DNA of 61,838 nucleotides, filler included, from Sphacelaria rigidula (lineage: Eukaryota): the NCBI GenBank assembly GCA_964200075.2. It is 11 parts of 11 records of this genome, joined end to end, with 100 filler letters (N's around TTAATTAATTAA, not from the genome) between each part and the next. Parts side by side here need not be neighbours in the genome. Positions count along the whole stretch, not along the records: positions 45,049 to 50,578 come from CAXNAA020026589.1; 10 more parts are not named here. One strand, written 5' to 3'. This document shows positions 1 to 61,838 of the stretch, piece after piece. The notes beneath the pieces are model-generated. The model ran no database searches and was not told the origin of the DNA. It was given only the letters and a program-made list of their open reading frames with translations. How positions within the stretch are numbered: position 1 is the stretch's first letter; every line of letters starts with the position of its first letter. The position numbers and the translations under genes were made by a program.

Positions 1-317
1 GTACTACCGTGCAGTGAAAAGCACAACCGTCACCTCTACAGTCATTTATAAATACAGCAAGGCGGTGTTCGTATTGATCGTCTTGCGTCACGCAGCCCAC
101 CATGTATTGCTCAGGTAACGTATCGCAGTAGTACAGACAGTCAGTACGGATCGTACACCACGACACCACAGCAGAGTGCTGCATCTATCTCGCGCGCAAA
201 ATTTCTTCAATAGTACCCTACCTCTCCCATGATCATTAAACCTCACTCGTGATTATTGAAGCACTATCCTCTAGGATTTTAAACTTCATTGCAAACTTGA
301 AGTTTCACCACTGCATG

Positions 318-622
318 TGACGTGTTCATGACGTTTCATGTAACGTGTAACGTGTAACGTCTAATGCACGTGAACGTGTAATAGACGTTACACGTTACAT
401 GAAACGTTTCGTATTACGTGATTTGAACGTTTGGGCAATTGAACGTTCACGTTACGTTACTCATGTCATGTTAAAAAATTAACGTTGCGTTAACGTTTCA
501 TTTGAAATTTTAACGTTACGTTTACGTTACGTACATCACGATTTTTTTTTTAACGTTCACGTTACGTTTCGGCCAAAACGTAACGTGAACGTAACGTGTA
601 ACGCTGTGGCACGTGCAACGTG
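318..622. repeat. ACGT-core (TAACGT/GTTACG/GTGAACG) low-complexity repeat with internal inverted repeats
   Basis: Dozens of AACGT/ACGTT motifs; 331-363 is roughly the reverse complement of 382-407. Confidence 0.75.
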
Positions 623-894
623 TAGACCCCTGCAAAATACAAAGTACACCATTGCTTGCAATTCAAGTGCATGGTTGCTTGTGGGTCCCGACGTGAATCA
701 TTCTGCGCTCTTATCCCCGCGTGCTGCTAGCCTTGGCCTGTTTGCATCCTCCTCTCCTCACGGAGAGTCTGCTGCTGCATATTACAGGTGAATGGTTTTC
801 CAATCGCTCACCGCTTTGAGTGGGATTTGAATGTCATCCCAGCGTGCCCACAAAAACAATCCGAGAATCTATGCCCCTTTTTCGAATCCTGGAG

Positions 895-925
<31 letters not shown>

Positions 926-1732
926 GTGGTTACTAGTCCCTGTACATGAAAAAGAAATAAAAGTTGGATAATAAAGAAGTAGAGTAGAAAGTATACAAAA
1001 ACATGAAAATTCGTGGTAATGAAGCCTTAATTCTTCGCATACCTTCGGGGCCAAGTAAGGCCAAGTTATATCTATGGGTTTCGGCAATACATTGCACATC
1101 ACATTTCCACGACAAGAACAAGACCAGACAAATACCAGAATGCTCTGCAATGCTTGCTCAATCAACCTGAACGCATCTATCTGCACCGTCAATTTGCCTC
1201 CAATGTGCGTCGCATCTTGTAGTGGCAGATAGGACCAACAATCATGTGCGCTACCTCACCCAAGTCGCCCCAAAATGACTGTTTATTAAGTGTTTCTTGA
1301 TGTGAAAAAACAAACAAACTACGACCGCCGGGGGGGGTGGGGTACACAGGGTCTCGGAGTCTTTTTGGGCATTCCTGTGTCATATACTGTACGACTTTTA
1401 GCTCCTCAATGTGAGGGGTCACATTTTCTACAGTTTTCTACATTTTTGAAGGAAAATCAATGCCAAACAATGCAATCTTTTCCGCCCCCGGCGGCGCTCC
1501 CGCGGGGCCCCCTCACCAGCCGGGGGGAGACGTTGGCCGATTCTTTCCCAGTTTATCAGCTTTGCCGATTGGGAAACAGTTGATGTACTGGCCACTCCAG
1601 CGGCCAATGTAAATTTGACTGCCCAGAGCAGCCAGTTCACAGCCCGGAAGTAGTCAGCATCACAAGTTTTCAGAATTCGTACTTGTTCTATTTTTTGAGT
1701 TTTTCTGGAGTACTATTCTTCACAACTACTTG

Positions 1733-2230
1733 AAAGTGCTAGCGCCGGTAGATTTAGAGAGGAAGCGTAGGCCGCGCTCAAACTTCAGTGCTCAAGTTGG
1801 TGTTTTTGGGGCGATACAGACTTGATACCCCGTTCATCAGGAGGGTGTAATTGCCCGATTTTGGTCCAATATAAGCAGTTTTCCCGCTCTTCAGAGACGA
1901 AACGGTAAATATTCAGATGAATGAATACGTACAAAATTCTTTACAATAACGATCGAGATCGTGTTTCCTTCCGATACTGCACATACCTCAGTCTAGCATT
2001 TTCTGCGGATGGCCTATTTTCGTTTTTTTTTTCGCATAACATTTTCCATGAACACTCGAAAGTGCTAGCGTCGATAGTTTTGGCAAAACAAGCAAACCGT
2101 GCTCAAATCACAATCGCCCAAGTTGGTGTCGTGGGGGCGATACCGGGTAAAGACTCCGTTTATCAGGAGGGTGTTATGGACCGTAAATGGTCCAAGAAAC
2201 ATAGTTCTCCTGCTTTAGAGCAGTTACTAG
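1733..2230. repeat. Degenerate direct repeat (~326-bp period), probably internal to a non-autonomous DNA transposon
   Basis: GAAAGTGCTAGCG...CAAGTTGGTGT...GGGGCGATAC...TCAGGAGGGTGT occurs from ~1733 and again from ~2059. Confidence 0.6.
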
Positions 2231-2555
2231 GTGGAATTTCAAAAAAACAATACTTTCTGAGTCTTCCTCTTTACGATTCGGATCGAGTCGGTCCACCGAA
2301 AGTACCGAAAAGGTAGAGCCTAGGGTCGTATTTTCGCAGGACCCCCGAAGATCGGTCAAGCCCGTAAGTCGCTCATTATTGATCGCAGATATTTTTTCTT
2401 TCAATATTTGTCAAGAGCTATAACATATCTCCGGATGCTCATTTTTTGGCATCCAACAGTCACTGTGATGATTGGTGGCAAGCGAAACAAATTTGGACAA
2501 TCCGTGAGAAACTAAGAAATTACGGATTCTGCATACTTTTGACGCTGACTACTAT

Positions 2556-2772
2556 GGTGATAGTGATAATGATAATGATAATGATGATGATAATGATGAT
2601 GATAATAATGATGATGATAATGATAATGATGACGATAATGATAATGATAATGATAATGATAATGATAATGATAATGATAATGATAATGATAATGATAATG
2701 GCAATAATAATAATAAAAATAAAAATAATAATAAAAATAATAATAATAAAAATAAAAAAAAAAATAATAATA

Positions 2773-2807
<35 letters not shown>

Positions 2808-2830
2808 AAAAAAAGACAAAAAAAAAGAAA
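2556..2830. repeat. Compound microsatellite (ATGATA)n to (AAT)n to poly(A)
   Basis: Directly visible. Confidence 0.95.
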
Positions 2831-3572
2831 CGATGTAGGGCGTATAAATCTCACACAGATTGAAGTGTCAAATCAAAATCAAATGAAAAACAGACGTGGA
2901 TGATATGAGGGCACTCACTTCACTGTTTCCCCCCGTACACAATGGAACATGACTTACCATGTTATCCGCAGCTAACCCAGCTACGACCGCGTCTGCCGAA
3001 ACACCGAGCGTCTCGCACACCTGAGAAGAAGAGATTGATCGCCAAGAAGAGCAGATGGGCGCGAAGGAACAACAGGGATTCGACGGAGCGGGGAATAAAT
3101 ACAGTACTCCCACATACCACGGAACAAAAACATAGCCAGGGTAAATACGTACGTCCTTGGGTTCTATTGCAATGCTTCGTCTTTCGGCAGGTGTGCACCA
3201 GTTTTTTTTCCGTCACAGTTTCAAGGTTCCTTCTCCCTCGCCTCCCTCCCCACACCCCTCGTCAGGGTTGGCGTTGGTTGGCAACGACGCTGTACATCAC
3301 GCCGATCACGGCGTAAGCTAGGCGACCAGGATCCCGGTCTTTTCCGCGCTTGCGTTTTCTTGCGCTAACCATTATGGCCGAGCAAGATCATGCTGTGCGC
3401 GGGGGGGGGGGGAATTCACCTTCGCGCGAAATGGATGATCATACTGTGCTTCGTTTGAATCATGAAATACCCATGAGGCAGTGTGTATCCGGTGGCCGCG
3501 CGGATCTGGATCCTCCGCAACAAGCGATCGATGTGGAGGAAGAAGTGAACACACATACAATATTTGATTGCT

Positions 3573-3784
3573 CAACCCTCTGACCGCGAGGGTAGGCGAT
3601 CAGGTGAATCTGCATCGTTCACACCCAAAAAATATGAAATATTCTGATTTCATATATCCCCTACCCTCGCGGTCAAAGGGTTGCCCCTTTTGACGGAGCA
3701 TGGAGCATAGATCATCTGTCGAATTTCACTTGAAAAACGCATGCATGGCTAGATGGACTCGTGCCCTCGCGGCCAAGCGGTCAA
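3573..3784. mobile_element. Two adjacent ~105-bp MITEs of the (TT)AACCCTTTGACCGCGAG family
   Basis: TIR AACCCTCTGACCGCGAGGGTAGG / CCTACCCTCGCGGTCAAAGGGTT; same family as 28741-29366, 33478-33590, ~25811-25910 and ~58601-58696. Confidence 0.7.
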
Positions 3785-4064
3785 AAGCAATGAATTGGTC
3801 GATGATCGAAGACACCGAATATTAATAATGTTTTGAACCATTCGACCATGCGAAGGAGGATTCGTGTTGAGCTTTTTTCTTCCCATCGCGAAAAGCGAGG
3901 CAGAAAACTACAACCTGATGATATATGTTATGCAGGTCATTCGGACAAGAATGTAACATCATGAGCGACACCGGGTTTGCCAGCGGCGAGTTCGGCACAT
4001 GGCGAGAGAAAGCTATGAGAATTTGTTCCCGGGGGAGGCTACCGGGCGTAGCTAATCCAATCAT

Positions 4065-4590
4065 GTTTTCCCTGTGTGAGCTATGAGAGCTACGTGAGCT
4101 ACACATGTTTGTCTTGGGTGAGCTATTGAGTGTAGCTCATCCGTATATGTTTCCCCTGGGTGAGCTATAAGAGCTGCATGAGCTACACATGATTTTCCTG
4201 GGTGAGCTGCTATGAGAGCTACATGAGCTAAACATGATTTTCCTGGGTGAGCTGCTATGACAGCTACATGAGCTACGCACACTTGTCCCAGGTGAGCTAC
4301 CAACCCGTAGCTCATCAGCTCATATTCGCCCTGGGTGAGCTATGAGAGCTACATGAGCTACGCACGTTTGTCGTGGGTGAGCTACCAACCCGCAGCTCAT
4401 CAGCTCATATTCGCCCTGGATGAGCTATGAGAGCTACATGAGCTACGCATGTTTGTCCTAGGTGAGCAACCAACCCGTAGCTCATCAGTGCACGTTCACC
4501 TTGGGTGAGCTATCGGAAGTAGCTCGCATGTACATGCTTGACTACAATCGAGCTGCAGCTCGCAGATGAGCTAGCTCATGAGCTCTCCGA
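4065..4590. repeat. GAGCT-rich minisatellite (~40-46-bp unit GGGTGAGCTATGAGAGCTACATGAGCTAC...)
   Basis: About 10 or more tandem degenerate units; a related reverse-oriented block lies at ~30950-31200. Confidence 0.85.
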
Positions 4591-5531
4591 CCTGTGCAAC
4601 TATTACAGAACTCACCGTACGTTATATTTTGTATTGCGAACAATGTCTGCGATACTGTACCGTTTGACGAGTATATATCTACAAGAGACAACCAATCTGT
4701 GCACACGAAAGCAGCTGGGTTGCCTGCCTGTCAAGCATGTGCGATAAGTTGAAGGATTGGTGATGGTGGTATGTCTGTGTGCGTGAGTTGTTGATGTGCA
4801 TGCCGTTATGATGCGTCGTCTCTATTGTGCGCGGGCAAAGTCAAAAATGTGTCCCTTAGACCGGCGGGTCTGCTCAAACGTGATGTGAAAGTGGTTCTAT
4901 CGTACAGGCGGATTCTGTTAACTTGCTTACACCGGAAGAAATACGCCGGCCGTAAAATGTATATACCGGGAGGCGGAGGTCGCCTGTGGCAAATATCAGA
5001 TAGCGTGTGAGAGTATACATACCTAACAAAAACAAAAAGTGATCTAGTGACATCTCGAACGGAAACTTAAAACGTCCCGTTGACAGGGGCATAACCAAAG
5101 GCTTGACAGGCAACTCAACACCATCAACCGTGACCTTCGGGATCGCATTGCCCTCACAAAACAAAACACAAGCTCGATCTATAGCTGCTCATCAGCTGAG
5201 CATGTTGTGTGTGACCTTGCTCAAATCGGTTCAGAACCGCTGGCGAACGCGTATCAACAGAACCTGCCGGCAGAGTCGAACCAGTTCCAACAGGACATTT
5301 GTGCGGACGCTCCGGTCCAACGAACATCATTTCCGAATCCACCCACATACAACAGACAGAGCCGGCATGATATTCATAAATCGGGAAGCGGAGCTGACTT
5401 GCGGCGAACCTCAGATGACGCATGAAAGTATACACACGTCGGACGGATCAGATCGCATGCTTGTCCGATGGTGATCTGTAGGACCCGCTTGACCCGTACA
5501 TATTTGCCGAGCGACGAGCTGTACGACCCAG

Positions 5532-5631
5532 NNNNNNNNNNNNNNNNNNNNNNNNNNNNNNNNNNNNNNNNNNNNTTAATTAATTAANNNNNNNNNNNNN
5601 NNNNNNNNNNNNNNNNNNNNNNNNNNNNNNN
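5532..5631. other. Artificial 100-bp contig spacer (N44-TTAATTAATTAA-N44); identical spacers at 11163-11262, 16794-16893, 22425-22524, 28056-28155, 33687-33786, 39318-39417, 44949-45048, 50579-50678, 56209-56308
   Basis: Identical N-runs with a central six-frame-stop 12-mer, spaced exactly 5631 or 5630 bp apart. Confidence 0.98.
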
Positions 5632-6145
5632 GGCGTGTTTTATAGCTTCATCGCCAACCGACGCCAACCCCATCGGGGGTCCGCTCATGTGCGAAGGGGG
5701 AGGGGCGGCATATATATATATATATTACTTTCGAGGAATGGGAAGGGTGTGAGGCGGCACGTTCGTGACTTTTGCATGCCATAGACGATAAACCATCGGC
5801 CACGTATCCTCAGGAGTACAAAATATTGTTTTCCCGTGAGAGCAGTCGACCAAGGCCACTTCCCTGTCCTTAATCCTTCCACCTCGCCATGAATGCTGTC
5901 TTGCGAAGGTTCTGCCTATGTATTCGAATGTTATTCCCGGCTTTTACCGATCACGTTACTATCAGTCATTTGTATCTGTCGGAAGGGAAGGGGGGGGCGC
6001 GAAGGAGAGGAGAGGTGGTACGCGGTTCCATGAACAAGCTGTGGTGACTTCAGAAGTGTATTATCTTCCATGTTGGGTTAGCTCCCGGTTAAAAACATTC
6101 AATCTAGAAGAACGGGCGTACGCTGACGTGATGAAGGGAGAGTTT

Positions 6146-6350
6146 CAAGGGCAGGTCGAGTAGAGTATACTCCATTACAGGGTATTTTGAAAGACGTACT
6201 TGAGGTACTCAAATTTCGGTAGAGTGTCAGGAGTCGTACCCGAAAAATGACTGGAAAGCGATCCCTGAAACCCTACTCCCAATTTGTGTACTTCAAGTAC
6301 GACTTTCAAAATACCCCGCAATTGGGTATACTGTACTCGACCCGCCCTTG
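6146..6350. mobile_element. hAT-like MITE (205 bp)
   Basis: TIR CAAGGGCAGGTCGAGTAGAGTATAC; 8-bp flanks GAGAGTTT/GAGGGTTT (TSD with one mismatch). Confidence 0.8.
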
Positions 6351-6628
6351 GAGGGTTTGAAGAAAACACCCCGGATCACCTGCGCCGAGGTACTTTCCAT
6401 CACCTCAACGTTCGACTAGTCCGAACGTGCCGAACAGCATGGGATGCTATGCCCCAAAAACATCGGGTGACCCAGCCACTGTTGGCTTTGTTGTGCATGA
6501 GTCAGACAAAATGCTTCCCGTCGATTTTTTCACGGAGACGTCTTGTGTTTTTAGTTCTCTTCTTATCGCGGAAAATGTTCCCTGCCGTATGATGCCATCA
6601 CTTGCACGTTGTTTCCCCTTTCCTTCAG

Positions 6629-6832
6629 ACTTCCCCTGGATCATCAATATTGGCGACGGGATCGGAAGACGGGTTTGTGGGTTTGTGGGATCGCAGGATA
6701 GAAAACGCCTCCAGAAAGGGGGCAGCAACATTGGGGTATCTTAGTCCGGCACGGGCTACAGCCGGGGATCATTCCACAGGATCTCCCTTGGGAGAGGCGA
6801 TAGGCCGAAGGGCATGGGTTTCCTGCTTAGAG
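6629..6832 (+). CDS. THOC6: Internal exon of a WD40-repeat protein, THO complex subunit 6-like
   Basis: CAG acceptor and GTGAG donor; 204 bp, phase 0; encodes ILATGSEDGFVGLWDRR...AWVSCLE, resembling the THOC6 GGEDGAVRLWD...WIGCL segment. Confidence 0.7.
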
Positions 6833-7127
6833 GTGAGATACGCATTCACGGTCTTCGGTAGAGCTGATGAACAATGAAAAATACCCCTTTCCCCGTTCGC
6901 CAACGGATTTTTGTAAAACTTTAGTTGGTAGTTAGGTATACTCTTATCTAGCTAGAATGAAATTCAATTCACGTCATGACGAGAATTGACCTGAATTCAT
7001 CCCGGAAAGAAGCGATACTCCAATCGTAGAAGTAGCTCCACGACTGTTATGGTACACCTCGACCCTGTTGTCGTAGGCTTTTGTGCTCTTTTTCAACACT
7101 GCTCTCCACTTTTGGCATTATTTGCAG

Positions 7128-7253
7128 ATCGACGACGGCGGACACACGTTGGCGTGCGGCGGCGGCGCGGCGGGGGAAGGAGGGCGAGGATGGATTAGTC
7201 AATGGAATCTCGCCACGAGGACAGCTATAGGCGGCACATTGCTCCCTGCCGAG
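7128..7253 (+). CDS. THOC6: Next exon of the same THOC6-like WD40 gene
   Basis: TTTGCAG acceptor and GT donor; 126 bp, in phase with the previous exon; IDDGGHTLACGGG...WISQWNLATRT matches the THOC6 pattern WMVCGGG..LTLWHL. Confidence 0.7.
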
Positions 7254-7653
7254 GTCACGTCGTATACAACATGCACTTTAAAATATTCCACACCAACTTG
7301 TACACAATTTTGGACGAGACTGACCTCTGAGGAACCCTGAATCTAGCCAACAATGATTTTTGAACCACACACGATTTGTGGTTGCCCATGTGATTGTATC
7401 CATTCTTGTTGAGCCCCCCTGGACTTCTACGTTAGTTGTTTGAACGCCCATCCTCTACGATGGAAATAAACACGGGGTTTCCCTTGCGTTTCCAGATATT
7501 CGACGCGGGCTGTCGTCTTCTCTGATCTGCGTAGGTGAGCAAGGTATGCGAGGAAGAATGTAAACTGCAGAGGGTAAAAGAGTAGGTCGGCATCTAAGGG
7601 GAGGCTAGTTTACCGCTCGGTGGGGTGAAGAACTTTTCAGGAATATATTATTT

Positions 7654-7859
7654 CAAGAGCAGGTCGAGTAGAGTACACTCGATTGCGGGGTATTTTGAAA
7701 GACGTACTTGAGGTACTCAAATTAGGGTAGAGTGTTGGAAGTCGTACCCAAAAAATAACGGGAAAGCGATTCCTAAAACCCTACCCCCCATTTGTGTACT
7801 TTAAGAACGAGTTTCAAAAAAACCCCACGATAGAGTATACTCTACTCGACCTGCCTTTG
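7654..7859. mobile_element. hAT-like MITE, second copy (206 bp)
   Basis: Same TIRs as 6146-6350; 8-bp flanks TATTATTT/TATAATTT. Confidence 0.8.
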
Positions 7860-7869
7860 TATAATTTTG

Positions 7870-8080
7870 AAAACTCTAACTCTAACTCTAGTCATGATCT
7901 CAATCCTCACCGCCACCAAGGCATACCGAGAACCCTCGGGCAAGGGGGGTGCAAAGTGTTCCCTACGCAACTTGTGCATTGCCAGACTCGGCGCGTCGAT
8001 TTGGACAAAAACGCGTTTTGCACACACGAGGAGCACAGCCCCCATTAAAGATCCGAATCTCTGTGTCCACACTAAAATCA
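7870..8080. repeat. Interspersed repeat carrying degenerate AACCCT-like motifs (also ~25255-25420, ~26170-26340 rc, ~29865-29925 rc)
   Basis: Shared core AACCCTCGGGCAAGGGGGGTGC...AAAACGCGTT. Confidence 0.6.
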
Positions 8081-10284
8081 AGTTGGCCAACTTCACCTGT
8101 CCAGGGGTCCTAAAATATGGCAGCAATGCACACGTACAATCTTGAAAAAACGAACGCACGCACACACGCATAGGCGAAAGAGCCAGTTGGGCGCATTCAT
8201 TTCGCTATTGGAGCTGATGCCGATTAGTGGCGTTGGTCCATGTTACGAGATGAAGTTTATTCAAGGAAAATTGGACACCTCGGTCAGCTAAAAACTATTG
8301 AATCACAGTTGAGTAGTTGCTTCCCGTAGTTTTCCCCTTCATAGCTAGTGAAAAATGTTTGTTATCCAAGAGTTCTTTGGTATTTACAAGCAACTGGATG
8401 GTACATGTCCCCATACGGCAGATGTTTCCAGAAAATTATTTGGGTTGTTAAACTACAGGCAACCAGGTGATGACTGAAACGTTCTTATACATCAGTGTCC
8501 CTGACGGTGCTGATAGTCAGCGAACGGCGGCTCCTGTCATTCCAAGCGCCGTTTCGTCGATGAATACATGATTTACAGCGTAGGGCAGGGCAGCGCATCA
8601 TGTATCAACCTGAAGTCCTTAAGCAGATCCAACCGAGGTGAAAAGAAAGTTGATAGTTGATCCGTTTATTTTTCACCGGTGTATATGTTTAACCCTTGAA
8701 CAGCTTCCCCCCAGCAGGTGGACCGAGATGGACTATGCCACATTTGGGGTTCAGAACAGCTGTTTTCTCGCTACACAAAACGCATTTTTTCATGATTATG
8801 TGGATGCTGGGGATGTATATAGAAAACAGTGCCGAGAAAACCCTTGGCCGGTTTTGACTGTGCAGTTTGAAGCGTGCAGAGTCAGAATGTGTGCGGTATG
8901 TCTCCGCTGGATACAACGGCAAGAAATAGTAAGGGTACCATCGCTCCCCACTGAACACAATTGACCGCATGCTGCTAATGCCTCTGCCGATCAAGAGTGT
9001 TCCACAACACTACAGACAGTGTGGAGCTATACTGGCGACACGTGAGACGTCAGACAGGCTGCAAAGACCACGAGCAGAGTACAAACACGTTATTTGTTCC
9101 CGTGTAATCTATGGTTGAATTCCCGAGACTAAAATGCAATATGGCAGTAGACAGCGAAGTAGTCCACCTGGAGGGGAACTACGTGCTCATTTTGACGACC
9201 GTGGTTGGTCAGAATGGTCATTCCACGCCTCTCGGGCCTCCGTCCTGGCTTGGAATCTTCCGCGGTAAACTTCTGCAGACACGTGGTTGACTTGGTGTGA
9301 TTTTCCGGCTGCTCTGCGGACAGACACCCCCCGCGCACTGGCGACCCCTGAATGTCTCCGGACTGTTAGCCTGTGAAACTGTTCCGAAGTGACGCTCACT
9401 GTCTAAGGGTAAAGGCAATTGGTTGGTACGCGTTTCCATCTGAGAGCTGCAGACAACTACTGCGCGCATGTTTTCGTTCGATAAGTTTATAACCGGCATC
9501 TGAGTTCGTGAATTGTTCATCCGAGAGTTGTTCGTGAGCAAATGCGGTTCTCTACAGGCTGGTTCACGCTTATCACCCAAAATTGTGTCATCAGCAGATG
9601 CCTTCCACAATACCTACGCAGCAGTCGCATACATGATAACATACTGACCGCCATGAACAGCTGAAGAGCGTGACATAGCCGGATTTTAATGTAAGGCCAT
9701 AGCGGTAGCGCTAAGGGCGAAAAGGTATATCGACCAATCAGCGCCCGTCAGATTGTTCCGCGATCGAAATTACGAATTCCAAGCCCAATTTCTACCCAAT
9801 TTCCACATGCTTCAAATCGTAAAAACCGTCATCGGCTCGGGAATCTAACGGAAAAAAAACATATTTGAAAATGGTTACTACGGAGTCGAATTATACCCGA
9901 ACCCGTTATGTTTCGGTGATGTCGGGTGTTGGCGTCGTTTAATTTGCACTAATAATACACGCACGAAAGACCCAGGGAGCCTTGTGACGGTGTCCCCTCT
10001 ATCTGTTGTAGAAAAGCTCAGATTGCCCTCAAACTTGGCAGTTCCGTAGGTATTGATGCTCCAAATAGAAAAATTGTGTTCTTGACTATATTTCATGGTT
10101 TCTCCGTTCTCTACCAGCTTCTGGGGGTTCCAGTATGAAGACCCTCGGAAGGCGGTACAGAATGCCCTAAAAGAAAAATAATAAAGTGATGCGCCCCGGG
10201 ATAGAGCAGGGACCACATGTTCAAAGTTTGGTGCAGACACTCGGAAACCTCATGCAGTTTTTCTTGCCTTGACGTGAAGTTCAC

Positions 10285-11020
10285 CTCAAAAGACGTTTCC
10301 ATACTGAAACTGAGTAGTTGGGAGTTGCACGTTTCAAGCCCACGTTCTCCACAAACCGCAAACCCTCACGCCGTTGTTTAGAGTTAGATCCTGAAACTTT
10401 GCAAAAATATGCTACGTATAACTACGCAACTTTCAATGGATCATGTTTTTTCACTTCTTGATTTTTTCACAGTTTTTCGGGGGTCCGACGGGGGTCCAAG
10501 TCGTTTTTCGAAGTAGTCTCCATTCTGGGACCCGGGGAAACCGGCACGACGATATTTTTTTTCATTTTTTCGCGAGCGAGCTGTCCCCGCATAGCCCGAG
10601 GAAGGGTCCCACAAACCTTTGTCGCAAAAATCGATCAACTGATGCTTGAATTTTCATGTTCACGTCAAATAAGGCCCAAAAACGCCGTTTTGGTACTAAA
10701 ATCAAGTAGTTGGCGGTTTCACTGCGGCAAGTCAAAGTTCATCGCACAAAAGCGAAAGCCCTCACGCCGTTTTCAGGAGTTAGACCCTGAAATTTCGCAC
10801 AGCTGTGCTATGGGTCATGACACAACTTCGGATGAACGAGCGCTTTTTGAGTTTTTTTTTCTTTACCGCTTTACGGGGGACCAATTGGATTGATGTTTTC
10901 CGGGAAAAAATGGGACCCCCGAAAAACGGAGAAAAAAGTCAGAAATTCTGAAAGCCTCGACCTTCAAAAGTTGCGTAATGCCCCATAGAACATCTGTGCA
11001 AAATTCAGGGTCTAGGGCCG
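10285..11020. repeat. Internal direct and inverted repeats of a probable non-autonomous DNA element
   Basis: CCCTCACGCCGTT...GAGTTAGA(T/C)CCTGAAA at ~10365 and ~10760, with a reverse copy at ~10965-11020. Confidence 0.5.
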
Positions 11021-11339
11021 TTTCTTCCGGTTGGTTATTTCCCCTCGTTTTTGCAAAAACTTACGAGGAAAAAATACCGCTAGAAAAATACGATGAGAGA
11101 TGCTGACCCTGCCTTACGGTTCCAGACATAATTTTTAGGGGGGGGGGCGTACTCATTTGTGGNNNNNNNNNNNNNNNNNNNNNNNNNNNNNNNNNNNNNN
11201 NNNNNNTTAATTAATTAANNNNNNNNNNNNNNNNNNNNNNNNNNNNNNNNNNNNNNNNNNNNGAGGGTAGTCGAGCTAGATCATGTTGTGCGGCGGGGGA
11301 GACCCTCAACTCTGCACAATGGGGATGATCGCACCGCGT

Positions 11340-12225
11340 AGTGTTGAAAATGGTGAGACACCCATGAGGCCTTGTATAAGCCGTGGCTGTCTCGGGAAGT
11401 GGCGATACCAGACAATAAAGCAACTCATCCTAGGCTGTCATCCAAATGCAAGAGAATCAGTAGGCTTCGGGCCGAATAATCTTGGCAGGGTGCAGCTCAC
11501 CCTTAATACGACACGCCGAACACACCACAGCGTTTCGCGCTTGGTGATCGAGTGTGAGCCTGGTCCGGCGAAAACCTGGCGTGAGATGCGAGGTCAATGG
11601 TCTGATGACTATGGCATGCATGATCAGGAGTACACACACACACACACACACACCTCCCCCCCCCGGTCTTCACCCTTGTCTCCACGCCAGCAGATCGTTC
11701 CTCGTGGTTCGATTGGTGCACGATCCCAACCGAAATGCGTGCGGACTGTTCCCAGGATCGGCGGCAGCACTGGCGGAGCTGAGGGTTCACGTCGTACTCG
11801 GCTGCGTCACGGGAAAGGTTGGTTATTGTGAGGAGAGAAGGGGGGAGGGGGGCGTACTTATTTCGTGCTTGCCTTAGCCATTCGACCATTGACCACTCAT
11901 CTCTTTCGAGATGGACCAAGAAGGGTGGGAAGGGGAAGGGGAAGGAGTGTACTCATGATCCTGGCACCCCTACAAAGTCGGGACGGAGCAGACCGGGTTT
12001 TCGCCAGACCAGGCTCGCAACCAATCATCGATCGTGAAGCGCCGTGGTGTGTTCGGCGAGTCGCAGAGAGGCTGAGCCGCTTCCTGCTGAGAGTGTGCGA
12101 CCCGAAGCCTACTGGTCATTGTGCATTTGGATAACAGCCTCCAATAAGTTGCCTCATCTTCTGGTATCGTCACTTCCAGAGGCAGCCACGGGTTCCGCAG
12201 TACCTCTTGCGTTTCTCACCATTGG
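11340..12225. repeat. Inverted repeat pair (~11340-11475 vs ~12100-12225)
   Basis: GCCGTGGCTGTCTCGGGAAGTGGCGATACCAG...AGTAGGCTTCGGG is reverse-complemented downstream. Confidence 0.65.
11840..11920 (+). repeat. High-copy interspersed repeat G(n)CGTACTCATTTGTTGCTTGCCTTAGTCGTTTGACCATTGACCACGCATCC(C)TTTCGAGACGG
   Basis: Copies near 11140, 13250, 16050, 16320, 16985, 22300 (rc), 30670 (rc), 57560 (rc) and 61770. Confidence 0.85.
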
Positions 12226-12959
12226 GGAGGAAGGAGAGGGGAGGGGGGGTTGGGGGGCGTGAGCAACAAAAATGAATTTCTCTGCAAGTGTTTCGAACAG
12301 TTGACGCTGTGAAGGTGTGTGTCTATTTGTATGTGAGGGGATATTGCATACGTTTGTGGACTAGTGATCCGATTCTGCTATATTAAGCGCGAGGGTAGGG
12401 AGGGGGTTATCCTCAAAAAGTACCGTGTTTTGTCGTGTAGCACTTGTAAACAACAAAGAGGGGTGCTCGCTGATGAAAGTGAAGTTCAAACGTTGAACCA
12501 TGAAGCACTATAATTAATTTGTGTGGTACACAAACTGTACCAAGATGAATACACGTGCATAATATCTCGAGCCTTTTTTTCTTCTTTTTCCCACACTTTT
12601 CCATCCACCACTGTCCGTGATCTCACGGGATGTACCCCATCTCTCCCCCGATGCATGCCTTCCATTTTGGTATACCGCAGACTGGATGATGACTATCCGC
12701 ACGTTTCCCGCACCAACATGGACTCGTGTCAAAATAAACGCCTCCCGCTACCGACGCTCTCACGTGTTCAACCTCGGAAACAGGGGACTTTGCTGTCGGG
12801 AAAAAGAGGGCAAGAAGAATACATATATATATATATACATATATTTACTCGTACGTCCATATGCCGAGAATTGAACCCGCATCTTCCGACCTAACGGCTT
12901 TCTTCAGTTGTACTGTTCTAATTTTATGTACCACCGGGGTGTATCTACGGAATATTTCG

Positions 12960-13225
12960 CACGTCGGACAGGTCATGAGCTACCTGGATATTACTTGTTA
13001 TTAGAGTACTGATCTGGATCATAACCTAGCTCACTTGACTCATTTGGCCACTATTTTCCGTACTAGCTCCTAACAGCGATGGACGCCGAGCACGCCGTTT
13101 AGCGGGAAGGTAACGCTTTGGCGTCTCGGACACTGCTGTCACGTGTGTTGTGTTTCTGTACACGGGATCTTGGAGTTATCTTCGATTAGGTCTTTCAGGT
13201 AGCTGCTCATGAGCTGTCCGACGTG
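12960..13225. mobile_element. MITE with TIR CACGTCGGACAG(G/C)TCATGAGCTACCTG (~265 bp)
   Basis: Clear terminal inverted repeats; further copies at 31376-31636, ~19600-19840, ~21586-21800 and ~13380-13740. Confidence 0.8.
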
Positions 13226-14701
13226 AGGAATTTTGATGTGTTTCACCAGGGAGGGTGAACTAATTTGTTGCCTGCTTGCCCTGGTCAGTTTGATCACTGA
13301 CCACGCGTCCCTGTGGAGACGGAACACCGTTCCTTCTCCTCAGAGAGAGACACCTCCAACATTTCGGCGCTCATTACGTATTTTTGCCGAATAACTCATG
13401 AGCTACCTAAGGTTATACTTATCGAAGACGACTCTCAGACGTGACGCGAGTGTCGGAGAAGTCACAGAGCTATTTTTGCTATATTACTCAATAATATATC
13501 TTCGTCGAACAGCTCATGAGCTGCCTAAGGTTAAACTTATCGAACAGGATCCTCAGACGTGACAGGAGAGTCCGAGAAGTCATGGTGCTATCTTCGCTCT
13601 GCTGCGTGTGCTTGGCGTCCGGCGCTGTAGGCAGCAATTTTCTTTTTAAAAAGGAGTCAAAATGGGCTATTATAGCTCATGGTCTAGACCAGCACTCTAA
13701 GAAGAAGTTATATTCAGGTAGCTCATGAGCTGTCCAACATATGAAACCGTTGACATGTCTTATCCCCCTTTCCGTTTCGCCGTCTTCGGCCACCATCCTT
13801 AGGGGGGGGTGTTGAACAACGCTAGCGTCATCCTCGTCGCGCCACAACTTGAGAACCTCTTATTTGGCTCAAGACTGGAGTTCTTATTTCCTCTGTGGGC
13901 TGGCTACCAGCAGCCACAGGATACGTAGGTTCCAGTGTCAGGTTATTACCCAGGCATCATATGTTGTGCTCAAATGCTTACTTTATGCTTTTGAAAACCT
14001 TTAAAAGCTGTAGTTCTTTAACTGCCAAGTTTTTTCCGAAGTTGTGCTACTTATTTGTACACAGTGGCTTCAACGGACGGTAGCCTCAACCACTACCGCC
14101 CGCCGTGCCCACCCCTTCGCCCGCCATGCGCAGATCCCCCCTCAGGTACTGGCGGTGTTCAACGCCGCGGCGCGAGACATCCTGATCTCCGAAAAAAACA
14201 GCGCCAGTACAGGGAAGCTCGCCCCCATCAACTCCGTCACCTCTGCAGCGCCGAGCAAAAAGAACGATGCGCAGTTGCAGCTCCGCGTCGCGCTGACCTC
14301 GATCCACGCAGTGATATCGACGCCCACGAGGGTTGCCTTTAAGATCCGGTCACGGCGTCGCAGCGGGCGGATGCAGGCGGCGAAGGCGTTGTCTGTTGTG
14401 CGAGGGGTGGTTGCGAAAGGGTGAGGGAGAAAAACGCAAATGCTTGTTCAGCGGTTTGGCAGACGGCCGAGGGGGAGGGATGGAGGGGGGGGGGGGTACT
14501 TGACCCTTTGTTGAGAAAAACTCGGGGGAATTTGATTGATTCATTGATTCATTGGTTGATTGTCGCACTTTAACGGACCACTCATGAGTCCAGCCGTGGT
14601 CGCATGATGGACGTAAACCCAAGAAGGGCAAAACTGAAACACTCCTTCAATAAAACAAAAAAGCAGAAAAGAAGGTCGAACAGAACGACGTAGAAGACTA
14701 G

Positions 14702-15176
14702 AGCTACTTCCTTTGCATCAAAAAGCAAAACTTGTTGAAAAGTGCATTTTTTATCCTTCTCCGTCGCTTGTCCCCCCAAAAGAGGTTCAGGCGACTGTAG
14801 ACACCTTGGAATGACTTGCTCTACTCGCTGAGACGGTTCCAGAGCACCTTTGCGTTTTCCGTAGGCCACGGTTTCATTTTTCGGCCAAAATTGCATTTTC
14901 AGTAACAAACGGTCAAGCTATCTAAAAACAGGGGGAATACTGACATTTTTTTTTTGGTAACTTGGCCGTTTGTTATTGAAAGTGCAATTTTGGCCAAAAA
15001 ACGAAACCGTGACCTACGGAAAACGCAAAGGTGCTCTGGAACCGTCTCAGCGAGTAGAGCAAGTCATTCCAAGGTGTCCACAGTCGCCTGAACCTCTTTT
15101 CGGGGGACAAGCGACGGAGAAGGATAAAAAATGCACTTTTCAACAAGTTTTGCTTTTTGATGCAAAGGAAGTAGCC
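14702..15176. mobile_element. Foldback MITE, PIF/Harbinger-like (475 bp, ~225-bp arms)
   Basis: Near-perfect inverted arms 14702-~14928 and ~14951-15176; flanks TAG/TAA; the uninterrupted host site GACTAAG is seen at 31828-31834. Confidence 0.85.
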
Positions 15177-17517
15177 TAAGACGTGAAGAAAAAAAGGAAT
15201 AAATAAAGAAAAAAAATCAACAAAAGCAAAGTAGAGGAAGAGATGGCCGACCTAAAAAAAGGAAAAAATAGAAGAGAAGAAAATATTGAATGGAATGATT
15301 GATTGATTGATTATCGCACATGAGCTGATATCACCCAAGGATCCAGTCGTGACCACATGAAATACAAATATTTATGTATGGAGAGAGTATATTGTTGGAA
15401 GTTGCATTTGTTGTTTTTCTCTTGTCTTTTTCCTAATTTTGCGGGAGAGCCTACGATGTGCGATGGTCTTCTTCCTTGTGTTGGTGTGTTCATTTTGTAC
15501 TCGATGCCTCGAAACATTTTCTGTTGTCCACACCGGAGTTATGTCGTACCGTACTAGAGAAGTTGCGGCGCGCGTGTGCCTGAAGAAATTAGCTTTGGTT
15601 TGTTTGCAGTTTGAAATGTCGTGCCCATATTTTTGAACGACTACTTTTTTTTGTGTCGCGTTTAGAAGAACTCGCTTCCGTTTGACTGACCGTTGGAGAT
15701 GGATTTATCACGCTCAGTGTACCCCCTCCCTCCCTCCGTGCCTCGTCGCCGCCTCATCTTCTGCCGGCACCTGTCGCCACGCTTGTGTTCTGTCGGGTGC
15801 AATTTTTCGTCAAAATCTCTTCGCCCATCCCGCACACGTGGCTGCCTACGCGCGTATCTTCGTATGTATATTGATATTCTCTTTTCTCGTTGAGCAACAG
15901 TGGCGGGAAGCAACGGGACTCTCGGTCAGACGGTGAAGTTGACTCGAAGGAGTTATACAGGGTGGTGGCGGGCATGCTTCCGGGGGATTTCGAGATTCGG
16001 GTCCACTCCTCTGAGGTACATATCGGGGGGGGGCGGAGAGGGGGGGGAAGGGGGGGCGTAATCATTTGCTGCTTGCTTTAGTCGTTTGACCATTAACCAC
16101 GCATCCATTTCGAGACGGAGCACCGTTCCTACTCCTAATGGAGACACCTCCAGCATTCAGGCGCCCAGTACGTTTCTTCCCTGCATTACACAAGAGCCGT
16201 GTACGTATCATCCTCGTCCTGTTTCGCCGTCTGTGGCCACCATCTATCTCCTGGAATAACCGTCGTTTTTTCGCTGCCATCCAATGCATCGAACGATTTC
16301 ATGCAACCTTCGCGGGGAGAGGGGGGGGGGGGATACTCATTTGTTGCTTGCCTTGGTCGTATGACATTGACCACGCATCTCTTTCGAGACGGAGCAGGAA
16401 GAGGGGGGAGTTGCAGATTTCACATGCACAATCCCCCTCAAACATGAAACCTCGAATAACGTTTGGAATGTAAGGCCATATCTTTCGGGAATGGTGTTTA
16501 TTCTTGATTTTTGTTTGTTTTGGGTTCTAGGTTCTGGGGCATTTCGCGAATGTTCGGGTCTGAAAACGGAGGATGTCGTCACCAAGATTGTTGGAGACTG
16601 ACTGCGCATCACCCCACACACTCGGAGGAGTTTTGGCCACTTACAATTGATTCGCCAAGCTCCAAGGTTTCGGAAACCAACTGCACTGAACAAGATCCGA
16701 CCTTGGAAATGAAGAGAAGTGTCAAGACTTATCTATCTGAGATTGTTGTAGGATTACTGTAGACACCACATGTTCTCACCCCCCCCCCCCGGCNNNNNNN
16801 NNNNNNNNNNNNNNNNNNNNNNNNNNNNNNNNNNNNNTTAATTAATTAANNNNNNNNNNNNNNNNNNNNNNNNNNNNNNNNNNNNNNNNNNNNACATATC
16901 TTAACTCCGTCCTGTTTCGCCGTCTGTGGCCACCATCTATCTCCTAGTATAACCATCGTTTTCTGGAGGGGGTGGGGTGGGGGGAGAAGGGCGTACTTAT
17001 TTGACCGTTGAGTGTGCCCCCCCCCCCATTCGGGGGAGGGCGGGGGGTAGGTACCACGCACGTTACTTTTTATTATATATAGCTGTATATTACCATCGTA
17101 CCAGGTCATTATTCCTTTCGTTGTGTTCAGTTCACCCCGTTCATTATATCTTTATTAGTCCACTTTCGTCCTCGAGTTACCTCTAGCGAGTGTTCCCACT
17201 TTGTTCGCTTCGGGTACCGCACGTCTTCTTTTTTTTTTTTCTTTGACGAAAGAAGGAAACCTAACCCAGCACTTATTCCGCAAGCGGGTTCGTGTGCCGA
17301 TTACCCGGAAGCTCGGCTAGACTGCCTCGCGGCAATCACGTGGAGGAGGCGCCTCGAGCATTCGCAAGCTTTGCTCAAGGCAGTGTGGTGGGGGTCGCGC
17401 TCACTGAGACCCCCGATCAACTTTGCGCAGTGCATGCGCCGCCATTCTCTCTTGTGAGCTTCGGCCCCCTAGGCACGTCTAGCGTGTGACCACTGCTGGG
17501 TCCCACTCGGGAATCAG

Positions 17518-17760
17518 TTAACCCTTTTGGAACCGTTGATGGAAAAGTGACGATTTACAATTGACGTTTTCGTGGGCAGGATGTGGTTGTTTTCTGCGAT
17601 TGTTAATGACGCAGCCCACCAGAACGGTGCACCACCACTCTAAGTTTAAGTATACTAATGTGACAGATTCGTGCAGCGAAGTCCAAGTGACGTTGTCCCG
17701 GTGACGAAAGCTTCCCATATGGGAGTTCGTACTTTTTTCACGTGTTCCAAAAGTGTTGAA
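17518..17760. mobile_element. piggyBac-like MITE (~240 bp)
   Basis: Ends TTAACCCTTTTGGAAC ... GTTCCAAAAGTGTTGAA. Confidence 0.55.
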
Positions 17761-17829
17761 CGTGTGACAATCAATCAATCAAGAGAGGTTCTACGGTGGG
17801 GATGCATTTTTTAGTCCAAAAGTTTTCTG

Positions 17830-18097
17830 ATGAGTGATGCTACGGTAGAGGTGCACAAATATTCGGAGGTTAGAATTGTAAGGAGCCCTTGATCTCCTGC
17901 AAAACACCACTACTTATGAAAATATGTGAGAGTACGCCAGGATTTCTATCCCAATGTGCTGGGGATATCCCGGATGAATTTGCAGACGGGGATGCCCTGA
18001 CCCATATTCTTGTGCGCATCTAGAATCGTTAGGAGCCCCTGAACTAGACAAGATTTCGCGACAAAAGTGTACCTCTCTACCGTAGCATTGCTCTGAT
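17830..18097. mobile_element. MITE with TIR (CA)GAGTGATGCTACGGTAG(A/G)GGTGCAC; three copies in this contig (17830-18097, ~18555-18806 inverted, ~19300-19568)
   Basis: Near-identical internal sequence in all three copies, with terminal inverted repeats; the first copy sits inside a related GGTTCTACGGT TIR pair (~17778 and ~18188). Confidence 0.8.
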
Positions 18098-20745
18098 GCT
18101 GCACACCAAGGCTCAGATGTTTGTCACCAAGAGGCTTCTAAGGTGAAGAACCTCGACAAAAAAAATGTGTACCCCTACCGTAGAACCAATATCAATCAAT
18201 CAATCAATCAGTTACCCAGGAGAATTGATGCTCGGGCGCTGTCCAGGTTGTGAGCAATTTGTGTTTTGCTTACGATACAACCCTGGGAACTCCATATCCC
18301 GTTGGGTCAACCCGTGTCTCGTACGGCACCTGCCGTGCATTATATCATCAAGCAGCATTAGATCCCCCCCCCCCCCAGTCTGTCGAATCCATCGACTTCG
18401 TTTCGGCCAACTCTTGCTCGCGCGTTTTTTGGATACACGCAACTGGAAAATGACTGCCGGGTGAGCCAGCCGAAAAGAAAATCAGGTTTCTTTCGGCAGA
18501 CGACAATTTGACAATTTCTTCAGTTTCCCGAATCACCCCGACGTAGGTATACCGCTGAGCAACGCTACGGCAGGGGTGCACTTTTTTCGCGACATTTTGT
18601 CTGGTTCAGGGGCTCCTAACGATGCTAGACGCACAAGAATGTGGGCCAGGGCATCCCCGTTTGCAGATTCATTCGGGATATCCCCAGCACAATGGAATGG
18701 TACTCCTGGCGTACTCTGGCATAAGTCGTGTCTTGGATGAGATGAGGGGCTCCCGACAATTCTAACCTCAGAAATTATCTCTTTACCCCTACCGTAGCAT
18801 CACTCTGCTGTGGACTGCAGACCAACCTGCTGGTGCACGCTTTGCCGCAAATGCAAAAAAAAAGTGCAATATTTACAAATAAACAAGAAATTATCTCAAC
18901 GACGAAAGTAGATTCTGCTAAGGTACAATATCTGCCGAGTTTCGAGCTGGTGACCTTCCGCCCTGTAGGAAGTCTCCAGTGTACGAGTTACACCATGGGA
19001 TGTAGTGGAGTCACACAAAATGGTGGGATGCCTAGCCCAATTTTCAATTTTTTGAGCCGAAATTTTACGAGCACCTTCCACGCGCAAGTTGATAAATCCT
19101 TCACGGTCGTGCCTGGAGTTTTTATATGTATTTTTTCCTCTCATCGAGCTTTGAAATTTTCGTTTTCTGTTCAGAAAATTGAAATCGCTCAAACTCTCTG
19201 TTTTTCCTTCATATTTCTTTTTTTTTGTTGTCGGCTACTTCGGCTACTTTCCGGGTGTATGAATGATATACATCGATAATCGTGTCAAAATTTCAGCTTC
19301 CAAGTGATGGTACGGTAGGGGTGCGCAAATATTTTCTGAGGTTAGAATTGTTAGGAGACCTTGATCTCTTGCAAAACAACACCACTTCATGAAAATATGT
19401 GAAAGCACGCCAGGATTAATACTCCAATGTGCTGGGGATATCCCGGATGAATTTGCAGACGGGGATGCCCTGACCCATGTTCTTGTGCATCTAGAATCGT
19501 TATAATAGGAGCCCCTGAACTAGACAATATTTCGCGAAAAAAGTGCACCTCTACCGTAGCATTGCTCTTCCAACTCTTGAAACTAAGCAGGGTGGGATTA
19601 TTTCACACAAAGTAACTAATCGAAGAGAAATCTCAGATGCTTTGTACAAAAACATGAAACACGTGGCAGCAGGGTCCGAGAAGCCAAAGCGTTACCTTCC
19701 CGCTACATCGGGTGCTCGGCGTCCATTGCTATCGGGAGCTAATACGGAAATAGTGGCCAAATGAGCTAGCCCATGATCCGGATCAGTACTCTAATACCAA
19801 CTAATATCCAGGTAGCTAGCTCATGAGCTGTCCGACGTGTGGATTATTCGACCCCCCAACAAGAATTCTTGACTGGCCCGCACAGCTCGCACTGTCGAGA
19901 CTTGAACCCACGCCATCCGTTCACATCGGTGTCGATTGTATCGTTTTGATCGCTGGGTTGCAATGTTGACCTCATGGAACGAATGGAATTTATTCCCACA
20001 AATATCTAAATGGAGAGAGCCAGAATACCTCCTTGGCGATGGTGCCGTAGGTGTGAACCTCGCGTGGTTCTGCATGGGATCAGAGTCGTTGGTACGACGG
20101 TACGTCGTAGGGGTTCACTTTTTTGGCCCAAATTTGTCCGAGGTATGGGTACTGTATATTCACGCCGCGAAACGCAAATAATGACACAGTTCACAATTCG
20201 TGATGTTTTCGCCTACGGGAGGATCGCCTCACGTTCAGCCGCAACTTTGTCCTGGCAGTAGTAGTGCAGATGCGCGAGAGTCTCTGTATCTATAACTCCA
20301 GTACGCCGGCGCGCCAGAATACGCCTCGTGCACCCCTACCGCACGGTAGCATGATTCATCAGAAGGTCGTGAGTTCGAATCCGACCTCGATGGCCGGGAA
20401 GAGAATCAGTCCGCTCGCAAAGCGCTAGAGTTACAAAGGTTGCAAAAAGTATAATCGATTGGTCGGTTGATCGTCGTTTTCATGTCTGATCCCCGAGGAA
20501 GCGAGGAATCGAGCCGTTTGCACAAGGGCGAACGCGCCGAAGGCCGTAGAGAGGCTGATCCGAGGAAAACCGGATTTATGTCGTCGGTGGCCACTTGACG
20601 GGTTGGGAGACGTTTTTTTTTGACACCCTGGACAATGGATTTACCTGTGTTGTCAAAAAGTGTACTTGTGTATAGTATCGACAATTGCGTCTGTTGTGTG
20701 GAGATCGCCATTTGGGCATGTGCGGAGATATTTCCTTTTATGACG

Positions 20746-21075
20746 TGTAACCTAGTGATCAGCTGTTACAGGGGTAACTTCTCAGGAGCCCCGAAACTCC
20801 CATATCTGTACAGCTGGATCTGAGACCCCAAGGTAACAGGGATCTTCCCAGCGACCTGCTGGCTATCCCTGGGGCATCACTCTTGACTTGGACTTTCAGA
20901 CTTCGTCTTCGGGTTAATTCGCTCGCGCTCGTCGAGCTTTCCCGAGTGATCTACTTTGCCTCAACCCCACGACTTACGGTCAATCCCTGACTACATAACC
21001 CGAGGAAAATCATCGGCCACCTTCGACGGTTTCTACCGTCACCGGGAGTCTCACGACTTCCACATTGGCGACACC
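20746..21075 (+). mobile_element. Possible LTR (TG...CA) followed by a primer-binding site
   Basis: Starts TGTAAC at 20746, ends TTCCACA at 21064, followed by (T)TGGCGACACC; no partner LTR in the contig. Confidence 0.35.
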
Positions 21076-22357
21076 AGTCAGATCCGACCAAGGTCAGCAG
21101 ATTGAGAAATTGTGAAGAGAGAAACGGTGGGCTGGCGGAGACCGGGGAAGATCCAAAATACGTTCTTCACACCCCGGGGACAAACCTAGCTCATCACCTT
21201 TCCCCAGTGAGACCGGAAAACGTAGTCGGTCAGAGAGTAGAGGGGGTGGAAAAAATGATAGTCTATCAAGGAAGAAGGGCGAGCTTTGCACATACAAACC
21301 GTGCAGGTTCGAACACAATCACTCCATAGAGGATTGTCAGCTGGCAAACAAGCATTAAGAGCAACTGTTAGCTTCAGGTGTTTGATGGTGCCCAGAGCAG
21401 GGACCCTCGCCCAGCGAAGGGATACGTGTACAAGCGAAAAGAGCAACTACCGTACAGTCTGCACCCCTTCCACGTGTTCTCTCTTGCATGACCTCACAAT
21501 CGCAACAGACAATAGAGTCCATACTGTACGCAGTACATTTTATGGTAATGTAGTTGATCTATTGTCCAGGGTGCGAAATTTTTTCACACGTCGGACAGGT
21601 CATGAGCTACGACCTGAAATAACTAAGCGAAGAGAGAACTCTCAGATCCGCCGACCAAGAGCACAAAACACGTGACAGCAGGGTCCGCGATGCCGAAGCG
21701 CTACCTTCGCGCTACTCCGCCTGCCCGGCCTCCAGCGGGGCAGGGAGCAAGCATGAAAGAAAATGGGGCCAGATGAGCTAGCTCATAATCCGGATCGAGT
21801 ACACTACTTTTTTTCTTCGTCATTTTTCTCTTCTTCTTGCACTTTGAACCCCTCCCCTTTCCTCGGGATGAGTCCGTGGTCTCAAGGAATCAACCCATCT
21901 CTCCCCCGGTACGCGTCTTACATTTTGGTCTCGCGGATTGAGTCAGCACTCCCGCACCGTGTCAACTCGCGTGACACAAATCCAGTCGACTACTTTGTTC
22001 ACTGACGTTATCATGCTTTCCACGGTGGAAATTATACATGACGAAGAAAAAACTCAACGCATCGGGAATCGAACCCTCGTTCTCTCCATTAAACCACCGG
22101 GTCGCAGCGGCATACTACTAAGAGGGTAATATTTGGGTAGTTCGTGAGCTGTTCGACGTATGGAAACTTCACATATCTTTTCCTCAAGGCAAGGCCGAGG
22201 TCGCCATTTTATTTTATTTTGTCGCACTTCGAACCCTTTCCCTTCCTCGGGACGAGTCCGTGGTCTCAAGAGATGAACCCATCTCTCCCCGGCTCTGTCT
22301 CGAAATGGATGTGTGGTCAATGGTCAAATGACTGAGTCAACCAACAAATAAGTACGC

Positions 22358-22389
<32 letters not shown>

Positions 22390-22779
22390 ACACCCAGCAC
22401 CAACCCCACGGCCCCCGGGACTGANNNNNNNNNNNNNNNNNNNNNNNNNNNNNNNNNNNNNNNNNNNNTTAATTAATTAANNNNNNNNNNNNNNNNNNNN
22501 NNNNNNNNNNNNNNNNNNNNNNNNTGCCTAGCTCACGTAGTCAGTGGCGTGTTTCATAGCGTCATCGCCAAGCGACGCCAACCCCATCGGGGGTCCCAAC
22601 CCTTGAAGGGGAGGAGTTGGAAAGTTGTTTTTTGTTAGAGAGGGAGCGCCTCAAGTAGAACAGGCAGTCCCCTCGAGTATACCGCTCGTCATCCTTGTTC
22701 ATGCATGAGCCACAGCCAGCTATATGTGTGGCCATGCATGCACGGAGGTGTGAGCACACACACAGCAGCAGCAGTACAG

Positions 22780-22917
22780 CACACCCTGGACAATAAATTG
22801 ACATGGTAAAAAGCGTACTGCCTACAGTATCGACTATTGCGTCCATTTCAAGAGAAGATAGACTCCATACTGTAGGCAGTACATTTTTTGACAATGTAAT
22901 TTATTGTCCAGGGTGTG
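22780..22917. mobile_element. Palindromic MITE with TIR CACACCCTGGACAA (~135 bp)
   Basis: CACACCCTGGACAATAAATT / AATTTATTGTCCAGGGTGTG; full copy at ~60104-60241, partial copies at ~20623, ~21510-21575, ~45240-45263 and ~59770-59833. Confidence 0.8.
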
Positions 22918-23234
22918 CAGTACAACAGCAAAATGATGAATGAACAGCAAAAATGCGGACCCTTCTCCCTCGCCCCCCAGCACTCACTACCCGTATCACA
23001 CACCCATGTCCATCTACTGTAGCGTCCATATACGTGTACAAAAAGGCATCCTCGATAAACTCGCGGGACACTTTAAGCTGGACCAGAACTCGCAACGGGT
23101 AAAAAGCCATACATGTATGGTGTGGGGAAAAAACTTGATTTAATCCTATCGTATTCGGCAAGCAGAAGTAATGAATAATAAAATGCGGATGTGCTGTAGC
23201 AATGTTATATATAGACACGCGGAAAATTCGAACT

Positions 23235-23308
23235 TCACATCACACCACATCACACCGCATCACACTGCACGACACGACACGACACGACACGACACGACAC
23301 GACACGAC
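23235..23308. repeat. (CACAT/CACGA)n pentanucleotide microsatellite
   Basis: Directly visible. Confidence 0.9.
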
Positions 23309-23507
23309 CCTATACGGCACGGGAAGATGAAAAAAGTGAAGACCAAAATTTCGAGCAGGGCACGAAACATCTTGTACATAAAGAGTGATGGATAGTGGTG
23401 AACGCTGTGCCACATTTTCACAGTGCGAATAGTCGACCAACCATGAACAATAATTGCAAAAGGAGTGAACATCTGAGGTGATTCACCCCCTGAACAACAC
23501 GTTGCAG

Positions 23508-23683
23508 GTTCGCCGCCGCCGCCTGTGCGGACACTTGGCCAATCATCTTCGGCGGACGTGGCAGTGGAGAATGGTTCATATTCAGGAGTGGCAACGGAGG
23601 CGGCGACGGGGGTATCATTGAAGGACGCCTCGAAGGGGGATGACATCGGGGTGCACGAGCTTACACTAGCCAATGGTTTACAG
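23508..23683 (+). CDS. Candidate internal exon, possibly M16 (insulinase) family peptidase
   Basis: TTGCAG acceptor and CAG|GTACGC donor; GC-rich open frame ending DIGVHELTLANGLQ, similar to the M16 'L.NGL.V' motif. Confidence 0.5.
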
Positions 23684-24112
23684 GTACGCTGTTCGCTTAG
23701 AAACGCAAGCTGTTCGGCATCCAGGCTTAACCCTCAAGTCGTTGCTCCACCCGATATTGATTGATTGATTCATTTGTTTGATCGTCGCACTTTAACTGCC
23801 CCCCCCCAGGGATCCCGCCGTGGTTACGTGATAGACGTAATGATATTATATACTGGTATATATGTATGGAGATATTGATACGATTGATACTCGAAAGTTG
23901 ACTTTTGATTGTGCAATAATAGTACACGAAGCAGGCGTTAACGTTTTGCGGAATATGTTGGTATGTAATTGAAAATGTTGTACTGCGAAATGTATTCCGC
24001 AATACTGTCGTGTGAAGAGTAGTGACGGTACCGAGAAGGCGAGCTTATGTCTGTGACCACGGGTTCGAGAGATCCCGCTAATGTGCGGAAATACTATAAT
24101 TATTAATATTTA

Positions 24113-24114
24113 CG

Positions 24115-24158
<44 letters not shown>
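24113..24158. repeat. (AAT)n microsatellite
   Basis: Directly visible. Confidence 0.95.
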
Positions 24159-24159
<1 letters not shown>

Positions 24160-24958
24160 TATTATAAACCCGTGATTCCAATTTTACAAAGTGAAGTTGG
24201 TTTCTGCTCCGGGTGAAAATTCGACCAAGAGGCTTTTCCCGACTCCGTTTTTGCGTCGTGATTCTTGCGATCGGATCCTTGCGATAGTTTTTTTGCTAGA
24301 TGTTTCCAGTCTAAAACCCTTATCGATTTCGATGTTTTGGGGATAACTTCGTCAAACGGACACCAAACGCATCCTGCTCCAAGGGGCACCTGGGCACACA
24401 GCAATTGCCGCTGTCTACCAAGTATGATCCTCCAAATCGAAATCTTGAGTGAGAACCCCCAGCGTTTCGTGCTCATGTACAAGGAAGGGTGATCTTCATC
24501 TATCTAGTATCATGCTCCAGAACGTACCTGACAAGAGGGCAACACCCCCCGTACAGACAGTAGCAATGCTAGCGGATCCTACGTCCTGACAATCTGTGAC
24601 AGTCTGGCAGCCGGTAAGGTGGTTACGATAGTGTCCTTCTAGCGATGCCAACTTACAGAGCACTGGAGCAAAGTTTGCAGGTGAATATTTCGGCGATTGC
24701 GCCTCGCTGCAACACGGACAGCTTTACAAAATTTGACGCAGCGATATACTGTAGCGCGTGGCGTGATATCTCGCCTACACGTTTGCCGCAGATACAAGCG
24801 GCTGCGTTCATGATATGGCGAACTGCATAGGACAACGCGAAATCAATGCAGGACAGGAATAGGCTACGGATGTCACGTTCTGCGGTGATGTCACCCTGCA
24901 CCTTACCGCTGTGCAGTGAGCAGGTAGTACCGCCGAATGCCTCACGATGCGGTTGGTA

Positions 24959-27034
24959 CACAGTTATGGGCGCGCCTGACCCCCCAAAATGGGCAAAAAA
25001 AGTGTCATCAACCAAAAGCACGAACAGACACGAACAGACCGACTTCTGGGGCTTATCCAGGCTCGTGGGGTAAAATATGCCTTACGTCATCGGAAGAGAA
25101 CGGCATGGATCCAAAAGTCATGTCGAGAAAGAGTGTACGGCATTCAAAAATCAGAACCCGACCGTTATTTCCGTTGTTGTTCCTCATATATTGCATGCCA
25201 CTGGGTCGCTTTTCGTCCGCGCTTGCGATACCCTGGCATGCAAGGAGGCTGGTTGGGTTGAACAAACCCAACGCACACTGAGAACACTCGGGCAAGGGCG
25301 GTACATACATTCCCTGCAAAAAGTGAGGCCTTGGTAGACCCCAAATCGGCGCCTGTGGCACCGATTTAATTGAAAACGCGTTGTGCGCAGCCGAGGAGCA
25401 CACGGGACCGTCAGCCCTACTAAAATTCCGATTATTGTTGTACGCACTCAAATCAAGTAATATCAACCATGAATATTTGTAGCCCAACGCCGGTAACTGG
25501 AACCAGGAAGCTGAACCGTTGTTCTGGGGGGATGCGGATCAAAGTTGGGTCAACATGATGTGCTCAACATGCGACAAAGCCATATGTACTGATGAACTTC
25601 AAGGAGGACGGCCCTTACACAGACGGGTGGAGTACAAATAGTCACCGGGTGTGTTATGTGGGCTGGGCGGGTGTTGGTCCACCACCTCGTCATGGTTTAA
25701 GGAACTTGATTTATCGGCTGCCACGATTCCACAGCTTTTGTCGGACGAATGACTCGCGTTGTTCAAGTGTATTGTTGTTCCGTGTTTCATTCGATGAATA
25801 TGATATTAAATAGCTCTTTGACCGCGACGGTTGGTCACATGTTGAATCTGATCATTTTTCACTTGAAAAAAGTATGCATGGTCCAGATGGACTACCCTCG
25901 CGGTCTAGACTCCAAAGATGTTGTGCTGCAAGAAGGAATGAGAACAAACAGTTGTCCGTTACCCACCAGTACCGATACAACAGATGCGTGTCCTAGGACG
26001 GGTGGGTCCACTGAAAGACGTGAATGAAGCTTCGGTGCCATGTGGCTTCAGCGAAAGTGGGCGGACGACTTTATGCTGTCTTTTGGTTCGTCTTGACGCA
26101 GTATACTTCACCATTCGGGGGGGTAAGTTGGTTCATTTTGACCTCCGTGTGGAAACCGAAATCTGGATCATTCGTGGGGGCTGTTCTCCTAGCGTGCCCA
26201 GAACGCGTTTTTGTCTAAATCGGCGCCTTGGGCGCCGATTTGAGCTCTGGCAACGCACTCTTTGCCCAGGCAACATGTTGCACCCCCCTTGCCCGAGGGT
26301 TTTGGATATGCCTTCGTTGTGGTTAGGGTCAGGGCCAGTGTCATAATGTGTTCTCTCCGCTGCTGCGAGGTCGCGAAGAGGATTCTAGCTTCTGGGGATT
26401 CGGTCGAAGGTTCAAATTCTACACCTGTCGAGCATTCCACATAACTGATGTATCAACCATATGCACTATCAAGAGTCATTCATGGGTGTCATGTGTACTG
26501 TATTCTGAGCTCGTTAGACAGGGGTGAGGTTTTCGTTTTGTGGAAACCGGCAAGGGTTGGAGGCGTGCGTTTGCGATCATAGCCCATTATTTTGAAGAAA
26601 ATACTCATCGCCACGACCATCGATTGGGATGCGACTTTTTGGATCTTCTGCGCCAAGACGACAGCTACAATTGTACCGGATGAACTGTTTTTATTTCATC
26701 AGGATGCGAGTTTTGAAATGAAGTACGTGAAAAAAAAAACATGTTTTTTTTTCGATTTTCTCGATCACCCTCACTTCTTTGGGAAAACCATTCGGTCCAA
26801 CTGTAGCTTGGACAAATACACGCCGGTGAGCACCCGAGCCATGCCGTTGTTCGTACTCTGGAACGAGACAACTTTGAGACCGTGAAATGGAAACCCTGCT
26901 CAAAGCAAAAGTACTTTGAGTGATTTTTTCGGCGTGCATAGTCAGGGAATGAACGAGATCTCCGGTCTGTTCGTGCTTTTGATAGGTGACACTTTTTAGG
27001 CTCATTTTGGTGGGTCAGGCGTGCCCATAACAGT
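24959..27034. mobile_element. ~2.1-kb non-autonomous TIR element, possibly Tc1/mariner-like
   Basis: ~75-bp degenerate TIRs (GTTATGGGC(G/A)CGCCTGACCC..AAAAGCACGAACAGAC) with TA near both ends; an internal inverted pair at ~25255-25420 / ~26170-26340; no transposase seen. Confidence 0.5.
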
Positions 27035-27844
27035 AGTATCGGCTCCATACCCGTAGGGTTACCTCTGTATTGAATTATATAAAACGCATTGAATTAAATT
27101 ACACGCGCGGAGAGCTTTATGTTCGAGCAGCGCGCGCTCTAGCGTTTTCCGTTTTGTCGACATCGTGCCAGCGCGCTTGTGCCTAAAGCGCTGTACTCCC
27201 CTGTGGCAGCCCGGCACGGTAGGGCTCCTCATGTTTCATCACGCTTTATTCGAAAACACGCAGAAGAGATGCCAGCGAGTCCATCGTTGTTGTACTTGGA
27301 TTGTGGTGAACCAGTTGTTTTTCGATAGAACCCCCGCATGCTGCGTGTTGTACCAAATACTGTAGTATACCGTACCAGTTCAAAAACGGATGCTGTATGC
27401 ATTATATATAGGCCATCGACATGCTCTGGTTATCATGAACTGTGTACGAGGCGCGGGGAGCGTAGTTTTGGTCAGGGAATGCTAGGACGCAACCATACTG
27501 CAGTACGAGCAGTATGAAACACGTGATTCAAACGAGACACAAGACGAAACATTTACATTATGCTAAATACCTGGGCGCTTTGGTACTGAAACGAGTCCAC
27601 CAGTCCCTCCACTGCCTACCGTACGAAGATAGCAAGGGACGAATCAATGATTCGTCTGGAATTTTTTCGATTTTTAGTGTATTTGATTCGTACCGTATGA
27701 ATCAATCCTTAGGCTTCGTTCTCAGCGTTGCAACCCAGGTACGCGTAGCCCACGCACGTGGAATGGCGCAAAAGTTGCGTGGAGACCTGTTTGACCAGCG
27801 GTCGACTTTTTTCTCTCTTTTGAGCAATCAGGCCTAAGAACACA

Positions 27845-28055
27845 CGCGGCCATTTGGCTAAACCCCGAAATGCCTCCGGAGGGATGCGCGGCCCTCCAGG
27901 GGCAAAACAAGCCTCCTGAGGCCTTCAATCCCTCCGGAGGAAACCAAACTCTACCGACGCGGAGGGCCGCGTGTAATGCGTGAGAGGACCGCGTGCTTAC
28001 AGGACCTCATCGGAATCTGAACATCCCTATGGTTAGGGCTAGGGTCAGGGTTAGT
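27845..28055. repeat. Interspersed repeat with GGAGGG(A/T)GCGCGGCCCTCCA motifs ending in degenerate TTAGGG-like units; reverse copy at ~56430-56700
   Basis: GCCATTTGGCTA..CCCC..AATGCCTCCGGAGGGATGCGCGGCCCT shared between the two copies. Confidence 0.65.
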
Positions 28056-28740
28056 NNNNNNNNNNNNNNNNNNNNNNNNNNNNNNNNNNNNNNNNNNNNT
28101 TAATTAATTAANNNNNNNNNNNNNNNNNNNNNNNNNNNNNNNNNNNNNNNNNNNNTATACTTTATTTGGGTGGGTAAACCCCAGAAAGTACTTTTTTTTT
28201 GTCCGGCGGCGTCTTCCCCCCCCCCCCCCCCCCCCCCTCGCGCGCGCGAGGTGGTGTGTTGTTCTACAGTATGACGGGTTTTTTTCTCGTCATGTTGTTG
28301 TCTTAACGTTAAAAAATGGCTACTGCTCGTGTCTTTTTCTGTTCCTTTCCTTCTTTCTTTTTCTGCTCATTTTTATGCTGCACCTCACCACGGGCTGGAT
28401 TGTCACAATCAGCTACTCGTAATGTGACATAACCAATCAATCATTAGATATATGATGCAACAGTTGTCTTGAGGTGGAAATTAATATTACTGTTCCGAAA
28501 TTCGAAAACACCGATAACCCTTCTGGGACCGGACGCCCCACGGTGGTATGTTTGTGGCACCTTTCCTCACTTTCAACCCACAATCGCGTTCGTGGCAGGT
28601 ATCCATTACAGTAGTTCTGTTTTCAAGCCTAAATGGTGCAAATTCGAGAGATGTGAATTTGCATCATTTTGACTTGAAAACAAAACTCACAGACACCCGC
28701 CACTATTACCCCATCGTGAGGGGAAGGGATCCCAGAAGGG

Positions 28741-29366
28741 TTGACCCTTTGACCTCGAGGACATGTCACCTGCTGAATCGGCATCAATTTTCACTTGAAA
28801 AAAATGTGTGCATGATTCCGTTTGACTACCCACATCGCGGTCTCAGGGTTATTTCTATTGGCCGCGAGGATAGTCCATCTGGGATGTGCGTGATTTTTTC
28901 GTGTGAAATTGATGCCAATTCAACAGATGACATACTCTCACCGACAAAGGGTTAACCCTTCGACCGCGAGAATAGTCTTTCTGGATCATGCATACTTTTT
29001 TCCACTTGAAATTGATGCCGATTCAACAGAGGACTAACCTCGCGGTCTAAGGGTTAACCCTTGGACAGCGAGAGCAGGTCATCTGTTGAATCGGCATCAA
29101 TTTCACCTGAAAAAAGCATGCATGATCCAGATGGATACGCCTTTTCCTGAATAACGCAGTCCGTTTTTTGCTCTTCATAAAGTATAAAGAAAAATCCTCG
29201 TGCAAATCCCAGTCGGAACTCGCGTGGCATAAAGAGAACGGAAAACGGAACATATCCGAATCGGCATCAATATTCACTTGAAAAAAGTGTGCCCCATCCA
29301 GACGGACTACATGCATCGTGGTGTATGGGTTAGCTAACCCTTAAACCGCGGACATAGTCCATGAAG
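28741..29366. mobile_element. Cluster of 4-6 ~105-bp piggyBac-like MITEs joined at TTAA
   Basis: AAGGG|TTAA|CCCTT junctions at 28952-28955 and 29054-29057; shared core TGAATCGGCATCAATTTTCACTTGAAAAA in both orientations. Confidence 0.75.
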
Positions 29367-29691
29367 TTATTTTGCGGGTTTTTCGACACGATAATCAACC
29401 GATGGAAATAGGGTGAGTAAACAACGTACGGTAGTTGACTGAGTTTGTTTGACGTAAGTTGACGTGGTGTGGGAGCGCTGATGGTCATGATCCAATCTGC
29501 GAGACCAAAAGCAAGGCGTGTACCGGGGAGAGCTGGGTTGACGATCCCTGGAGACCACGGACTCGTCCCGAGATAGGGGAGGGGTTGAAAGTGCTAGAGG
29601 TAAAATAATAATAATAATAAAGTGCGGTAAGCGCATCCTCTTAATAACCCCAATCGGGACCGAGGTGGACTAATCGGCGGTGAATGCAACA

Positions 29692-29979
29692 CAGATTACC
29701 AAATGGTCGAAAAAAATGATTGCCACTTGATTTTAGTCTGAACACCGATATTCGTAATTTTCGACGGGCTGGCAGGCCCAAATACTCCTAGCTCGTCCAT
29801 TACGTGTCTTCGTCCAAAATCGCGCGAGAGGTCTGCCAACGTACGCTTTGCAAAGGATACCCTCTGAACCCCCCCCTGCCCGAAGGTTCTCTTGTGCTTG
29901 GTAGAGGCTAGGGTTAGGGTTGACGGCACCTTGTTTATAGTACAGTACCAACCATTGTTTCCGACCATCTGGTAATCAG
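29692..29979. mobile_element. MITE with TIR GATTACCA(A/G)ATGGTCG(A/G)AAA
   Basis: CAGATTACCAAATGGTCGAAAAAAATG versus CATTGTTTCCGACCATCTGGTAATCAG. Confidence 0.6.
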
Positions 29980-31990
29980 CCCCCGGTGAGGGCGAATCGG
30001 CGAACGACTGAAAATGATCCCAGATGACGAACGGACCGTGCGTGCAAACAAAATCCTCGCCCCTGATTAGAAATCGGTCCCGAACGGGTTATTCCCCCGA
30101 GGAGCTCAAGAATATAGACTCATCCGTGGGGTATCGGAATCCGGCCATTTTTCCAGTTGTAAGGCATTAAATGACCCAGGGCGTGTCGGGTGGGATATAC
30201 CCGATTTCGTGGTTGAAAAGTCGTACATCACGTGCCGAAGTCAGTCACAATTACTTGTTTGGGCTTTTGAGAGGGGATCAAACGCACTGGGCTGGCTGCT
30301 GCTGTGTACATGGGTCGGATCTCTACTTTTCAAAATGCCACAATGTCGGGTATACCCTAGACGACCTGCCCTCGAAGACGACACAGAGGGGCAAAAAAAA
30401 AAACGCTTCCAGAGATCTTTGGTCGGCATCGATAAGAAGCGGCCTGACCTTTCGCCGACCAATGGGTGCTTTACCCCTTTCCCATCCCTAGGCCTACGGC
30501 GAAGTTGAGTCCCGCCAATTTTCTTTCGCGAATTTCTTCCGTAAAATGATGGCAATAGCGTGTGTACGAAGGGTGCTGTGATCCCATTAGTTCTTCCTTC
30601 ATGTCCTCACTTTTCAACCCCTCCTCATCCTCGGGAAGAGTCTGGCGTCTCATGGGGAGATCAACCCATCTCCGTCTCGAAAGGGATGCGTGGTCAATAA
30701 TCAAACGACCAAGGCAAGCAACAAATGAGTACTACCCCCCCCCCGGCAAACGCCTCACATTTTGGTAGTATCAGGATTGATCCTTTGCGTAAAAACAGGA
30801 AAAAAAAAAAAGTGAAATTGTTCGAACGCCCAACGGGTCCTTCCTGCTAGGGTCTCCCTTGCTCCGTCTACAATATAACCATCCTAGACGGGAAAGTCAA
30901 GAGCCGCGGAACAGGCCGCGGGCGCTAGAGCGGGTTCACTTCGGGCAAATATGTGCACAGGAGCTATATTCCCTTCTTGCTCAAGACAGGAAAACATGTG
31001 CAACTCATGTAGCTAGCTCTCGTAGCTCAATCTGGACAACTTTGTGCAGATGAGATATCCTCTTGAAGCTCGAACCGGGAAAACATGTGTAGCTCAAGAA
31101 GCCTTCTATACCCCAAGAGTGAGGAAACATGCGCAGCTCATGTAGCTCAAGGTATATCACCGTCGAGCAATCCTCGGAAAGAAGCAACTCGAGCTACGGT
31201 GCGCAGATACGTGCGGGGGTTCGTTCACCATTTTACATATATCTCGACATGCTTCGAACATATTTTCGTATATTTCCGTATCTCTTGATCTTGTCATATG
31301 GTCCAATATATTGATATATTTTCAGATATATATATATATATAAGTGCGACGATCCATCAATTAAATATTATTTTCCACATGTCCGACAGGTCATGAGCTA
31401 CCTACCTGAAATAACTAATCAAAGACAACTCTCAGATCCCTGTACAAAAACACAGAAACATGTGACAGCAGTGTCCGAGAAGCCAGAGCGTTACCTTCCC
31501 GCTTCACGGCGTGCTCGACGTACATCGCTGTCGGAAGTTAATACGGGAAAAAGCGGCAAAATGAGCTAGCTCATGACCGGGATCAGTACTCTGATAAGGA
31601 GTGAAATCCAGGTACTCATGAGGTGTCCGACGTGTGATATTTTCGAATGTACTCCACCTATACATAAGTATTTGTTGATTGATTGATGAATTGTCGCACT
31701 TTGACTGACCCCCCAGGGGTGCAGCCGTGGTCTCATGATAGACGTACCCAACAAAAACGAAACCGAAACACGCTCTGAGAAAAAGAGGAAACAGAAAAAA
31801 AAGGGAGTCGGACAGAACGACGTAGCAGACTAAGTTCTAACAAAAAAAAGGCAATAAAAAAGTCAACACATGCAAAGCACAGAAATAAATGGCCGACCTA
31901 AAACAATAAAAAAGTGAACGGCCGGCTGACCGGATATATATATACATATATTCATACCGAGCAATGGACCGACCCACACCCACAGCCCAC

Positions 31991-32878
31991 CTCCTGTATC
32001 GACATCGATCCCACCGCCTGCGCCGCCCCGTCCTCCCCGTCTCGCCTCTCCCCCTCTCTATCAGCCGCCTCGCGTGCCCCCGCGGCCGCCGCACCGTCCT
32101 TCCCCCCACCTCCACCCCCGCTCCCTCCATATTTCACAGTAACCTCACGCGGCGGTGACTCCCTCCAAATCATCGGAGTGGGCGCCATCTGCCCACCGAA
32201 GGGTACACCCCCGCCCCTTGTTACCCCCGCCGATCTCCTGCCCCTGTCGCCCCCGCCGACGCTATCTGCAGCCACTTCCCCCCCGACAACGGCAGCGCTG
32301 CCGCCGGTACATCCCGCTCCGTCCATCTCGGCCGGAGAAATGGTCCTCGACCGAGCAAAAACCAAGACTTCACTCTTATTATTGTTATTAATACTGTCAT
32401 TATTACTGCGGTGGTGGTTCTTATCTGCGCCGACAGCACCGTTCGCCAGACCGGTCCCTGCCGCCACGGGAACGACAACCGCCTCTTGCGCTGGAGCCGG
32501 GGCTGCTGTGGCCGCAGCAGTCGATGACGCAGGAAGTCGTAAGCGTTCGATATGAGGCGGCATCGCGCAGGTCGATCCCTGTCCAGTTATCTCTCCCCCG
32601 GACCGGCTCGTCCGGCCGTTGACAGTGTCGGTTCGGAGGTCGGCGGTCTGATGACCTCCGCCCCCACTGCCCGCGCGGGCGTGGAGGTCGTCACCTTCCA
32701 CGGTTGGCAAGGGTGACGGAGACCGACGCATCTCTTGGCGGTGCCTCGACGAGGAAATAAGAGAGCTCGGCGAGGATTCTAGTGACGGTGTGTCGAAAGA
32801 TCTTCGGGTTCCTGTTGGAGACAGGCTCCCGCCTGGGGAATCGCTCCGCTCAAAGTCGGATCCATTCTGGGTGGACAT
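31991..32878 (-). CDS. Probable first coding exon (296 codons) of a protein with a long Ser/Gly/Ala-rich N-terminus
   Basis: ATG at 32878 (MSTQNGSDFERS...), GC-rich open frame, phase-0 donor GAG|GTGGGC at 31991. Confidence 0.6.
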
Positions 32879-35699
32879 GAGAGGGACGAGAGGTGGTGGT
32901 GAGGGCGGGGGTGGGGGTTGAATACAGTGGCGAGGGCGAACGGGCGGACGGAGGGAAGGGGATCGTGGGATGGGTGTACGGTTGTAGGCGACAAGGAGGG
33001 CACTGTGGAGAGCGTTGTCACCCGAATTGATTTCAGGGTGTAATTTGGTGGGGGACTCAAAAAGGTGTTGACGCCGCTCCTTGTGGCAAACAAAAAAACA
33101 GTTGTATGAGAACGCTTTTTGGGTCATTCCTTGTCGTTTTACGTCCAAAAAGAGAGGTATAACAGGCGGAGGTTGACACCCTGGAATTACTTGCTCTTCT
33201 TGTTGAGGCGGCTCCAGGACATGTTCGCGTTCTCGGTGGCCGCAGTTTTTATTTTCGCCAAACTTGCATTTTTGTCCAGAAACGGTCGAGTCTAGGAAAG
33301 ACTGCACACGTCGAACGAGTCATTACTCGTCGAAACGAGTGTACTCGTTAACAGCCGATCCTAATTTTGGGGTTGAAACGAAAAATGAGGTTCAAGTCTC
33401 ATTTCTCTATTGCAGGGAGGATACAAAAGAGTAAGACAGAGCGAAAGTATCTTCCTTCCCAAACCTCCGCAGCAGGAGTTACCCGTTAGACCGCGAGAGT
33501 AGGTCACCTGCTGAGTCGGCATCAATATTCACTTGAAAAAAGTACTCGCGTGGTCCAGATGGACTAGGGGCACCGCGGTCCAAGGGTTAAGCAACTCTGG
33601 CTAGGTGCACCCAACGAAATGCGGTGTACACGCGTGTCGATGACGATATCACCAGAGAGAGAAGCAACGACAGAGAGGAAGCTCCTNNNNNNNNNNNNNN
33701 NNNNNNNNNNNNNNNNNNNNNNNNNNNNNNTTAATTAATTAANNNNNNNNNNNNNNNNNNNNNNNNNNNNNNNNNNNNNNNNNNNNTGTCAAGGGTCTGT
33801 CGAAAAAAAAAAATCGGACCCGGAGCCCCCCCCCCCCCCATCCCGGAGGGCATTTTGCCGAGAATTGTCATGATTTTTGAGAAAAAATCTTGTGATTTTT
33901 TTATTATTGTTGCTATTTTTTTCGTTGAAGTTACTGAGAGAAATTGATCACCACTGACAAAAACCGAAAAGTCTGGCGGGCTTTGCGAGCTTCGTATGTT
34001 TGCTTCTTCTCCTTGCTCGCCCTGTCCCGATGACCTCGGATGCCGGCAACGCTCACACAATATATGTACAATACACGAGCGCACGGTAGCGACTGCCTTT
34101 AGCCAAAATAGCAACATTATCCAACTCCTCGCAGAATTCGCCCGGACTACAGGTGGTGAGTGGTCGAGGCACACGACACGGAACATGATCCCATAAATGT
34201 GATCATGGTAGGTGATGAGCTTGGAGGGGCGGTGTGTCCTTCATCTCTGTACATGGCAGCTGACCGCATCCGCCAACGCCTCGGCAATAAAATAGGGGAC
34301 AGCAGGCTGAGTCTCCCCCTCCCCCTCAAAAACTCGAATTTTCGATCCTGGGGCCCAAGCCCCTTTTTGCCTCGATATCGGGGCGAAAAAGGGGACGCTT
34401 TTAGCCCGACATTGGTGCTTTCGCATCTTACACGCTTCGGGGGCACGGAAGACGGGCAACCCCCGGAAAAAGTCTTGAGGTCGGGGGGCATGAGATCGTC
34501 CATATAAATTCATTGGTCATGACTCAAGCTCACCCGAATGTTCGGCCTCCAAAACGGATCCAGGCTGTTACTAGTACAGCAAGTCATTTCAAAGTGTGAA
34601 ACTCCGCCTAGCTATCTTTTGGGACGTAAAACGTCGTGAAAGCTCCAAAGAAGCACTTTTCCAGATTTTTATTTCTGTCTGTTCAAAGGAGCGGCCTAAA
34701 GGGCGATAATCAGCTTTGGTGAAATTCCGTTGAATGACCAGAAAGGAAAATCTTTGGGACCACGCATACATATGTTTTTCACGACCTGTTGATTGTCCAT
34801 ACCAATTTTCAGTGTCCAACTCCAAGTAGAAAATTGCGAATTGGCCTGCAAACTCCGAATCCGCTTGTAGGCTGGCTCAGCTCGTACTTACCCGTTTATT
34901 TCTGGACCTCTCAGGGGGGGGGGGTGAGGGTACTGTATCATTTCCCCCCCCCTCCCCAAACTCTTTACACACTCCTATAAACTGATCGCATACTATATTT
35001 TACACAAATGAGGCAGCGTTGGAGGTGGGGTACCCCCTTTCATGTGTGTGGGGGTAGCATACGTTCCACGTATCCCCCTAATACGTGAGTGCGGACAAAA
35101 AATGTAGAACATATATAATAAAACAAAATGATAAAAGGAAATTAAAATAGAAAAAAATGAAGTACTGCAGTATACAAAAGAAATAAATGTAAGAAAGAAG
35201 AGAAATCACTAGAAAAAAACTCAAGTATGAAAAAAATTAGAGACTAAAAGAAAATAAGCGAATAAAATAGGAAGAAAAGAAAAGACATGACAGGGTTGTG
35301 AACTGGACCAGTGTATACTGTCGAACTGGAACAGCAGGTGAACTGGAACTAGCGACGACGGCGTTCATCATAAGTTTCTTCCTTTATTACCTATTTGCCC
35401 GAGCTTAGATGTGAGTTATAGCTGGTTTTTTGTAACTTTTTTCCAAGGTTTCCGCAGGGGATGGGCTTGGTCGGGGATCGTCTCCAACTACAACCACCGT
35501 CGGATGAAGCCAAGCCAACGAACGCACAGCAGCATGTACATGTCCCCGACAGGTACGAGTCGTGAGTATTCGGTACGTGTTTGAGGCATAACGTGCATAA
35601 TACAGGCGAAAGGAATGAAGCGCAAACTGAAAAAAAAAAGACTCGTTCGGGCCTCCGGGGGGGAGGGGGGAGGGGGGGGGTACACAGGTGTGCGTGCGG

Positions 35700-38600
35700 C
35701 ATCCGCTCACATACAGGGCCTCCTTGACACTGTCTGCCATTGCTTCATACTCTGCCTCAGCAGTAGAAAGGGTGACGCACTCCTGCGACCTATAGAACCA
35801 AGACACTAGCGTACCTCTGCAGCAATTAGCTACACCGGAAACGGAACGTCGGTCCTCCGTTTTATAGGCGTAGTCTGCGTCAACGTACGTATCCAAATCA
35901 AACTTGAACTGGATATATCCCAAGTCGCTACTCTTCTTGAAACGTGAGCTGAAGTCCGACGTAGCATTCAAGTAGTCGAGTTTCTTCTGTGCCGCCTTGA
36001 AATGAGTCAGCTTGGGTTCATGAGAGAACCAAGCGATTGCCGAACTGCATTCGCAATATCTGGCCTCGTTTGGTTCGCTATCCACATCGAGCTCCCCACG
36101 ATCTCTCGGAGAGGCACACCCACTACGGTCTCCTCCTCGCTTGCATGCGTGAGGTCTAGGGAAGGGGTAGCGGGAATGGAGCTAGTCTTCTAGACGTCGA
36201 AACGATTTAGCACACTTCAATCAACTGAGTTTGTAAAATCTCCAAAGTGCCTCTCTCCCGGTCCCTTTTGTACTCCCTCCCCATGTCCCGCTCTATACCC
36301 CACCGAGATGTTTAGTGGGAATTTCTGATTGAATGCATAGACTAACTTTTGTCATCTCCTCAATAGCTACTATCATTACGTCGTCCACATGAAAGATCAT
36401 GATCGCCACAACGTCATGAGCAACCGTCAGTCGGAACACACAGGGATCTACCAAGCATTGCTCGAAACCACACTAAACCAGGGTTGACGGCAATAGTTGA
36501 TTCCACGCACAACCACTCTGCTTCAATCCGTACAAAGCCTTGTTGATATGCACTACCTTACCAGATACTGATCCACAACTGGCGCAGATCCGAGTAAATA
36601 TCGGTACCCAAATCCAGCCTGGTCTGCATTTAAGTGCCTCAAATGTTAGTCTAGCTTACATGTTATAGCCGCCACTAACCTGTTTGAAGTAGCAGACGCT
36701 GTAGTGGCAAATGTCTCTCACTAGTCTACTTCCGCTACCTGACTCTACCCATTGCTACCATATTGGCTCTCGCCCGGGCAACCATACCATGTGAATTATT
36801 CTTCCATTTATACGAGCACTTCGCGTCCACAATGTTGCACCCCTCTGGGATGCCGGTAACCTCCGCCAACGCTCCGGCAGCCATGAGCCCATCGAGCTCT
36901 ACCTTCATCGCCTCCATCCACACATCCGAATATTGTGATGGACACGCTGCAGAGTACGACAACGGCCCCGGCCCCACTACCCTAGCGAGACATTAAGGGA
37001 TCTCGCCCGGTTTGCGGGTAACCTGTTTTACTGTCAACAGCCCTTGGATTATTTGCCCCCCTTCATCGGGCCTCAAGATAGTCACGACCCCAGACGCTCC
37101 TCGATTGGGCGCTTGCGTCTGCGCTGTAGTCCACCCAAGCTCCTCGCTATTTCCAGATGCAAACAGATTTGACTCAAGCTGGCGCGCCGCAGTCCGTGTT
37201 GCCGTTAAAAATGGAACACTTTCGTCCGATGAAGACGACTCGCCTGCCTCCAGAGAGAGGTCGCCATCGGCAGACGGCTCACTACTCACCGATGGCAACT
37301 AAGTACCTAGAGAAGCAGTTTTTTTGTCGGGGGCCGGCTTATTTTCATCGCCAAAAGAACCCCGCTCACATTCACGATCATGGTCTGCACTCTTCGCCGG
37401 ATATGTCACTCGACGCTGATGGGAGATTCCTCTCTCCAGTAGCGGTAATAGAGTCGGTGGGGCAAAATCGAAATCATCTACACCTCCCGGCTCTGTAGTC
37501 TCTCCCGACTCCGATGTCCCTCCCGGCAGTGACGTCCCTCCCAGCTCCAACGCTCCTGCCAGTTTCGGCGAAGCTGGCTGCTGTAGTTGTACCGGTGTCA
37601 CCACCATGACCGACAGCGTCTCCCAGGTGACGTCCTTTGTCCCCGTTACTTGACTTGCCCGTGTAGCATTCGCCATGAATCGCGGGGGTGGTCGATGCCT
37701 CCGGCAGCCTCGCGTGAATCAGCGCTACCGGGGCTATTGCAGCGAACGCCAGGGGAACAGCGTTATCTTGTTGCACTGAATTTTCGGCTATCCACTTCTT
37801 ATTATCATTCTCAATGCTATCAGGCTCTCCCACCGCACCCTTCTTACTTTGTTGCATACCAATCGATGAACACGCTATGATATCAAAAGAGCCATTCTGC
37901 AATTTCTTCGCGGCTGTGATGACGTGTGCGGTAAAGTCGAACCATCGATGTCCTGGCTCCAAGAATCGATGGCACTTGTTTCGCATGTCGTGGTACTTAT
38001 TGCCTACGTTTTCCGTACTGCCATTCTGGTCGTTTTTGTTCGCTACAGTACCACTGGAAACACCCCTGCCACGTTTGGCGCCATCATGATTGCGATTTCG
38101 GCGGGTGGGCTTGCTAGTAACGAGAGCTCGCCATACGTTACGGTTCTTGGTGCCATTCCTAGGCATGCGCGTGTGTCTCTGTTGTACAGTAGCCTCTAAT
38201 TCTGCTCGGTTGATATTGCCTCCGTACAAGATCGTACGCTGTTCGTACTCCTAGTCGCTTGTGAGTACCTCAACTATCTTGAGGTTGACATCCTCTACAG
38301 GCATATGTACCCCTAGTGACAGAAGTACACCCACAATCTTATCCACGCGCGCGAAAACCTTCATTGGATCTTCCTTATTCTCCATCTGTAACTCGTTGAA
38401 AAGACGTTTTCACTTCGATTTTTCCGAGAGGGTTTTCGGGAGAAGCCAATTACATACAAGCGCGAACCCGCATTCGGGGAGTTTGGGTCAAATACCCTAC
38501 CTGACCATTCACGGTGATGTCCTCCGTCAAACATGCCCAAGCCACGCGCGCTTGTTTCATGCTTGTCTCAGTAACACCTTGCAGTCAACCAAAAACCTGG

Positions 38601-38770
38601 AACAAACTGAGGGGTCACCTACGGGCATGTCAATAGCTGTGGTAAAAGCTCGCATACAATCATTAGATAGAGCAAAACCCTCAAAGCGCCTTTCCCATGA
38701 AGGAAAATTGACACTACCTAGCTTGGAGGCAGCAGTTTTGATGCTGCTTATTTCCTTAGGACTCATCGCG
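35700..38770 (-). mobile_element. Degenerate Ty1/copia LTR retrotransposon (gag, zinc-knuckle remnant, RT, RNase H; integrase not detected)
   Basis: gag-like NFPSWERRF; knuckle remnant KCHRFLEPGH; RT motifs WMEAMKVEL, KALYGLKQS and IFHVDD; RNase H YVDADYA...DRRSVSG...LSTAEAEY; many stops and frameshifts. Confidence 0.92.
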
Positions 38771-41202
38771 AAAGTGCCACATCCTCTTATTCCAACTTCA
38801 CCGATAGCTGGCAGCAGGCTATCGATGGTGACTCCACCATACGATCGGACGCAGACCTTGGCCGCTCCCCGTCCGCAGCACCGTCAAGATACGATGGTTG
38901 ATTTCCACCGACGGATCTCTCTATTCGTCCGCCTGTGTTTTCCGGAGCAGCCTCGATGCATGACAGCCTTTCTACCAAGGCCCTTGTTAGTGCCTCGAGC
39001 AGCGCCCTCAATTCTTCGATTGCACCGCTTGATCCGCCATCTCACAACAACGATCCAAGTTCGAACTATCACGTTAACGTATTCGAATGATCGTGTTGAT
39101 CAGATGGCCTCGCAGCAACAACGGCTCCTTACTGTGTGCTCAAGCAGATTGCTGTCCTTTTTAACCCTTTGGGAACCCTCCCCTCCCGTCCCCGGTCCAG
39201 ACGCCTCATTATTTCAAGTGCTGACAAAGAAGAAAAGATGAAAAAAGAAAATACCGACGACAACCATTATTATGCCGGAAGGCCACAGAAGAATCCGCCG
39301 ACATACGTCATGTTTGCNNNNNNNNNNNNNNNNNNNNNNNNNNNNNNNNNNNNNNNNNNNNTTAATTAATTAANNNNNNNNNNNNNNNNNNNNNNNNNNN
39401 NNNNNNNNNNNNNNNNNGGCCGTACCTGTCCAAGCCTGGAACAAGCACCTCTCGCTGGCTCCACCAGGCAGTAATTGCCCCGCTTTTTTGAAACGCTCAC
39501 GGACTCGCCAGCTGTCGATAAACCCCCCGCACCTCACGCACGAGCGATACCACAGCCTGCCCTTGCACTGCCTCGGAATCTCCTCGGCTCTACTTCTCCA
39601 GCTCCTCGCGACGTTAACACGCCTTGAGCTGGTCTTGTTTGCTGCAAATTGATCAGGCCTGCAGACTTCCCTATCTTGAAGTGTCAGCTGCTTTCAGCGG
39701 ACCTACCGCCTCAGCAGACGTAATGAACGTTCATTATAGACTTCTGTCACTCGAAATCAGATCGCTATATGGACTCCTCCCATCAAGGGCAAATGGACTC
39801 CGGCAGCTTTAGGTATTCATATATTAGCCCTTAGCATATACAGCAGAACAGAGCCATAGTCTCTCTCCACCAGAGTAGCAAAACACTCTACTCGTCATGG
39901 AGGTCACCGTTACAGAGTACGGAAATCAGACCCGCAACTCCACCTACAATGTCCCTGATCTTAGGTAACAATGGTGGCTAGGTCTACAGGACCGATGTCT
40001 CTGGTAATGCTGAAGTGCGCTGAAAATGTGCCTCCGGGTGCTGGCTTCTCGATAGTGCATGCTGTCCTCGGACTTGCTGGTGATGGCACTTGAGATGGTT
40101 TCTCTTCGTGAAAAACCATTTGATTTTAGGTTGTGCTGAGTGTGCTAGCTGCACAGCATTTACTATGCCGCGGTTTGTCGCGGTTTGTGTCCTCGAGCTT
40201 CCTGCGACATTGGCTCGTCCCGCGTTTCAGGTGCGCAGGGGACGTAGCTGACCCCTGCTGTGGTGCTGATGAACCTATTTTCATCAGGCCAAGCACTTCT
40301 CTGATATACCCCTCATTCTCTCGTGATGTTGTAAAGTTGATGCTGGAACTGCCCTGGTGTAATATCTCGGGCTGCTGCTTCAGTTGATCATCGCGGGTCT
40401 TCCGCCGTGAAGTTGCCCATCTCTTTGTCGTTGAAGGCGAGAACACTTCAGTTCGTGTTCCCCTCCTGCAATGACCACCCTGGCTATAGCTGACGCGCTT
40501 GTCCTTTTCGTGAGATTTCAGATCTTGTCCACTATCTGTACTGTTGTGTGCGGTTGAAGACTTGAACAATGAAATTTTACATTCACTGTGTACGAGCTGG
40601 GCCAGCCTACAAACGGATTTGTAGTTTGCGGGCCCATTCGTCGGCCAATATTTAAAGTTGGATCCTGAAATTGAGTATGGACAATGAATGTGGCGACACA
40701 GGAACAATCACGCGTGAACCCATATTTTTTCATGTGATAAGTGCATTTTACTGATGCCTGAAAATCGATTATTGCGCTTAATCCATGAGAATAGAAGAAA
40801 AAAATTCGGTAAATGCGTATTTTGTTTTCATTGTGGCTGTGACGCCAGCTAGAAAAAAGACTGATGGATCACTGCAGTTGAGGGACTCCCCAGTCCCACT
40901 GGCCTCATTTTCAGTCGTCAGCCTTTACAACATCTCATTTTTATCAGTCGTGCCTACCAGGCATCAACCTTCTAGACACGCAGGGTTTATCCCCGTGTCC
41001 CGATCATTCCCAAGAATCCTCCCAGAATCCCTCATAATCCCCGTTCTCCCAGTCATTATCAAGATCATCGCTACCAACTCAACGTAACGGCGTAATTTCG
41101 TCGCAGCACCCCCAAAGCGCGTTGGACGAAAATCGACCAACAAGCTTGACACATAGAAAAAGCCAGAATGATGAGTAAGTCATAACTGAGTACCAAACTC
41201 AC

Positions 41203-44200
41203 TCATAATGCGAGCAGCAACGGCACGAGTCGCGCGCAATTTACGCAAACTACTGCCTTGACCATGCGTTTGCACGTGCCGTTAGACCACGGAGAATACG
41301 CCACCGCAAACTGGTGATCAACGTGCAAAGCCTCTCGCAATCGAGCCAAGATCGCACTCTTGAAATGCGTGGCGGTATCACTCACCCACACACGCGGCAC
41401 CCCCAAAGGTTTGCACCAATTCAGCAAAGATGCAGCAGTCGATTCAGCAGTACACGCTGCTACTGGTTCCAGAGACGAAGTTGCTCAAATCATCCATGAA
41501 CACCAAAATGTATCGAAACCCAGCATCCTCCGACAAGCCTTGGGAAGCTAGCGGGTCACTCTTGCCCACGTACAAGAAGTCAAAATGAACGACTTCATTT
41601 GGCATGATCCCATGGACCGTTTCGCCGAGTGGGTGGGGAACAACATCTCCCGCCCTCGAGTCAGCACAGTGAAGACACTGGTGGACAAATTCGCGCAAAT
41701 GAGTTTCTATCCCCTGCCAGACACAAACCTCTTGCAAGCGTACGAGCGTCGCAGCCACACCACGATGCCCAGCATCGCGCATGTGTGCGCATACAATCAG
41801 ACGTACCTGCAACTGCTTGTCAGGATTCGGAATCCACAAAACGTTTCGGCCACGCACATGCACACGAAACAGACCTTCATTGTCCAAGATAGCGGTACCA
41901 ACGTTCGACTCGAAAGATTGCACATCCACATCTTCGGCCCCAATATCTTTTCGTTGCGCTTTACGAACAACATATTTGGACGGCATCGACTCATGGGGTT
42001 CACACGGACCGTACATAGCCACAGCGCGCACAGGCAAACCCGGAATATATACCCAACACGAAAGCAAGTCACCCCACGCGTTACAGTCACCCGAAACATG
42101 GCAAATCAAGTAACAATACTGGCCAAGAATAGCTTTCCAACTCTCCAAGTGTTGTGCCAATGCCCTCGACACAGACGTAACGCACGCTCCCGGGTTGAAA
42201 ATATACACGAGATTTTGGGGATCCGTGAAAACGTGCACGCCATCCCACAACAAATACTCCAAACGACGAAAACTGCTCGCGAAAGTAAAACCTTCTCTGT
42301 CAATTTTGACCCAACGCAACTGGAAACCCTTGAAATTACCATGAGGAAAGCCAGCGGTTCATGCGCCACACCCTCAATCGGCAAGCGTCTTTGCATCTCA
42401 ACTGTAGGGACCTGCAAAACAAAACTACCCCAATGGCACTCAGATGCATCCGGAAATATGAACATCTGACAATCAGGACGAGGATGGAACAGCGTCACGG
42501 CATGAGCCACCCGATCCTTCGCTGCCGCCCACGCCTGCAGCCTGCCCTCCGCCCACGATGCAGCCTTCTTCGAAAAGGGCATATTTGGACTAGACCACAC
42601 CGCCTGCAAATTCCGTAACAACAACTACAGCGCCAAAAGAGCCACCATGCACGACGCCAACCAACTCAACTTCACTGGATCGTACCGCCGCGGCTTCGTC
42701 TTCACCGAGGACGCCCCAGGTTTTAGCTGAACACGCATGGGCTCCACGCGCGTAGGGGGATCACTCTGCAGCGCACGACGAAACGCATTGACGGGGCGAT
42801 ACCATATGCCACGAAGCCGCTCCGCTTGTGTAACGCTGAGGTCTTTCGCCACAGCATCCGTCACGCTTTCCTCCAGCGCGACCTTCCGAGCGGACTCCTC
42901 TTCCACCGGATCATTGAACATATCCGGGGCGCGCTCGACCGAGCGTTCCATCGCCGCATCACGCTCCTCGGTCACCTGCCCCCCAGCCTTCTGAGAAGCA
43001 TCCACCGGCAAGCTCACGCGACGACTACCAACAACGGCGGGCGTCTCCAAGTGCGGACGAGGCGGAGACATGTGCGTCTTCATGGAGTCCTTCAACCGCG
43101 CATACGGGTCGACTCAAAGATCCTGAAGCGTCGGCAACCGCAGAAGAATGACGTCATCTGACGCCAGCATGATCGTAAACGAGATCGGAGGCCCAGGAAG
43201 TCGTGAAAGTCAGCTGCAGCGGAACAGTACGCAATGTGAGGTAAACATTCTGATCCGACGCGGTGACGGGCTGCCGCGCCCCGAGCAAAAACGGTTTGCA
43301 CAGCGGCACACCCGGGAGAAGACGCTCCAACATCTTTACAATATGTACCGACAGACTCACATGACCCGTCAAGTGGGCGCCAGAATCCCACTTAGCCCGA
43401 ACCGCAATGGCTCCATGCTCCCGTTGATTTGGAAGACACAGCTCTGCAGGAACGTATTTGTGCGCGATCTCCACTGGCACTTTATTCGCCGACCGATGCG
43501 CCGCTAATCCCACTTGACGCCATGGCTTCGCGAGCTGCGCAGGCGAAGACGCCGCGGCAGGTCGAAACGGCACCGCCGGCGGGTACGACCCTTAGCCAGC
43601 AGACCAAGAATTCGGCGAACCTCCGACCGGCGCATCAACAGGCGTCGCGCCTGGCGCTGCTGCCGGTGTCACCACCGGCGCCACCACTGGAGCTGGCGCA
43701 GTGTTCGACACTGTAGAAGTCGGTCCCACCTGCACCGCCCGTTGCGGAGTAGCATCACCTACGGCGACGCCGGACCCAGCACCAGACCCATGCTGACGCC
43801 GCTACCCCTGCTGCTGCCACTGCTGCTGCTACTGAAGACACGACTGCGAACCTCCATCGCCGGAGGGTCCGCCGCCGGCGTCACCCCGATTACCTCGTCC
43901 TTTGCCCTTGTGCTGACGATGCTGATGGCGCGCGGCACGAGACTGCCCAGACTCTCCACCAGAAGACGTTGGGCAATCGCGCGCGTAATGGCGACCTGGC
44001 CACAGCGGTGGCAGGTGATGGTTGCAGCGCGGCCGGCTGATTTTGAGTCGTGGTAACGTAAAGGCTTCGACGTGGAGGTGGACGACTGGCCGAACACCTC
44101 TATCTTCCGCCACCCCTTGACCTCGGCCACGACGGTGTCCATCACCAGGTATTGGTCGGCCTTTCAGTCCGTTTGTTGCTGCACCTTTACAAGCACGGCT

Positions 44201-44846
44201 TGCTTGGATTTTCCCGGTGTCAGTCCCTCCACCAAAGCCTTGGTGATTACAGCAGCCGGCCGGGAATAAATTCACCATCGAGGGAACGATATACGAGTTC
44301 CACGTTCGGATTTGCCGAAAAGTGCTCATCCAAACTTGACAGGATGGGCTCCACCCGCTCGAACATCGTCTTTCCCCGAGAACCCATGTCGACAGCTTTC
44401 GCCACGGCCGCGGGTGCTTGGATCAGCTCCGCCTCGGCGCCCGCCGCATGCCCAGCATTCTTTTTGATCGCCGCAACCAATTGCGGCGGGGTTATTGTGC
44501 TCTCATCATGTTTCAAACAAGCAAACACTCTCTGCACATGCGTCGACACCTGTTGAGCCATCGAAACTACCTGATGTCGCACTGCACCCCCTGCGTTAGC
44601 GTGCTCCACACGCTTTCTGTACTCCGAGTACTTCGTATAAAAAATGCGAGATGCACCCTCGGAGTACCTATTCCTGTATTGGGGAGGTCGCAACTCTTTC
44701 CACATAACCACAGGCGTCACGTTGGACGCATCACGCGAGCCGGTCGCCATAGCTGCAACCGCGAACCCTTTGCAGGCCAGCGGACCTTGGCGAATTGCAC
44801 ACTTCGTTGCTTCGTCGCCGCACCACACAGTTGTAGGAGCTTCCAA
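41203..44846 (-). mobile_element. Degenerate Ty3/gypsy LTR retrotransposon (gag, CCHC, protease, truncated RT, RNase H, integrase)
   Basis: Frameshifted CHRCGQ/GHYARDC knuckle; protease WDSGA; RT start KPRRYDP; RNase H FPDAS and VFTD; integrase H..GH..CLHC, HFDFL, WVSD..THF and WSNG; gypsy domain order. Confidence 0.92.
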
Positions 44847-45049
44847 ACTCCCGCTGCGACACTTTCTACGATAGACTAATGCCGAGATAGCCCCCCCACA
44901 AAAAGTGCACCGGCACGATCCAACGAACCGGCTGCGATCCCACTATTGNNNNNNNNNNNNNNNNNNNNNNNNNNNNNNNNNNNNNNNNNNNNTTAATTAA
45001 TTAANNNNNNNNNNNNNNNNNNNNNNNNNNNNNNNNNNNNNNNNNNNNG

Positions 45050-45263
45050 CATAGATTTATAATCAATCCATCAATAGCTATTGCCGTCATCAATAGATTT
45101 GATATGCAATCTGTCAATAGCCATCGTCATCAGTAGATTTTGCACGCGTTCTATCGATAGCCATTGCCGTCACCAATAGATTTCAAAAGCTATGGATCAA
45201 TGCATTTGGTCGGCCGCAATAGATTTCGGTGTAGGGCCATAGCAGACTATTGTCCAGGGTGTG
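45050..45263. repeat. ~43-bp tandem subterminal repeats (CAATAGATTT...ATAGCCAT) ending in a TTGTCCAGGGTGTG TIR
   Basis: Four to five tandem units followed by the same terminus as the CACACCCTGGACAA MITE family. Confidence 0.65.
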
Positions 45264-45439
45264 TATCAGTACCATTCGAGCATAAATTCGCACAAGGCTG
45301 GCAATATTTCGCTCAGCACATGCAACGCGACCTTCCTCGCAGTAAACACCACGCATCGTCCGTGCCAACCAGATCAGCACGTCAGAGTTTTACCCTGCTC
45401 ACGCGATACGATCATACTCGCTCAACGACCATGTTTCAT

Positions 45440-47490
45440 GCGCAAACATGACCACAAATCACACAAAAACAAGCTGAAATGAGTCCAGCTACAGCTCGCA
45501 CCCTCGCGGAGCCGCTCAGCTCACCACTAAACGGTATATCCGCACCGCCAAACCAATGCGATAGACCCTCCGCCATCACAGATGCTTGCGCGTTCACAAA
45601 CGCTCGTTCTTCAGTCGCTTTTTCAGAGGAAACAAGCGGCGAAACGGGAACATCCATACAGTCCCGCACAGTAACACCTCCAGAGGGCATAACGCCATCC
45701 TCTTCCAGCACCCGACCGTACAGCTGCAAGACACCGTAAACAGCATCGCCAAATACGCCAAACCCATCCATGCATACAGTAGTGCACACGACCACCCCAA
45801 CACCACGCGACGCTCGTCGTCGCCGTCGGAATTGTGATCGCTAACAGCATCACGAGCTTGCAGCTCGCTCTGCGTGCCCGCTTCACGCGGGTCACACGCC
45901 CCTGTTGTTTCGAACATGCAAGGCGTGTCCACAGCCACGCGCTGCTCCGCGGCAATTCCGCCAACCCGGCATCCACCTGTCCTTCAAGCAGACACCCCTG
46001 CGAATCATCTGAACGATCTCCCGCCATGTCACTGGCGCACATACATTCACCATGAGCACGGCAAGCTCGTTGCTCACCCTGCTCGTTCGCAATACGCGAA
46101 TAACATCCCCTGGAGCTTCGAGCATGCAAGGAGTATCTCCAGCTACGCGCTGGTCCGGCGGCAACAAGCAACTGGGACCTCCGCCCACCAGTACTTGCTC
46201 ATTGACCCACAGAGGCCTCGCCCTCTCAACATCGCCAACAGCAGCAGCAGTATCACCCATACTCGATATAGCCGCCAACTCCTGTCCGGCTTGCTCCTTT
46301 ACGGCAATAGCAGCAACGCCTCTGGCGCTCTCGTGCCTGTTCCCCCGGACTAGCGATGGCTGTGTGATTTGTTCGCCTCTTCCAACAGCACTGCCAGCGG
46401 CTGCTAAGTCAGCATCGACTACTGTTCTCTTCCTGTTCTTGCTGCCCAGTGCGTCTCCTCGGACAGACACATGCGTCGTCGCCTTCGCACCCCTCAAAGT
46501 GGCACCGGGTCGTTGCTTCAGTGGCGGGCGAGTCGTTCCTACTACTGCACGCCCAACAGCTGCACTCTCGTGTCTGCTCACTCGGACAGGCCTATCCAGT
46601 GTCGCCTTCTTGCCCGTCAAAATGTTGTGCCTGTCCCCATTGCCGCCGGCCTTCACACTATCTTGCACCACACTCTGCGATGCATGAGATGCATGCTTGC
46701 GCAGCGCAAAGAGCAATTTCTCGTGCCCAACATCATTCGCACCATCCAAGAATGTGTCACATAGACAGTCCTCGATATGTGCGGGCATGAGGTCAGAGAC
46801 CGCTGGCTCTCAACAATGTGCCAGCGTGCTTGACGCGCGTTCGTTGCGTCCACCTCACAACGGTAGTTCACATACTTCCGCAGAAACTGAGCAGATTCTT
46901 CACTTGAGAACTTGCGACCGTAGTAGGGCATATCCAGAAATCGTACACGGACAGCGCGACCATTGATGACAACAGATTGTTTCGGCGCACGAACATGGCC
47001 GTCCACCGCGACATACTCCTGCACCCCGTACATTTCGGTCAGCAGTAAAGCACTCCACACCGCCTTTTTTTAAAAACAAAGTCGCCTCCCACACACAGGG
47101 ACAACAACTCTCTTCTTACACGGAGACGCGCTGTACCACCTTACAACGACGACCACACACGCCTCTTCCTCACGCGGTTCTCACCACATCTTGAAGTCCT
47201 TAGACTCCTCTTCCTGACCGTATCTGGCCAAGCGTGGACCAGGCAACCCTGGCTAGTTCCACCAGGCGGTAATTGCGCCGCTTTTTTGGAATGCTCACGG
47301 GCTCGCCAGCTGTCGATCAACCCCCCGCATCTCTCGCACGAGCGACACCACAGCCCGCCCGAGTACTGCCTCAGAATCTCCGCGGCTCTACTTCTCCAGC
47401 TCCTCGCTACGGTAACACCCCTTGAGCTGGTCTTGTATGCTGCAAACTGATCAGGCGTGCAGACCTTCCTATCTTCATGTGTCAGCTGCT
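45440..47490 (-). mobile_element. Fragment of a second gypsy-like element (5' leader and decayed gag)
   Basis: YYGRKFSSEESAQFLRKYVNYRCEVDATN parallels YRNRYSEGASRIFYTKYSEYRKRVEHAN of the contig-8 gag; leader ~47215-47495 is also present at 39418-39700. Confidence 0.6.
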
Positions 47491-48254
47491 TTTCAGCCCA
47501 GATTTTACCTCTTCGGTATTTTCGGTAGATCGAGCCTGTCCCGATCGTATTCGTGAAGAAATATATTGGCGTGTTCTTTTGAAATCACTGCTACTCATTG
47601 TACTAGAGCCGAATAACTGTATTCCAAGGTAAAAAAACCCCTCCTGATCAACGGGGTATCTACCATCGCCCGATAACACCAACTAGCTCTAACTTGGGCA
47701 CTGTATTTTGATGACGATCTGCTTATTTTACCAAAATCTACCGATGCCAGCATTTTCGAGAAGACCCCCGAAACAACCCTGAACAGTGCAGGCGCTCGTC
47801 GCTGTACGCATCCAACACCCCACCCGCCCTTGCAACCCAGTGCCCAACAATATGAGGGAGGAGCAGGGGTCATGCCATTCCTCAACTTCAAGCTTCGCAA
47901 TTGAACCGGTCAAGCCGGTTCATCAGAACACCCGGTTTATCCGCCACAATATTCATCGGAAAAAACGGTGTAACCGGTTTTCCGGTCAACCAAACAAACC
48001 GGTTTTTGTTCTTACACGTGCCCACCTCTACTAACCCATATATGACCCGAGCATATTTTCTGGCAGTACTGAGCATAAAACCTCCTACTCCCTTCGACAC
48101 GCGCCTGTTCTAATTTGTATTCAAGTGCGTATATGATGGTGCATAACGATCGCTCACTCCATCGATGATGCTGGTCTGGCTCTTCGCCTCGCACAACATT
48201 TTTTAGCTGGCTCGTCTTGTATGACGTACAAACCATGAGCTTGTATGTTGGAAC

Positions 48255-50578
48255 ATGTCAATGTCAGATATCTTTGATACGGCTAAGTATGCTTTGGCAT
48301 CGGCTTCACATGCTTTGTGCAACGATCATCCTGCAATTGTACGATACTGGACCTTCATCCGCTCCCGATCCCTTCCGCAATTGTGTAGAGGACGTCCCAT
48401 TCGCTGGAATCATCTTGCAAGTAGCGTTCTAAATGTTGGCGCCAGCGTTCATGAAGCGTCGTCTGCGTGTGATGCAGGCAACTACTTTTCCTCCCAATCA
48501 TGTGCCGTAGTAGCAACGCCGTTTGTTTTGCAAAGCGTTTCAACTCACTTTCACCCAGGACTCACGAAATATGTTTGCCGTCTTGGTATTTGTGCCACCG
48601 TGAGCAGTTACTTTTCAACCGAGCACGACACGAAGGAGCTGGTAGTGGATGTCGCCAGAAAAAGCGCATCGAAACTGGTTCAAGCTGCCGCTGGCATCTC
48701 ACGTTCACGGGGCTACAAGGCGGAGGTCCTCTCCAAGCACGTCAGCGCGAAAATGGTGGATGTGGTGAGCAAGAAGTGCGGCTACGAGGGCTGCTCGAGG
48801 CAGCCGTCGTATGATCTCGTTGAAAGCAAGAACGCGGAGTTCTGCTTGAAGCATGCGGGGCCGGGAATGGCGAGTGTGACGAGCAAGAAGTGCGGGTACG
48901 AGGGCTGCTCGAAGCAGCCGTCGTATGGTGTGGTTGGAAGCAAGACGGCGGAGTTCTGCTCCAAGCATGCGAGGGCCGGACTGGTGAATGTGGTGAACAA
49001 GAAGTGCGGCTACGAGGGCTGCTCTACGAGGCCGTCGTATGGTGTGGTTGGAAGCAAGACGCCGGAGTTCTGCTCCAAGCATGCGAGGGCGGGACTGGTG
49101 AATGTGGTGAACAAGAAGTGCGGCGTCGACGGCTGCACCAAGTATCCTTCGTTCGGTGCAGCAGGAAGCAAGACGGCGGAGTTCTGCTCCAAGCATGCGA
49201 CGATGGAAATGGTAAATGTGGTAAGCAAGAAGTGCGGCTACGTAGGCTGCTCCACGAATGCCTCGTATGGTGCCGCGGGGAGCAAAAATGCGGAGTTCTG
49301 CTCCAAGCATGCGACGATGGGAATGGTGAGAGTGACGGGCAAGAAGTGCGGCTACGAGGACTGCTCGAAGCAGCCCTCGTTTGGTGAAGCGGGAAGCAAG
49401 AAGGCGGAGTTCTGCTCCAAGCATGCGGCGGCGGGAATGGTGGATGTGGTGAACAAGAAGTGCGGCGTCGACGGCTGCACCAAGCATCCCTCGTTTGGTG
49501 TAGCAGGAAGCAAGAAGCCGGAGGTCTGCTCCAAGCATGCGAGGACGGGAATGGTGGATGTGGCGAACAACGGGTGCGGCTTCGATGGCTGCTTCACCAG
49601 GCCATCGTTCGGTGTAGCGGGAAGCAAGACGGCGGAGTTCTGCTCCAAGCATGCGAGGACTGGAATGGTAAGTGTCGTGAGCAAGAAGTGCGGCTACGAA
49701 GGCTGCTTCACCAGGCCATCGTTCGGTGTCGCAGGAAGCAAAAAGGCGGAGTTCTGTTCCAAGCATGCGAGGGCGGGAATGGTGAGTATGGCACACAATG
49801 GGTGCCGCTTCGATGGCTGCTTCACCGTGCGATCGTTCGGTGTAGCAGGAAGTAAGAAGGCGGAGTTTTGCTCGAAGCATGCGAGGGCGGGAATGGTGAG
49901 TATGGCAAACAAAGGGTGCGGCTTCGATGGCTGCTTCACCAGGCGATCGTTCGGTGTAGCAGGAAGTAAGAAGGCAGAGTTTTGCTCCAAGCATGCGAAA
50001 TCGGGAATGGTTGATGTGGTGAGCAAGAGGTGCGGCGTCGACGGCTGCACCACGCATCCCTCGTTCGGTGTAGCAGGAAGTAAGAAGGCAGAGTTTTGCT
50101 CCAAGCATGCGGCGGCGGGAATGGTGAGTGTGACGGGCAAGAAGTGCGGCGTCGACGGCTGCACCACGCATCCCTCGTTCGGTGTAGCAGGAAGTAAGAA
50201 GGCGGAGTTCTGCTCCAAGCATGCGAGAGCGGGAATGGTTGATGTGGTGAATAAGAGGTGCGGCGTCGACGGCTGCACCACGCATCCCTCGTTTGGTGTC
50301 GCAGGAAGCAAAAAGGCGGAGTTCTGCTGTAAGCATGCGAGGGCGGGAATGGTTGATGTGGTGAATAAGAGGTGCGGCGTCGACGGCTGCACCACGCATC
50401 CCTCGTTTGGTGTCGCAGGAAGCAAAAAGGCGGAGTTCTGCTGTAAGCATGCGAGGACGGGAATGGTAAGTGTGGCGAACAACGGGTGCGGCTTCGATGG
50501 CTGCTTCACCAGGCCATCGTTCGGTGTAGCGGGAAGCAAGACGGCGGAGTTCTGCTCCAAGCATGCGAGGACTGGAAT
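48255..50578 (+). CDS. EsV-1-7-type cysteine-rich tandem-repeat protein (3' end lost in gap)
   Basis: Uninterrupted ORF; 16 units of 38 aa/114 bp from 48771 (KKCG.EGC...PSFGVAGSKKAEFCSKHA..GMVDVV., C-x4-C-x16-C-x2-H); true start uncertain (48255 or 48753). Confidence 0.9.
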
Positions 50579-52878
50579 NNNNNNNNNNNNNNNNNNNNNN
50601 NNNNNNNNNNNNNNNNNNNNNNTTAATTAATTAANNNNNNNNNNNNNNNNNNNNNNNNNNNNNNNNNNNNNNNNNNNNGTTTCTGGCCATTTTTCGTACC
50701 TTTCTTAGGCAAAAAACGAGAAGGTATACCTTTTCTAGGCCATTGCCCTTTATCATTTATAGGCGAGCTCAGCAACCAACCTCCAGCCCCAACGAGCCTC
50801 CAGGCGCTCTACCGGATGACACAAACTACTGAAAACGATAGCAACGCTTCTGCCCAGATTCGTAAGGCGACTTTGGTCGCTAAAGTTGTCTTGCCTTTCG
50901 CGGCTCACGGTGATCCCGTGGACGGGTGAAGTCGGAATGCAAGGGTGCACTACCCTTGCATCTCCCATACAACACGAGCTACTCCCGATGCTCGGTGGTG
51001 ATTATTGTCCACCTGACGCCGACTTCGCTTGCGACCCTGCCCCGAACGTTTTCACTCATGTGATGCCTCTGTGTAGCCGAGCTGCTCGAAGGAAAGACTA
51101 GCGGGTGCGGGATATGGCTCCCTTTTGCTCATTCGTTTCTCGTTGTAATCAACACACCACTGGAACGTTACCATTCTATATTCAGCGTGATCCACGATGT
51201 GATGTGCCATCCTGTCCGCCCCAACACAATCTTCTGTCTCCCTCAGCAACGCAAACTTTCCCGCGCAACCGCGCGCTTCGTTTACTCGCGTATGCATGAG
51301 TAAAGCTCATACTCCTAGATATACATGACGCCCCTCCTCTGACACACCCTCACCCATTCCTACACAAAATGTCAATGTTTCGGTATACTTATCCTTGAAC
51401 CTGGGCCTGCCCCAATTTCTTGTTCAACGCACCTCTGCAACCCACTCGCGCCCAACACCACCAAAAAATGCACAGCATATAATATGTAAAATGCGCAAAA
51501 AAATACCATATATACAGTATACAGAGTCTCGTGGCGTTGAGGCTGTCTCATGTACACAAGCCTATTTTTTTGCTCGCATGCATTATTCCTTCCCCTTTCG
51601 TCGCACTGCCATTTCGGAACGGAAACCTGAAATAGTTGTCATCAGACCAGTGAAAAGTGCCCCTGAAGGGGAGGTGGAGGGGGGCGACCTGCTGCGCATG
51701 TTGAAGAAACAATTTCGTTTGACACACGAAAATATGGAGAAATAGTTCACTGCATGATGTTTCGGCATCTCCACTCACCGATATACCATCTTCTGGCACA
51801 AACCCTACCGTGACTTCACCAACCCCTGAGACTGATTTGAACCCTGGTTTGTTCCCCAACTCTCGAACTGTACCTAACGTTTATCCTGTGAAGGAGGGGG
51901 GGGGGTGAATTCCCGAGAAGGCACGTAAACACTCAAAAAGGACCTGAATTACTCAACCTTATCCTACCTGCTGTGGGCAGCCATGACTGTCAAACGAAAT
52001 TGAGTACGGAGAACATAGTTGCATGGAAACCCACCTAACTAATTGTCGGTATGCAACGTCGTAGCACCTATACCAAATGAGGCGCGCGGGGGGGGGAGGG
52101 GGGGGGGGGCGGGAGGGCTTTAATGGCTGAGCAGGTTGATTAAAGATTGACTTTTACAAGAGAACAAAGCAGGCGGCGCCGTGCACATGATATGGACAGT
52201 GGTCTACACAGAGACATATCACTTTGGGCAGCCGCTTCGTTAAGCAATGACTACAACCAAACTAAGGTTTAACGCAAAACGCCTATCAAGATTCATAGGG
52301 GAGACTCCGTGCACCAATTCTAGGAGGAGAGGGGACTATGACTGTCGTTGCCGTATCTTGTACGCTGCTGCTACGAGAGAGGGCTTTCAAGATATTTTTT
52401 CTCCCTGTATCCCTGTCTACCCGGCAATAAATTGATTGAACTCAAAGGTTCTTTTGTGGCTACTCGTTTCACTCCTCGCTCTACAAAGCGGGCATCCCCT
52501 CGACACACGAGTGTACGGAGCCCGTTCAGTTCTCCCGAGCAGTTTGTTGCGCCGTAACCTACTACATGTACCGATCGGCGCTGCGTGTTGTGCCTCCGAG
52601 TAGTACAGTACTACGGTACGTGAAAGCCACCGATGTGAAACTATTTACGGCCTTCGGTTACGCCTGGGCGGTCGGTGTGAACCTGTAGGCTGCATCCATT
52701 TACAATGAACGGGGCCTGGGTTCTCCTTTTTAAAATCCAACAACCTGCATCTTGTGCTCCGTTGAGCCCCGTCCTGTCTCGGCCAGCAAGTGCGACAACA
52801 TCCTGAGCATTGAGTGAGATAACTCCGGAGTTGTCTCGATTTTCCGTCCTTCTGCAACTCGGCCGAGAGAAATCACCA

Positions 52879-53341
52879 TTAGACAGAGCGGACTGAGGAT
52901 AACGCGGCTGTGTAAGACGCGGCCGCCTTCTCGTGGGAGACCCCAGCACCCCCGTATATGTTCCGAAGATTGTCGATCTTAGCTAACGCTCGTTCACGGG
53001 ACAAAATTGATTCCTTCGAGCACGTTCGAAACGCTCTCCGCGTAGCCGAACGACTCCGAAACGGAGACAAACCACCGCAGCGATTGGGATCCTCTATACC
53101 ATGAGTCGGAGCCTTCTGGCGCCCCGCAAATGTCTCCGTCGTCGCTGCAGTGTCCCAGACGCCCAAAGAGTTTCCTCTGAGACTGCCAGTCTGTTGCTTC
53201 GAATGGCCGAGGTTGTCGAAGGTGAGGTCGTGTCGTTGTCCAGAACAGTGTCGCCTTTCCGTCTCAATTAAACGACGGCCGCCGGTGCCGCCAGCCTTTT
53301 CGTCATTGTCCTTGGCGCCGTCGTCATCGCCATCGTCGTAT

Positions 53342-53402
<61 letters not shown>

Positions 53403-53791
53403 CGTCGTCGTCGCCCTCCTCGTCCTCGTCCTTCTCCTCACCGTACGGCTTACAACTATTGCATCCCCGTCCACTATGGGACCACCGAACGCGGGCCGAT
53501 GCAGCACGCCTTTTAGTCGTAGAAGTAGGGGGCAGACTGCTCGCGGTGACGAATATGGACGTTCCTGACGGAGTCCGGTCGTCGCTGCTTCTTGACAAAG
53601 TTTCAAGCGTCTTCAGCATTATAGCAGCCGACCGTGGCGGCGAGTAGATCTGACGAGTGCGCGCTGCGGGAACTAAAATGCACCGAGATCCGTGAGATCG
53701 CAGTTTCGTGTTCCTTCTCCCTCTTTGCCGCAGTTTTCCCTTGCTGTCGACTGTTGCCGAGAAGGACGGGTCCGGGAAGGATGCCGTGGCA
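52879..53791 (-). CDS. Candidate terminal exon of a low-complexity protein with acidic and poly-Asn tracts
   Basis: Frame is open from 53823 to the stop at 52879; acceptor CTGATCCTCCGTGTACGCAG precedes 53791; (AAC)n tract is in frame. Confidence 0.45.
53341..53412. repeat. (TTG)n/(TCG)n trinucleotide microsatellite
   Basis: Directly visible. Confidence 0.95.
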
Positions 53792-54147
53792 CTGCGTACA
53801 CGGAGGATCAGATGTCGAAGAATTTATCGTTCGTGAGTGCTTCTGCAAAATGAAGTACTGTTTTCATGTCGCAGTAGCGTGTCATGTTGGATCAAGTCCC
53901 ATTAATGTAGTAGAACAAGATGGAGTGATGCCATGGTAGGGGCGCACTTTTCAGCCCAATTTGTTTCTGAGGCTACACACACTAAGGCCCATAAATTTGC
54001 CAGCGAGCGGCTCCTACAGCAAAGGGCTCCAGATACGAATTGTGCACCCCTACCGTGGCGTTGCTCAAATATTGTAGATCTTGGGGCCGACGCGTTTTCC
54101 TCTTCTTCGAGTAAGGACCGTGACATTTTTATCCTTTGCACTGACAG

Positions 54148-54283
54148 AACACCCGAACAAGAAGAGCTTATCCAGAATATATGTAGAGAATATGTATATG
54201 ATGTGCATGTAGGCATGGAGGCGACAGATTTCGCTGATTCGCACACCGCGGTTGTGATGGCGGAGGCGTATGTAAACCGTCAG
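54148..54283 (+). CDS. Candidate internal exon, unknown protein (TPEQEELIQNICREYVYDVHVGMEATDFADSHTAVVMAEAYVNRQ)
   Basis: Pyrimidine tract plus ACAG acceptor, CAG|GTACAT donor, protein-like composition. Confidence 0.35.
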
Positions 54284-57200
54284 GTACATGTTTCGTATCA
54301 GGGCAAGCAGCGTAGATCATCATAGCACGATGAATAGATGAAGGACCCAAAGGTCAAGTGGTGCGCAATGTCAGGATTGACCAGAAACAAGTCCCTCGGG
54401 ACATCTGTTGACCGACAAGTCATATGACTTGGTCGACGTCTGATGTCGTCTATGGCCGTTTGAAGCGATGTGACGCTTGGGCAAGGATGGCGTCAGTCGT
54501 CGACCAAGGAATATTGAACAATCAGATGGCCCAATCTTGTCTTCCGACTATCAGAAATTTGCGTGTTGGTTTGTCCTCTGTGCCAGCACGATGAATCACT
54601 ACAGGACACACACACACCGGGTTTGCGAAATAGACGAGGTCAATTGACGACACGCTGCTCCACCATATCTAGCTGCACGCACCTCTGCGTGTTGTCACGT
54701 ACGTCAGGCACCGACCTGAAACTGCCCGAACCCCGCTCCAACGTGGACAAGTGGTCTCGTTCGGCACTCGTGGATGGATTTTGTTTCGCACTAGTGGATC
54801 CGCCTTTCATCCCGGAATTGAGGTTAGTCTTGACAGTCGGTTCGAATAGGGACGGGAAAATGGGCACACCTTTGCGGGTCTCGACCCCGCCACCTGCTGC
54901 TTTCTATCCAGGCGGGGATCACATGGGTGGAATGGGGCACACGGACACGTCGGCGTATGAAAGAAGCGCTGTCTAGAAAGTATCATGTCGGCTGTGATTG
55001 AGGTTTGGTGAACGAACCTAGTACACACACATATTTTCACGACAACGGACAGGAGGGTGGTCGGGTGCTACTGAGGCCCTTCCCGTCCCTTGTGCGTTCG
55101 ACAAGCAAAACGATTTTCAAATTCTGGGAGGGAGCTCGAACCCTGGAGCGTCTCTACTAGCCCGCCTCGACCTCAAATAAATTACCGTATGGCGAGGAAG
55201 AGCTCACCTTTATCTTACCGACAATAAAGTACAGTGAGGGCGAAAATGCGCCACGGTCTTGCGTTATCACGTAGCCTCCATCTGATGTAGATATCCCAGG
55301 TGGACATCCATCCGAGATATCACATCCCAGATTTTGCAGGATTACGTCCCAGATACTGTAGGTACCGTCGTAGGATATGAACCCCCATCTGGGATATCCG
55401 TCTGGGATATCCAGTCATGATAGTATATCCCTCTAGGGCATACATCTGGGGCATGGGCATTCATCTGGGAATTGGTCATCCATCGCCCTCCTGTCCCCCG
55501 ACCCCCGCCCGACTGGAGGTGGTTGTGCCAGGATATACCAGCCCCAACCAGCAACCAGTCGACACAAGCACGTGTAGGAGGGAGTGACACGACCTAAAGA
55601 TTAGCATGTGTATTGTGTCAGTAGTGATGCAACACACAAACTAGCCAGTGAGTGGTCATGCGGACAGTGTTCACCTCCAGACTCAACCCTGGAGCTGCTG
55701 AGATTGTCCGTACTGGAACTCAACCCGACTCCACGGCTGTGTTACCCGAAGCTGGGGCACTGCCGCGGAAAACTCGTTGATGGAAATGAGACACGTGTGA
55801 CTGAGTACCAGATTCGGCGGAGGGGAGCTGACGGTCGGCTTGGGTTGACATGACTGCACCCTCCCCGTGAGACCAAAACGGAAGGCGCGTACAGTACCAT
55901 AATCGATGTGTCAAGGGAAAATCGGAACAGAAAAGCTTAGGCGTGAGATTTTAAGGAGGACAAAGAGTGATCCTACGATAGGGTGGGAGGAGTGTTTGAT
56001 TCCACGCGAAAAAAGGACTCATAGGTGAGTCAAACAACCTAACACACTCGCGGTGAGCTTGTATTCAACCGTTGCTGCTTTCAACGTCGCTTTGAAGTGG
56101 AATATCTTCGAAACAATGGCTCAAATCCCCCCCCCCCCCCCCCCCCCCCGCACTGCCCATATGGCGGGGCGGGCGAGAAACCAAGGAAGAAGGCAGAGGG
56201 AGAGAGAGNNNNNNNNNNNNNNNNNNNNNNNNNNNNNNNNNNNNNNNNNNNNTTAATTAATTAANNNNNNNNNNNNNNNNNNNNNNNNNNNNNNNNNNNN
56301 NNNNNNNNTAGCAAAACCTCGTAACCTGCATGACCGAAATGCTATTGTTGTTCGCTCTAGTACTCGACTTGTACAGTAGAGACATGCATGTGGACGACCA
56401 CTAAGGCAAACTATATTCCTTTTGTATCAAATTCCTCCAGGGCGGTAAACGTTTCGAGCTTCCAGAGGAACTGAACGCCTCTGGAGGGGTGCGCGGCCCT
56501 CCAAAGGATTACTTTTTTGTTGTCTCCAGAGGGAATAAACGCACCGGGACGCTTGGTTTTGCCTCCGTAGGGGTGCGCGGCCCTCCAGGCCGGTAGTGTT
56601 TGATTTCCTCCTGAGGGATTGAAGGCCTACGGAGGCTTGTCTTGCCTCTGAAGGGCCGCGCATCCCTCCGGAGGCATTTTGGGGGGTAGCCAAATGGCTG
56701 CGTGTGTAGGGGTGCCAAAGGCGGGGGGGTTGCTAGCCTACGAAAAGTGTCCGGCGTGTGTGGCGACACTCTACTAACCATCCTGAACCATCGCCCCTTT
56801 TCGTTCGTTTCTTGGGATACACTTGATTTTAGACTTCATTCTTGACAGGGAGAAATCGTGCGTGAAGGTGACGCTATTCCTATTCAGACGCCATATACAC
56901 CTCCGCACCAGTGAGACATTCCGGGGTTGATCCATATTTCCACGTGCATTTCAAGCCGACTCTCAAAACCTGCAGAAGAAATAATAGGCTGTAGTCCGAC
57001 TTTTCCTGCTGAGCGCGGCATGTGCCCTGTATCCAGTGGGTGCATTTCGGCTCAAAGCACACAACTCAAAAATGGCGAACACGCTCCGGCCTTGTAGTTA
57101 GTGTGAAGGTAATATAAAAAATAGCCGTTGGTTTGTTTTTTTCCTCCAAGGAGGATGTTAGGGGCAATATAATAGTTCTCCTGTATGCGTTCGTCGAGCA

Positions 57201-58694
57201 GGAGCATACTTGAAAGTTCATACTCTACTCGGCATGCCCTTGAACTCTACCCTACCGTCCGCGAAGCAGAAAAATTATATGTTCACCCGGGTGCATCATC
57301 GACATCTGTGCAACGTAGGAATATGGCAAGAACACTTGTGTCTGGTCAGTGCCGCAAGACCACTCTGACCATGATGACCTGGATCACACTTTCAATGCAG
57401 AGCCAGAACAAACAACGCAGAGTACAGGAGTACAGGAGTACAGTAACATGCTGTTGTACTCTCTCAGTGCCCTGTTCATCGAACGGGAGTTCCCCCCTTT
57501 TTTTCCAATCCTCTTTCTTGAAAACGATCGCTGATTGGTTGCTGCGATGTCCCCCTTGCTCCGTCTCGAAAAGGATGCGTGGTCAATGGTCAAACGACTA
57601 AGGCAAGCAACAAATGAGTACGCCCCCCCCCCAAAACAAACAAACCTCAAACGTGCCCAGAAATGCTCTGTTTTAGGGGGATTTCAGGAGGTGCAAAAAC
57701 ACTTTCTGAAACCTCCTTTTGAATAGGGGTTTTCCGGACACCATACATTTTCAGTTGACAGGGGCACACGGAAACGCTCACCGCACAACCCATCACAATC
57801 AGAGCTGAACCTGAGGAACTTGGTGACCCCGCAAACCAAGAAAACATGGCTTGAGCCGTAGCTGCTCATCACCTGCGCACGTTGTGCGTGACCCTGCTCA
57901 AATTTGGTCATAATTCATTGAAAAACGATGATTTGGGCGAGACCCACGCGCACGCTTACAAACGGTGAGCAACGGCACGTTTCCGGCTGTTTTTGACACG
58001 CACGCGGCCGCCATTCGTCCAATACAGAACGGATTTCCGTCGAACAACGACTGCCGTGTGTAGATTAGTGAGGGCTAGTGGCGAAAGCAATATGCAAGAG
58101 TGATGGGCATCTGTGCGTGTTTTTGTCGGGGCTGGGTGTGTAGGTGTTGTGTTGCCTTGTTGCGTCTTGTCCTGTGGCGTCACAGATGCCTTGGAGTAAT
58201 GGCCAGTTCCAGACCTCCCGCATTTTTTAACCTGCGTGCAGACCTGGGGTTCGATCTGTACAAAACTGCTTCTCGATAGGACTCAGGACTGGTCGTTGTG
58301 GGGCCCGTTCGATGAAGGGGCTTCATCTGTCACTACCCGTCGCGTGGCCGATTTCCTTTCGTCTACGTGTCTTCCATCCGCCAGCTCGAAAATGTAGAAG
58401 CAATTTGTACTGATTGTTTCGAATCTCAACGTTACTCGCTTACTTTTTCCCTTGTTTAGTGCACGCCGACGAATTGTGAAGGGAAGAGAGCTGCCGCGCG
58501 CTTTTTTTGTTGCGCCCAGCGGCGAAGAGAACCCCACGTACAGAGCTAAGGTTTACCGCAGTAGCAACATCATGGCGACTGTATTGTGCTCTTGTGTTCG
58601 TTAATCCTTTGGCCGCGAGGGTAGGTCACCTGCTGAATCGGCATCAATTTCAGTTGGAAATATGGGTCATCCAGATGCACTACCCGCATCACGG

Positions 58695-58997
58695 TCTGTG
58701 TTGTGTGTTGTCGTGCCATCTATTCTGGACGCCAGTCTCCACCTTTCGGTACATGTGGGCGCACCAGCCGGGGTCACGCAGGAGGAAGGTCAACACAGGA
58801 GCTTTTTATTTTTTTTTTATTTTTTTTTGGTACCCCACCTTTCTTTTGCGGTGTGTGTGTGTGTGTGTTGTCGTCCCATCTATTCTGGACACCGGTCTAC
58901 ACCGTTCGGTATATGTGGACGTATCAGCCGGGGTCATACAGGAGAAAGGTCCACACAGGAGTTTTTTTTAATTGTTTTTACTACCCCACCTGCCTTC
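58695..58997 (-). repeat. Two tandem ~155-bp units, probably the SINE 3' body/tail ending in CA-rich sequence
   Basis: GTGTTGTCGT(G/C)CCATCTATTCTGGAC...ACACAGGAG...TACCCCACCT occurs twice. Confidence 0.75.
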
Positions 58998-59640
58998 TGC
59001 GGTGCTTGCTTTTATTTTTATCGCGAGTAGGGTTCAGCAACCCCTTTCCCTCGTCGACCGTCAAGTCGAATTTTGTGTACCCACGACATGAACGCTCTCC
59101 ACTGTTGGGCATGGTGTGAGAAAAAACCCACATCTCTCCGAGAATTGAACTCACGACCTTACCGTCAGAAGGTTTCGAGGTTATCAACTGAGCCATTGGG
59201 GCGACCGGTTGCGGTGCTTGCCTTTGTTTTTATCGCGAGGGGGGTTCAACATTCCCTTTCCCTCGTCGACCGTCAAGTCGAATTTTCTGTACTCACGACA
59301 TCGTCGCTCTCCACTGTGGGCACGGTGTAAGAAAAGATTCCAGATCGCTCCGAGAATTGAACCCACGACCCAACCGTCCGAATGTTTCGAGGTTACCAAC
59401 TGAGCCACCGGGGCGACCGATTGCGGTGCTTGTCTTCATCTTTTTATCGCGAGTGGGGTTCAACATTCCCTTTCCCTCGTCGACCGTTAAGTCGGATTTT
59501 GTGTACCCACGACATAGATAGTCGCTCTCCGCATTGTTGGGCATGGTGTAAGAAAAAATCCTAGATCGCTCCGAGAATTGAACCCACGACCCAACCGTCA
59601 GAAGGTTTCGAGGTTACCAACTGAGCCACCGGGGCGACCG
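58998..59640 (-). mobile_element. Three head-to-tail tRNA-derived SINE head modules (58998-59207, ~59208-59419, ~59420-59640)
   Basis: Minus strand begins CGGTCGCCCCGGTGGCTCAGTTGG (A box) and has G(G/A)GTTCAATTCTCGG (B box); no canonical tRNA acceptor stem seen. Confidence 0.8.
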
Positions 59641-61079
59641 GTATGTCTAATAAGTGTTAATCGTATTGCGTCCATCGGTATTGCCATGATCACCGTGGCG
59701 TCTCTTCAGCACAATGGGCGATATCGCATAGACAGGACGGTACACACGTGACAGTGTAGATGGGCGATAGACAATAGATCCTATACTGTACGCAGTATAT
59801 TTTTTGGGCAGTGTAATCTATTGTCCAGGGTGCGGTAGAGAGACCGAAGTCCAACTACAATACACAGGACAGTACACAACTGTACAATACAGGGCATGCA
59901 GTGTCTTCTTCTCTTACCCCTTCGCCCGCTGCGTTCTTCGCTCCGTCCATGGGTACCTCTAAAGAATCAGATTCCATGAAACCTCCGAAGAGCGTGATCT
60001 CTTTCTGCCGCCAGCTCTAAAATGTATCTTCTTCACCGCTAGGATGTCACCTGGGTCTTGTGCTCATTTTTCAAGTGAAAACTATGCCAAAACAACGGAT
60101 AACCACACCCTGGACAAAATATTCCACTGTCAGTAAGTGTACTGGGTACAGTATCGACTATTATGTCTGTTGCAATAAACAATAGATTCCATACTGTGCA
60201 CAGTGCATTTTTTTACAATGGAATCTTTCGTCCAGGGTGTGCAGAGAACCCGCCCCGCGGGTGACACGTGATCCATGCTCTTTCGAACGCACGATGAATG
60301 CGATAGAGATGGCGTGGCGAACATGGCGATATCGAGGTATAATGCAGCATAGCTGTGCAGTGGTCTGTCGCGCGATGAGAGAGGGCAACATGATGTTACT
60401 GTCCAATTGTACTACTCCATGTAACTCTGGGTTGGTTGTGGTGGCTCCGATTTTGAGTGTAAAAGCGCCACCCACGCCACCACGGTTGGGATGTCCTGTG
60501 TTCTGTGAATCCGGTGCTCCTGTGAGCCACATGTTTATCTCGAAAGTTCATCCGCTCAGGGGTACGCGTGGAGAAATCCGGTAAACGACCTGATGTTTCT
60601 GTTCGTATATCGCTTGTTTGGAACAGTAAACATGAACACTGTGCATGACTGTAATGTGAGGAAGGGGTAAATGACCGTTACTTCCATGGCACGGGCTTGC
60701 TTAACCCCGAAGCAGGAGGGGGGTTTGTTATTTCTGCTTTGTCGCTCGAGAAAATCGTGGGCGTGAGAGTCGGTCGTGCTGTGTGTTGTACCGTGTTGGG
60801 CTCTACAAATGACCACCTTTCTCGCGCAGTTCATGAATACTCTGCGGTGTCGCGTGTGCAGTGGAGCAGCGCGTTTCTTTGGTAAGTCCCCACATATGAA
60901 CAACTTGCCCGCAACAGTCGTACAGTAGTAACGAAGTAGTCCTATTTCTCTCATGGCACGGGTTTGTTTTTTCTACTCTACCCCCCGTTGCCCCAGAGAA
61001 TCCCAAAAGAGAGGCGTGGGGGTGGGTGTTTTACCGTGTGACGATGAACAGGTGGTGCACTATTATACAGTGTTTACAA

Positions 61080-61503
61080 AACTGCTGCACTGACTCTCTG
61101 TCCGCTTTCTCGGGGAAACGCTTCAACTCTCCCTTTTCCGCGCTCTTGCAGCAGTACCGTGACGCTGATCATCCAATCCCGTAAGGGATGTCAGCAAGCT
61201 GGTTAAGTTCGCTTTGTATGCAGCAATTACCCTTCCTGTGCTGTAGTTTTGGCTTGTACATGAAGCAGGAGGCAGGGAGGGGTTGGTGGGTTGCAAAAAC
61301 ACGTGAAAACCTCGTCCGGGGGCCAGGATGAGCCACAACAGCCAAGGTGTGCCTATTATATAATGCTGTTCATACCGCAGTCCCACTACCGTACATATGA
61401 AACTACTGCACTGACTCTCTGTCCGCTTCCTCGAGGGAACGCTTCAACTCTCCTCTGGAAAGGATGTCAGCAAGGTGGTTAAGTTTGCTTCGTATGCGGC
61501 AAT
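61080..61503. repeat. Direct repeat pair (~61080-61228 and ~61401-61503)
   Basis: ACTGCACTGACTCTCTGTCCGCTT...AACGCTTCAACTCTCC...GGATGTCAGCAAG.TGGTTAAGTT occurs twice. Confidence 0.7.
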
Positions 61504-61838
61504 GTTTGTTAGGTGAAAACTTGATAGTGGAGGTACTGTTCACGCTTTCGTCCCTCAGTGCTCTCGCCATACCACGGATCATGTAATCCTGCAGGGAGCT
61601 ACTGTACCCTGATGATCCGAAGAAGGAAGGAGCTACTACACTGTACATGCTGTACTGTACAGTATAGTGCTACTCTTGCTTCCTCTCTCAGTAAAACACT
61701 GGAGTACTGTGCACGGGTGCATTTCGTCGTTTCGGTGCTGTACAGACGACGGGGTTTTCAACTTCCATGGGGGGGGGGGGGCGTACTCATTTGTTGCTTG
61801 CCTTAGTCATTTGACCATTGACCACGCATCCCTTTCGA

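Follow-up and report, generated by a model that had tools for sequence, protein, structure and literature searches.

The window analysed here (61,838 nucleotides of Sphacelaria rigidula DNA, assembly GCA_964200075.2) contains what is, as judged from its sequence, a real gene of brown-algal type with at least 16 tandem EsV-1-7 repeats, predicted to bind zinc and assignable to the known EsV-1-7 family (PF19114). Within the 38-residue unit, columns 4, 5 and 16 behave as if they set the recognition of each unit. The chances seem to us evenly poised that the protein would be a strongly basic zinc-finger array which binds nucleic acid, probably in the nucleus, and whose units each bear a specificity patch of several residues.

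The repeat array and its 5′ edge

48756-50578, plus strand: EsV-1-7 array of 16 units of 114 nt (38 aa) each, located by Tandem Repeats Finder (TRF), Pfam and a motif regular expression
50579-50678, no strand: artificial junction of two window pieces (N44, stop linker of 12 nt, N44), not an assembly gap within the gene

Unit i of the array starts at 48756+114(i-1). As the first-pass annotation had described, the units are perfectly phased: TRF delineated 16.3 copies of a 114-nt unit at 48717-50578 (83% matches, 1% indels), the expression C-x4-C-x16-C-x2-H gave 16 matches whose 15 spacings were all exactly 38 aa, and Pfam aligned 16 stretches to PF19114 (EsV_1_7_cys) with 796.1 bits (cut-off 25, E 1.7e-246). 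The residue pairs read at the second and third positions after the second Cys were likewise exactly those listed before. All 64 zinc-ligand codons of the array were intact, and the pooled units yielded a pS of 0.31 and a pN/pS of 0.54, which indicates that purifying selection acts on the array.

The plus-strand frame was open from 48255 up to the N run, over approximately 2.3 kb, and the description of the array as one intronless frame holds for the part inside this piece and cannot be carried beyond it, the array being cut at 50578. The window is composed of 11 pieces of 5530-5531 nt, with 20 N runs of 44 at regular spacing. Since the piece with the array ends at 50578, the C-terminus is missing and no natural end of the array is present; owing to the same cut, unit 16 ends after column 37, lacking its last residue, and 16 units are a minimum. 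The unit count comes from the assembly, no read contig spanning the array, and is thus not independently confirmed; unique parts of the array were recovered, with 99-100% identity, in contigs from four sequencing runs of three studies.

No further C-x4-C-x16-C-x2-H was found outside 48700-50600 in the six frames of the window, 13 of the 14 long ORFs elsewhere in it had no Pfam match, and blastx of the flanking sequence and two neighbouring pieces against EsV-1-7 family proteins returned nothing. Two minus-strand ORFs were set aside, one (48705-50564, 619 aa) as a by-product of the repeat and the other (45892-46809, 305 aa) for want of support, as were the Pfam rows Phe_ZIP, Rrn7, Spt5-CTD and NOD2_WH, noise summed over the repeats with 0 stretches passing.

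The features assigned to the 5′ edge are as follows.

48255-48752, plus strand: upstream in-frame ORF extension of 166 codons, probably noncoding or only 5′ UTR; residues 1-130 significantly matched none of 120 relatives
48605-48752, plus strand: possible 5′ exon part after a splice acceptor (AG 48603-48604), from a contig of run X7
48711-48755, plus strand: partial-unit remnant, columns 24-38 with Cys30 replaced, from the consensus match and the TRF array start at 48717
48753-48755, plus strand: probable start codon, context GCGAAAATGG, judged by where paralogues start and by the surrounding sequence

Residues 1-130 of the frame had no significant BLASTP match among 120 relatives (best E 1.2), and because the 167 aa upstream of unit 1 are unlike any relative, translation probably starts at the ATG at 48753, the equivalent of which opens 6 of the 15 relatives listed (M-x7-Cys). 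Of the 45 nt before unit 1, 33 agreed with the unit consensus, against only 20 of the 69 nt preceding them, and the Met codon at column 38 of this putative remnant is the likely start codon. From run X7, presumably an RNA run, one contig covered 48605-48781 with a 144-letter loose end before 48605, and contigs of runs X1 and X5 ran straight through 48361-48781; a 5′ exon part starting at 48605 behind a splice acceptor may, very tentatively, be read from the former. Both X3 and X7, presumably RNA runs, had almost no cover over 47600-48600, an observation to which no weight is given regarding expression.

Relatives of the array protein

The closest relatives of the array protein were brown algal proteins. 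The search returned 127 relatives, the best named of which were S. rigidula proteins of 57-66% identity, and 6520 cluster representatives matched at E<=1e-3. A 38-aa spacing was the commonest in most relatives with several motifs, and the number of units in the 284 other motif-bearing proteins had a median of 7.5 and a maximum of 16, the at least 16 units of the array being at the top of this range; taken alone, the array gene stands out in the family by its unusual length and is otherwise ordinary. A close orthologue was not found, the best local identity being 66% with no full-length copy, and three matches to longer proteins were rejected as such copies, resembling instead fused gene models (UCH/DUSP/MYND or reverse transcriptase).

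The founding paper of the EsV-1-7 family is reportedly that of Macaisne et al. in 2017. The family includes IMMEDIATE UPRIGHT (IMM) of Ectocarpus and the EsV-1 virus gene EsV-1-7, and the array resembles it in motif, 38-aa period and stand-alone arrangement. IMM differs from the array of at least 16 repeats in possessing five repeats and, ahead of them, a unique N-terminal domain, features by which it is defined in a genome study (10.1101/2024.02.19.579948) that counts 2018 EsV-1-7 members across 31 genomes. EsV-1-7 genes make up one of the largest brown-algal expansions. In the literature, EsV-1-7 is presented as a possible novel zinc-finger class, biochemically uncharacterised. In giant-virus contigs, a single-protein query located 14 viral loci of 32-44% identity, which are too distant for the array to be a recent viral insert.

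Unit-to-unit variation at columns 4, 5 and 16

The first-pass annotation had proposed that the second and third residues after the second Cys form a modular recognition code. Within the array, column 16 (the third residue after Cys2) was indeed the most variable (2.25 bits), with a pN of 0.60 versus the pooled pS of 0.31; the linker columns 2, 35 and 36, however, were as variable as column 16 within the array, and on its unit tree changes numbered seven each at columns 2, 5 and 36 and six each at columns 16 and 35.

Family-wide column statistics were drawn from 161 relatives with 983 units, these being canonical units of the best-scoring relatives of one query. The unit-to-unit difference within proteins peaked at columns 16 (0.812), 5 (0.812) and 4 (0.797), the next column reaching 0.706, and the bootstrap intervals of the three lay above that of the next column, although the relatives are interrelated and the intervals are thus optimistic. 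The ratio of within- to between-protein difference was 0.90-0.95 at columns 4, 5 and 16, against 0.69-0.80 at other variable columns, and the best covarying partners of column 16 were columns 5 and 4. Asp and Glu together amounted to 2-5% at these three columns (2% at column 16), and to 15-38% at columns 9, 10, 11, 22, 24, 28, 32, 35 and 36. Column 15, mostly Lys or Thr, had a within-protein difference of 0.558. The residue pair singled out at first was thus half right, column 16 being highly variable, polar or basic and conserved between close orthologues, and column 15 ordinary. Nor was variation limited to two sites, since 14 of the 38 columns exceeded 3 bits in the family and columns 4 and 5 equalled column 16.

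Conservation between species was assessed in 21 sets of close relatives comprising 97 units, all of them other family members and not this gene. Changed unit-sites at columns 4, 5 and 16 amounted to 14/288, as compared with 50/776 at other variable columns, and 741/8451 sites outside the repeats were changed in the same sets, the three columns thus changing at about half the non-repeat rate. At columns 9-11, 14-16 and 21-22, none of nine aligned unit pairs differed (two Ectocarpus species pairs and one further pair). Fast turnover of the variable positions, of a PRDM9 or arms-race type, was not seen in these 21 sets of other EsV-1-7 members. What survives of the recognition-code idea is its extension to columns 16, 5 and 4, which are variable, covarying and nearly free of acidic residues, and not its two-residue form.

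Candidate ligands and the place of the array among repeat proteins

The 608 aa of the array have a net charge of +49 and a pI of 9.3, family units have a mean charge of +2.8 with 87% of 628 units positive, and Lys or Arg accounts for 72, 56, 54, 60 and 51% of residues at columns 6, 7, 15, 25 and 26, respectively. Of 236 relatives, 50 had tails with runs of at least four Lys/Arg (21.9 expected from shuffles), and a KRKRA-like run was present in 5 of 15 close paralogue tails. Among relatives having 230 or more residues outside the repeats, none of 65 had a second Pfam domain, which fits a binding array with disordered tails. One relative, P0050, combined eight units with a match to a resolvase domain, covering only profile positions 44-142 and possibly reflecting a chimeric gene model, and PMC12477816 reports an Ectocarpus Tc1/mariner transposase with an acquired N-terminal EsV-1-7 domain.

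In the mechanism that we propose, the protein would act on its own as an array of 16 or more C3H modules with a single zinc each, every 38-aa unit being folded around one zinc ion. The conserved Lys/Arg columns 6, 7, 15, 25 and 26 would provide a basic surface holding nucleic acid, most likely nuclear DNA. The small acid-free patch, made up of columns 4 and 5 right before Cys1 and column 16 shortly after Cys2, differs from unit to unit and would add unit-specific contacts; a long composite target would then follow from the order of the units. The array, its membership of the family, the purifying selection, the pattern of variation by column and the charge are observed, and from there zinc binding, nuclear location, the nucleic-acid ligand and the role of the patch as specificity determinant are inferred.

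The zinc modules might instead serve as a protein-protein scaffold that docks partners in the manner of RING, B-box or LIM domains, the variable patch selecting proteins, a reading that we consider rather unlikely. The chains listed by VIA fold searches, for a model of four units as for one of a single unit, were all RING and B-box (Z 2.1-3.0), the sole PDB resemblances obtained. The AF2 models lacked any helix of at least four residues, and the linker strand in them is paired to a strand at columns 19-21, suggesting that the units are packed together and are not beads on a string; the lack of any catalytic or other domain in the 65 relatives would also suit a scaffold. The best RING/B-box alignment, however, had a Z of 3.0 with an rmsd of 2.7-3.2 over 42-43 residues, and Z<=3 lies within the stated noise of the tool. 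RING and B-box domains hold two zinc ions in a cross-brace, in contrast to the four ligands for one zinc predicted in the array unit. Foldseek of the 4-unit model against the PDB gave 0 matches at E<=0.001, a further PDB fold search nothing at Z>=2, and the ESM Atlas no usable match; PDB searches by single sequence and by unit profile each yielded one noise match (E 1.2 and 1.5), that by profile with no SBP chain. Moreover, the charge of +49, the depletion of acidic residues from the variable patch and its conserved neighbours, and the fusion of an EsV-1-7 domain to a transposase all speak against a protein scaffold.

The unit differences could also be leftovers of duplication and drift in a non-specific polyanion or chromatin binder without any code. 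The history of the array lends this some weight, as a younger half, which arose by recent internal duplication, is recognised.

49440-50578, plus strand: units 7-16, younger, internally duplicated half, from nearest-neighbour units and the unit tree

The nearest neighbours of units 7, 8 and 10-16 lie within the same array (31-36 of 37 aa, versus 25-29 of 37 for paralogue units), and nucleotide identity reaches 99% between units 14 and 15, 97% between units 8 and 16 and 91% between units 10 and 11. Linked residues at columns 10, 11 and 14 divide the units into three lineages, and columns 10 and 14, with two changes each on the unit tree, are mainly markers of duplication lineage; 28 of the 38 columns vary in the array, which, with the 14 family columns above 3 bits, is what drift would leave. 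On the other side, unit-specific residues are kept in close species, as seen from the slow change at columns 4, 5 and 16, and variation within proteins is not even but peaks at three covarying acid-free columns. We thus regard a codeless binder as unlikely.

A strict cipher of TALE/PPR type, with one base read per unit by the residue pair that follows Cys2, is very doubtful. Column 16 would suit it, as the top variable column filled by Arg, Gln, His, Asn, Lys and similar residues, but column 15 is not specially variable and columns 4 and 5 match column 16. TALE and PPR proteins, which share with the proposed mechanism the idea that unit order spells a nucleic-acid target, are helical repeats without zinc, and TALE units carry two hypervariable residues and are otherwise near-identical. 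The present units differ from these in varying at three or more key positions and at many besides, with 68-99% nucleotide identity among units. Least credible of all is that the array is a pseudogene in decay, a fragment carried by a transposon or a repeat misassembled: the cut that conceals the end and true unit number, the missing read contig across the array, the degenerate partial unit at the 5′ edge and a retrotransposon integrase remnant in another piece of the window are outweighed by the 2.3-kb open frame, the 64 intact ligand codons, the pN/pS of 0.54 and the recovery of unique array parts at 99-100% identity in four runs from three studies.

C2H2 arrays such as those of KRAB-ZFP and PRDM9 offer a parallel in design, being likewise built of tandem modules with one zinc each, whose scaffold is conserved and in which a few polar positions vary by unit. 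The C2H2 period is approximately 28 aa; the array here is C3H with a 38-aa period, the C2H2 pattern is absent from it, no zf-C2H2 appears in its Pfam list and its models are helix-free. According to the literature, C2H2 and EsV-1-7 genes are both expanded and tandemly clustered.

The DNA-binding SBP domain (SQUAMOSA promoter-binding protein; PF03110) has a first zinc site whose ligand spacing, given as CX4CX16CX2H in a published passage, is identical to that of the array units. Positions 1-37 of the Pfam SBP profile collected 35.6 bits summed over the array, with 0 single stretches passing, and the second SBP zinc site (C-x2-C-x3-H-x11-C) was absent from the 774 aa of the array ORF. Since there is no second site, no passing stretch and no SBP chain from the PDB, homology is unproven; SBP was absent from the VIA matches listed, which does not exclude it, and the literature searched did not name SBP and EsV-1-7 together. 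The EsV-1-7 unit and the first zinc site of plant SBP domains may possibly share an ancient kinship.

The EsV-1-7 family includes the developmental regulator IMM. Columns 4, 5 and 16 vary between units, stay conserved between close orthologues, are nearly acid-free, covary and are set in a conserved basic frame, which makes them the candidate specificity residues and DNA the first candidate ligand. More broadly, and as a conjecture that we think improbable, EsV-1-7 arrays could constitute a modular system for the recognition of nucleic acids, so far overlooked, in stramenopiles and their giant viruses. If so, the three-residue patch would let each C3H unit of 38 aa read a short sequence and the order of the units would spell a long target. 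Lineage-specific expansions, including this array with its continuing internal duplication, would then follow transposons or viral DNA that has integrated, as do the KZFPs of vertebrates.

Extent of the array and its gene model

The window consists of 11 concatenated pieces of 5530-5531 nt each, with joints at 5532-5631, 11163-11262 and so on to 56209-56308, and carries 20 runs of exactly 44 N, paired around a 12-nt linker with stops in all frames and recurring every 5631 nt; features cannot be assumed to be continuous across these joints. The features considered here are as follows.

Features of the window
45049-50578: piece holding the EsV-1-7 array
48756-50578, + strand: EsV-1-7 (PF19114) zinc-finger-like array
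41444-42358, - strand: 304-aa ORF with Integrase_H2C2 (PF17921), E 5e-9, on a different piece from the array; probably an LTR retrotransposon remnant
45051-45183: tandem repeat of 40-43 nt, about 3 copies, right at the start of the array's piece
53342-53402: perfect (TTG)20 microsatellite
58998-59640: tandem repeat of 212 nt x 3.0, 86% matches

Tandem Repeats Finder reported one array in this region (48717-50578; 114-nt period, 16.3 copies, 83% matches, 1% indels). The + frame from 48255 stays open up to a run of N, and its 774-aa translation (P0001) contains 16 occurrences of C-x4-C-x16-C-x2-H, with 15 of 15 spacings being exactly 38 residues, and gave 16 Pfam matches to PF19114 EsV_1_7_cys (796 bits, E 1.7e-246). 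In the rest of the window, the motif was found in no frame. The 16-unit array with fixed motif and phase claimed in the first-pass annotation was thus borne out far beyond chance, and its list of residue pairs two and three positions after the second Cys was reproduced exactly. As the piece ends behind residue 37 of unit 16, the array has at least 16 units and the C-terminus lies outside the window; no full-length copy of the array protein emerged when longer proteins were searched for. Read contigs of several runs joined distant units (48798-50514), skipping 803, 1715, 471, 886 or 873 nt, which could reflect paralogues, arrays that vary in length or an assembly that took shortcuts through the repeat. 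GC skew was negative throughout 36001-48000 (-0.08 to -0.21), over three pieces, and flipped to +0.16 over the array.

For the N-terminal 130 residues of the long ORF, comparison with 120 relatives gave no resemblance (best E 1.2), and 6 of the 15 displayed relatives begin with M-x7-Cys, i.e., directly with a unit. The equivalent ATG lies at 48753 (context GCGAAAATGG), where it provides the Met codon at column 38 of a partial unit that has decayed; agreement with the unit consensus is 33 of 45 positions in the 45 nt immediately preceding unit 1 and 20 of 69 in the 69 nt before those. One contig from sequencing run X7, a run guessed to be of RNA, spans 48605-48781 and extends before 48605 into a loose end of 144 letters, adjoined by an AG at 48603-48604; this loose end weakly hints at a splice acceptor near 48604/48605 and an upstream exon. 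Contigs of runs X1 and X5 pass straight through 48361-48781.

Position within the EsV-1-7 family

The gene is certainly a member of the EsV-1-7 family. The search returned 127 relatives with E<=0.001 (425-1355 aa); of those with a name, the best come from Sphacelaria rigidula (57-66% identity, covering 34-41% of the query), ahead of Ectocarpus, Pylaiella and Scytosiphon. When 1.84 billion cluster representatives were searched exhaustively, 6520 matched at E<=1e-3 and 3741 at E<=1e-10. Arrays were also present at 14 loci of IMG/VR giant-virus contigs; since these were only 32-44% identical and the closest named relatives were brown algal, the array gene is of host type, and a fresh viral insert was rejected. 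Units per protein had a median of 7.5 and a maximum of 16 among 284 other motif-bearing proteins, which places the window array, with at least 16, at the top of this range. The gene is thus a new member, of unusual length, of a known family.

According to one report, this family is hugely expanded in brown algae, with 2018 members in 31 genomes (10.1101/2024.02.19.579948). The literature also describes EsV-1-7 genes as often lying in tandem gene clusters, and the family as possibly of viral origin and including the developmental regulator IMM; in its repeat number of at least 16 the window gene is unlike IMM. None of the 65 relatives having at least 230 non-repeat residues contained another Pfam domain at E<=1e-6, in agreement with 10.64898/2026.04.27.720984, in which no Ectocarpus EsV-1-7 gene has one.

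Some predicted proteins combine units with other domains, namely P0050, a metagenomic relative (8 units and a partial resolvase domain), P0087 (copia-type gag), P0176 (UCH/DUSP/MYND domains) and P0178 (reverse transcriptase); they represent either genuine fusions to proteins of mobile elements or gene models that are chimeric. Pfam Zf_WRKY19 (PF24906) picked up a summed score in relatives P0006, P0062, P0066, P0075 and P0176, which in P0006 was 36.2 bits with no single stretch passing, hinting that a related short zinc motif exists in plants.

Variation and conservation of unit residues

Among the 16 units of the window array (68-99% nucleotide identity), 10 columns, i.e., residue positions of the 38-aa unit, were invariant, and entropy was highest at column 16 (2.25 bits), followed by columns 36 (1.88), 2 (1.76), 35 (1.67), 5 (1.65), 14 (1.58) and 10 (1.56). 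Column 16 also had the top per-column pN (0.60), ahead of columns 14, 2, 4, 36, 10, 7, 35 and 5 (from 0.46 down to 0.34). A tree of these units required at least 7 amino-acid changes each for columns 2, 5 and 36, 6 each for columns 16 and 35, 4 each for columns 4, 15, 21 and 26, and just 2 each for columns 10 and 14, which thus mark three unit lineages (Y-E..S, V-D..T and F-D..F) rather than vary freely.

A pool of 244 relatives gave 1096 distinct canonical units, in which 18 of the 38 columns exceeded 3 bits (14 in an earlier subset) and column 16 ranked seventh, so that by entropy the variation is spread widely. For the 161 proteins with at least 4 canonical units (983 units), the chance of a difference between two units of the same protein was highest at columns 16, 5 and 4, one of which took first rank in 200 of 200 bootstraps.

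Within-protein difference between units (bootstrap 95% interval)
Column 16: 0.812 (0.786-0.837)
Column 5: 0.812 (0.785-0.835)
Column 4: 0.797 (0.764-0.824)
Column 18 (next highest): 0.706 (0.659-0.743)

At columns 16, 5 and 4, units of one protein differed nearly as much as those of unrelated proteins (ratio 0.90-0.95), and the other variable columns kept a protein-specific flavour (0.69-0.80). The top covarying partners of column 16 were column 5 (APC-corrected MI 0.108) and column 4 (0.080), which would fit an arrangement of all three on one face, flanking the Cys1...Cys2 knuckle. Asp and Glu together accounted for 2-5% of residues there versus 15-38% at columns 9, 10, 11, 22, 24, 28, 32, 35 and 36, and the conserved basic columns around them contained K/R in 72% (column 6), 56% (7) and 54% (15).

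Minimum changes per site were then counted in 21 sets of close relatives (three pairs of 77-86% identity in addition to clusters of >=90%; 97 canonical units in all), which are other EsV-1-7 family members and not orthologues of the window gene.

Changes/sites and rate in the close-relative sets (totals include the single-unit cluster P0083, 27 changes/38 sites, probably a register slip)
Inside repeats: 158/3667, 0.043
Outside repeats: 741/8451, 0.088
Columns 4, 5, 16: 14/288, 0.049
Other variable columns: 50/776, 0.064
Linker columns 35-37: 23/291, 0.079

At columns 9-11, 14-16 and 21-22, 0 of 9 aligned unit pairs differed (two cross-species Ectocarpus pairs and one further pair). Together with the low rates, this indicated that unit-distinguishing residues are conserved between orthologues, which is the hallmark of positions that determine specificity and are kept by purifying selection. 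Neutral drift at columns 4, 5 and 16 was rejected on this orthologue conservation in other family members, and a PRDM9-like arms race found no support in the 21 sets.

Predicted fold and likely function

AlphaFold2 models of units 6-9 (54-row alignment; pLDDT 89.6, pTM 0.54) and of a single unit with flanks (pLDDT 81.2) both contained short strands only (columns 19-21, column 29 and the junction from column 38 to columns 1-2 of the next unit) and no helix. Among solved structures, Foldseek gave 0 matches at E<=0.001 and re-examination of its own list yielded nothing, while the best VIA-align hits among 48,161 chains were RING and B-box fingers (best Z 3.0, rmsd 2.7-3.2, 42-43 residues); neither method provided a convincing match for the unit. 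The ligand spacing is identical to that of the first zinc site (Zn1) of the DNA-binding SBP domain, as described in 10.1101/2021.08.22.457055, and the Pfam SBP profile collected 35.6 bits over the array, with no single stretch passing. Assignment as an SBP domain was rejected because the second zinc site is absent, and as a C2H2 array on the basis of the Pfam list and a pattern search.

Over its 608 aa the array has a net charge of +49 (pI 9.3); units across the family averaged +2.8, and 87% of 628 were positive. Non-repeat tails contained runs of at least 4 K/R in 50 of 236 relatives versus 21.9 expected from shuffles, and a KRKRA-like run was present in 5 of 15 close paralogues. These K/R runs, the resolvase domain of P0050 and the SBP Zn1 spacing together with the SBP profile score lean towards DNA. 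Our preferred interpretation, to which we give about even odds, is a nuclear, zinc-dependent nucleic-acid-binding array, in which the conserved Lys/Arg would hold the backbone and the small variable patch of columns 4, 5 and 16 would add unit-specific contacts.

That the array is instead a protein-interaction scaffold appears unlikely. Somewhat less likely still is a non-specific polyanion binder whose unit differences record duplication history only. Such history is visible, in that u7, u8 and u10-u16 have their nearest neighbours within the array (31-36 of 37 residues; 99% nucleotide identity for u14/u15, 97% for u8/u16), marking the distal half as a recent internal expansion, and that S. 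rigidula paralogue units are as close to u1-u6 and u9 as own-array neighbours; the orthologue conservation stands on the other side. We regard a strict two-residue cipher as improbable. Of the pair after Cys2 in which the first-pass annotation had sought a code, column 16 held up through its top within-protein difference, jointly with column 5, whereas column 15 was ordinary (0.558; K 47%, T 23%), so that the proposal was supported in part, with variation peaking at columns 4, 5 and 16 and not at a two-residue pair; the defining feature of a TALE-type code is lacking in the window array. A pseudogene or assembly artefact is the least credible explanation, as all 64 zinc-ligand codons are intact and the pooled pN/pS among units is 0.54 (pN 0.17, pS 0.31), indicating purifying selection with some relaxed or diversifying columns.

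Two features may be new, namely the positional pattern that columns 4, 5 and 16 show across the family and the ligand spacing shared with SBP Zn1; none of the papers searched names EsV-1-7 together with SBP, and those examined on EsV-1-7 give neither a ligand nor a code for these repeats. While the window gene is ordinary for its family, the analysis makes what EsV-1-7 repeats recognise a specific mutational and binding question.
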